From a virus (Duplodnaviria > Caudoviricetes), in IMG/VR virus record IMGVR_UViG_3300048080_000084, positions 1-39,606 of that record: 39,606 nucleotides of DNA; one strand, 5' to 3'. Shown here one piece after another: positions 1-39,606 of the stretch. A program made the translations under genes and the position numbers. Position 1 is the stretch's first letter, and each line of letters begins with the position of its first letter. Under the pieces are notes generated by a model. It did not search any database. It had not been told where the DNA came from and saw only the letters and a program-made list of their open reading frames with translations.

Positions 1-55
1 GTGGCCGCGGTCGTGGTCGCGGTCGTGGTCGCGGTCGCGGTCGCGGTCGCGGTAG
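1..55 (+). repeat. TCG-(T/C)GG hexamer tandem repeat; 3' part of the Ser-X peptide ORF (stop TAG 53-55)
   Basis: Reads g TGG CCG CGG TCG TGG TCG CGG ... TCG CGG TAG = WPRSWSRSWSRSRSRSR*. Confidence 0.85.
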
Positions 56-75
56 CATAAAAAATCGGAGAACTT

Positions 76-435
76 TTGGGTAGAAACACGATTCGTAGCC
101 ACTTTGTCTCCCTGGACGTTATCGCAGGGATTAAGCGGCTATACCCAGAAAAGCTGAACACGTTCTACGAGCTTGAAATTGATGGCAATCAGTTGGACAT
201 CCTTGACTACTATTCCCTGATGCGGCACGAGGCCCGAGATGAAGAGTCCGTGCGCCTTATTGAGGGCGCCTATCACGAGGGGCTACGTCGCACTGGCGTG
301 ACGCATGAGGCGATGAGCTCAATGCCCGGGCTTGTTGAGGTGCTTGACCAAGTCATTAGTCGTTTAACTGATTATAAAGATCAAACCAATTTACTCGATT
401 GGTGCAAGTTGCACCGCAAGAGGTTGGATGCTTAA
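76..435 (+). CDS. Hypothetical protein
   Basis: 119-aa ORF with a TTG start; GGAG at 67-70. Confidence 0.65.
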   Translation: MGRNTIRSHFVSLDVIAGIKRLYPEKLNTFYELEIDGNQLDILDYYSLMRHEARDEESVRLIEGAYHEGLRRTGVTHEAMSSMPGLVEVLDQVISRLTDYKDQTNLLDWCKLHRKRLDA

Positions 436-513
436 GTTGCTTGGCCTACTACTCTTTGCATGGTTATCTGGTAAAGGATTAAAGAAGATCTTTAATAGGG
501 ATTTAGGGGACTG

Positions 514-756
514 ATGACTTCTAGAGATATGACCTTAATCATCGCAGCTATAGGCTGTTTCTTTATTGGCATTGGCCTTGTAGCTATGTGGAATGCCAAG
601 AAGACAGACCATAAGATTCAAGCTACCCGCTTCGGGATTGTTGACTGCTCACCAATAAACGACCTAAGTGTCTGCCTTGTGAAGGATCAACAAACAAAGA
701 AGCTATATCTTATCTGTGGTGGTTGCACTTTAACTGAATACAAGGAGAAGAAATGA
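514..756 (+). CDS. Small membrane-anchored protein
   Basis: Hydrophobic N-terminal helix LIIAAIGCFFIGIGLVAMW; ATGA overlap with the amidase gene. Confidence 0.7.
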   Translation: MTSRDMTLIIAAIGCFFIGIGLVAMWNAKKTDHKIQATRFGIVDCSPINDLSVCLVKDQQTKKLYLICGGCTLTEYKEKK

Positions 757-1292
757 AGATAGCAAACATCATCATCCACTGCAGTGAGTCAGCCTTTGGT
801 TGTGCTAACCTTATTCGTAAGTGGCACACTGAAAAGGGGTGGAAGGATATAGGGTATCATTACGTGATCCTCAATGGGTGTGCGCAAGCCTCAGCTAATC
901 AAGGCACGAGCTCCCCGTACATCCGTGCGTTGGACGGCTCCATCGAGGTGGGGCGTTACCTTGATGCTGATGGCTTCATCACCGACAATGAGGTAGGCAG
1001 CCACGCATTGGGCTATAACGATAAGTCAGTGGGCATCTGTCTCATTGGCCAACGAATGGGCGTGCACACGCTATATCCAGAGGCGGAAGGGTTTACGGGT
1101 AGGCAGGTACACTCGCTGTTATATCTAACAGAGGAGCTCTGTCGTCGCTATCATTTGCCAAGTGACGCTGTGCTTGGTCATTGTGAAACAGCCTCCGGCA
1201 AGGCACAAGGAAAGACCTGTCCGAATTTCAACATGCCATGGTTTCGTGAGTCAATGCTACGGCCTGCCTTAACTGAGGAGACTAGTGTGTAA
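753..1292 (+). CDS. N-acetylmuramoyl-L-alanine amidase (T7-lysozyme/Amidase_2-like endolysin)
   Basis: Motifs IIIHCS, WH..KGWKDIGYHYVI, GSHALGYNDKSVGICLIG, GHC, KTCPNF. Confidence 0.92.
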   Translation: MKIANIIIHCSESAFGCANLIRKWHTEKGWKDIGYHYVILNGCAQASANQGTSSPYIRALDGSIEVGRYLDADGFITDNEVGSHALGYNDKSVGICLIGQRMGVHTLYPEAEGFTGRQVHSLLYLTEELCRRYHLPSDAVLGHCETASGKAQGKTCPNFNMPWFRESMLRPALTEETSV

Positions 1293-1309
1293 TGGGTTGC
1301 AAGTTATAT

Positions 1310-1347
1310 CTTGCTTAATAATTCGACATCACCTGAGAGTATATTAT
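1310..1347 (+). promoter_or_regulatory. Conserved phage promoter/operator motif, copy 1 (CTTRC-N7-TTCGACAT-N9-GTATATTAT)
   Basis: Intergenic, upstream of the modification/replication operon; same boxes and spacing at 33650-33687 (-) and 38398-38435. Confidence 0.75.
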
Positions 1348-1385
1348 ACCCATAGTCTTTGCAGTACATTCAGAAAGGAGAATTT

Positions 1386-2237
1386 GTGGCCAATGAACGT
1401 GGCAAACATCTCGATAAGACGCACCTCTCGATTGACCAAGCTGAAGCACGGGGATTCATTCACCGTGACTACATCGCACATTGCCTCAGATGGTCACACG
1501 TTGCTAAGCACCTACAGCAGCAGCATCGGTACAAGACCGCGTACGTACTCGACATCGGCTGTGGTAAGGAGGTTCCCCTTGCCAAGCTCATGTATTCCAG
1601 CCGCCTTATCCCGGAGACAGGCAAGTACGTAGGGATTGATGCCAACTATCTGACAGTGCCTGACATGTTCAAGACGGGTAAGTTCCCGATTGAGCTGTGG
1701 TCCCAGAAGACATTCCCCTGGTTAGAGCTCGAGGAGAAGTACTCCTTTGAGGTGGTCACGTGCTTCGAGGTGTGTGAGCATGTAGAACCGATGATGGCTC
1801 TTCAGATACTGCAGGGGATTCAGCGCATCCTTGATGACTCAGGCGCAGCATTCATCTCAACGCCTTGCTATGACGCACAAACAGGGGCGGCGGCGAATCA
1901 TGTGAATGAGATGAGCCATGCAGCCTTTGGCTCCATGATAGAGCGCTCAGGCCTCTTCATCGAGAACGTGTGGGGCACATTTGCCAGCATCAAGGACTAC
2001 AAGGATCAGTTGCAGGCTCTGGGCATGGACAAGATCTTTGACAGGCTCCGTGACTACTACGACTCGAATTACCTAGCCACGGTCTTTGCACCACTATTCC
2101 CGCACCTTGCACGTAACTGCCTATGGCAGGTGACCAAGCACGGTGGCGGCCCGGACAAGTATGAGCCCCTGTCAACCTATCATGAGGCAAGCAACTCATC
2201 ATCCGAACTTTGGACAGATTTTGTGAGGGCACTGTGA
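1386..2237 (+). CDS. Class I SAM-dependent methyltransferase (small-molecule type)
   Basis: SAM motif VLDIGCG, YVGID, and FEVVTCFEVCEHV ... ISTP. Start moved to GTG 1386, which follows AAGGAG. Confidence 0.85.
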   Translation: MANERGKHLDKTHLSIDQAEARGFIHRDYIAHCLRWSHVAKHLQQQHRYKTAYVLDIGCGKEVPLAKLMYSSRLIPETGKYVGIDANYLTVPDMFKTGKFPIELWSQKTFPWLELEEKYSFEVVTCFEVCEHVEPMMALQILQGIQRILDDSGAAFISTPCYDAQTGAAANHVNEMSHAAFGSMIERSGLFIENVWGTFASIKDYKDQLQALGMDKIFDRLRDYYDSNYLATVFAPLFPHLARNCLWQVTKHGGGPDKYEPLSTYHEASNSSSELWTDFVRAL

Positions 2238-2650
2238 CCATCTTTGATGTTGGTGACTTCCAACAGAAGTTTGAGATCCCCAGGCTTAGAAAGCCTGGGT
2301 TCTTGAGTCATGATGAGATGAAGTTCAGAATAAACTTCCTAAAAGAGGAGCTCAATGAATTCATCCAGGCCTACGGCAAGGCAGATCTGGAGGAGGCGCT
2401 TGACGCCCTCATTGACCTTGAGTACGTGCTCCTTGGCACTGCCATCTTGATGGGCTTCGCTGGACCTCCACCACTGGGGGCGAAGACAAAGCGAGGTACC
2501 ATCTGGAACGCCGCGTGGGAGCGTGTGCACAAGGCCAACATGAAGAAGGTAAAGGTCACAAAGATAGAGGACTCGAAGCGAGAATCATTGCTCGACATCA
2601 TCAAGCCTGAGGGTTGGAAACCACCTCAATTTAAGGATTTACTACAGTGA
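2234..2650 (+). CDS. MazG-like (PRA-PH type) all-alpha NTP pyrophosphohydrolase
   Basis: FRINFLKEELNEF...DALIDLEYV...VHKANMKK...IIKPEGWKPP; GTGA overlap with the upstream gene. Confidence 0.85.
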   Translation: MTIFDVGDFQQKFEIPRLRKPGFLSHDEMKFRINFLKEELNEFIQAYGKADLEEALDALIDLEYVLLGTAILMGFAGPPPLGAKTKRGTIWNAAWERVHKANMKKVKVTKIEDSKRESLLDIIKPEGWKPPQFKDLLQ

Positions 2651-2850
2651 TTGATTCAGTTACAAAGAAACAAATAGATGATATGTCGTACAAATCTATG
2701 CTTGAATTATGGAGACGTTCACCATTAGGACACTATATGTTTCAAGGAGAAATCGGAGAATATTACAGTAAAGTAATGAACAGAAAACGCAATGAAGTTG
2801 GAGCAGAGGCGCATACATTAGCATCAAAAGAAATAGGTTTTGATGCTTAA
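2647..2850 (+). CDS. Small hypothetical protein
   Basis: 67-aa ORF overlapping both neighbours; more AT-rich than its flanks. Confidence 0.7.
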   Translation: MIDSVTKKQIDDMSYKSMLELWRRSPLGHYMFQGEIGEYYSKVMNRKRNEVGAEAHTLASKEIGFDA

Positions 2851-3907
2851 AGGTCTTATCATCCTCGATGGCCCAGATGGGACGGGCAAAACCACCCTGG
2901 CACGTAAACTGTGCGAGTTTTACAATGCCCACTACCTGCACCTTACCCGTCGCTGGGTGAACAACATGTTTGAGTATAATACCGCGGCAGTTCATCATGC
3001 CATCCAATTAGCTGAGAAGCAATTAGTGGTTATCGACCGCCTCTGGATGTCTGAGCTGGTGTACTCCCGTGCCTTTCATGGCGGTACTAGGTTCCCGCAC
3101 ATGGGCCGACTGATACATCGCGTGGTCCAAAAGCATGGTGGCATCTACGTCATTTGCCTGGATGACGACATTAGTGAGTATAGGGAACGGTTCAAGTACC
3201 TCAAGAGCACACGGCAGGAGATGTATACCGACGGTGACATGGTCCATGTGCATTTCAATGACATGTATCATGGCATAGAAAGCTGTGGCATCGATGAGAT
3301 TGACAGGGAGTATGAGCCGGGCAAGGACTATCTCTCTGACATCGTAATGAATGGCGGCCTCAAGTCATGGCCTTGTGTTGAGAGGTACCGCATCACTGAG
3401 GAAGGCAAGACTGTCGTTAACTTCTGTGAGCGGCTAGTGCACCGCGTGCTGAAGCGCAGGGATGAGCAGTACCCGTACGCGCTGGGCACTACACAACACA
3501 ACTTCCTTGGCCATGTCGCTGATGCCAAGTACCTATTGATAGGTGACCGCTTGTCAACGGACAAGTATCGGGCCATTAGGTGGCCATTCCACTACTATAA
3601 GAACTGCTCCCTATTCTTGGCAGAGGCCATGTCTCATTTGCAACTGAATGAGGGTGACTTCTGCTGGACAAACATCAATGAGTCACTGGGTGATGAGATC
3701 ACGGTTAACATGTGCTATGAGATGTTTAAGCTTAAGCCTATCGTGATGGGGCAAGAGGCTGCAAAACACTACACGGAGATAGCGTGGCACCTACCTCGTC
3801 ACTACTACATAAACCACCCGCAGTGGTACAGGCGATTTGAACATAATAGCAGAAGACTTGAGGCTGACCTAAGGAGGGCAATTGCAATCTCCGCTGACCG
3901 CGAATAG
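2843..3907 (+). CDS. P-loop dNMP (thymidylate-kinase-like) kinase fused to a C-terminal uracil-DNA-glycosylase-like domain
   Basis: N-terminal IILDGPDGTGKTT and VVIDRLWMSELVY; C-terminal G...AKYLLIGD...PF...CSLFL...WTN...IVMGQEA...HPQW pattern. Confidence 0.75.
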   Translation: MLKGLIILDGPDGTGKTTLARKLCEFYNAHYLHLTRRWVNNMFEYNTAAVHHAIQLAEKQLVVIDRLWMSELVYSRAFHGGTRFPHMGRLIHRVVQKHGGIYVICLDDDISEYRERFKYLKSTRQEMYTDGDMVHVHFNDMYHGIESCGIDEIDREYEPGKDYLSDIVMNGGLKSWPCVERYRITEEGKTVVNFCERLVHRVLKRRDEQYPYALGTTQHNFLGHVADAKYLLIGDRLSTDKYRAIRWPFHYYKNCSLFLAEAMSHLQLNEGDFCWTNINESLGDEITVNMCYEMFKLKPIVMGQEAAKHYTEIAWHLPRHYYINHPQWYRRFEHNSRRLEADLRRAIAISADRE

Positions 3908-4703
3908 TGCTTGGGTGCGCTTGCTCCGTAAGATAGTTACGGAAGGTAGGCCATCATCTCCTCGCATGCAGCCAACCCTTGAGCTACTGGGCTTTAAGAG
4001 TGAAGTTGACATGCACTGGCCGATAGTCACCCTGGCCAAGCGCAAGCTGGGTTATAAGTTCATGTGCGCCGAGGCGTGGTGGATTCTCTCAGGTCAGAAT
4101 AGGGTGGCTGAGATAGCTAGGTTCTCAAAGGAGATAGCTAACTTCTCAGATGACGGCCTCTTCTTCTTTGGTGCCTATGGTCCGAGAATCGTGGATCAAC
4201 TACCTCACGTGATTCGCTGTCTGTCAACTGACAATAGCTCACGGCAGGCGGTTATCAACATCTGGCGAGAGAGCCCACCAATCTCGAAGGATATTCCCTG
4301 TACACTGAGCGTGCAGTTCATCATCAGGGATGGGCAGCTGGATTGCTTCGTGAACATGCGAAGCTCTGATGCGTGGCTCGGGGTGCCATATGACTGGTTC
4401 AACTTCTCTATGCTCAGTGGTGCCGTTTGTTTGCTACTTAAAAGTGTGATGAGCTATAACCTACGACTAGGCACCTTGCACTTCTATGCGGCAAGTCAGC
4501 ACTTATATGAGAAGAACTTTGAGATTGCACAGGACATTGTGCGAGATGAGGGAATGTCTCACCTGTGTGTATACGAAGCTTTCAATCCGTACAACTTTAT
4601 GAACTTTGAGCGGTTGCTTGAGCATCTTAGCATGCTGGCGCATGGGACAGGGGATGGGGCTTACCTAACAACTGAACTGAGGGACTACTATGCGCCCAAG
4701 TAA
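3882..4703 (+). CDS. Thymidylate-synthase-superfamily enzyme, probably dCMP-specific (hydroxy)methyltransferase
   Basis: AEAWWILSG, AYGPR, SRQAV, DIPCT, VNMRSSD, GVPYD (Asp at the Asn177-equivalent site), HLY; TTG start after AAGGAGG. Confidence 0.85.
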   Translation: MQSPLTANSAWVRLLRKIVTEGRPSSPRMQPTLELLGFKSEVDMHWPIVTLAKRKLGYKFMCAEAWWILSGQNRVAEIARFSKEIANFSDDGLFFFGAYGPRIVDQLPHVIRCLSTDNSSRQAVINIWRESPPISKDIPCTLSVQFIIRDGQLDCFVNMRSSDAWLGVPYDWFNFSMLSGAVCLLLKSVMSYNLRLGTLHFYAASQHLYEKNFEIAQDIVRDEGMSHLCVYEAFNPYNFMNFERLLEHLSMLAHGTGDGAYLTTELRDYYAPK

Positions 4704-5127
4704 GGACACGATGCTTCTTAGCATGGCGGGATTGTTAGGGCAGCTAGGCACGTGCTTTCGCCGTAAGGTAGGTTGTATCCTTGTCAACAAGCATTGGCAC
4801 ATCATTGGTTCAGGCTACAATGGGGTAGCTAAGGGTGAGCCGCACTGCAGTGAGAGCCCTTGTCCAGGGGCACAGTGTGAGAGTGGACAAGGCCTAGAAC
4901 TTTGTGAGGCCATTCATGCTGAGCAGAATGCGCTACTTCAATGTCGCGACGTGCAAGAGATAGCTATTTGCTATGTAACTACCTCGCCCTGCGTACATTG
5001 CGTAAAGCTTCTGATGAACACTGGTTGTCATACGATCTATTTTCTAAATGAGTATGCGGATGTTAAGCAAGCCAAGCAACTCTGGTGTAATGGCTGGAGA
5101 GACTGGATTCAGCATGGCGGACAATAA
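4690..5127 (+). CDS. dCMP deaminase family protein
   Basis: TCFRRKVGC, GYNG, HAEQNA, SPCVHC zinc motifs. Confidence 0.92.
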   Translation: MRPSKDTMLLSMAGLLGQLGTCFRRKVGCILVNKHWHIIGSGYNGVAKGEPHCSESPCPGAQCESGQGLELCEAIHAEQNALLQCRDVQEIAICYVTTSPCVHCVKLLMNTGCHTIYFLNEYADVKQAKQLWCNGWRDWIQHGGQ

Positions 5128-6985
5128 GTACATCCCAGCCTCTGTCAATGACCTGCCCTCACTTAAGGGCGAGCCGCTCATTGCCATTGACTGTGAAACG
5201 AGAGACCCTAACCTTATGACGTTAGGTCCAGGAGGTGCCCGTGGAGATGGCTATGTCGTCGGAGTCTCCTTTGCTACGGCTAATCATGAGTATTATCTGC
5301 CTACACATCATGAAGGGGGAGGCAACCTGGAAATGGATAGCGTCGTCCGATGGCTTAGGGACAACCTTGCAGGTCCTGAACCTAAGGTTGGAGCTAATGT
5401 TATCTATGACCTTGAGTGGCTCAGAGCTACTGGTATTCAAGTCGGAGGCAGATGCTATGATGTCCAAGTTGCTGAGCCCCTCCTCGACGAAAACAAGCTC
5501 TCCTACAGACTCGAAGTCCTTGCCCGACAATACTGTGGGATAGGCAAGGATGAGAGCAAACTGACTGAGATGTGTATGTCCAAGCTAGGTATCAAAGAAA
5601 GGGAGGTGAAGGCAAACCTATGGAGATTGCACGCTGAGGATGTTGCACAGTACGGAGCCATGGATGCTCGTCTGACCTATGACATCTTCATGCAGCAAGA
5701 ACCAAGGATAGATAAGGAAGGTCTTCGTGAAGTATTTGAGATGGAAACAGAACTAACACAAGTCCTGCTGGCCATGAGATTTCAAGGTGTTAGGGTGAAC
5801 CTTGACAAGGCTGACAGGGTACGAAAGGAGATGTATGCGGCACAAGAAAAGGCGCAGGAACAACTTGATCAAATTGCATCCGGCAATCGTGTTGATGTTT
5901 GGTCGGGCGAAAGCATCGAAGCTACGTGCAAAGCTCTTGGCATTACTTATGGAAGAACTGAGAAAGGCAACCCTTCTTTTGAAGGAGAATGGTTAGAGAA
6001 CCACGAGCATCTGGCAATGCAACTAATCTCCCGCATTCGGAAATTAGACCGAAGCGGGGGAATCTTTATTGAGAAAAAAATCTTGGAGGTACAGCATGGC
6101 GGACGAATTTTCCCGACTTTTAGACAGGTGCGAAGCGATGACGGGGGCACACGCACAGGCCGATTTGCTTCCGCTAATCCTAACATGCAGCAAATACCCG
6201 CCAGAGACCCTATTGTGTCGGGACTCATTAGAGGTATATTCGTCCCTGATCCAGGGCGAAGTTGGGGCGTGTTTGACTATAATCAACAGGAGCCCAGGGT
6301 CACCGTACACTATGCGGCTTTATGTGATTATCGAGGAGCATCAGAAGCCGTCGATAGGTATGTTCGAGAGCCTGAAACTGATTATCATGGGATGGTGGCA
6401 GAGATGGCAGGCATCTCGCGAAAGGACGCAAAGACCCTTAACCTTGGCCTCGCGTACGGAATGGGAAAAGCGAAGATGGCTGTACAACTTGGGATGACCA
6501 TGCGCGAGTGCATGGAGATCTATGACAAGTATCATAGCAGCGTGCCATATATGAAACAGCTTGGTGACCACTGCATGCGGTTGGCGCAGGAGCGTGGGTA
6601 TATCAAGACGTTGTTAGGACGTAAACGCCGATTCAACCTCTATGGCCCAGTCAAGTGGTCCGCTGGCATGCAGCCATTACCTAAGGAGGATGCGCTTCGT
6701 GAGTTCGGTCCACCAGTGGTGCCTTATTTCTGTCACAAGGCAATGAACTCCCTGATCCAGGGTAGTTCAGCTGACATGATCAAGAAGGCAATGCTTGACC
6801 TCTTCAAGGAGGGGATTGTGCCTCACATAACTATTCACGATGAGCTTGACATCTCGGTTGACGGCCCTGAGCAAGCGAAGAAGGTCAGTGAGATAATGAG
6901 CAACTGTGTACAACTCAAGGTGCCACTTAAAGTGGATTGTGAACTCGGCCCATCATGGGGTGAGGTAGTGGAGGTAAAGCTGTGA
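5114..6985 (+). CDS. polA: DNA polymerase family A with 3'-5' exonuclease
   Basis: Exonuclease motifs AIDCET, NVIYDL, YGAMDA; TRTGRFASANPNMQQIP; DYNQQEPR; KTLNLGLAYGMG; IQGSSAD; HDEL. Probable start ATG 5114. Confidence 0.95.
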   Translation: MADNKYIPASVNDLPSLKGEPLIAIDCETRDPNLMTLGPGGARGDGYVVGVSFATANHEYYLPTHHEGGGNLEMDSVVRWLRDNLAGPEPKVGANVIYDLEWLRATGIQVGGRCYDVQVAEPLLDENKLSYRLEVLARQYCGIGKDESKLTEMCMSKLGIKEREVKANLWRLHAEDVAQYGAMDARLTYDIFMQQEPRIDKEGLREVFEMETELTQVLLAMRFQGVRVNLDKADRVRKEMYAAQEKAQEQLDQIASGNRVDVWSGESIEATCKALGITYGRTEKGNPSFEGEWLENHEHLAMQLISRIRKLDRSGGIFIEKKILEVQHGGRIFPTFRQVRSDDGGTRTGRFASANPNMQQIPARDPIVSGLIRGIFVPDPGRSWGVFDYNQQEPRVTVHYAALCDYRGASEAVDRYVREPETDYHGMVAEMAGISRKDAKTLNLGLAYGMGKAKMAVQLGMTMRECMEIYDKYHSSVPYMKQLGDHCMRLAQERGYIKTLLGRKRRFNLYGPVKWSAGMQPLPKEDALREFGPPVVPYFCHKAMNSLIQGSSADMIKKAMLDLFKEGIVPHITIHDELDISVDGPEQAKKVSEIMSNCVQLKVPLKVDCELGPSWGEVVEVKL

Positions 6986-7173
6986 GTTACAAACCACTAG
7001 GCATGGAAGACATGATGCCTTTCGGCAAGCACAAGGGAACCAAGGTCCGAGTGCTCCTGTACTCAGACATAGCCTACATTAAGTGGGCCATTGAGAATGG
7101 GGCACTTGAACTTGACAATGTAGCCTTCAAAAAGTATGAGGAACTTCTTATGAACGCTGATGGTGATCTATGA
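6982..7173 (+). CDS. Small MPFGKHKG-motif protein (DUF3820 / exonuclease X C-terminal-like)
   Basis: MPFGKHKG...YIKW motif. Confidence 0.7.
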   Translation: MSYKPLGMEDMMPFGKHKGTKVRVLLYSDIAYIKWAIENGALELDNVAFKKYEELLMNADGDL

Positions 7174-7580
7174 AACCTGAACAAGCCCTACGCCTCCTGA
7201 TAAAAGACCATCTCCCTGGTAAGCACTGGCGCATTGAGAACGCCGTGGGTACAGGGATGCCAGACATTTATGGAGTGTGCAGGATTTGTGATGCCACCGA
7301 GGATCAAGCCGTATTTACTGGCACGGCCTATTGGCTTGAACTCAAGGTTTCGGAAAGACATGGTTACCTGGAGATAGATAGGCTCGTGACTCCGCTACAG
7401 CGCAAGTGGCACTGGGATGCTGCTCAATTTGGGCAGCGCGTCTTTGTACTTATTCGTTGCGACAACTGGCTTGAACTTGTGAGATGCACAGGAAAGGACA
7501 CATATGCCCTTGTTCTTAGGATTGAAAAGGCTGGTTCGTGGGATTGGCCGCTCTTCACCGCAAAGCTCACACATGGCTAA
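7170..7580 (+). CDS. PD-(D/E)XK nuclease, VRR-NUC/Holliday-junction-resolvase-like
   Basis: RIEN...GMPD...WLELK...PLQRKWH. Confidence 0.75.
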   Translation: MKPEQALRLLIKDHLPGKHWRIENAVGTGMPDIYGVCRICDATEDQAVFTGTAYWLELKVSERHGYLEIDRLVTPLQRKWHWDAAQFGQRVFVLIRCDNWLELVRCTGKDTYALVLRIEKAGSWDWPLFTAKLTHG

Positions 7581-7875
7581 GGTCTACGTAGTGCAGGAGG
7601 TACAGGGGAAGAACATCCTGCCAGCGAAGCAGTATGGCAGCTTTGTGTTCATCCTGCCATATGGGCAGGTGCCTATGGAGACAGAGGCTACGGTGGCCTT
7701 GATGAAGGCGGCGATGGTTGACTTCAGCACCGAGGACTATATCCTCGCCATTGGGGATCCTGTAGCTATTGGCATGGCCTGTTCAATAGCCTCATTCAGA
7801 ACAAAAGGAAACTTTCAGATTCTCAAGTGGGACCGGCAAGAGCACGAGTACCACCCCTGGAGGATAAGGCTGTGA
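7573..7875 (+). CDS. Phage hypothetical protein (alpha/beta)
   Basis: MAKVYVVQE...DYILAIGDP...LKWDRQ; start at ATG 7573 overlapping the previous stop. Confidence 0.7.
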   Translation: MAKVYVVQEVQGKNILPAKQYGSFVFILPYGQVPMETEATVALMKAAMVDFSTEDYILAIGDPVAIGMACSIASFRTKGNFQILKWDRQEHEYHPWRIRL

Positions 7876-8108
7876 GGGAAAAGCGTGTAGTTACAATGGC
7901 CTACTGGGCTATTGCCAAGGAGATAGTGGCCAAGAATCCCGCCATTAAGAACGGCATGATCCCTGACCTTATACACAAGGTGATCAAAAAATATAAGGAG
8001 GAAAGAAACATTGAAATTATTTTGACAGATAAACCTGGTAAGATAATCCGTCACCCCAACGGTAAGTCCTACATGATAGGAAACCGAGGAGATTTCAAAC
8101 AAATATGA
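7872..8108 (+). CDS. Small basic hypothetical protein
   Basis: Fills the gap with 4-nt overlaps (GTGA, ATGA) at both ends. Confidence 0.6.
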   Translation: MREKRVVTMAYWAIAKEIVAKNPAIKNGMIPDLIHKVIKKYKEERNIEIILTDKPGKIIRHPNGKSYMIGNRGDFKQI

Positions 8109-8647
8109 TTGACTTCAGCCAAGACACACAGGCACCCACTGATGATAAACTCGTAAAGGTGGCATCTCTGGCAACTGAGATGACGAACCTTGAAGAGGTG
8201 ATAGAGAAGCGAGAGGCAGACCTTGAGAGCCTCAAGGAGTCATACAAGAAGATTCAGGAATACTCCCTACCAGAGGCCATGGCTGAGGTAGGCATCGCTG
8301 AATTCAAACTCAACAATGGGGCCAAGGTCAGCGTGAAGAACTTCTATGCAGGGAAGATTGATGACGAGAACCGCGGTCCGTGCTTCGGGTGGCTCCGCAG
8401 CAATGGCCATGACTCGCTCATCAAACATGAGATGAACGTATCACTAGGGAAAGGAGATGACGAGGTAGCGAAACAAATCGCGGAATTCTTGAAAGAGCTT
8501 GGAATGACCTACACGGACAAGGAGAGCGTGCACTATCAAACCCTGTCAGCGTTCATACGTGAGCAGGTGGAGGCAGGCACAACCTTCCCCATGGAGTTGT
8601 TCAAGGCATATGTCGGTCGTAAAGCAAAAGTCACTCAACCAAAATAG
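8105..8647 (+). CDS. Replication-module protein of unknown function (coiled-coil N-terminus)
   Basis: LPEAMAEVG...WLRSNGHDSLIK...VHYQTLSAFIREQ; lies directly before the SSB-like gene. Confidence 0.75.
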   Translation: MIDFSQDTQAPTDDKLVKVASLATEMTNLEEVIEKREADLESLKESYKKIQEYSLPEAMAEVGIAEFKLNNGAKVSVKNFYAGKIDDENRGPCFGWLRSNGHDSLIKHEMNVSLGKGDDEVAKQIAEFLKELGMTYTDKESVHYQTLSAFIREQVEAGTTFPMELFKAYVGRKAKVTQPK

Positions 8648-8656
8648 GAGAAACAC

Positions 8657-9448
8657 ATGGCTAAGGACGTAGCAGAAAAGAAAGGTACTGACATCACGGT
8701 CCTGGACTCAGGGATGATGATGCAGGACTCGGCAATTGGCTTCACTGGTGTGGACATGAAGGATGTCGCCATCCCATACGTGGCAATCCTACAGGCGCTC
8801 TCGCCACAGGTCAAGAAGGGCGCTCAAAAGGTCGAAGGCGCTGAGGAAGGAGACATCTTCAACAATGTCACCGGCCGCGTTGTCAAGGGAAGCAAGGGCC
8901 TCATGGTCATCCCCTGTGCGTACCAGAAGCGATACGTGGAGTGGAATGACAGGGATAAGGGTGGGGGCTTTGTCAAGGCTCACACCGACGAGCGCATCCT
9001 GGAAAAGACCAGCAAGAACGAGAAGAACCAGGACGTGATGCAAGGCAATAGCCACCTCATCGTGACCACGGCCTACCACTTCTGTGTGATCCTAAACGAG
9101 GATGGCACGTTCGAGCGGGTGGTCATCCCCATGTCCAGCACGCAACTCAAGAAGTCCCGCAAGTGGAACGCCATTATGATGGGGCTTCAGTTGGCCAAGC
9201 CCTCGGGTGGCGTCTACACGCCGCCGCCATTCAGCCACAGCTATCCGCTGACCACCATCCAGGAGGTCAAGGACAAGAACACGTGGTATGGGTGGAATAT
9301 CGGCAATCCGAAGCAAATCACGAACGTGGACATTTACCAATATGCCCGGCACCTCTCAGTAGAGGTGAACAAGGGTCTGGTGGATGTGACGCCGCAGCAA
9401 GCATCGGAACCGGACGCAACACCAGAAGCAAGCGGAAAACACTTCTAA
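8657..9448 (+). CDS. Putative ssDNA-binding/annealing protein
   Basis: LQALSPQV, YVEW, MSSTQLKKSRKWN, WYGW; strong RBS (AGGAG), biased codon use, and position before the primase. Function is inferred. Confidence 0.55.
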   Translation: MAKDVAEKKGTDITVLDSGMMMQDSAIGFTGVDMKDVAIPYVAILQALSPQVKKGAQKVEGAEEGDIFNNVTGRVVKGSKGLMVIPCAYQKRYVEWNDRDKGGGFVKAHTDERILEKTSKNEKNQDVMQGNSHLIVTTAYHFCVILNEDGTFERVVIPMSSTQLKKSRKWNAIMMGLQLAKPSGGVYTPPPFSHSYPLTTIQEVKDKNTWYGWNIGNPKQITNVDIYQYARHLSVEVNKGLVDVTPQQASEPDATPEASGKHF

Positions 9449-9463
9449 CGTCGAGGGTCAAGG

Positions 9464-9495
9464 AGCCTCTCCCGGGATAGCTGGGGGAGGCTTTT
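9464..9495 (+). terminator. GC-rich hairpin (terminator/attenuator) overlapping the primase RBS
   Basis: AGCCTCTCCCGG-gatag-CTGGGGGAGGCT-TTT. Confidence 0.6.
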
Positions 9496-9498
9496 CCC

Positions 9499-11019
9499 AT
9501 GTCTACTGCAGCTCGACTATTGGCGCTTTTTAATGGGTTGCATAGAGCCTATGGCATTTACCGGATCGTAACCACAAAGGACGAGGGGCCGAAGCTAGTT
9601 GGCAACACGTCAAGCATCAAGACCGTGCGTGGTGAGGTCAATGAGGAGCTCTGGACCAAGCACCTAGAGGGTAGCCAGGGCTTGGGGATTATCCCGATTC
9701 GTGATGATAATACCGTGGTTTTCGGCGCCATTGACATTGACGTCTATGAGGGGCTCGACTACGCGGCGATTTCCAGGAAGATCAAAGAGTTCAAGTTACC
9801 GCTAGTACCATGTCGCTCAAAGTCAGGCGGTGTTCATTGCTACATGTTCACAAAGGAACCAGTACCAGCGAAGCTAGTACAGTCGAAGCTTACAGAGTTT
9901 GCCGCGGCACTCGGGCATGGTGGCGTTGAGATTTTCCCAAAGCAAACGGAGATTATCGCCGAGAAGGGGGATGTTGGTCAGTGGATTAACATGCCCTACT
10001 TCAATGAGAAAGAGACCACTCGGTATGGGCTAACTATTGACGGCTCACCAATGACTTGTGACGCGTTCTTAGAATACGCGGAAGTAATGAAAATTGACCT
10101 TATAACATTAAAAGGTCTACGGGTCATATCACAAGACAAGCTCAATGATGGACCACCATGCCTTCAGCACCTAATCACCATTGGGTTCCCCCCTGGTACC
10201 AGAAACGATGGCCTCTTTAACATCGCCGTGTACCTGCGCAAAGCAAACCCTGAAACCTGGGAGAAAGATATTTATGAGTACAACAAGCTCTACCTGCGAC
10301 CACCCCTTACACCAGACGAAGTTGAGGGAGTTACTAAGTCTGCAAAACGAAAAGAATATCTCTACACCTGTTCTAAACCTCCTATCAAACCATACTGCAA
10401 TTCAGGCCTATGTAGGACAAGAAAGCATGGGATCGGAATCTTGCAAGGTATGCCAGTTATTACAGGTCTTACTAAGTTCGACTCCCGTCCACCTATCTGG
10501 TTTGCAGATATTGAGGGTGGAGGTAGACTTGAGCTTACTACAGAAGATCTACAGAACCAATTAAGGTTCCAGAAGAGTTGCATGGACGCCTTGAACTCAA
10601 TGCCTGCCACAATGAAGCCAAGTATCTGGAATACCATGATCTCTGCGCTATTGGAGAAGGTCAACATTGTAGAGGCACCTCCTGAAGCTAGCCCAGTGGG
10701 CCAGTTGATGCTTCACCTTGAAACATTCTGCACGTCACGGGCGCAGGCCAAGTCTAAGGATGAGTTATTGCTTGGTAAACCTTTCTTGGAAGAATCTCGT
10801 CACTACTTTCGCTTAAACGACTTCACACAATATCTGGACAGACTGCACTTTCGGCTCTTTAACCCTGCACAGGTAGCCTCGGTGCTACGAGACACTGGCG
10901 GGGAACATAAGTTCTTTAACCTTAAGGGTAGGGGAATCAACTGCTTCTCTTACCCTGAATTCAAACGTCAAACAGAGGTGCACGAGATTCCTGACTATAA
11001 GGATAAGGATGCTTTCTAA
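9499..11019 (+). CDS. Primase (AEP/prim-pol-like with PriCT-like domain)
   Basis: GAIDID, RSKSGGVH, EIFPKQ, INMPYF, PPCL, GTRNDGLF. Confidence 0.8.
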   Translation: MSTAARLLALFNGLHRAYGIYRIVTTKDEGPKLVGNTSSIKTVRGEVNEELWTKHLEGSQGLGIIPIRDDNTVVFGAIDIDVYEGLDYAAISRKIKEFKLPLVPCRSKSGGVHCYMFTKEPVPAKLVQSKLTEFAAALGHGGVEIFPKQTEIIAEKGDVGQWINMPYFNEKETTRYGLTIDGSPMTCDAFLEYAEVMKIDLITLKGLRVISQDKLNDGPPCLQHLITIGFPPGTRNDGLFNIAVYLRKANPETWEKDIYEYNKLYLRPPLTPDEVEGVTKSAKRKEYLYTCSKPPIKPYCNSGLCRTRKHGIGILQGMPVITGLTKFDSRPPIWFADIEGGGRLELTTEDLQNQLRFQKSCMDALNSMPATMKPSIWNTMISALLEKVNIVEAPPEASPVGQLMLHLETFCTSRAQAKSKDELLLGKPFLEESRHYFRLNDFTQYLDRLHFRLFNPAQVASVLRDTGGEHKFFNLKGRGINCFSYPEFKRQTEVHEIPDYKDKDAF

Positions 11020-12496
11020 GGTTAACATTATCCTCGGACCGCCAGGCACTGGCAAGACTACGAGATTACTCAACCTCGTTGATGAGTACCTGTCTAAGGG
11101 GACAAGGCCAGATAAGATCGCCTTCATCTCATTCACGAAGCGCGCCACAGAGGAGGCACGTGACAGGGCGAAGGCAAGGTTTAAGTTAAGCTCCGAGGAC
11201 CTCGAATACTTCCGCACCATCCACTCCCTGGCATTCAAGCAGCTGGGGCTATCAACAGGCTCAGTGATCAAGTGGTCAAACTATAAGGAGTTCGGGCGAG
11301 ACGTAGGCATTGAGATCACTGGGAGACAGAACTCAGATGACGGCACCATGGCACAAATATCCAAGGGTGACCGCCTCATCTTCATAGAGCAGCTGGCAAG
11401 GCTGCAGTGCCGGCCACTCAAGGAGGTGTGGGAAGAGGCCAGGGATGATGAGATTACTTGGTGGGAGATTGACCAGGTAAGTCGCGCCTTTCAGAAGTAT
11501 AAGCAGGTGAATGCTTTGATAGATTACACGGACATGCTCACCCGCATGTATGAGTCGGGGTTCATTCCAAAGTTTGACGTGGTCATCGTGGATGAGGCCC
11601 AGGACCTAAGTCAACTGCAGTGGAAGATTGTACAGCGGCTCATTGACAGCAGTGAGGTTGCGTATGTCGCAGGTGATGATGACCAAGCAATATTCAGATG
11701 GTCAGGGGCGGACATTGAGCACTTCATAGGGCTACAGGGAAATGTAACAGTCCTAGAACAGAGCTACAGGCTCCCTAAGGTCGTGCATGAGCTCGCCGTT
11801 GGGATTACTAAGGGCATAGAGAAACGGCGTGAGAAACGATTTAATTCGAGGGATTTTAATGGGTATATACATTGGATGAATTATATCGAAGACTTAAATC
11901 TTGCACAAGGCAACTGGCTACTACTAGCCAGGAACTCATACCATGTGAAGAATCTGGCTGAAAACTGCAAGAATCTGGGTGTTTTCTATTCGTTTCGGGA
12001 CGCAGGCATGGACAAGAACGAGGCACTTTTGGCGGCTAGATGTTGGCAGCGACTGCTCAAAGGGAGCACCGAAAGCGCCGGTGAAATTAAGAATATATTT
12101 TTACACATGCACCACAAACCTGAGTTACGACTCTTAAAGATGCAGGAGAAGTGGTCTCTGGATGATTTGGACAAGGGGCTGCTGATAAGGAACCGAGGTC
12201 CGTGGCACGAGGTGCTAGATGCCATGCGCGTGGAGGACAGTGAAAGTATCAAGGCAATGCTGCGCCGTGGTGAAAAGCTTCAAGAGCCCCCGCGCGTGCG
12301 CATCTCAACCATCCATGGCGCCAAGGGGGCTGAGGCAGACAACGTGGCCTTGTTCACTGACGTCTCATACCGCACCTTCCAGGGGATGCAGACAAACCCT
12401 GATGACGAGGCCCGGGTGTTCTATGTCGGAGTCACTAGGGCGAAGGAAAGCCTGTGTATCATGAACCCGCAAACTGATAAATATTACCAACTGTGA
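11009..12496 (+). CDS. Superfamily 1 UvrD/Rep-like helicase
   Basis: GPPGTGKT, TIHSL, VDEAQD, GDDDQAI, QSYR, STIHGAKGAE, YVGVTRAK. Confidence 0.93.
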   Translation: MLSKVNIILGPPGTGKTTRLLNLVDEYLSKGTRPDKIAFISFTKRATEEARDRAKARFKLSSEDLEYFRTIHSLAFKQLGLSTGSVIKWSNYKEFGRDVGIEITGRQNSDDGTMAQISKGDRLIFIEQLARLQCRPLKEVWEEARDDEITWWEIDQVSRAFQKYKQVNALIDYTDMLTRMYESGFIPKFDVVIVDEAQDLSQLQWKIVQRLIDSSEVAYVAGDDDQAIFRWSGADIEHFIGLQGNVTVLEQSYRLPKVVHELAVGITKGIEKRREKRFNSRDFNGYIHWMNYIEDLNLAQGNWLLLARNSYHVKNLAENCKNLGVFYSFRDAGMDKNEALLAARCWQRLLKGSTESAGEIKNIFLHMHHKPELRLLKMQEKWSLDDLDKGLLIRNRGPWHEVLDAMRVEDSESIKAMLRRGEKLQEPPRVRISTIHGAKGAEADNVALFTDVSYRTFQGMQTNPDDEARVFYVGVTRAKESLCIMNPQTDKYYQL

Positions 12497-12502
12497 GGTG
12501 CT

Positions 12503-13897
12503 ATGTTTAAGACAATACCCTACAAGCACCAACTGGAGGCCTATGAGCGGTCCAAGGACCTCGAAGCGTTTGCCCTCTTCATGGAGATGGGCACTGGCAA
12601 ATCTAAAGTTATTGTCGACACTATGTGTCATCTGTTTACTACCGGGAAGATTGAGCGCGTCCTTATCTTCGCGAACAAGGGCTCTTATAGAAACTGGGCA
12701 GATACCCAACTACCTGAACACTTCTGGGAGGACCCGGAGGGGGATATCTCCGTTTGGGGACTTAATGGGGTGGTTAACCAGAAAGATCCTAAAAAGCTCT
12801 ACATTCTAGTCATGAACATTGAGGCCATCGCCTATGCCAGGGGATACGACTTCGCTGATAGTTTTATCCTGAACGATCGTACGCTCATCGTGGCAGATGA
12901 GTCGACCACCATCAAGAACCTCGACGCGAAGCGAACCAAGGCCGCCATCGCCTTAGCCAAGCAGTGTAGGTACCGGCGCATCATGACAGGGGAGCCAATC
13001 ACAAACTCACCCCTGGACCTCTATGCACAATGCCAGTTCCTAGGTAGTGGGCTGCTGGGATATACTAGCTACTACGCGTTCAGGGCGTACTATGCAAACA
13101 TGATACAAATAAGCGCAGGTGGCAGGTCATTTCGCAAGGTCACAGGATATAGGAACCTAGATAAGCTAACCAACAGCCTTAGCTACTTTAGCTATAGGAT
13201 TAAGAAAGAACAGTGCCTTGACCTACCGCCAAAGATCTATCAAACCTATGAGGTGGAGTTGACCGATGAACAACAAAAGCTATATGAGCAAATACGTGAA
13301 GATTCTATTGCTGAGCTTAGCAATCTGGTTGTTACTGCGCCTCTGGCCATTACTAAGATAATAAGGCTGCATCAGATAACTTGCGGCTTTATTAAGTCAG
13401 AGGATGGCCAGATAAAGGACCTTGATAGCCACCGACTTGAGAGGCTGCTAGAGGTCATTGAAGAGACCGATGGTTCAGTGATAATCTGGGCAAGTTATCG
13501 ACACAATATAGAAAGTATTACTAGTAAATTATCGAGTATATATGGCTCGAATTGTGTCGCTACCTATTATGGTGATACAACGGCTGAGGATCGGTCAATC
13601 GGGGTTCAAAATTTTCAAAATTTTAATGCCAGGTTCTTTGTTGGGAACCCAAAAACGGGTGGTTTTGGGCTTACCTTGACAGCCGCAAGTACCGTGGTAT
13701 ACTACTCGAACGATTACAATCTGGAAACTAGACTACAAAGCGAGGACCGAGCACATCGCATCGGTCAAACTAAGTCCGTAAACTACGTTGACTTGGTTGC
13801 CAGAGGCACGGTAGATGAGAAGATTATCAAGGCCTTACGTAGTAAGAAACAAGTAGCCTCCACCGTCTTGGGAGACGAGTGGAGGCAGTGGATTTGA
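12503..13897 (+). CDS. Superfamily 2 SNF2-like helicase
   Basis: MEMGTGKS, DESTTIKN, TGEP, GGFGLTLT, QSEDRAHRIGQ. Confidence 0.93.
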   Translation: MFKTIPYKHQLEAYERSKDLEAFALFMEMGTGKSKVIVDTMCHLFTTGKIERVLIFANKGSYRNWADTQLPEHFWEDPEGDISVWGLNGVVNQKDPKKLYILVMNIEAIAYARGYDFADSFILNDRTLIVADESTTIKNLDAKRTKAAIALAKQCRYRRIMTGEPITNSPLDLYAQCQFLGSGLLGYTSYYAFRAYYANMIQISAGGRSFRKVTGYRNLDKLTNSLSYFSYRIKKEQCLDLPPKIYQTYEVELTDEQQKLYEQIREDSIAELSNLVVTAPLAITKIIRLHQITCGFIKSEDGQIKDLDSHRLERLLEVIEETDGSVIIWASYRHNIESITSKLSSIYGSNCVATYYGDTTAEDRSIGVQNFQNFNARFFVGNPKTGGFGLTLTAASTVVYYSNDYNLETRLQSEDRAHRIGQTKSVNYVDLVARGTVDEKIIKALRSKKQVASTVLGDEWRQWI

Positions 13898-13898
13898 G

Positions 13899-13967
13899 TC
13901 AGTAAAGGTTAGGCTTCTTTTTCTTTGGCGGACTCTTGATCTTTTTTGGCTTGTCAAGACGTATCAT
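13899..13967 (-). CDS. Possible 22-aa basic peptide (MIRLDKPKKIKSPPKKKKPNLY); not in the ORF track
   Basis: GAGGAG RBS, ATGA overlap with the upstream stop; ends immediately next to the convergent helicase stop. Confidence 0.4.
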   Translation of the reverse strand: MIRLDKPKKIKSPPKKKKPNLY

Positions 13968-14113
13968 TGGATCGCTCCTCTCAGGCCAATAGCCCCAGCT
14001 GCCTCAATCAGCCTCGGTGACAGGGATTTTGTCTGGATTGACTCCACGACTCCGATGATGGCAAGGCCAACAGCCGCCCACCAAGTCAGTGATTTCGGTT
14101 TAAAGTACTTCAT
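13964..14113 (-). CDS. 49-aa membrane protein, holin candidate; not in the ORF track
   Basis: MKYFKPKSLTWWAAVGLAIIGVVESIQTKSLSPRLIEAAGAIGLRGAIQ; AAGGAG RBS at 14121-14126. Confidence 0.65.
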   Translation of the reverse strand: MKYFKPKSLTWWAAVGLAIIGVVESIQTKSLSPRLIEAAGAIGLRGAIQ

Positions 14114-14145
14114 GTCTGATCTCCTTTTGTTGTGGTTTTGTTTCG

Positions 14146-14865
14146 TCAGTTATTTACTCCGTCAAAAACTATGCATTTGAGGATTATTGCCTCAGACAGA
14201 CTTCCAGCGGTGTTGTTTCTGATAGTGACAACCGAAGACCCAGCCGCCGCCCGGGCGTTGATATTGTAGGCTCCGAATGTGCCAGTGGCGTGGTGCTTGC
14301 AGTCTACGAAATCCTCGGCGCTGACGGTTGAATTCGTCCATGTAAACGAGACGATTGCGGCCGCTGCCAGAGCCGCGTTATTCATGGTGATATTTCCCAT
14401 GCGTTCGTTCAAGGTGACGCCCGTGCTTTTGTTGGTGGCCTGGGTGACCGCACCGCCGTTTCCAGCCGTAAAGCCTATGCCGCCCCCGGAAGTAGCTATG
14501 TCGCCTGTCAAGGCGATGGAGGTGCCCGTGGCCGCTCCAAGTACTGGGGTTGTAAAGACTGGGCTTGTCATGGTTTGAACGCCGGTGAAAATATTCGCCG
14601 CATCCGTTCTTGCCACCGTGAAAGAAGCATCCGGGAAAGTCACCGTCCGCGCCGCCGTGGGGCCGGAGAAAGTGATTTGCTGGGCGAAAATCGGGAGTAT
14701 TGAACTTGCATTCGGCAGAGTCGTTTGTGTTCTCCAAGCCGAACCATTCCAGAGTTGCAAAGTTTTATCGGTTGTATCTACGCAGATATACCCGTAATTG
14801 GATGGGGCGGCATTAGATAAAGTTTGAAGGGCGAATGCCAAGAAAAAATAAAGTTTGATTTTCAT
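14146..14865 (-). CDS. Tail-fibre-like protein with N-terminal signal peptide
   Basis: Thr/Ala/Gly-rich beta sequence, GGAVTQATNKSTGVTLN motif; N-terminus MKIKLYFFLAFALQTLSNA. Confidence 0.7.
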   Translation of the reverse strand: MKIKLYFFLAFALQTLSNAAPSNYGYICVDTTDKTLQLWNGSAWRTQTTLPNASSILPIFAQQITFSGPTAARTVTFPDASFTVARTDAANIFTGVQTMTSPVFTTPVLGAATGTSIALTGDIATSGGGIGFTAGNGGAVTQATNKSTGVTLNERMGNITMNNAALAAAAIVSFTWTNSTVSAEDFVDCKHHATGTFGAYNINARAAAGSSVVTIRNNTAGSLSEAIILKCIVFDGVNN

Positions 14866-17262
14866 TTATAAAACCGTGGAAATAGCTGTCCAAGTAGTTC
14901 CGCCATCTGTATTGATATAGGCCCGCGTGACAGCGGTTGACCCGTCCGTGCGGAGGTAGAGCGAACCCTGTCCCGCGGTGATGGTCGGAGCCCCGGAGCC
15001 GAAATAGATGCCGAGGATGCCGGGGGCGGTGCCAAGCGTGAAAGCCCCGACCGTTGAACCCCCTGCCGTTATTCCGGTAGCACCGGCGGCGACGACATTG
15101 GCCGCAGAAACAATGGTTTTCACGGCGGCGATGCCCCCGGCGGTTTTTAATGCGGCGGTGGTGGAATTGGTGGCATCAGTTGTATTAGTGTTTGAAACAA
15201 TTCCCGGCAAAGTGATTAAGCCTGTGCCGACTTGCGTTATCGCCGTATTGTTAGTCGCTTCCCCAATTGAAATAAGACTGTTCGATAACTGTAAAACTGT
15301 CCTACCAACCGTAGTGGTATTAAGATTTGTTTTGAATTGTATGTCATATCCGCGTGCCGTGCCGCTCCATGTTTCGGTGGCATTAACAAGCATATAATTA
15401 TTTCCGGACCACGCCGAACCATATCCCGCCCCCTCTAAATACGCGATAGCGTCTCCGCTTTGAATTGCCGTTTCCGCGCCGGGTGTGCCTCTTGCGTGCG
15501 CCGTGGTAATGACAGGGAATATGGAGTTACCATAAACCTGTACCGCATAACCCGTGGTGGCATTCTGCGAAACCAAAGACCGCATATAGGAACCAATCGG
15601 CGTCGCGGCATTATTAACAATTTTTATTGCGCCGCCAAAGATTGCGGTGTCAGAAAGAAAAAGCCTTTTGGGCCGCGTAGCGCCATTCGCGCCAATGTCA
15701 TACGTATTATCGGTTGTCCAAATCATATTACCGACAAAGCTATGCCCACCGTTCGCGATACTGAGAGACTTTGAACCGCCGTTTAGTGCAAGGGTCGTAT
15801 TGCTTCCACCTACGATATTTAATGCCCTGGACGCGGTAGTGGTATCGTAAGAGATATAAGCTTGCGCCGAGGAATCCGACGCTTCCCCGAAATAAGCCTT
15901 GATGTTTTTATATGACCAGTTTTCCCGCGTTGCCCCTTGACCAACAAGGGTTCCGCCCACGTAAAGCACATTATCGCGGCGGTAAAACGCGGCATTATTC
16001 ACAATGCCGGTCGAATCTCCCGTAACTACTGCGGGATTGATGAAACATTTTTGTACATCATTTCCCAAATAAATTTGATGCACACCATTCACCAGGTTTC
16101 CTTCCGCATAGCCGGGTTCCAATATTGAACGCGTTACCTGTGAAAAATTCCACCCATATTGACTATTAGCGAAGCCATTTCCTCCGATAATACGGATAGA
16201 TTCCGGGACATAATTTTGATACGCCGCGCCGGGATTTCCGGCGCTGTCTCTTTGAATGCGAAAACCGTCATACAGTCCGGGCGCAACCGGAGCCACGCCG
16301 TAAGCGGTCGCGCCGTTATAAGCCGTGTACGGCTGAATGAAGGTCAGGACATTCGCGCCAGTCCCAACCAAAATTCCATGCTGGCCATTGTACTCCGACA
16401 GGACGTTGGTGAAAACTGAATTGTAAGGCCCGTTTCCAGCGACACCGCCATGAAGGAAAATTCCGGAAAGGAAAAAACTTTGGACAAAAACGTCAGTCAT
16501 GGTAATGGGGGATTCTATGTCAAAGCCGTATCCTTGGCTTCCGGTAACTGGTGTCCAGGAATTCGGCAAAACATGGACATGCGAAATTGAATTGCTATTC
16601 ACACTGGAATTGTCGGCCAAGCGCGTTGTGAAGGCCGGGGCGACATCCAAGGCGTTGAATTTAAGGATGGTTTGGCCGACTCCAGCCGCCCGGACGCCTT
16701 TCCCAACTATTTGCAAATCAATCATGTTTATCGTTGCGGATAGGATATAGGTTCCCGTATCGCAATTCAATTCCCCTTTGGAAAGTATTGCAAATTGAAA
16801 CGCGGCATTGCTTGACGTGCTGCCGTCGGGAATCGCCCCCCACCATTCGGGAAATTTCGGTATGCCCATGGGCACAAGGGTGTTCCCGGTTCCGCTTTGA
16901 TAGAACACCTTGTACCGTCCCGGCGGGGTCATGTTCAAAATCGTGAGGGTCTTGGTTGTCGCCACATTGAACCCACCGTAGGGTGAGAACTGCACATTCA
17001 CATTCGCCGGAATCGTGGTGTTATCTGAAATCGCCGCAATCGTATCCATTACGAGTGTCACCTTGCGAGATCCGATGGCGGTGAGCATGGTCGTGAGGTT
17101 GTCACCCTTTTCATAGTACAGAATATTGTTTACCGGCTTCACTTGGCCAGACGTGGACGCCCGAAGGCCGCGACCTTGGAGAGTACCGGAAAGAGAGGGA
17201 TCGGTAATGACAGCGAATGCCAATGTCGAAATCACGCCGAGAAACAAAAACGTTTTTTTCAT
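14866..17262 (-). CDS. Tailspike/beta-helix receptor-binding-like protein with N-terminal signal peptide
   Basis: PEWWGAIPDG...AAFQFAI...GTYIL beta-helix entry; C-terminal GSGAP...GSLYLRTDG; N-terminus MKKTFLFLGVISTLAFA. Confidence 0.75.
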   Translation of the reverse strand: MKKTFLFLGVISTLAFAVITDPSLSGTLQGRGLRASTSGQVKPVNNILYYEKGDNLTTMLTAIGSRKVTLVMDTIAAISDNTTIPANVNVQFSPYGGFNVATTKTLTILNMTPPGRYKVFYQSGTGNTLVPMGIPKFPEWWGAIPDGSTSSNAAFQFAILSKGELNCDTGTYILSATINMIDLQIVGKGVRAAGVGQTILKFNALDVAPAFTTRLADNSSVNSNSISHVHVLPNSWTPVTGSQGYGFDIESPITMTDVFVQSFFLSGIFLHGGVAGNGPYNSVFTNVLSEYNGQHGILVGTGANVLTFIQPYTAYNGATAYGVAPVAPGLYDGFRIQRDSAGNPGAAYQNYVPESIRIIGGNGFANSQYGWNFSQVTRSILEPGYAEGNLVNGVHQIYLGNDVQKCFINPAVVTGDSTGIVNNAAFYRRDNVLYVGGTLVGQGATRENWSYKNIKAYFGEASDSSAQAYISYDTTTASRALNIVGGSNTTLALNGGSKSLSIANGGHSFVGNMIWTTDNTYDIGANGATRPKRLFLSDTAIFGGAIKIVNNAATPIGSYMRSLVSQNATTGYAVQVYGNSIFPVITTAHARGTPGAETAIQSGDAIAYLEGAGYGSAWSGNNYMLVNATETWSGTARGYDIQFKTNLNTTTVGRTVLQLSNSLISIGEATNNTAITQVGTGLITLPGIVSNTNTTDATNSTTAALKTAGGIAAVKTIVSAANVVAAGATGITAGGSTVGAFTLGTAPGILGIYFGSGAPTITAGQGSLYLRTDGSTAVTRAYINTDGGTTWTAISTVL

Positions 17263-17263
17263 T

Positions 17264-17710
17264 TTATGCAGCCTTTGAAAGCTTTAACCAAATGGAAAAA
17301 GCACCTTGTGTAAGTACATTAAGATTAGCCCCAGTTGAGACAAGTTGAACACGAAGAGCTGTTGCAACCGCTTGGTCATACCAATCCTGAATATTAACAG
17401 GTTGCCCGGTTCCATTACCAACAGCTTGTAATACATCAAACAGTGGTATAATACGCTCAAGAGAACCAACAATGCCAGCTGAAGCCTCTACTGTAAGTAT
17501 ACCAGGGCCAGCAAAGGCCGTTGTGTGCTTAATCATCGCGTCATCTACATGACCACCTGCCTGTAGGCTATAAAGCAAAATGTCTTCTTGTACATCAGCC
17601 ACTGCAAAATCAGTATAGTCAAATGTAAAAGCGGGAAGCCACGTAGGAATTGAAGTCAATGCCCCTGGACTACCACCAGGGGATAACAGGGTTGTGCCTT
17701 TAAGAGACAT
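17264..17710 (-). CDS. Probable virion structural protein
   Basis: Beta-rich ORF within the structural operon; start ATG 17710, 1 nt after the previous stop. Confidence 0.6.
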   Translation of the reverse strand: MSLKGTTLLSPGGSPGALTSIPTWLPAFTFDYTDFAVADVQEDILLYSLQAGGHVDDAMIKHTTAFAGPGILTVEASAGIVGSLERIIPLFDVLQAVGNGTGQPVNIQDWYDQAVATALRVQLVSTGANLNVLTQGAFSIWLKLSKAA

Positions 17711-17711
17711 G

Positions 17712-18038
17712 CTAGTTGCCCTCCCCGATCTCAATACTGACCTTGTTATCAATCGCCGATATTACAGCAATATGAGTAACATTCGCATTGATTCTGCGAG
17801 TTTGTATTGAACCAGCGGCCAACACTAAGTCGCTTGTTGAACCGTCAAATGCTGGAATAGCTGCGGTGATGGTTGAATCACCTAAAGCGTAGTACACAGA
17901 CTCGCCAGCCACTGTTCCGAGGTGGGACATAAGGATGTCGAGAACAGTTCCAGTTATCGGAAGTGGGTATGCAGCTGAAGCAACACCTGCTGTTATGTTG
18001 AGTGGCTTTCCAAAAGCCTTGAACGGCCTGTTACTCAT
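17712..18038 (-). CDS. Probable small virion protein
   Basis: 108-aa beta-rich ORF in the structural operon. Confidence 0.6.
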   Translation of the reverse strand: MSNRPFKAFGKPLNITAGVASAAYPLPITGTVLDILMSHLGTVAGESVYYALGDSTITAAIPAFDGSTSDLVLAAGSIQTRRINANVTHIAVISAIDNKVSIEIGEGN

Positions 18039-18298
18039 CGACTTCTCCTTTGTTGTTTCATGTAGTCAACCGCCTCTTTGAGAGCCTCGTTGTTCTTATC
18101 ACCAGCTTGAATCGCTTTCTCAAGAACAACACTGTTGGCCCCAATGACCTTGGTGTTGTTCTCCATCACTGGCTTCATCTCCTTGCTGTTGTTGAACATG
18201 AAGTACAACAACACGCAAAGGATGACGAACAGCGGTCCTTGCTTCATAGCATGCATGAGCAAGGACTCTTTTGTGGGTTTCAACTCTTCATCTGACAC
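18035..18298 (-). CDS. Single-TM membrane protein, holin candidate (BhlA-like layout)
   Basis: QGPLFVILCVLLYFMF helix followed by a coiled coil and a basic C-terminus. Confidence 0.5.
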   Translation of the reverse strand: MSDEELKPTKESLLMHAMKQGPLFVILCVLLYFMFNNSKEMKPVMENNTKVIGANSVVLEKAIQAGDKNNEALKEAVDYMKQQRRSR

Positions 18299-18307
18299 TA
18301 AGACCTC

Positions 18308-18757
18308 TTATGTTCCAACAGTGGGCAACGGACTGTACCACAAACCATTCGCCTCATCCCAAACCATGATAGCCGCAGCCATTTGACCTCCACCAGCATC
18401 CCCAGCGGCCAGGATTCCCTGAGAACCATCCCCAATGTGGTTGGCGACATAAATGTCGTTTCCAACATTGTTAGAGATGTTAGCGATGCAAAGTTGTTGA
18501 CGGTCGACCATACCAGTCAAGGTCAATAACTCAGCATCGGCCGCCCCAGAGGTGTCAACACGGAGTATTGAGACCCCAGCCACATCAACTGACATTGGGT
18601 CAGTCATGATAATGTTTTTTATGGTACCACCAAACCCGCCGCCAGTTGAAAATTTCAAGACCTTTGTAGGGTCATTTGAGTTCCCGGGGAGAAGAATCTC
18701 GAGGTTGCGAGTCTCCTCGTTATAGCGCATCTGACCATCATGTATGCCAAAGACCAT
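18308..18757 (-). CDS. Probable tail-associated protein
   Basis: 149-aa ORF with AAGGAG RBS, directly after the tailspike. Confidence 0.6.
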   Translation of the reverse strand: MVFGIHDGQMRYNEETRNLEILLPGNSNDPTKVLKFSTGGGFGGTIKNIIMTDPMSVDVAGVSILRVDTSGAADAELLTLTGMVDRQQLCIANISNNVGNDIYVANHIGDGSQGILAAGDAGGGQMAAAIMVWDEANGLWYSPLPTVGT

Positions 18758-18768
18758 TTTGTGCTCCT

Positions 18769-20475
18769 TTAGATTTGTTTAGGTTGGTACTCAATCGTCA
18801 TTGTTGCTTGTACAACTTGCTTCGCTGCATTGCTTGTTTCCCCTGTGAACTTGATAATATTGGCTATTGTGCGGTCAATTGGGCCATTTCCTAGAACTAT
18901 ACCAAGGGCTCCAGTGTTTGTGATTACAACTGATCCTGCTGCATCACGTTGTGATAGAAGCCTAGCAAACCCCACAAGATAGTCACTACCAGTGATGTCT
19001 GCAATAACTGCCCATATCTCAATTTCCCAAGAATCTCCAACGCCGACTAAGTCGCCAGTATCAAATATCCCTATACCTCCAAAAAGGGCCTTTAGGCGAT
19101 ATGTATCAGGCGTAGTTGATGTTTCATACCCAGCGGCTTTTATTTTCAAAACATCCCCAAGATCCAATGAGTTGGCTGGAAGCGTATATGATTGAAGATC
19201 ATCGGCCGCGCCACTGCCAGTTTTCAACTCGTACTTTGAGTATAGCAAGCCGCCAGCCTTGAATTGTTTTGTTCCAGTGCTGGCTCTAGCTATCAAAGAG
19301 CCAGCTGCATCTGAACCTGCAATAACATCGTCAGCTGCTTGAACATTATCTGTTGACTGTACTAAATCACCAGTAATCGTATCAGCTATGATGTCTCCAC
19401 CAAGAATCTCAGCAAAGCGTATTACTGCACCAGAGGTGAGGTGCACACCGACACCAATATGTTCAGTGACCCCCTGTTTTACCATGCCTCCTGACAAGAT
19501 AGTCACATTAACAGGGAATGTGGGAGGGGCAGAGACTGCGTAGGTACCCCCGCTAGTAAATAGTAACGGGGCGCCACAAGATAGCCACGAGTCGATGGCT
19601 GTTAGTTGGTCACCAGTGCCATCATTAACTGCACCCCACCACTCGGGATAAGGACCCTGCTCAAAGGTACAACCAAAATCAAAGAGCGGGTCAAATGACC
19701 CAGCAGCCAGGATACGATAGGGACCTGCCTGGAAGTTGCACTTGATGGTAGGGATAACGTCAAAGTCCAGTAAGGCACCATCCTCGACACGAAGCGTAAA
19801 GTCGCCGGTATCAAGCCCAGTTGGGTTTGTGACCAGGCGATAGGCAAGCCCAGTTGGCGAGGCAGGCACGTAGAGATAGCCAGTATGGCCGGCAGCCTTG
19901 ACATAGGCAATGGCCTTCTCAAATGAGAGCTTGTCATCTGTGACGCCATCACCTATGGCGCCAAAGTAACGAACAGAGATCTCATCCTTAAGGAAGCGCA
20001 CCCAGCGACCAACGGCAGGCGCATCATCTGGGGTGAACGTGACCCCACCATCCTCAGTTGTTGAGATAGCGTCATCGAAGATGAAGATGCCACCGCCACC
20101 ATCGCCAATGGAGTTGTAGCCCATCACGATGGCCCAGGGGGTGGAGCCGGAAGGGAGCGCCTTCAGATCAGCGATGGTCTCAACCACCTGAAGTTGGTCA
20201 GTGCCTGTGCCAGAGATGTCGTCTTTCTCCCACTCGATAGCATCAAGGGCGTTTGTCAGCTTGATGGTATAAAGCCCCGCCCCCAAGAAGCAGTCAAACT
20301 TGCCAGCCGGGTCAAGGATGATAGGGTTAGTGTTAAGTTCAGCACCAAGTGGGTCCTTCCACGTGGGCTTATCAGTCACTGTGTTATTCTCGTATGTGTA
20401 CAGCTTCCCAAGGGCGAGTGGTACTCCGACATCGTCCAAGTAGAAAGGCTTTAGAAAAGGTAGCGGTGTAGGCAT
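18769..20475 (-). CDS. Tailspike/tail fibre with head-binding N-terminal domain
   Basis: GKLYTYE...NTNPIILDPAG; TIADLKAL...GYNSIGDGGGG; VRYFGAIGDGVTDD; PEWWGA. Confidence 0.85.
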   Translation of the reverse strand: MPTPLPFLKPFYLDDVGVPLALGKLYTYENNTVTDKPTWKDPLGAELNTNPIILDPAGKFDCFLGAGLYTIKLTNALDAIEWEKDDISGTGTDQLQVVETIADLKALPSGSTPWAIVMGYNSIGDGGGGIFIFDDAISTTEDGGVTFTPDDAPAVGRWVRFLKDEISVRYFGAIGDGVTDDKLSFEKAIAYVKAAGHTGYLYVPASPTGLAYRLVTNPTGLDTGDFTLRVEDGALLDFDVIPTIKCNFQAGPYRILAAGSFDPLFDFGCTFEQGPYPEWWGAVNDGTGDQLTAIDSWLSCGAPLLFTSGGTYAVSAPPTFPVNVTILSGGMVKQGVTEHIGVGVHLTSGAVIRFAEILGGDIIADTITGDLVQSTDNVQAADDVIAGSDAAGSLIARASTGTKQFKAGGLLYSKYELKTGSGAADDLQSYTLPANSLDLGDVLKIKAAGYETSTTPDTYRLKALFGGIGIFDTGDLVGVGDSWEIEIWAVIADITGSDYLVGFARLLSQRDAAGSVVITNTGALGIVLGNGPIDRTIANIIKFTGETSNAAKQVVQATMTIEYQPKQI

Positions 20476-20484
20476 ACTATCTCC

Positions 20485-22779
20485 TTAAAACTGCATTGTA
20501 GTAATTTCAGCGCCACCGCCAAAACCACCACCCGGACCTACTGGGGTCACTATGTGACGTGTTCGAGGCTTCTCTAAGCCGAAACTTGTTTTTGCTTTTC
20601 GTACGTCCTTACGTTGAACCTTCTTGGGAGCAAGGTCGGACATGATATCTGAGCCTATCTGAAGCTCGCCAATCTGAACGTCTCCCTTACCTTCTTCTGG
20701 GGTTTCTTCCTCAGACTTCTCAGTCTTCTTTTTCTCAGGTTGTGCAGTCTTCACTGCTGCGCCAGCAAGAGCGGAAGCGAGCCCAACCTTGATGACCTTC
20801 TCAAGGTTAGCCTTGGGAATATCACCAACCTTGTTTAAAAGACGGGTCGCATGCACAACTCCCCAAGGGGAACGGATCTGCGAGCGAATTGTGCCAAGCT
20901 CACGGCTAAGCACCTGCTTACCAATCAACGGCAACCTGCCCTCCTTGCTCATGCCTAGTTGCTCGGCCTGGGACATGGCCTGTGCGCGATAGCTCAAGGC
21001 ATCGGTGCCTGACCGACCCATGATATTGTCCAGGAATTTGAGCTCCTCAAGGGCGTACCGCTTGTCGTAGTTTGCGATACCCCCAAGCTTATCTGAGATG
21101 GCCTTCTCAGTAGAGCCAAGGTAACGCCCAGGGAGTTCTGTGTTCTCAAACTTGCCCAAGGCGAACTTGACATTGGATTGCTGCTCTTTCGTGAGCACCA
21201 CGTCAAGAAGCTCCTTATTCTCAGACAAATTGTTCCAGACCTTCTTTGCCATCTTGAAGTCAATGCGGCCATCAACATCAGTCGAGCGCAGCAGGAAGTC
21301 ATCGATGAAGCCAGCCTTAACTTGATCAGCTACTGGCTGAAGCTCCTTATGCTTCTTGGCAGTCTCAAAGACCTTCTTGACATTATCAATGCCCATCTTG
21401 TCCAGTGTCTTGGCATAGTCTTCCTTGACGATGGGCTTTCTGCCAATACCACTCATTGCGTCAGAGATCTCAGCGTAGAACTTGTTATTGTCGCGCCAGG
21501 CAGTTGCCAGGGCTTGGGCTTCCTTTGGGTTCTTGATGTTTGTGTAAAAGGACTGCTCAATGACGTCATTGACGCGGTTGCGAAGGCCCTTGAGGAGAAA
21601 GTCTCGGTTCTCAAACTTCTCATCATAGGAGATCATCTGGTCAATGCCGCGGCGCTTGGCCAAAAGCTCATCAACCGTCTTGGCCTCCTTAAGGTCATCG
21701 CTCATGCGGATGAGAACGTCTGCATCCTCTTTCGCAAAGGCGCGACCGCCGAGATAGCCAGCAATCTCTTCATTCGGCTTATAGTTAATCTGGGTAAGGA
21801 TATCTTTCTGAAGATCAGCAGCGGCGGAGCGTGCCGGCTCAAACATCGTGGCTTCAGTGGTTGGGATCTTTTGCCCTGAGAGCTTTCCTAAGGTGCGCTC
21901 TTCCTCTGAGGCAAATCTCTTGGATGCCGCTGCTCGGGCCTCACCAACCGACTCTGTGAGTTGCTTGCCGCGCTCAAAAGGTTCAGTGACAGCTTTCTTT
22001 TCAGTCAAGCCGACAAAAGAATCCTCGAGCTCTTTTTGACGCGCCGCACCCAATTGCTCGAGCTCTTGGCCTACCTGAGTCGACATGACGTCAGCCTCTT
22101 CCTTGGCACCAACCTTAAGCTCACCCAGGCCCTTCTTTGAGGCAGCACGCTCCACGGCCCCCTCAGCCTCGGTCAAGCCCCCAAGCTGACGTAGCGTTGA
22201 CTTGGCGCCTGGGACAAACTTCTGAAGCCCCTTTATACCAGCGGCACCACCGCTTAACAAGACGCCTGGATCTTCTAGCATTGAGACTGCAAAATTTGAG
22301 AGCACATCCTCAATTTGAAGTGAGCGCTCACGGGCCCACTTTATCAGTGATGGCATGTTGCTCTTAAGATTCTCGGCCATCTTCGTTTTGAAATGCTCTC
22401 GCATGTCCTCACGGATTGGCTTGAAAATCCCACCCTCAGGATCTTCCATCTCTGAGACGCCGCCCATCTCACCCAATCGACGAGAGCCATAGGTAGCAAA
22501 ATCTGAAAGAGCTGCCATGCCTACTCGAATGATGTCTGGATTTATTTCACCCTCAAGAGGATCTCTCTTATAACCTGGAGCCTTCCGTTTTGCAATATAA
22601 TCTTGCACCGCTTTTGTGGTACCTGGAAAACTTTTTTTAAGACGACCCATATAATCAGCACCAGCTGCAGGGGTCTCTTGCACAAAGCCCTCTTCTGGGG
22701 GCGCTTCACCCCCAGCTGCTTGGCGATTGCGCAGTTCAAGCTCAATCTCTATGGCTCGTTTTCGCTCTTCGGGAGTCAT
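20485..22779 (-). CDS. Large internal virion/DNA ejection protein (P22 gp16 position)
   Basis: 764-aa helical protein, third of three ejection-type genes by synteny. Confidence 0.6.
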   Translation of the reverse strand: MTPEERKRAIEIELELRNRQAAGGEAPPEEGFVQETPAAGADYMGRLKKSFPGTTKAVQDYIAKRKAPGYKRDPLEGEINPDIIRVGMAALSDFATYGSRRLGEMGGVSEMEDPEGGIFKPIREDMREHFKTKMAENLKSNMPSLIKWARERSLQIEDVLSNFAVSMLEDPGVLLSGGAAGIKGLQKFVPGAKSTLRQLGGLTEAEGAVERAASKKGLGELKVGAKEEADVMSTQVGQELEQLGAARQKELEDSFVGLTEKKAVTEPFERGKQLTESVGEARAAASKRFASEEERTLGKLSGQKIPTTEATMFEPARSAAADLQKDILTQINYKPNEEIAGYLGGRAFAKEDADVLIRMSDDLKEAKTVDELLAKRRGIDQMISYDEKFENRDFLLKGLRNRVNDVIEQSFYTNIKNPKEAQALATAWRDNNKFYAEISDAMSGIGRKPIVKEDYAKTLDKMGIDNVKKVFETAKKHKELQPVADQVKAGFIDDFLLRSTDVDGRIDFKMAKKVWNNLSENKELLDVVLTKEQQSNVKFALGKFENTELPGRYLGSTEKAISDKLGGIANYDKRYALEELKFLDNIMGRSGTDALSYRAQAMSQAEQLGMSKEGRLPLIGKQVLSRELGTIRSQIRSPWGVVHATRLLNKVGDIPKANLEKVIKVGLASALAGAAVKTAQPEKKKTEKSEEETPEEGKGDVQIGELQIGSDIMSDLAPKKVQRKDVRKAKTSFGLEKPRTRHIVTPVGPGGGFGGGAEITTMQF

Positions 22780-24140
22780 GGCGCCTTGTTGAGCTCATCG
22801 AGCTCAGCTTGAAGTTCGGCATCTGTCTTACCCTTAAAGGCAGGGTTCAACTTGATATTTGACCTGGGCTTCTCATCAAAGATATGCTTCCAACGCTTTG
22901 TCTCACGTGCTACTGCACGAGGGTTAAAGTCCTGAATTCTTTCCTTCATGAGCTCATAGCCTGGACGTGCCTGCTTAATGGCCTCATCCTTTGAAAGTTG
23001 GATATAGTCATGAATCACTTGCAACTGACCCTCATCAAGGCCAAGACCACCAATAGCTGTGCCTGCTTTAAGCTTATTGTAGATCTCCCTTAGCCATGGT
23101 TGGCCAAGCACAGTTCGTTTGAACTCACCAGGCATAACCACTGAGGAAGGGTCAGCAATCTTTGCAAAGGCCACAATAAGGTTTTGCTCCACAAACTGAC
23201 GCTTTGCGGCAGAAGGGTTCTTCTTGTACTCGTCCCATTGACGAGCTGCAGTCTCAACTGGACGGATGATGGTGTCCATGGCCTTTGTGACAGGGTCGTC
23301 CTGAAAGTCACGCGAGGCCTTAAAGACATTGTCAATGTCATGCTGTTCGCGAGTCTCAATAACAGAGGGTGACGGGGCTTTCTCTTGTTCAGGCTTAATG
23401 CCCTTGAAGGCAAACTCTCTTGCCTCGGGGACATCAGCGAACTTCTCAAGAATCTTTGAGGTGAGTAAGGCCTGCTTTGCTCTGTCCTTAGTGGCTCCGG
23501 CAATGAGTTCATTAAAGCCAGGAAGCGCCGCCTGAAACTCAAGAAGACGCTCCTTTGCCACTGACTCTTGTTCAGCCTTATCGTCATATGAGGCTGAACC
23601 TGCCACAAGACGCTTGAGGGTATCATCATCACGCATGCTTGGCAGCTCTTCACCAAGCGCATTGAAAACTTCCTCACGCATCCGATAGTAGGCCGTATCA
23701 CGCTTATCCTCAGGCATGCTTAAGACACCCTTAGCTTGTGACCCCAAAAGGTCGATCTTCTCACGATAGTTCTTGAGGTGAGCTGCCCGCTCTTGAGAGC
23801 TCAATTGACGCCACTTTAGCTCAGCCTCAGCCTTCTTGGTTTTTTGCGCATCAAACTCACCCTTAAGCTCAAGTGCCCGACGAGGAGAGACCTTAGCTAC
23901 CTCCAGCACAGCAGCCTCCTCATCAATCTCACCATTTTTTCCCATGGCTGACTGTAAGGCATCCTCAACCGCCGCCTCTTCGGCTAGCTGCATCTCAGAC
24001 TTACGCGACTGTAGGTTTGTTGCTCGGCTATAGGCCAATGAGTTCTCATAGTTGGATTGCCGTTCTGAGAACGACGGTAACCCAGCCCCCGCGCGCACGC
24101 GCTGGCCTATGCCAACTGAGAGTGTAGGGTCAAGTGCCAT
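22776..24140 (-). CDS. Internal virion/DNA ejection protein (P22 gp20 position)
   Basis: Helical, MALDP start, DPSSVVMPGEF motif; assigned by synteny. Confidence 0.6.
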   Translation of the reverse strand: MALDPTLSVGIGQRVRAGAGLPSFSERQSNYENSLAYSRATNLQSRKSEMQLAEEAAVEDALQSAMGKNGEIDEEAAVLEVAKVSPRRALELKGEFDAQKTKKAEAELKWRQLSSQERAAHLKNYREKIDLLGSQAKGVLSMPEDKRDTAYYRMREEVFNALGEELPSMRDDDTLKRLVAGSASYDDKAEQESVAKERLLEFQAALPGFNELIAGATKDRAKQALLTSKILEKFADVPEAREFAFKGIKPEQEKAPSPSVIETREQHDIDNVFKASRDFQDDPVTKAMDTIIRPVETAARQWDEYKKNPSAAKRQFVEQNLIVAFAKIADPSSVVMPGEFKRTVLGQPWLREIYNKLKAGTAIGGLGLDEGQLQVIHDYIQLSKDEAIKQARPGYELMKERIQDFNPRAVARETKRWKHIFDEKPRSNIKLNPAFKGKTDAELQAELDELNKAP

Positions 24141-24904
24141 TAGCCATACCCAATTTGAGTTTGTTGAGGCTGCATATAAGGATCAAGTACCTGACCTTGT
24201 GGTGCCGTGTGCTGTCCACCACCGCTAAACAGCGTGGAAAGCGACTTCAAGGCTGCAGGATCTGAAAGAGCCTTCATAATGCCCTCAATCCCACCAATCT
24301 GAGATTCAGCGGCACCAATAGTACCACCAGCCTGTACTGCGCCTATGCCTGTCATCAAATTTGATGCTGACGTGCCAAATCCTTCACGTGCCCCTGAGAG
24401 ATAGCCTGCAGCACTTAAGCCAGTATTTGAAAGAGTGCTGAGTCTGTTAAACTCATCCATATTCGCTGTACGATTACGCTCGTAGGCAGCGCCATATTCC
24501 TGCGAGGCAAGAGCTTGATTTAACTGGACAATCGACTTGATGGTGCCACCGGACAGTAAACGACCACGAGCTGCAGAGGAACGCTCCAAGGCGAGATTCG
24601 CTTGCTCCATCCTGTACTGCAGGCCAGGGTCAGCGGCCATCATCTCAGCGGTAAAAGGCTTATTGAACTCCCCAGACAACGTGCGACGGCTAAGTTCGGA
24701 AAGACCTTCGCGACCAGCTTGAAGATATGGCGAAAGTTCTGCCTTTGTTTGGCCAAATAAATCTCTCTGAAGATCAAGAGCTGCTTGGGCTGACCTGGCC
24801 TGTTGACTGGCCGCCCTTTTAGCTGCGCTACTTCCAAGCAGTGAGCTTAAAAGGCTACCACCAGCGTATATGCCTGCTGCAATTAATGGTACAGGTATTG
24901 GCAT
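24140..24904 (-). CDS. DNA transfer/ejection protein (P22 gp7-like)
   Basis: Gly/Ala-rich hydrophobic N-terminus; LSPYLQAG, DPGLQYR, ERSSAARGRLLSGGT. Confidence 0.8.
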   Translation of the reverse strand: MPIPVPLIAAGIYAGGSLLSSLLGSSAAKRAASQQARSAQAALDLQRDLFGQTKAELSPYLQAGREGLSELSRRTLSGEFNKPFTAEMMAADPGLQYRMEQANLALERSSAARGRLLSGGTIKSIVQLNQALASQEYGAAYERNRTANMDEFNRLSTLSNTGLSAAGYLSGAREGFGTSASNLMTGIGAVQAGGTIGAAESQIGGIEGIMKALSDPAALKSLSTLFSGGGQHTAPQGQVLDPYMQPQQTQIGYG

Positions 24905-24913
24905 CTTATACTC

Positions 24914-25114
24914 CTATACAACATCCACCAAGAGGTGGTTAAGTCCGGCTTCATCTCTCCAATAAAGATCCTGTCCAACCATGTTCAAGCCAGCTATCTC
25001 AGGACTTGTGAGCACCTTATAAACAGCCTGATGGTATTGAATCCACTCAGTTGTCATGGTCCCATCTTCACGTGTGACAGGGTGTTTAACCGGGGGTGGG
25101 GTATTGAGCCTCAT
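24914..25114 (-). CDS. Small tail-associated protein
   Basis: 66 aa, ATGA-coupled to the gp10-like gene. Confidence 0.6.
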   Translation of the reverse strand: MRLNTPPPVKHPVTREDGTMTTEWIQYHQAVYKVLTSPEIAGLNMVGQDLYWRDEAGLNHLLVDVV

Positions 25115-26556
25115 TCTGAGGTTACCTCCGCGCCGGCCTTAACTATGGCGTGCTTGACAGGGGCTGACGTCTCTATCTCCCACACACGGTCAACTGGTGC
25201 TGTGCCAAGTCGACGAAACTCCACAAACATCTTAGTTTGGCCTGCCTTACCCATTGGGCGTGTTAAAGGCTGACTGAACGTCTTTGCGTTGTCATCGCTA
25301 TAGCGTAGTCGTATGACTGGATTCTTGGCTTCCTCGGAGTCGCCACCATAGGGTGAGCCAACACCAGTCTCAACATCCAAAAAGAGACTGTGCCACGTGA
25401 GCTTATCACCATTGGCTGAGACATGCTGCGTGCGACGCCGACGAATGATTGGTGCTCCATCATCGTAAAAGACGTCATTGCTCAGCTCATAGATGCGGCC
25501 AATTTGCTTTGAAAGTACAAGATTCTTTCCAAACATGTAGGCATGAGCAACCACATGGTACTCATGCTCTTCCCCTGTAATAGGGTTACGGTACATTCGC
25601 TGATGCCACTTGCCTGAGGCAATGTCATAGCTCCAGGTCTTTTTCTTCAGATTTGAGGTCAAGTTATAGAAAGCATGACCTTCCTTCTCATAGACCCACG
25701 CGTAGGCGTCTGTCCATTGGTCAAGGTCAATCTCCATGGCAAATGTTGAGATTCTCAGAGGTGAGTAGCCACGAGACATCCACACGGAGGCTGAGCCATC
25801 CTTGCTAGCGCCAAGCCAGAACAAGCTCCCACGCAATGGTTGGGCAGTATTGGCAGACAAGCAGCCTACATCAGCGAATGTGCCTTGGATCCTGTCAAAA
25901 GGGAAGTTAAGATTTTCGGAATCGTAGAAGACTTCCTTTGAGCGGCTGCCAAGCGCCCAGGCTTCACGATTCAGCGCGATGATAGTGATCAACTTGTCAG
26001 GGGAACCCTCAGCTGAGCCAAATTCAAGCCCATCCCACGTGAGACCATCACGAAGTCTTGAGATGGCAAATAAGCCAGGATCAGGTTGTATTGAGCCAGG
26101 GACAATGAAGTACCCATCAATATAGGTAACCGATCTTGCCCCATTAGGAAAGTTTGGTGACACAATCTGCTCAAAGACGTTCGTTGCAAATGTGAAGATG
26201 TAACCATTAAGGCCATCAACAAGCATGAGCTGAATGCCATTGTCAGAGGATGACACTTTGCCAGTCGCGGTATTCAATGTGCCACGCTCAGTCACAGTCC
26301 CATCTGAGAAGATTTCAAACAGCTTTGACCCGATCACTGCAAAGCCACGGTCAATTGAGGCGGGGTATAGGTCTCTTCCCTCACCCTCACCACAGTCGGC
26401 AAACTGAACAGTACCAGGCGTGTTTAACAAGGCATTAGGAGCCTTGCTATCCTCGCCGCCATGCTCAAGGTAATAGTTGATGCATGTTTGGGCATCCAAA
26501 TTCTTGGAACGAGCTTGATAGGCCGCGCCTACAAAAGGGATCTCGATTCGTTTCAC
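25111..26556 (-). CDS. Packaged-DNA stabilization/tail hub protein (P22 gp10-like)
   Basis: TYIDGYF, SAEGSPD, GHAFYNL, TWSYD..SGKWH, LRYSDD; synteny. Confidence 0.85.
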   Translation of the reverse strand: MKRIEIPFVGAAYQARSKNLDAQTCINYYLEHGGEDSKAPNALLNTPGTVQFADCGEGEGRDLYPASIDRGFAVIGSKLFEIFSDGTVTERGTLNTATGKVSSSDNGIQLMLVDGLNGYIFTFATNVFEQIVSPNFPNGARSVTYIDGYFIVPGSIQPDPGLFAISRLRDGLTWDGLEFGSAEGSPDKLITIIALNREAWALGSRSKEVFYDSENLNFPFDRIQGTFADVGCLSANTAQPLRGSLFWLGASKDGSASVWMSRGYSPLRISTFAMEIDLDQWTDAYAWVYEKEGHAFYNLTSNLKKKTWSYDIASGKWHQRMYRNPITGEEHEYHVVAHAYMFGKNLVLSKQIGRIYELSNDVFYDDGAPIIRRRRTQHVSANGDKLTWHSLFLDVETGVGSPYGGDSEEAKNPVIRLRYSDDNAKTFSQPLTRPMGKAGQTKMFVEFRRLGTAPVDRVWEIETSAPVKHAIVKAGAEVTSE

Positions 26557-27284
26557 ACGAACCTCCCTGAGTAGATATCAAAGTTTAACCCAAAATTCTT
26601 TGAATACCTGGCCATGTTCTCTTGAGGTATCCGAATGACTGGCGCATTAACTCGCTTGATTCCAGCCTTTGTGTCCACAAGCGTTTGAAACACTGATTGT
26701 GGTGCCTCTTTGCCAGTCCATTGCACAGCCATCTCAATAGCCAAGCTGTACCTGAGCGCCTTCTCATAGGTAGGAGCCAGGTCTATTTCCGATTGAAGCG
26801 TTTCAAAGGTGGTGAACGGTACCCAAAACCACAAATTCAAAAGCACACCTTGGCTTGGGACAGGGAGTAGGAAAATCTCTCCCATAGGAACGGTCGCCCT
26901 GTAATAGAACTGAGATGGTGTTCCTTGGTCCTCTTTACCTGATAATCTGGCATAACCAGTCTCATCAAGCGAGTCCAGGATGTACTCAGAGCTTCCAATT
27001 GTTACTGAGGCCTGTTCAATTCGTATCGGCCTTGTAACTGCAATACTGCCAACGGGTTGCGGAGTATCAATCCCAATGAGTTTTGACTCTAGGGCAGAAG
27101 CCCAGGAATTGGTAATCCGACTGAGGGCAGATACCATCTGCCGCTCAGTGGACCACTGATCTAGGATGCCATTCAAGATGCGCAGGCCATCGTCCCCATC
27201 TTCTGGAGATACGGTTTGGCCTGCGCCGAGGGCACCAACCAGACGCATCGCGTCTCGGATCACAGTGAGAGCTTTTACGCTCAC
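26553..27284 (-). CDS. Head-to-tail adaptor (P22 gp4-like)
   Basis: IRDAMRLVGAL...DGLRILNGILDQW...YEKALRYSLA. Confidence 0.75.
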   Translation of the reverse strand: MSVKALTVIRDAMRLVGALGAGQTVSPEDGDDGLRILNGILDQWSTERQMVSALSRITNSWASALESKLIGIDTPQPVGSIAVTRPIRIEQASVTIGSSEYILDSLDETGYARLSGKEDQGTPSQFYYRATVPMGEIFLLPVPSQGVLLNLWFWVPFTTFETLQSEIDLAPTYEKALRYSLAIEMAVQWTGKEAPQSVFQTLVDTKAGIKRVNAPVIRIPQENMARYSKNFGLNFDIYSGRFV

Positions 27285-27484
27285 CCAGGACCTCCGACGC
27301 TAGCTTTTGCCTTTGCTCGCGCGTCTTCCAAGTTTTTCTTGGACGGTTTTTCATACGCGCTGGCGAACTTGGACCTCTCCTCTTTGTTCAGCACGGTTAC
27401 CGGAATGAATTGATCATTCCTGTACACGTACAGTACCTTCGGATACTCCCTGTTCACCGGAGCTTTAGCTTTTTTCTCTGCCAT
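27281..27484 (-). CDS. Small basic protein downstream of the capsid gene
   Basis: 67 aa, EYPKVLY motif, AGGTGG RBS. Confidence 0.6.
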   Translation of the reverse strand: MAEKKAKAPVNREYPKVLYVYRNDQFIPVTVLNKEERSKFASAYEKPSKKNLEDARAKAKASVGGPG

Positions 27485-27497
27485 TCAAATCACCACC

Positions 27498-28709
27498 TTA
27501 TCCGAGCACCCGGACGCCCATGTCCCGATGGTAAAAGGCAGTGCCGAACAGGCACTCGAGGCGGGAGATCCACTTGCCAGTCTTCAGCTCGAAGCCTCGG
27601 ACGAAGCGCAAGGTGTACCCCTTGTAGGAAACGACTTCCGCCATATCCATGCCCTTCGGCATCCGCAGATTCGCGGACACGATTCCAAAGCAATCGCGAT
27701 GGAAGGCAAGGTTCTGACGAGAGAACTCCGGAGTTGCCACGACAGGACCAGCGGTTTGGAGCGTGACAAGCGCGTTGTCCGCCGCAAGGGCCACAACGGT
27801 TTGCTTCACACCGTCAAGAGGTCCAAAAATCGGAGGGTAGATGTCGACAGCCGCAAGGCCACCAGCACCGCTGACAATGTCTTCCAGCACAACGAACTGT
27901 GCAGGAAACCCGGTGTCCTCGAAGGATATCGGATTGGCACTGTTGACATCGGCGATTTGAATCACCGCGCCAGCCTTGTAGCTCTCCAGAGGAGTAGTGA
28001 AGTCGACGTTCAAGACACTGCCGGTTTGAGCGGCGCCATCGACTGTGACCGTATCGGTCAGAGGATCGTCCTGATGAGCGACGATGTTCTGATCCATGAA
28101 GATATCGAAGCCGGATGCGCGAGTGACCAGTCCATTGCGGAAGGTCTCGCCCTGCTGTGCCTGCGGATTGAAACCCGCTTGGAACGAGGACGCCAGCATA
28201 CGGTTCGCACGGGGATCGATGACGAATGACCGCATGCCATCACGCGGTGTGGAATACCGATCGAGCACCTCAGCCGCAGCAGCCACTGCATCGAAGTCAT
28301 CGGGAGTTGTCCCGGCGACGCCAACCACATTGGGAATGCCAAGGGCCTTGTTGCAAAGCGCACGGTCCACACGGTTGGCGATCGCATTTGCCGCGGGCAC
28401 GATATATCGTTCCCGGAAGTCGCCTATGGTGAGAGCCATGTCCTTGTCCTCAAAATTGAACGGGACGATGGGATTCGTGTCGATTGTAACATCGACGCTC
28501 GACTCCTTCACGTCTTGAATCAAGGCAGTGATGTCAGGGCCATCAACTGTCTTGAACTTCACGGGCTTGCGCACGCGAATGGTATCACCGACCTCGTTGA
28601 ATTCACCGGAATACCGGCGATTCACGATAGTGCCCATGACCATCATATTGACGGCCATAAACAACGCCTCGCGGGCGATGATGTTGGGTGTTATGAGTTC
28701 ATTGGCCAT
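27498..28709 (-). CDS. Major capsid protein (P22 coat-protein-like)
   Basis: MANELITPNIIAREAL, VGDTIRVRKP, GFDIFMDQN, QNLAFHRD, RLECLFG. Confidence 0.92.
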   Translation of the reverse strand: MANELITPNIIAREALFMAVNMMVMGTIVNRRYSGEFNEVGDTIRVRKPVKFKTVDGPDITALIQDVKESSVDVTIDTNPIVPFNFEDKDMALTIGDFRERYIVPAANAIANRVDRALCNKALGIPNVVGVAGTTPDDFDAVAAAAEVLDRYSTPRDGMRSFVIDPRANRMLASSFQAGFNPQAQQGETFRNGLVTRASGFDIFMDQNIVAHQDDPLTDTVTVDGAAQTGSVLNVDFTTPLESYKAGAVIQIADVNSANPISFEDTGFPAQFVVLEDIVSGAGGLAAVDIYPPIFGPLDGVKQTVVALAADNALVTLQTAGPVVATPEFSRQNLAFHRDCFGIVSANLRMPKGMDMAEVVSYKGYTLRFVRGFELKTGKWISRLECLFGTAFYHRDMGVRVLG

Positions 28710-28742
28710 AAAATGTCTCCTGGCGGCTGCAGGTCTCCTTTG

Positions 28743-29636
28743 CTAAAAAAGCCGCTTTTCCTTGTTGACTTGCGCTTGCCGTTGAGCGAAATACTCATCG
28801 GCTGATTGTGCAGCAGGAGATTTTCTCGACGGAGCTTTTGCCGAGCCAACAGGGGTAATAGGAGCCTCGGGATCCCCTTTACGGGCTCCCTCCTCTCCTT
28901 CTCCCTTGTTCTCGCCAATTTCCGCCTGAATCTCCTTGAGCTTTTCCAAAACGTCTCCAGAGCGTTTTAGTTTTGATAGCTCAAGGGTGATTACTCTGTT
29001 TTCACGCTTCGACAAGTGATACTGAAGATCAGCATCACCGAGTTCAATGATAAGACGACTCAAAGTTCGCGATGAAGGAATCTTTTGGTCGGAGACAACC
29101 TCCTCGAAATCAGGGATACGGTCACTTGCCTCAGCCTGAGCCTCAACAAAGGCTTCGGCAATCTCCTCGTCAACCCCAAATTTCTGAGATAGGACCTGAA
29201 CTCGCTGTTCATCGGATAATTCAGTTGGTTCTTCACCAGCTGGTGCTTTCTTTTCTGGAGCCTTTGGCGCCGCAGCCTTACGCTCAACCTCACGACCAGA
29301 CCACTCCTCAATGGCAGTGGCGAATTCTTCAGGCTTTTCAAAGTCCTTGATATCTGGCTTCTTATCAGCATTTGAGGCGAGACCGCCCTTAAGACCCTGC
29401 AAGGTTTCAAGGATAAGTTTGTTTGTCGCGGTTTGTTCAGCGGCAAATTTCGTGTGCATCTTGAACACACGCTCAAGGCCCTTGTCTCGGCGACTGTGAT
29501 GGCCATTTTGCCCATTGTTTTCGGACGTCTCTTCACCAGGGGCCTTCTTGCCAGGGATGGCTTCCTTGTTTTCTCCAGCGTTCCCATCAGCAACAGCTGT
29601 TGAACTCGCCTCTTTGGGTGTTCCTGCCTCAGACAT
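28743..29636 (-). CDS. Scaffolding protein
   Basis: Charged helical protein between portal and capsid; KPDIKDF, PDFEEVV, APITPV. Confidence 0.8.
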   Translation of the reverse strand: MSEAGTPKEASSTAVADGNAGENKEAIPGKKAPGEETSENNGQNGHHSRRDKGLERVFKMHTKFAAEQTATNKLILETLQGLKGGLASNADKKPDIKDFEKPEEFATAIEEWSGREVERKAAAPKAPEKKAPAGEEPTELSDEQRVQVLSQKFGVDEEIAEAFVEAQAEASDRIPDFEEVVSDQKIPSSRTLSRLIIELGDADLQYHLSKRENRVITLELSKLKRSGDVLEKLKEIQAEIGENKGEGEEGARKGDPEAPITPVGSAKAPSRKSPAAQSADEYFAQRQAQVNKEKRLF

Positions 29637-31785
29637 TGGGTCCTCCTCCTTGAGCTGGGTTCAAGGGCTCACCTGGATTGGTGGGCGATCCACCCTCATC
29701 GAGGGCCGAGCCAGTTCCGGCTTGACTTATCCCGAGTTGGGTCTCCAGCTTTTCAAGATCTGCGGTCAAATCGTTCATCATCGCAATGGCTTGCTCATCG
29801 GCAACACCATCTTGCTCCATTTTCTTGAGTTGAAGCTTGGTGTTCTCCTGAAGCTTCGCAATTTGAAGTTTCACGTTAAGTTCATTCTCCTTGTCCAGAC
29901 GAGTGTCTGTAGCCTTGACCAACTCATCTGTCAATTGCTTCACGGCCTGTTGTAATCCTTGGATTGTTTGCTGACTCTGAGCCACCTGTCCCTGGAGTTG
30001 AGCAATCTTTGTGCCAGGGTCGCCCTCAGCGGCCTCATCCTCAAGCAGGGTAGGATTCGCCGCGGCTATGAACTTCCTGAAGCGACGGCCAAGCACGTCC
30101 ATCTTGTTGCCGTCGACGTTCGCCACCAGCAAATCCCCACCAATCTTCAAGATGTCAGGGACATACTTGGCGATTTCCAGCATAATCTGGACCGTCTCTT
30201 GACGCTTGGACATGTAAGAAGGTCCGGCATCAATCACGACGGCATACTCCCCAATGCTAGTGTCATAAAGCACCGGCTTTCCATCAGGACCTTCAAACGG
30301 CTGATTGAATAGTGCCAAATTCTCCTGGCCATCCTCACCAACCACGCGGCGCATCGTCGGCCCGTCAAGAATCGCCCTGGCCAAGTCAAGTTGGATGCGA
30401 GCCCCATGCTCAATTGCCACATCCGCATTGTCCAGGTAGTGATATATAGTATTCTCACCCTCCTGGGTCTTGCGCGCGATGGCCACGCCACTACTTCCAG
30501 CTGAGGAATTGCCCACAAGGTCAGAGTAGATGCCCAGCGCTGCACGGATGTCATCACGACAGGCAAGCTTCGCGTTCACAACACCAGAGGGTATGCCGGC
30601 AAACTCCTCAAACCTGGGCGGGCCCACCAACTGGCCACCCAAGGTCTTCGGGTTGTACGTAAGCACGTCCTCATTGTCATCCTGCCACTTGTGCTCGTGA
30701 CCCTCAAGCTGACCCTCGGCGGCAATCACCTTCCGCTTGGCCTGCTTAGCCAACAGCTGCGTCTCCACCGACGCCCAGAAGTTATACATTCGCTGCGGAT
30801 CCATTGCCGGGCGCACGAGGCCATGCCGTATGATCTCACCGTCAGGCAAGACATTCTCTGAGCCAAGCACTGGGACAAATGGAATCCAACGGCCGCGCCA
30901 TCTTTTGGCATCTAGGACCTCGGTCCCAGCCATCTTGTACCAATGCACCTCACGCCGCTGTGTCTCACGGCTTTTCATGATGCGGAGGCCACGTCTCCGT
31001 AGCTCTTTCTCAGTGGCCACAGAGGCAAAGATCTTCATGCCATTGTTCAAGAGGCGAAGGACATCCTCCACGAGATGCACCTTCCAGTACTCGGCAATCA
31101 TGACCATGTCCTCGAAGTACCAATGCTTCATCGAGGTGTCATCCGCCATGGGGAAGTCGGAGATAATCTTCCCGGGGTACATTTTTTCTGCCTCGGAGCG
31201 CCTCATGACCTCAGTCACGAAGAGTCGCTTCATGTCAGAGTAGTCAGGCATCTCCGCATAGCCAGGGACGATACTGAAGCGATTGAGCACCCGCTTAATG
31301 CACAGGTCCATCTCAAAGCTCTCATTGTCCGCGTACTCATAGTAAATGCGGAACCAGCCAAGGCCACTTGTCAATGCCTGCTTCAGTGCATGTGCGTAGA
31401 CCATCCGCGCGTTGCTTCTGTTGGCCACATGCCTCAAGTACCCCTGTAGCTTGTTCGCCGTTGGCACTGAGCCAAAGATGTCTGTAGGGTAGACCTTGGG
31501 CTCGCGAGGATTTCGACGGAACTCATTCACGATTCTGTTGATGTACTGATCAATCTGATCAATCTGGAGCGTCGGTAGTTGCTTCTTGCGGCGGAACTCG
31601 CCATCCGCGCCCCACTGATCACCATACTTGAAATTCACATCCACCTTGGCCAAGTCGGTGTCCTTGGACCACAATGAGAAATCATTTTCATAAGCACGGC
31701 GACCCTCTTCGGTGATCTCCGCGTTGTCAAACCTGTGCTCAGTGCCAGGGAGGTTGAGCTCGTAGTTGGCTATCTCTGTTGCCAT
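29629..31785 (-). CDS. Portal protein (P22-like)
   Basis: GDQW, GLGWFRI, IPFVPVLG, GLVRPAMDPQRMYNFW, SGVAI, GPSYMSKRQE; start ATG 31785 (TAATG overlap with terL). Confidence 0.93.
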   Translation of the reverse strand: MATEIANYELNLPGTEHRFDNAEITEEGRRAYENDFSLWSKDTDLAKVDVNFKYGDQWGADGEFRRKKQLPTLQIDQIDQYINRIVNEFRRNPREPKVYPTDIFGSVPTANKLQGYLRHVANRSNARMVYAHALKQALTSGLGWFRIYYEYADNESFEMDLCIKRVLNRFSIVPGYAEMPDYSDMKRLFVTEVMRRSEAEKMYPGKIISDFPMADDTSMKHWYFEDMVMIAEYWKVHLVEDVLRLLNNGMKIFASVATEKELRRRGLRIMKSRETQRREVHWYKMAGTEVLDAKRWRGRWIPFVPVLGSENVLPDGEIIRHGLVRPAMDPQRMYNFWASVETQLLAKQAKRKVIAAEGQLEGHEHKWQDDNEDVLTYNPKTLGGQLVGPPRFEEFAGIPSGVVNAKLACRDDIRAALGIYSDLVGNSSAGSSGVAIARKTQEGENTIYHYLDNADVAIEHGARIQLDLARAILDGPTMRRVVGEDGQENLALFNQPFEGPDGKPVLYDTSIGEYAVVIDAGPSYMSKRQETVQIMLEIAKYVPDILKIGGDLLVANVDGNKMDVLGRRFRKFIAAANPTLLEDEAAEGDPGTKIAQLQGQVAQSQQTIQGLQQAVKQLTDELVKATDTRLDKENELNVKLQIAKLQENTKLQLKKMEQDGVADEQAIAMMNDLTADLEKLETQLGISQAGTGSALDEGGSPTNPGEPLNPAQGGGPNV

Positions 31786-33197
31786 TAGCTTCTGCTCAAC
31801 CAGGAAAGAGACTCGTTCAGCGCGTACCCACGCCCAGGGTTCGCCCACCGCACCGGCTTCGCCCGCGCGATGTCGTCAGTCATATCACCGTAACGCGCAG
31901 CATCCATTAAGTGGTCATTCTGCTTAACCACCTTGCCATTCTCGTCACGGCGATACAGTCGGAACTCCTCGAACCAAGGCCCACAGGACGCAAACACCTT
32001 TAACATCCCAGAGGCCAGATCCTGCCACATCTGGTACAACCCTGACTCGACCGCATTGTCCGCGGTCACTATCTCCAGCCCTAGGTCAGAGTACACCTGA
32101 AGCAACTGAATCCCATCCCGCTGTGCTCGGCCCTTTGAGGCAGGGTCAATCGCCCCACGCAACCACTCGCCGCGGCTCCTTATTGCCGACGCGTGAATTG
32201 AGGGCTCTGCCTTACCCTGCTTGTACACTGAGTATATATACTTCTCCTTCGTGTCAGGGTTCTTGCAGAAGAAGCAAGCGGCCGTAGCGTTCCAGCCGAC
32301 GTCCATCCCATACCACTTGGGCCAGTGCTCAGGGATCAAGAAGTCCTCACAGCGGACCTCGGACTCAGGGATGGGGTAGATGGCGCCACTGCCCAGTTGA
32401 GGCACGCCCTTTGAGCGCGCATCGCGCATATGCGGAGGGAGGCCAGCGAGCAGCTCTGCCTTGTCCTCTGTTGAAAGGTGAGGGGCATCATCCCACGTGG
32501 CATTGACCACATACTTTCCAGGCGCCACCTCGTCCAAGGAACCCGTCGGCAAGAAGTGCATAACCGTCTGGCTCATGCCAAGCATAGGCGTAAATGTGCA
32601 GAGGATCAGCCCCTTGGTAGTCATGGTACGGATGACACACTCCACGTAGATGTCCAGCGGCGGTTCCTCATCAAGCCAGATGACATCCTGCTCGGTCCCC
32701 TGGAAAGCCTGTCGCTTTTGGTCATACGACTTAAGAGAGATGACTGACTCGCCGTCACAGCGCCCAGAGGTGTCATAGTGTCGCACGTAGATAGTGTCTG
32801 CCGCATCTTGTACTCCGGCCTTCGAGCCCCACCGTATGACGTCCTCGCCAGGGATTAACCCTGTGCCGAATTCTCCCCACTTCCCGAGGAGCTTTTCTTG
32901 AAGAATTTCGCGAACAGTTTTTGAGGTATCACCTGCCACCCAAATCTTAGTGGGCCGATTGAAACGTCGACCCTTCCACCAGTCAGGGTAACGCCCAGTC
33001 GCGTGAAGAACGCACTCATAGCCGCCTACCCCCTCTGTCTTCCCGATACGGTTCGCTGCAAGCATGAGCCTCTCACGCTTGTCCACGCCTGCCTCAAAGA
33101 ACTCCATGTGCTTCGTGTACTTGTCACGGCTTAGGGGTCCTTGGTCAGGGTAATACTTCCTGAGCTTCCAGCGCTTCCTCCGATTCAGCTCCCCCAC
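31785..33197 (-). CDS. terL: Terminase large subunit (P22-like)
   Basis: AANRIGKT, IWLDEEP, TFTP, GMDVGW, DHLMDAARY. GTG 33197 has a GGAG RBS; TTG 33239 is the alternative start. Confidence 0.95.
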   Translation of the reverse strand: MGELNRRKRWKLRKYYPDQGPLSRDKYTKHMEFFEAGVDKRERLMLAANRIGKTEGVGGYECVLHATGRYPDWWKGRRFNRPTKIWVAGDTSKTVREILQEKLLGKWGEFGTGLIPGEDVIRWGSKAGVQDAADTIYVRHYDTSGRCDGESVISLKSYDQKRQAFQGTEQDVIWLDEEPPLDIYVECVIRTMTTKGLILCTFTPMLGMSQTVMHFLPTGSLDEVAPGKYVVNATWDDAPHLSTEDKAELLAGLPPHMRDARSKGVPQLGSGAIYPIPESEVRCEDFLIPEHWPKWYGMDVGWNATAACFFCKNPDTKEKYIYSVYKQGKAEPSIHASAIRSRGEWLRGAIDPASKGRAQRDGIQLLQVYSDLGLEIVTADNAVESGLYQMWQDLASGMLKVFASCGPWFEEFRLYRRDENGKVVKQNDHLMDAARYGDMTDDIARAKPVRWANPGRGYALNESLSWLSRS

Positions 33198-33645
33198 TAT
33201 CGTCTCCAGCGAGGGCAACTTTTGAGGTAAGGGCTGCAAGATTTCGGAGCTCGTCGTCAGAGAGGCCTTTCAGTCGCTCCGCGGCGACATTGATTTGTTG
33301 ATAGATGTTCACGTTGCTACCAGACATCTTCTCAAGCTCAGAGATGCGCTTCCGGTGGATGTACGGCATCACAGCCTTCGCGCACTCAATCCGCGTGGCC
33401 ATGTCATTCCTGGCAGAGGACATTTGCTCCCAGAGGAACACGAGAGGGAGTTGCGCCCCATCTCGAATGAGGGCCGCTATCATGCCCTCGACCTTATTGA
33501 AGACCAGGGTGTGGTCTCTCACGGCGGGCATATAGCGCTGCGGACCTTTGGCCCCAAATTGCTTGCCATGGTAATTGCCAGGGCGTCTCAGACCTGAGAT
33601 GGCAGGGACTTGAGGGGCTTCGGCGACTTCCGTGTCCTGGTCCAT
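33145..33645 (-). CDS. terS: Probable terminase small subunit
   Basis: Directly upstream of and overlapping terL; RIECAKAVMPYIH and LSDDEL motifs; start ATG 33645. Confidence 0.7.
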   Translation of the reverse strand: MDQDTEVAEAPQVPAISGLRRPGNYHGKQFGAKGPQRYMPAVRDHTLVFNKVEGMIAALIRDGAQLPLVFLWEQMSSARNDMATRIECAKAVMPYIHRKRISELEKMSGSNVNIYQQINVAAERLKGLSDDELRNLAALTSKVALAGDDSGGAESEEALEAQEVLP

Positions 33646-33649
33646 ATGG

Positions 33650-33687
33650 ATAATATACACTATATGGATGTCGAAAAAGTGCGTAAG
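33650..33687 (-). promoter_or_regulatory. Conserved promoter/operator motif, copy 3 (heads the virion operon)
   Basis: - strand reads CTTAC-GCACTTT-TTCGACAT-CCATATAGT-GTATATTAT, 4 nt before the terS ATG. Confidence 0.75.
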
Positions 33688-33749
33688 AGTGGATTGGCCA
33701 AATCTTACCAACCATGTGAGAGTGATATGGGTCGAATACATTTTTTGAG

Positions 33750-33772
33750 CCCAACCCCTAGGCGGGGTTGGG
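33750..33772. repeat. Perfect 9-bp GC-rich inverted repeat
   Basis: CCCAACCCC-taggc-GGGGTTGGG. Confidence 0.7.
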
Positions 33773-33905
33773 GGCGCTGGCATCTCTGGCTAGGAACCAT
33801 TAGACAAACCGGCTATGCACTCGGGCATACATAGCCCATACCCTTTCCTATGCAACATGAACCTATGTGCCATGTTTACGGAAATCTGACTTTACCCGAA
33901 GTTTA

Positions 33906-34088
33906 TTGATTCTTTCTTAACGGTTCTTGGTTAGATCCTGTACAGATCAATAAAGATTCAGATCAAATCGCGATTAGATAAAATAAAAGTAAGATCAAAT
34001 AATCTTCAAACAATAGTCATTTGACTAATATCTGATCTTATTGGTTCTTGATCTGAATACTATCTGATTTGATTCTTTCTTAACGGTT
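33906..34088 (+). repeat. 20-bp direct repeat TTGATTCTTTCTTAACGGTT (33906-33925 and 34069-34088)
   Basis: Exact match read from the sequence. Confidence 0.85.
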
Positions 34089-34297
34089 AAATAATAATCA
34101 TGGCATGGTTTTCTCCCACAAGTTTAGTGAACAAATGAGCAAAGTTTTAGATTCTTTAGAACTTATCTTTATTTTATGATTAATTTACTTTTATTTGATA
34201 CTTTTGAAAAATTTTGAAGATATATTATATTTAGACAAGAACGAAAGATTCTTGTTAAATCACGAGATTCTTCGTGGTTAGAAAGAAGGAAGATCAA

Positions 34298-34570
34298 ATG
34301 GAAATCAAATATACCATTCACCCAGATTTTGATAAGAAGGGTTTGAAGTTAAATAACCAACAAACCCAAATCATCAAAATTCTGACAGATTCGGGTAAAA
34401 CCGAATTCTCAAAATCCGAGGTTGAATACGAATTAACGTGGAAATTAACCACCCGTCAATCCGCTTGGTTGGTTTTCAAGTTCTACCAACCGAATTTCGT
34501 CTTCCATGGATTCCTCACTCTCACCCGGGAGTTAAATCCCCCTATCATCCGGAAGACAAAGAAGGTGTAA
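34298..34570 (+). CDS. Small early protein, putative winged-helix DNA-binding family (paralog 1)
   Basis: KLNNQQTQII...LTTRQSAWLVFKFY; RBS AGAAGGAAG before ATG 34298; own promoter-like TATATT upstream and own terminator. Confidence 0.7.
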   Translation: MEIKYTIHPDFDKKGLKLNNQQTQIIKILTDSGKTEFSKSEVEYELTWKLTTRQSAWLVFKFYQPNFVFHGFLTLTRELNPPIIRKTKKV

Positions 34571-34604
34571 GAAGTCAAAGCGGTTTAATCCCGACAATCC
34601 CAAT

Positions 34605-34635
34605 AGGAGAGGGTAAAAATACCCTCTCCTTTTTT
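34605..34635 (+). terminator. Rho-independent terminator
   Basis: AGGAGAGGGTA-aaaa-TACCCTCTCCT-TTTTT, perfect 11-bp stem. Confidence 0.9.
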
Positions 34636-35123
34636 ATTTTTCTTTTTTCAATTAATAGTAGAAAATACAGTTTGACAGGGATGCTCGTTTTACCTGTTGG
34701 CAGAATAATCCAGAATCCACAACATCAACCACATTATTCGATTATCAAAGTTTGCCAGTTATTATTAGTATTATATATTTTCAATAAAAATAAGAAGTAG
34801 ACTTACTTCTATCTAAAATATTACCAATAATAATAACTAACCAATTTTTAGTCAGAATTTTACCAAAATCAACCAGTTTGACAGGGCGAAGTGCAACTTT
34901 TTGATATAAGATAGCTCAGTTCTTTCCTTTATTATTTGTCTAATACTATAATAACTCAATAACTTCACCTTCCCTGTCACATTTTGCCCCGATTGTTATT
35001 ACGCCAGTATTACCCCCTCTTTTATTCCCTCCTATCAAAAACTCAATCCCTGTCTCGCTCGATTCTTGATTATTATTTGATAAACATTTTACTAAAATTT
35101 TAATACTCCTAAATTTTCTTTTG

Positions 35124-35134
35124 AGTATATTATA
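35124..35134 (+). promoter_or_regulatory. Probable -10-like element GTATATTAT of an early promoter
   Basis: Same 3' box as the three-copy motif, upstream of the early gene string; related boxes near 34220 and 35820. Confidence 0.45.
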
Positions 35135-35180
35135 ATTACAAACCATAATAACCATTTGGTTTGTAGAAAGAAGAATTCAG

Positions 35181-35344
35181 TGAAAACTCAATCCCCTGTC
35201 AACAACGAACCGAGAACCGCGATCCTCTCCCTCGAGGACGATATCTCGGAGTCAATGAATCCCGACCAACAGGACTTCCGCGAATGTGACCGTCTCGTCT
35301 CCTCGCTGGAATTCTGCGAGCTCCTCACGAACTGGGAGGAATAA
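35181..35344 (+). CDS. Small acidic hypothetical protein (start uncertain)
   Basis: Open frame ending at 35344, just before the next gene; ORF track starts it at 35156, and the exact start is not resolved. Confidence 0.4.
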
Positions 35345-35347
35345 TCA

Positions 35348-35596
35348 ATGAACCGCGAAACAAACCACACAAAAGGCACAACCCAAATCATCTGTCAGCA
35401 ACTCTTGGACAATTGGGAAGATGGTTCCCTCAAGTCCGTGAACCTCGAAGCGAGAACCAAGTACATCTACGATCTCCTCCATGACCTCAAAGATGATATC
35501 TGGGAGGATCTCGCCAACACAGTAGTCGAGCAAATCGGTTCCCCCACAATCAAGAACATCCGCAAAACCATGGAGAATCTCAATGCCAAAGCCTGA
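35348..35596 (+). CDS. Hypothetical early protein
   Basis: 82 aa with GGAGGA RBS. Confidence 0.65.
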   Translation: MNRETNHTKGTTQIICQQLLDNWEDGSLKSVNLEARTKYIYDLLHDLKDDIWEDLANTVVEQIGSPTIKNIRKTMENLNAKA

Positions 35597-35762
35597 AAAA
35601 TGCCCATCAAACAACCCGAAGGACATCGAGTTCTATGTCCGCGGGTGGCAAGACGGTCAAGAGGAGTTGGAGCGAGCGGTCCTTGCTTGGTGCTCTGACA
35701 ATCTTGTCGGAGACTACCCGGAATTACAGCAATCCCTGTTATCCGCGATGGAGCATTCATAG
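35583..35762 (+). CDS. 59-aa hypothetical protein; not in the ORF track
   Basis: MPKPEKCPSNNPKDIEFYVRGWQDGQEELERAVLAWCSDNLVGDYPELQQSLLSAMEHS; GGAG RBS upstream. Confidence 0.6.
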   Translation: MPKPEKCPSNNPKDIEFYVRGWQDGQEELERAVLAWCSDNLVGDYPELQQSLLSAMEHS

Positions 35763-35871
35763 GAGAGAAAGTGGTCAAAATCTTACTATCATCTTATGCA
35801 CCGTCTAAGGACCTTTGAGGTATATTAGTACTATGAACAATACTGCTCACACATGGAAAGGCGGAAATCAA

Positions 35872-36030
35872 ATGAGACAGCACAATAACGTCTATCTCGC
35901 CGAGATCAAAACCGAAAAGGGGGACACCACCCTCACTGCGATCATGGGTCGTCATTTTTATGACGCGTGCCGCATTGCCAAAAGCGTCTTCACCTCGCGG
36001 TTTGTCCGCGTTTTACCTTTGGAGGATTGA
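35872..36030 (+). CDS. Small hypothetical protein
   Basis: MRQHNNVYLAEI...; GAAAGGCGG upstream; alternative ATG at 35833. Confidence 0.55.
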   Translation: MRQHNNVYLAEIKTEKGDTTLTAIMGRHFYDACRIAKSVFTSRFVRVLPLED

Positions 36031-36033
36031 CCA

Positions 36034-36231
36034 ATGCGACACGAACCCATCAACAAGACAATGGTCCAGCAGGATGTTGCGGATGACAAGGCTGCACGGA
36101 ATGCCATCCACTTCGCGCCTTTCGTGAAGCGGGTGGGCAAACTCACCCTGTCACATGACACGTTACCCAGCATCATGGGCTATCTCAAGAGCCTGAAACA
36201 CTTGAAGCCGCACACGGTTCTTGTCAAATGA
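36034..36231 (+). CDS. Small hypothetical protein
   Basis: GGAGG RBS, 65 aa. Confidence 0.6.
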   Translation: MRHEPINKTMVQQDVADDKAARNAIHFAPFVKRVGKLTLSHDTLPSIMGYLKSLKHLKPHTVLVK

Positions 36232-36551
36232 GCCGGCGATTACTCTTGTCGGCAGCATTACTTGCGTCCTGTGCGGACCCTCCTGACTTCAAGGAGGTGT
36301 CCGGGCTAGGCAAGGCGTGCATTGACGGCATGCAAATCGTCGTGCAACATCAGGATAGGGGCATCAGTCGCTTGCCATACCGTGTCCTCACCCAGGGCAC
36401 GGACACCGAGATTGACGACTGGATGTACTCCCCTGTCCCAATCGCCTATCTCTCGTGGTATGGAAAGTTCTTAATCAAGGAGGTGCAATCTACCGAGATC
36501 CGAGTCATGGAGGAGCATTTGTACGAGTTTACACTGAATGAATGCATCTGA
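36228..36551 (+). CDS. Predicted lipoprotein
   Basis: MSRRLLLSAALLAS-C lipobox. Confidence 0.6.
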   Translation: MSRRLLLSAALLASCADPPDFKEVSGLGKACIDGMQIVVQHQDRGISRLPYRVLTQGTDTEIDDWMYSPVPIAYLSWYGKFLIKEVQSTEIRVMEEHLYEFTLNECI

Positions 36552-36578
36552 AAACACACCAATAGAAAGGATGAACCA

Positions 36579-36899
36579 ATGAAAACAGTCAGCATTCTCA
36601 CCCTCACCCTGGCAATCGCCGCCATCGGGGCAGATCGCAAGGCGTGCATCGAGGTCGCCAAGGAGATGAACAGGCCCAACAAGGTCCGCTTCATCGACGA
36701 TGACGGCAAGAAGCACACCCTGACGCTCATGGAGCTGGACGAAGACGGAGCGGAAGCGCTCCTCGAATCGCGGCTCTCGGCAGGACAACACAGCAGCAAG
36801 GAGGTCATCATCGAGACGGCGGACCACAAGTTGGTGTCTCTTGGCAAGGTGGACTCCATCTGCGTGAGTCGCGCGCGTAACACTGTGGCACTGAGATAG
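36579..36899 (+). CDS. Hypothetical protein
   Basis: 106 aa, GAAAGGA RBS, strong codon bias. Confidence 0.7.
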   Translation: MKTVSILTLTLAIAAIGADRKACIEVAKEMNRPNKVRFIDDDGKKHTLTLMELDEDGAEALLESRLSAGQHSSKEVIIETADHKLVSLGKVDSICVSRARNTVALR

Positions 36900-36975
36900 G
36901 CAGAGTGGCAGGGAGGTAACACTCCCTGTTAATGCACACCGCAGGTCACAAGTCCTGCAAGAAAGGAGACAGTCA

Positions 36976-37197
36976 ATGAACCAAGCAACACAACTTATCG
37001 CCGATGTCCTCATGGATGAGGTCATCTATGCCAAGGGATATGAGGCAGGACAACAAGGCCTTGATCCCAGAACCGCGAACCACTACCGCTCTGCCGAGTC
37101 ACGTCACACTTGGAACCTTGGCTACAGTGACGCTATGTTAGGCGTCCAAGACTCGGTCAAGGCCTGCCAAGAGATCATCACCAACTTGGGGGTGTGA
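36976..37197 (+). CDS. Rmf/CrpP-like small protein
   Basis: YAKGYEAGQQG...NHYRSAESRHTWNLGYSDA resembles the ribosome modulation factor pattern; AAGGAG RBS. Confidence 0.55.
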   Translation: MNQATQLIADVLMDEVIYAKGYEAGQQGLDPRTANHYRSAESRHTWNLGYSDAMLGVQDSVKACQEIITNLGV

Positions 37198-37374
37198 TTG
37201 AGTTGGGAACAAGACAGGGCGAAACTCATCAGGAAGGCTAAGCTCACTGAAAAGTGTGTAGCCATCATTGATGAGTGCATCGCGATCTGTGAGGGAGAGA
37301 AAGATGGAACAACAATATGGCGACAACTTGTGCATGAAAAGCTATCAACATTAAGAAGGGAGATTACAAGATGA
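37198..37374 (+). CDS. 58-aa hypothetical protein; not in the ORF track
   Basis: TTG start, MSWEQDRAKLIRKAKL...RREITR; fills the gap exactly, ATGA overlap with the next gene. Confidence 0.5.
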   Translation: MSWEQDRAKLIRKAKLTEKCVAIIDECIAICEGEKDGTTIWRQLVHEKLSTLRREITR

Positions 37375-37670
37375 CACCTGAAGAAGAGGCAGATCATATC
37401 ATGAACGGCCCGAGAAGCGAGGATACCGAAAAGCTTCTCTTGCAGCTAGCAAAGCGAATGGGCATCGGGGATGGCACGAAGCAAACAACGGTGCTCGTCG
37501 GGATGAAGTGCTTCATCAACTCATGCGATGAAAAGTTGGCCAAGGCCCGAGAAACGCGAAATATCGAGCATGTAATCAATGCCATCTCGGACCTCTCACA
37601 GGCCATAAAGGGCATCTGGACAATCATGAGCGACGAGAACAAGGAGCGTAAGGAGGGTCTCAAGCTATGA
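37371..37670 (+). CDS. Hypothetical protein
   Basis: 99 aa, AAGGGAG RBS. Confidence 0.65.
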   Translation: MTPEEEADHIMNGPRSEDTEKLLLQLAKRMGIGDGTKQTTVLVGMKCFINSCDEKLAKARETRNIEHVINAISDLSQAIKGIWTIMSDENKERKEGLKL

Positions 37671-38380
37671 AGGTTGCAATACACCCAACCACCCTGGACG
37701 TGCGCGAGTTCAAGTCCGGCTTGGACCTCTTCAAGCTTGGCTATGTCGTCGTGTCAGGGGTGGAGGACATGCCGGAGCGCCTCACTGGTGAGACCATGAA
37801 CGCGCTTGTCGAGAAGTTCAGGTCTGGGAAGCGAGCAAACAAGCGCACCCGCCTCGCGACACTCACCAAGATATGGCCTGACATCGTGCTTCACGCGATG
37901 AATAACATCCGCCAAATCGACGCGGGTGAGGCGGTAATAGAGGAGCTGTGCACATTTCCAGAGTCAATGAAGACAGGTGAGATGCATGACGCGACTCAGG
38001 TAAAAATGCCTGACTCCAAGTACATGAGCGAGTACATGCCATCTCAATTAGTGCAACCTGTTATACGGAGGAGGGTAGGACGTGGGAACCACAAGCCGAG
38101 GCTCCCTGTCTTCGAGATAGCGGACATTGCAGAGATCCCCAAGCTCTGCCCACAGGCAAGCATCCTGGCCTTTGAGCTTCAAAAGTTGAGGCAGTCAGGC
38201 AAGCGTGAGATGACCATTGCCGAGGTGCCAGGGTGGTTGCGGCACATCAACCTTGCCACAGTCCAGCCTCCACTGCGCATTTTCCGCTACTACTTCTGGA
38301 AGTTAGTCGAGGTTGGGGTCATCAAGGCCGTGAACCTAGAACCAAAGTCTGAAGAGAAAGAAGCCCAAAATGTGTCGTAA
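37667..38380 (+). CDS. Two-domain protein with C-terminal putative winged-helix domain (paralog 2)
   Basis: KLCPQASIL...LATVQPPLRIFRYYFWKLVEVGVI. Confidence 0.65.
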   Translation: MKVAIHPTTLDVREFKSGLDLFKLGYVVVSGVEDMPERLTGETMNALVEKFRSGKRANKRTRLATLTKIWPDIVLHAMNNIRQIDAGEAVIEELCTFPESMKTGEMHDATQVKMPDSKYMSEYMPSQLVQPVIRRRVGRGNHKPRLPVFEIADIAEIPKLCPQASILAFELQKLRQSGKREMTIAEVPGWLRHINLATVQPPLRIFRYYFWKLVEVGVIKAVNLEPKSEEKEAQNVS

Positions 38381-38397
38381 GTTTATGTGTCGTGATA

Positions 38398-38435
38398 CTT
38401 GCGCTACTATTCGACATAACTTTTAGGTATATTAT
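38398..38435 (+). promoter_or_regulatory. Conserved promoter/operator motif, copy 2
   Basis: CTTGC-GCTACTA-TTCGACAT-AACTTTTAG-GTATATTAT, intergenic. Confidence 0.75.
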
Positions 38436-38495
38436 AGTCATTGGTGTCCATGTTGGGCACTGAAACGCACCGAAAGGTGCAGAAGGAAGGATCAA

Positions 38496-38897
38496 ATGGG
38501 AGCCAAACCGAACAAGGAAGCCCTCATGGATCAGCCGGCCGCTGCCGGTGCGTCTGTGGAAGGTGCCACCCCCGCCAAGGTCAAAGAACCGAAAGCCCCG
38601 AAGGTCAAGGCCAAAATCGGGTACAAGTTCTTACGGGACATCGACCCCGCGACGGACAAGTTCAATAACCAGCAGACCGTCCTCATGGACGCGATGTGTA
38701 GGCTGGCGGACAAGGATGGCGTGGTCTCGCGCGAGCAGCTGCTCACCGAGGTCACGATGGAGACCCTCAAATCGCGGCAGCCGGCGGAGCGGGTGTTCGG
38801 CTTCTACCTCAACGGGTGGAAGAAGGACGTGACCAAGGGCGAGGGCGACAAGGCACGGACCATCAAGGCGCTGTTGGCGCCGGTGCAGTTGGCGTAA
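38496..38897 (+). CDS. Putative DNA-binding protein with Pro/Lys/Ala-rich N-terminal tail (paralog 3)
   Basis: KFNNQQTVLM...LKSRQPAERVFGFY; very strong GC3 bias suggests high expression. Confidence 0.75.
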   Translation: MGAKPNKEALMDQPAAAGASVEGATPAKVKEPKAPKVKAKIGYKFLRDIDPATDKFNNQQTVLMDAMCRLADKDGVVSREQLLTEVTMETLKSRQPAERVFGFYLNGWKKDVTKGEGDKARTIKALLAPVQLA

Positions 38898-39224
38898 GCG
38901 AACTGAACCTCTCCCAGGCGGTACCGCCTGTGTTCACGCCGAGGGCATAGGAGAGCTCTGATCTCGGATGTGGTTGGTCTCTACACATTAATTGAGACTG
39001 TCTATGAGGTCTTTGGTAGGCATGACCTCTCTAATCTAAACTTCCTACTCGTCATTAGCTTAAGGCTATCGTGGACGTTAACTAACTTGAGAGCTGGATG
39101 TTTGAGTTGTACTGCTGAGAGGCAACAGCTTAGGAATGCTCTGAGCCTTTTTGTCTGGCTGCAAAGCTGGGGAAAAGAACAAGGGTAACTTTATTAAGGC
39201 AACAAACCAATAGAAAGGAACCCA

Positions 39225-39518
39225 ATGAAGACAGTGTCAAAGAAACAAGCAAATCGATTCTGGAAAGTTGGTAACAAGTACTTCATTCGCACGGTCACAA
39301 ACTATTATGTTGGTGAGCTTGCGCGTGAGGAAGAGGACCAAGTCATCCTGAAGAAAGCCGCATGGGTTGCAGACACAGGGCGCTTTGCTGACTTCCTCAA
39401 GACCGGTAACGCCAATGAGGTGGAGCCCTACCCTGACAATATCGAGGTTGCGGTGCCTAAGACAGGGGTGATTGACGCCAGTCAATGGTCACACACCCTG
39501 CCAATGAGTCAAAAATGA
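39225..39518 (+). CDS. Small beta-rich protein (possible Sm/SH3-like barrel)
   Basis: KYFIRTVTNYYVGEL...VILKKAAWVADTGRF...EVEPYP; GAAAGGA RBS. Confidence 0.75.
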   Translation: MKTVSKKQANRFWKVGNKYFIRTVTNYYVGELAREEEDQVILKKAAWVADTGRFADFLKTGNANEVEPYPDNIEVAVPKTGVIDASQWSHTLPMSQK

Positions 39519-39606
39519 TTCAAGTAATCAAGCGACTAGGGTATGAAAACTCGTGGTCGTGGTCGTGGTCGTGGTCGGGGTCGCGGTCGGGGTCGCGGTC
39601 GGGGTC
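39515..39606 (+). CDS. 5' part of the Ser-Trp/Ser-Gly/Ser-Arg repeat peptide (continues at position 1)
   Basis: ATGA overlap with the upstream stop; MIQVIKRLGYEN-SWSWSWSWSGSRSGSRSG..., repeat begins at 39551. Confidence 0.7.
   Translation, partial: MIQVIKRLGYENSWSWSWSWSGSRSGSRSG

Follow-up and report, generated by a model that had tools for sequence, protein, structure and literature searches.

The run of overlapping genes at positions 1386 to 6985 of the viral record IMGVR_UViG_3300048080_000084 raises the question of what is made when a SAM-dependent methyltransferase is encoded at the head of an operon for nucleotide metabolism and DNA synthesis. The window, by which we mean the whole 39,606-nucleotide stretch analyzed, is classed as linear and estimated to be 70% complete. 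ORF and family analysis of the window confirmed seven overlapping genes, all on the plus strand, in the order given by the initial annotation. A class I SAM methyltransferase (1386..2237), with a GTG start behind GGAG and a reading frame open from a TTG at 1359, is followed by an all-alpha MazG/PRA-PH-like NTP pyrophosphohydrolase (2234..2650; PF01503, E 4e-10; phrog_671), a 67-amino-acid accessory ORF (2647..2850), a thymidylate-type dNMP kinase fused to a C-terminal family-4 UDG-fold domain (2843..3907; phrog_761, TIGR00041), a TS homolog (3882..4703; PF00303) predicted from its residue signature to be a 5-hydroxymethyl-dCMP synthase, a Zn-dependent dCMP/dCTP-type deaminase with an HAE...PCxxC motif (4690..5127; PF00383, E 8e-17), and a family A DNA polymerase, PolA, with a 3'-5' exonuclease (5114..6985; PF00476, PF01612). 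The accessory ORF is coupled at both ends and is not conserved, having no Pfam or PHROG match and no homolog among 86 related loci. The arrangement of TS, kinase, pyrophosphatase, deaminase, and methyltransferase genes is found again in dozens of viral contigs, and the operon is therefore not a product of chance.

The motifs previously quoted for the TS homolog (DIPCTLSVQFIIRD, VNMRSSD, and GVPYD) were all found as given, and in the reference alignment its residues D137, C140, T141, D163, and D171 correspond to ThyA positions 143, 146, 147, 169, and 177. The resulting Asp143/Asp169/Asp177 pattern is that of T4 gp42, as opposed to L/D/N in ThyA, N/D/D in Xp12, and E/N/D in RB69 gp48, and is the published signature of 5-hydroxymethyl-dCMP synthases under the rules of PMC13326640 and PMC6400193. 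It is identical in 87/87 sequences (for Asp169, the window and 86/86 homologs). The Asp at ThyA position 177 that denotes a cytosine substrate in dCMP hydroxymethylases is D171, and the acidic residue at -3 relative to the catalytic Cys (T4 Asp145, ThyA 143) is found in D137-I-P-C140. The closest solved structure is that of the CMP hydroxymethylase MilA (E 2e-20), and the window enzyme has Arg126 and Ser167 (SSRQ, RSSD), which are of the deoxyribose type and are Lys and Ala in MilA (PMC5175136). The Ser or Thr expected at T4 Ser94, which belongs to the published hydroxymethylase signature (PMC6400193), is absent from the window enzyme, where FFGAYG places a Gly two before the Tyr, and this Gly is conserved in the clade; L181, another methyltransferase-linked TS, reads NSNYG in this region. 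The signature, together with the Gly at Ser94, suggests that the enzyme is gp42-like in its working but not a gp42 ortholog. Three other enzyme types were rejected, namely canonical ThyA, in which Asn177 and His147 are expected where the window has Asp and Thr and falls under all NCBIfam cut-offs; an Xp12-type 5-methyl-dCMP synthase, which needs a non-acidic residue at 143 (Asn in Xp12, Asp here); and an RB69 gp48-type 5-hydroxy-dCMP synthase, as D169N is absent and Asp is found in 87/87. Alignment to ThyA and T4 gp42, giving Asp177 and Thr147, thus supports the dCMP-type TS and the C5-modified cytosine proposed initially, and the retention of Asp143 and Asp169 favors 5-hydroxymethyl as the primary product over both 5-hydroxy and 5-methyl. 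On the strength of the signature, we consider it very likely that the TS homolog makes 5hm-dCMP.

The methyltransferase (PF13489, E 9e-12) belongs to a virus-centered class I SAM family of 361 clusters at 50% identity; a single-sequence search of viral contigs returned no homologs and an alignment-based query 367. An AlphaFold model (pLDDT 93) predicts a Rossmann fold, and HHalign against bacterial Hen1 gives a probability of 95%; identity to Hen1 and UbiG is ~20%. With residues counted from the TTG at 1359, E137, E140, H141, and H181 align with the Hen1 metal ligands E796/E799/H800/H860, R44 with R701, and T168-P169 with the TP motif, and E184 also belongs to this Hen1/UbiG-type site. The four metal ligands are invariant in 95/95 and 11/11 methyltransferase sequences, and ExxEH is present in 149/150 representatives of the family. 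Although ExxEH, TP, the downstream His/Glu site, and the class I fold are shared with Hen1 and UbiG, the enzyme lies far under the cut-offs of both families: UbiG, its best family match, is missed at 33 bits versus 103 (TIGR01983), and the window enzyme is not among the matches to TIGR04074 (Hen1), for which the AXL3 homolog scores 28 bits versus 340. It also lacks the Hen1 N-terminal domain, no Pnkp partner is annotated in the loci examined, and the family has conserved motifs beyond those of Hen1 and UbiG (HRD..AH..RW, GTFAS, YYD.N, and P..ARN). Comparison of the predicted fold points to no single substrate, as CmoM, ChlM, MfnG, RebM, and HEN1 all score Z 16-18, and Foldseek and VIA likewise suggest a class I fold of generic type, in which no substrate stands out. 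A DNA base methyltransferase (C5, N4, or N6) was rejected, as FEVCEH occupies motif IV in place of PC or (D/N/S)PP(Y/F) and there is no DNA-methylase family match, which bears out the earlier description of a small-molecule-type enzyme. We predict a hydroxyl O-methyltransferase with a bound metal.

The methyltransferase gene is linked to the TS. The co-occurrence check called for by the initial annotation showed an Asp-type TS near the methyltransferase in 67 of the 69 loci that extend 3.5 kb or more downstream, in 71/71 loci of a distant branch whose members are closely related, and in 14/16 of a third branch, many of these loci being near-duplicates of one another. All five GenBank phage records with the methyltransferase (four distinct phages) have this TS adjoining. 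The TS partners are 27 to 56% identical to the window TS and fall in separate branches with differing gene orders, on a quick tree with long branches that serves only to show their scatter. T7-like pelagiphages have kept the TS and kinase but lack the methyltransferase, which must therefore be dispensable for the TS step. In Xp15 and L074, the order is carbamoyltransferase-pyrophosphatase-kinase-TS-deaminase, with the methyltransferase slot taken by the carbamoyltransferase, whose class modifies 5hmC at its hydroxyl (Yang et al. 2021, PMC8670742). In whole-record searches, a carbamoyltransferase or a local glycosyltransferase-like family (detected with a profile made from its own positives) was present in 0/40 methyltransferase carriers versus 5/10 non-carriers. 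A strict rule that methyltransferase and glycosyltransferase never occur together was discarded, as it is true in the 40 records but is broken by P0268, in which the methyltransferase is fused to the glycosyltransferase-like family, and by L291, in which a glycosyltransferase-like gene and one for a UDP-galactopyranose mutase stand next to it. In only two records (L181 and L205), the methyltransferase has a SAM synthetase as a neighbor; this was considered as a sign of bulk methylation but, being so rare, was given little weight.

The reading that we favor, by a modest measure of confidence, is that 5hmC replaces cytosine and is then O-methylated to 5-methoxymethylcytosine; the linkage and the putative metal site have kept the O-methylation of the primary product, as first proposed, as the leading idea. 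The pyrophosphohydrolase would degrade dCTP to dCMP, the TS homolog would convert dCMP and methylene-THF to 5hm-dCMP, the kinase and PolA would carry the 5hm-dC nucleotide into DNA, and the methyltransferase would cap the CH2OH group with SAM and a metal, in a role held elsewhere by glucosyl- or carbamoyltransferases. If 5hm-dCMP is indeed formed, such capping of its hydroxyl is probable, and we lean slightly toward its taking place at the nucleotide or single-strand stage rather than on duplex DNA, because the methyltransferase is an acidic protein with the fold of a small-molecule enzyme. The modification would likely serve to protect the DNA from ordinary restriction enzymes, and perhaps also from enzymes that recognize an uncapped hydroxymethyl group. 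Several points stand against a methoxymethyl product. The Hen1 metal holds two neighboring hydroxyls and 5hmC offers only one, so a sugar would fit such a site better; P0268 and L291 pair the methyltransferase with a glycosyltransferase-like gene; and the carrier G170 (L300/L309) has a distant, Xp12-like TS with Asn at 143, in addition to the Gly that replaces T4 Ser94 in the window clade.

The remaining genes have plausible places in this scheme. By likeness to T4 gp56, the pyrophosphohydrolase may be a dCTPase that clears unmodified dCTP, and in distant branches a dUTPase-fold gene stands in for it. The kinase/UDG call made initially was right: Pfam UDG matches 10/36 aligned C-terminal domains homologous to that of the kinase fusion, and in a Foldseek search with a model of the domain, family-4 UDGs came out on top (1ui1/1vk2, E 2e-4 to 5e-4, TM about 0.6). 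Only three columns are invariant in the 36 sequences, and the domain might remove uracil-type bases. The deaminase might send some dCMP to dUMP for the host thymidylate synthase, much as T4 cd diverts dCMP to dUMP for thymidylate synthesis, and PolA would incorporate the modified dCTP.

The cultured carrier AXL3 provides evidence from virion DNA. Only 2 of 37 enzymes cut it, both at A/T-only sites (AATT and TTAA), and G/C-containing sites resist (PMC7504290). It is uncut by KpnI despite 13 sites and by PdmI, an XmnI isoschizomer, despite 21 sites, while KpnI fully cuts 5mC and 5hmU DNA and XmnI partly cuts 5hmC DNA (PMC7653180 supplement). The PdmI result hints at more than plain 5hmC, in a comparison of digests and reference panel that involves other vendors and isoschizomers and does not reliably tell a capped form from 5hmC.

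It is unlikely, in our judgment, that the DNA contains plain 5hmC and that the methyltransferase acts elsewhere, for example, on RNA 3' ends like Hen1 or on a ribonucleotide side product. Its closest characterized active site is that of an RNA 2'-O-methyltransferase, the TS-only pelagiphages exist, and the one Asn143 TS in a carrier lies far away; however, the methyltransferase stays with an Asp-type TS across lineages, gene orders, and replacement of the TS itself, no Pnkp partner is annotated beside it in the loci examined, and the PdmI resistance of AXL3 hints at something more. We would place only marginally less weight on a glycosylated 5hmC whose sugar is O-methylated, with the glycosyltransferase unrecognized or missing from a record estimated to be 70% complete. 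Chelation of vicinal diols by Hen1-type sites, the P0268 fusion, and the presence of both genes and a sugar mutase in L291 are consistent with this, but the glycosyltransferase-like family and PF00534 were found in 0/40 carriers, of which 27 are IMG/VR records with a completeness of 90% or more, one of the 40 has a PF00535 match under the cut-off about 17 kb off, and, in agreement with the initial annotation, no glycosyltransferase was found in the window.

Hydroxylation of dCMP by the TS, with the methyltransferase then yielding 5-methoxycytosine, seems improbable. A 5-hydroxy pyrimidine is catechol-like and would suit a UbiG-type metal site, and hydroxylases occur among MilA-like homologs, but every hydroxylase tested carries D169N (PMC13326640), at odds with the Asp of the window and its 86 homologs. 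More doubtful still is the route of Xp12 and mSCD, in which the TS would produce 5-methyl-dCMP, the deaminase would turn part of it into thymidine nucleotides, and the methyltransferase would be unrelated. The TS, PRA-PH, deaminase, and PolA form the neighborhood described for 5mC-selective deaminases (bioRxiv 2024.12.05.627091), the window deaminase is 53% identical to one adjoining a Leu143/Asp177 TS (49% to that of Xp15), and no ThyX was found in the window. Residue 143 is nevertheless Asp rather than Asn or Leu, AXL3 DNA resists KpnI and Eam1105I (PMC7504290) where 5mC DNA is cut by KpnI and AhdI (PMC7653180 supplement), and, as a weaker point, DHFR, which adjoins the TS in Xp12, was found in 0/50 records and not in the window. 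The bypass to dTMP through 5-methyl-dCMP, offered initially as an alternative, is thus a poor fit to an Asp143 TS and has already been published (bioRxiv 2024.12.05.627091). We give little credence to conversion of 5hm-dC nucleotides to 5hm-dU by the deaminase, with capping of 5hm-dU and partial replacement of thymidine: related deaminases act on 5hm-dC (bioRxiv 2024.12.05.627091) and O4 and CH2OH could perhaps chelate a metal, but the enzymes that cut AXL3 DNA do so at AATT and TTAA, sites containing G/C being resistant, and several carrier loci showed no deaminase. Ordinary dTMP supply (dCMP to dUMP to dTMP to dTDP), as annotated in the AXL3 and PW916 papers, fits the gene names but is hardly credible given Asp177 and Thr147 in the TS and the separate ThyX and restriction-resistant DNA of AXL3.

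The T4 hydroxymethylcytosine pathway comprises the gp56 dCTPase, gp42 dCMP hydroxymethylase, gp1 dNMP kinase, cd deaminase, and alpha- and beta-glucosyltransferases. The window shares its pathway logic and TS signature, but the window TS belongs to a MilA-like clade, the pyrophosphatase is MazG-like, the kinase is of the thymidylate type and carries a UDG fold, the polymerase is PolA, and a SAM methyltransferase takes the place of the T4 glucosyltransferases. The 5hmC carbamoyltransferase cassette of Xp15 and L074 (Yang et al. 2021, PMC8670742) is alike in gene order, with the hydroxyl-modifying transferase first, and the L074 TS is 46% identical to that of the window, although the cap is carbamoyl there and predicted to be methyl here. 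The Xp12 5mC/mSCD route (bioRxiv 2024.12.05.627091) shares the TS, PRA-PH, deaminase, and PolA neighborhood and Asp177 but has an Asn143 TS, an adjacent DHFR, and a deaminase only 28% identical to ours. The 5-hydroxy-dCMP synthases of RB69, DLP3, and RL38J1 (PMC13326640) also have Asp177 and are acidic at position 143 but combine D169N with flavin, whereas the window TS keeps Asp169.

The TS-kinase-PRA-PH-deaminase-PolA core is already known, and the methyltransferase step alone, as predicted here, is new. No description of 5-methoxymethylcytosine as a DNA base was found in the literature searched, most subscription journals being outside its scope, and passages of PMC13229309 that mention O-methyltransferases in the vicinity of phage dioxygenases name no product. 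We think it somewhat more probable than the reverse that widespread, virus-centered, Hen1-type metal-dependent O-methyltransferases make 5-methoxymethylcytosine as a genome-wide base, a third 5hmC cap beside sugars and carbamoyl. If so, podo- and siphoviruses from several lineages would add an undescribed base to those known in phage DNA, the hitherto unexplained restriction resistance of AXL3, a cultured therapy candidate, would be accounted for, and a Hen1-type metal site would be working on a nucleobase substituent. Such a SAM-dependent enzyme would label the 5hmC hydroxyl directly and, via SAM analogues, might serve as a 5hmC-labeling tool.

In the single public run containing window DNA, the methyltransferase gene shows 29 strain differences, 24 of them at third codon positions; no RNA data set was listed as containing the region. 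A promoter scan was uninformative (13 sites, with 8.4 +/- 2.5 in shuffled sequences; 3 terminators versus 5.2), and palindrome avoidance in the window is weak, except for GATC (z -5).

The overlapping run described in the initial annotation is present in full, its seven plus-strand genes overlapping by 4 to 26 bases, and it starts the window's replication arm directly after an amidase gene. Family searches identify a Methyltransf_23 protein (1386-2237), a PRA-PH/MazG-like pyrophosphatase (2234-2650), a TS homolog (3882-4703), a dCMP-type deaminase (4690-5127), and PolA (5114-6985); the run also holds a thymidylate-type kinase with a C-terminal family-4 UDG fold (2843-3907) and a 67-aa ORF (2647-2850) that matches no family and lacks homologs in 86 related loci. 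The window, the whole 39,606-base virus record, also encodes a coat and a portal of the P22 type together with replication genes resembling those of Pam3, and its DNA is present in one sediment metagenome run. The record is classed as linear with a completeness estimate of 70%, and no exact terminal repeat was found in it. Both ends (39485-39606 and 1-57) lie inside a low-complexity Ser/Trp/Arg/Gly repeat gene, which suggests that the contig was probably broken there and that the window may be near complete despite that estimate.

The TS motifs quoted in the initial annotation were found in the window, and alignment with database sequences of E. coli ThyA, T4 gp42, Xp12, and RB69 gp48 bears out a dCMP-type enzyme, with Asp177 as in T4 gp42 and unlike Asn177 of ThyA. 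At residues 143/169/177 (ThyA numbering), ThyA has L/D/N, Xp12 N/D/D, RB69 gp48 E/N/D, and both T4 gp42 and the window D/D/D, a combination found in 87/87 aligned homologs, drawn from 80 viral loci, 6 GenBank loci, and the window itself. Asp177 is reported to select dCMP, an acidic residue 143 to indicate a non-methyl product, and D169N to mark hydroxylases (PMC13326640); hydroxymethylation by T4 gp42 is described as requiring Asp145, with Ser94 named too (PMC6400193), and the Ser94 equivalent is Gly in the window's TS clade. Arg126 and Ser167 are of the deoxyribose type by the criterion described in PMC5175136, and neither the window nor any of 50 related records yielded a DHFR. From this residue signature and the lack of a detectable DHFR, the product is predicted most likely to be 5hm-dCMP. 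Of the originally proposed pathway, the dCMP-type TS and the methyltransferase linkage are supported. The TS/PRA-PH/deaminase/PolA neighborhood is already known from cytosine-modified contigs, and the suggested bypass through 5-methyl-dCMP deamination, a route to dTTP, is likewise reported in print (bioRxiv 2024.12.05.627091; PMC8670742). The window deaminase is 28% identical to the Xp12 enzyme. In a T7-like marine phage (L088:4236-5435; AP013540), a Leu143/Asp177 TS (5-methyl type) adjoins a deaminase 53% identical to that of the window. A minimal pair of kinase and D/D/D TS occurs in the cultured pelagiphages HTVC200P (L005) and HTVC119P (L006) and in 14 T7-like contigs, and plain 5hmC DNA is predicted for the cultured phages.

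Clustered at 90%, relatives of the methyltransferase number 1,423; clustered at 50% and restricted to E below 1e-30, they number 361. The viral share is 95-100% in each of the ten feature-based atlas clusters listed for it. The expected co-occurrence with Asp-type TS was borne out in three branches: in 67 of 69 testable loci (those of 93 that extend 3.5 kb or more downstream), both exceptions having such a TS elsewhere in the same record or genome; in 71/71 of a distant branch (80 loci, one close lineage, typified by L181), where a trimeric dUTPase-fold gene replaces MazG; and in 14/16 of a third, the other two being a fragment and a locus with a distant Asn143 TS (L300). From the TS side, the methyltransferase was found in 52 of 87 loci, the window counted, or 53 with L084, left out as a weak match belonging to another methyltransferase; of the 34 loci lacking it, 6 are truncated upstream, 16 are T7-like, 6 have a glycosyltransferase-like gene, and 1 has a carbamoyltransferase, which leaves 5 unexplained. 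Five GenBank records, representing 4 phages, carry it, each with an adjoining TS of the window's kind. Because many loci are near-duplicates, these counts overstate independent events. Since the partner TS genes are only 27-56% identical to that of the window and gene order varies, the linkage tracks TS type, not one inherited block. A SAM synthetase gene lies between methyltransferase and TS in two records only (L181:9306-10112 and L205), and in L305 two methyltransferase paralogs (3836-4573 and 7716-8693) flank one C5-methyltransferase-like/kinase/TS block that ThyX adjoins.

The methyltransferase has a predicted class I fold (pLDDT 93), with profile matches to UbiG (E 4e-6) and Hen1 structures (E 3e-4 to 1e-3) and a 95% alignment probability against ten bacterial Hen1 proteins. 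Residues R44, E137, E140, H141, T168-P169, H181, and E184 (numbered from the TTG at 1359) fall on the Hen1 HxxR, EVIEH, TP, and HxxE motifs and, T168 excepted, are invariant in 95/95 and 11/11 sequences. The Glu, Glu, His, and His of Hen1 are described as ligands of the Mg to which the substrate's hydroxyls bind (PMC10781085, PMC1397878). Because these metal-ligand residues align and stay invariant, the sequence points to O-methylation of a hydroxyl, not to N- or C-methylation of a base. Most family members are acidic (median net charge -6), which mildly favors a nucleotide substrate. The cassette is predicted to work like the T4 pathway but with a different cap, and our best reading, held with somewhat better than even confidence, is that the modified base is 5-methoxymethylcytosine, of which no description as a DNA base was found in the open-access literature searched.

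In the cultured phage AXL3, the genes for methyltransferase, pyrophosphatase, kinase, TS, and deaminase follow one another as in the window, and the phage also encodes a ThyX of its own. Its DNA is reported to be cut by 2/37 enzymes, TasI and Tru1I only (PMC7504290). Its genome has 13 KpnI and 21 XmnI/PdmI sites, both kinds resistant in those digests; KpnI is reported to cut 5mC and 5hmU DNA fully, and XmnI to cut 5hmC DNA partially and glucosylated DNA not at all (PMC7653180). The reported resistance speaks against both plain 5mC and plain 5hmU and is a weak hint of more than 5hmC. The first of two main rival readings for the cassette, plain 5hmC with a methyltransferase that serves another target, we consider unlikely. 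A/T-only palindromes are strongly depleted in AXL3 (AATT 13, TTAA 14, ATAT 3, and TATA 2, versus ~54 each) and also in Xp12, and weakly so in the window.

A further reading, ranked after plain 5hmC and also improbable, is that the methyltransferase methylates a sugar on the DNA. Against it, searches of 50 whole records selected from 71 found no glycosyltransferase-like family member and no PF00534 match in 40/40 methyltransferase carriers, a single carrier showing a weak PF00535 match at a distance. These 40 carriers also lack a carbamoyltransferase, whereas 5 of 10 non-carriers have a carbamoyltransferase or glycosyltransferase-like family member (Fisher p 1e-4, inflated by relatedness and by a profile built from its own positives). 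The exclusion is not absolute, and sugar methylation is favored by one glycosyltransferase-like fusion (P0268) and by L291, where the two genes occur together with a sugar mutase. In this complete 107-kb phage, a single run (7950-12614) encodes methyltransferase, dimeric dUTPase-like, glycosyltransferase-like, UDP-galactopyranose mutase, and C5-methyltransferase-like proteins. A 340-350 aa family without a Pfam match, its glycosyltransferase likeness coming from language-model features only, lies in or near the cassette in L038 (4383-5420), L072, L084, L042 (8982-10010), and L062 (2655-3668). In L038, L072, and L084 it accompanies a different Methyltransf_23 protein whose ExxEH motif lacks its first Glu, as checked in L038, where a sugar epimerase is present too; this set is a candidate methylated-sugar modification.

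A C5-DNA-methyltransferase-like domain is fused to the methyltransferase in 6 of the best 150 representatives. Such fusions or neighbors (P0242, P0245, P0254, P0255, P0262, and P0265; L294:7980-9899; L034:3306-4340; L302:8759-10294) occur in phages that also encode Asp-type TS, an odd arrangement if cytosine is already all substituted, and two of the fusions contain an intein with a LAGLIDADG domain. Another representative, P0201, is by sequence an apparent dNMP kinase-methyltransferase fusion, its kinase part without a Pfam match; its many Trp at Gly positions suggest that this phage reads TGA as Gly. Downstream of PolA in the cassette-bearing phage L034 lies a 5-hmdU DNA kinase helical-domain protein (PF18723; 9977-10894).
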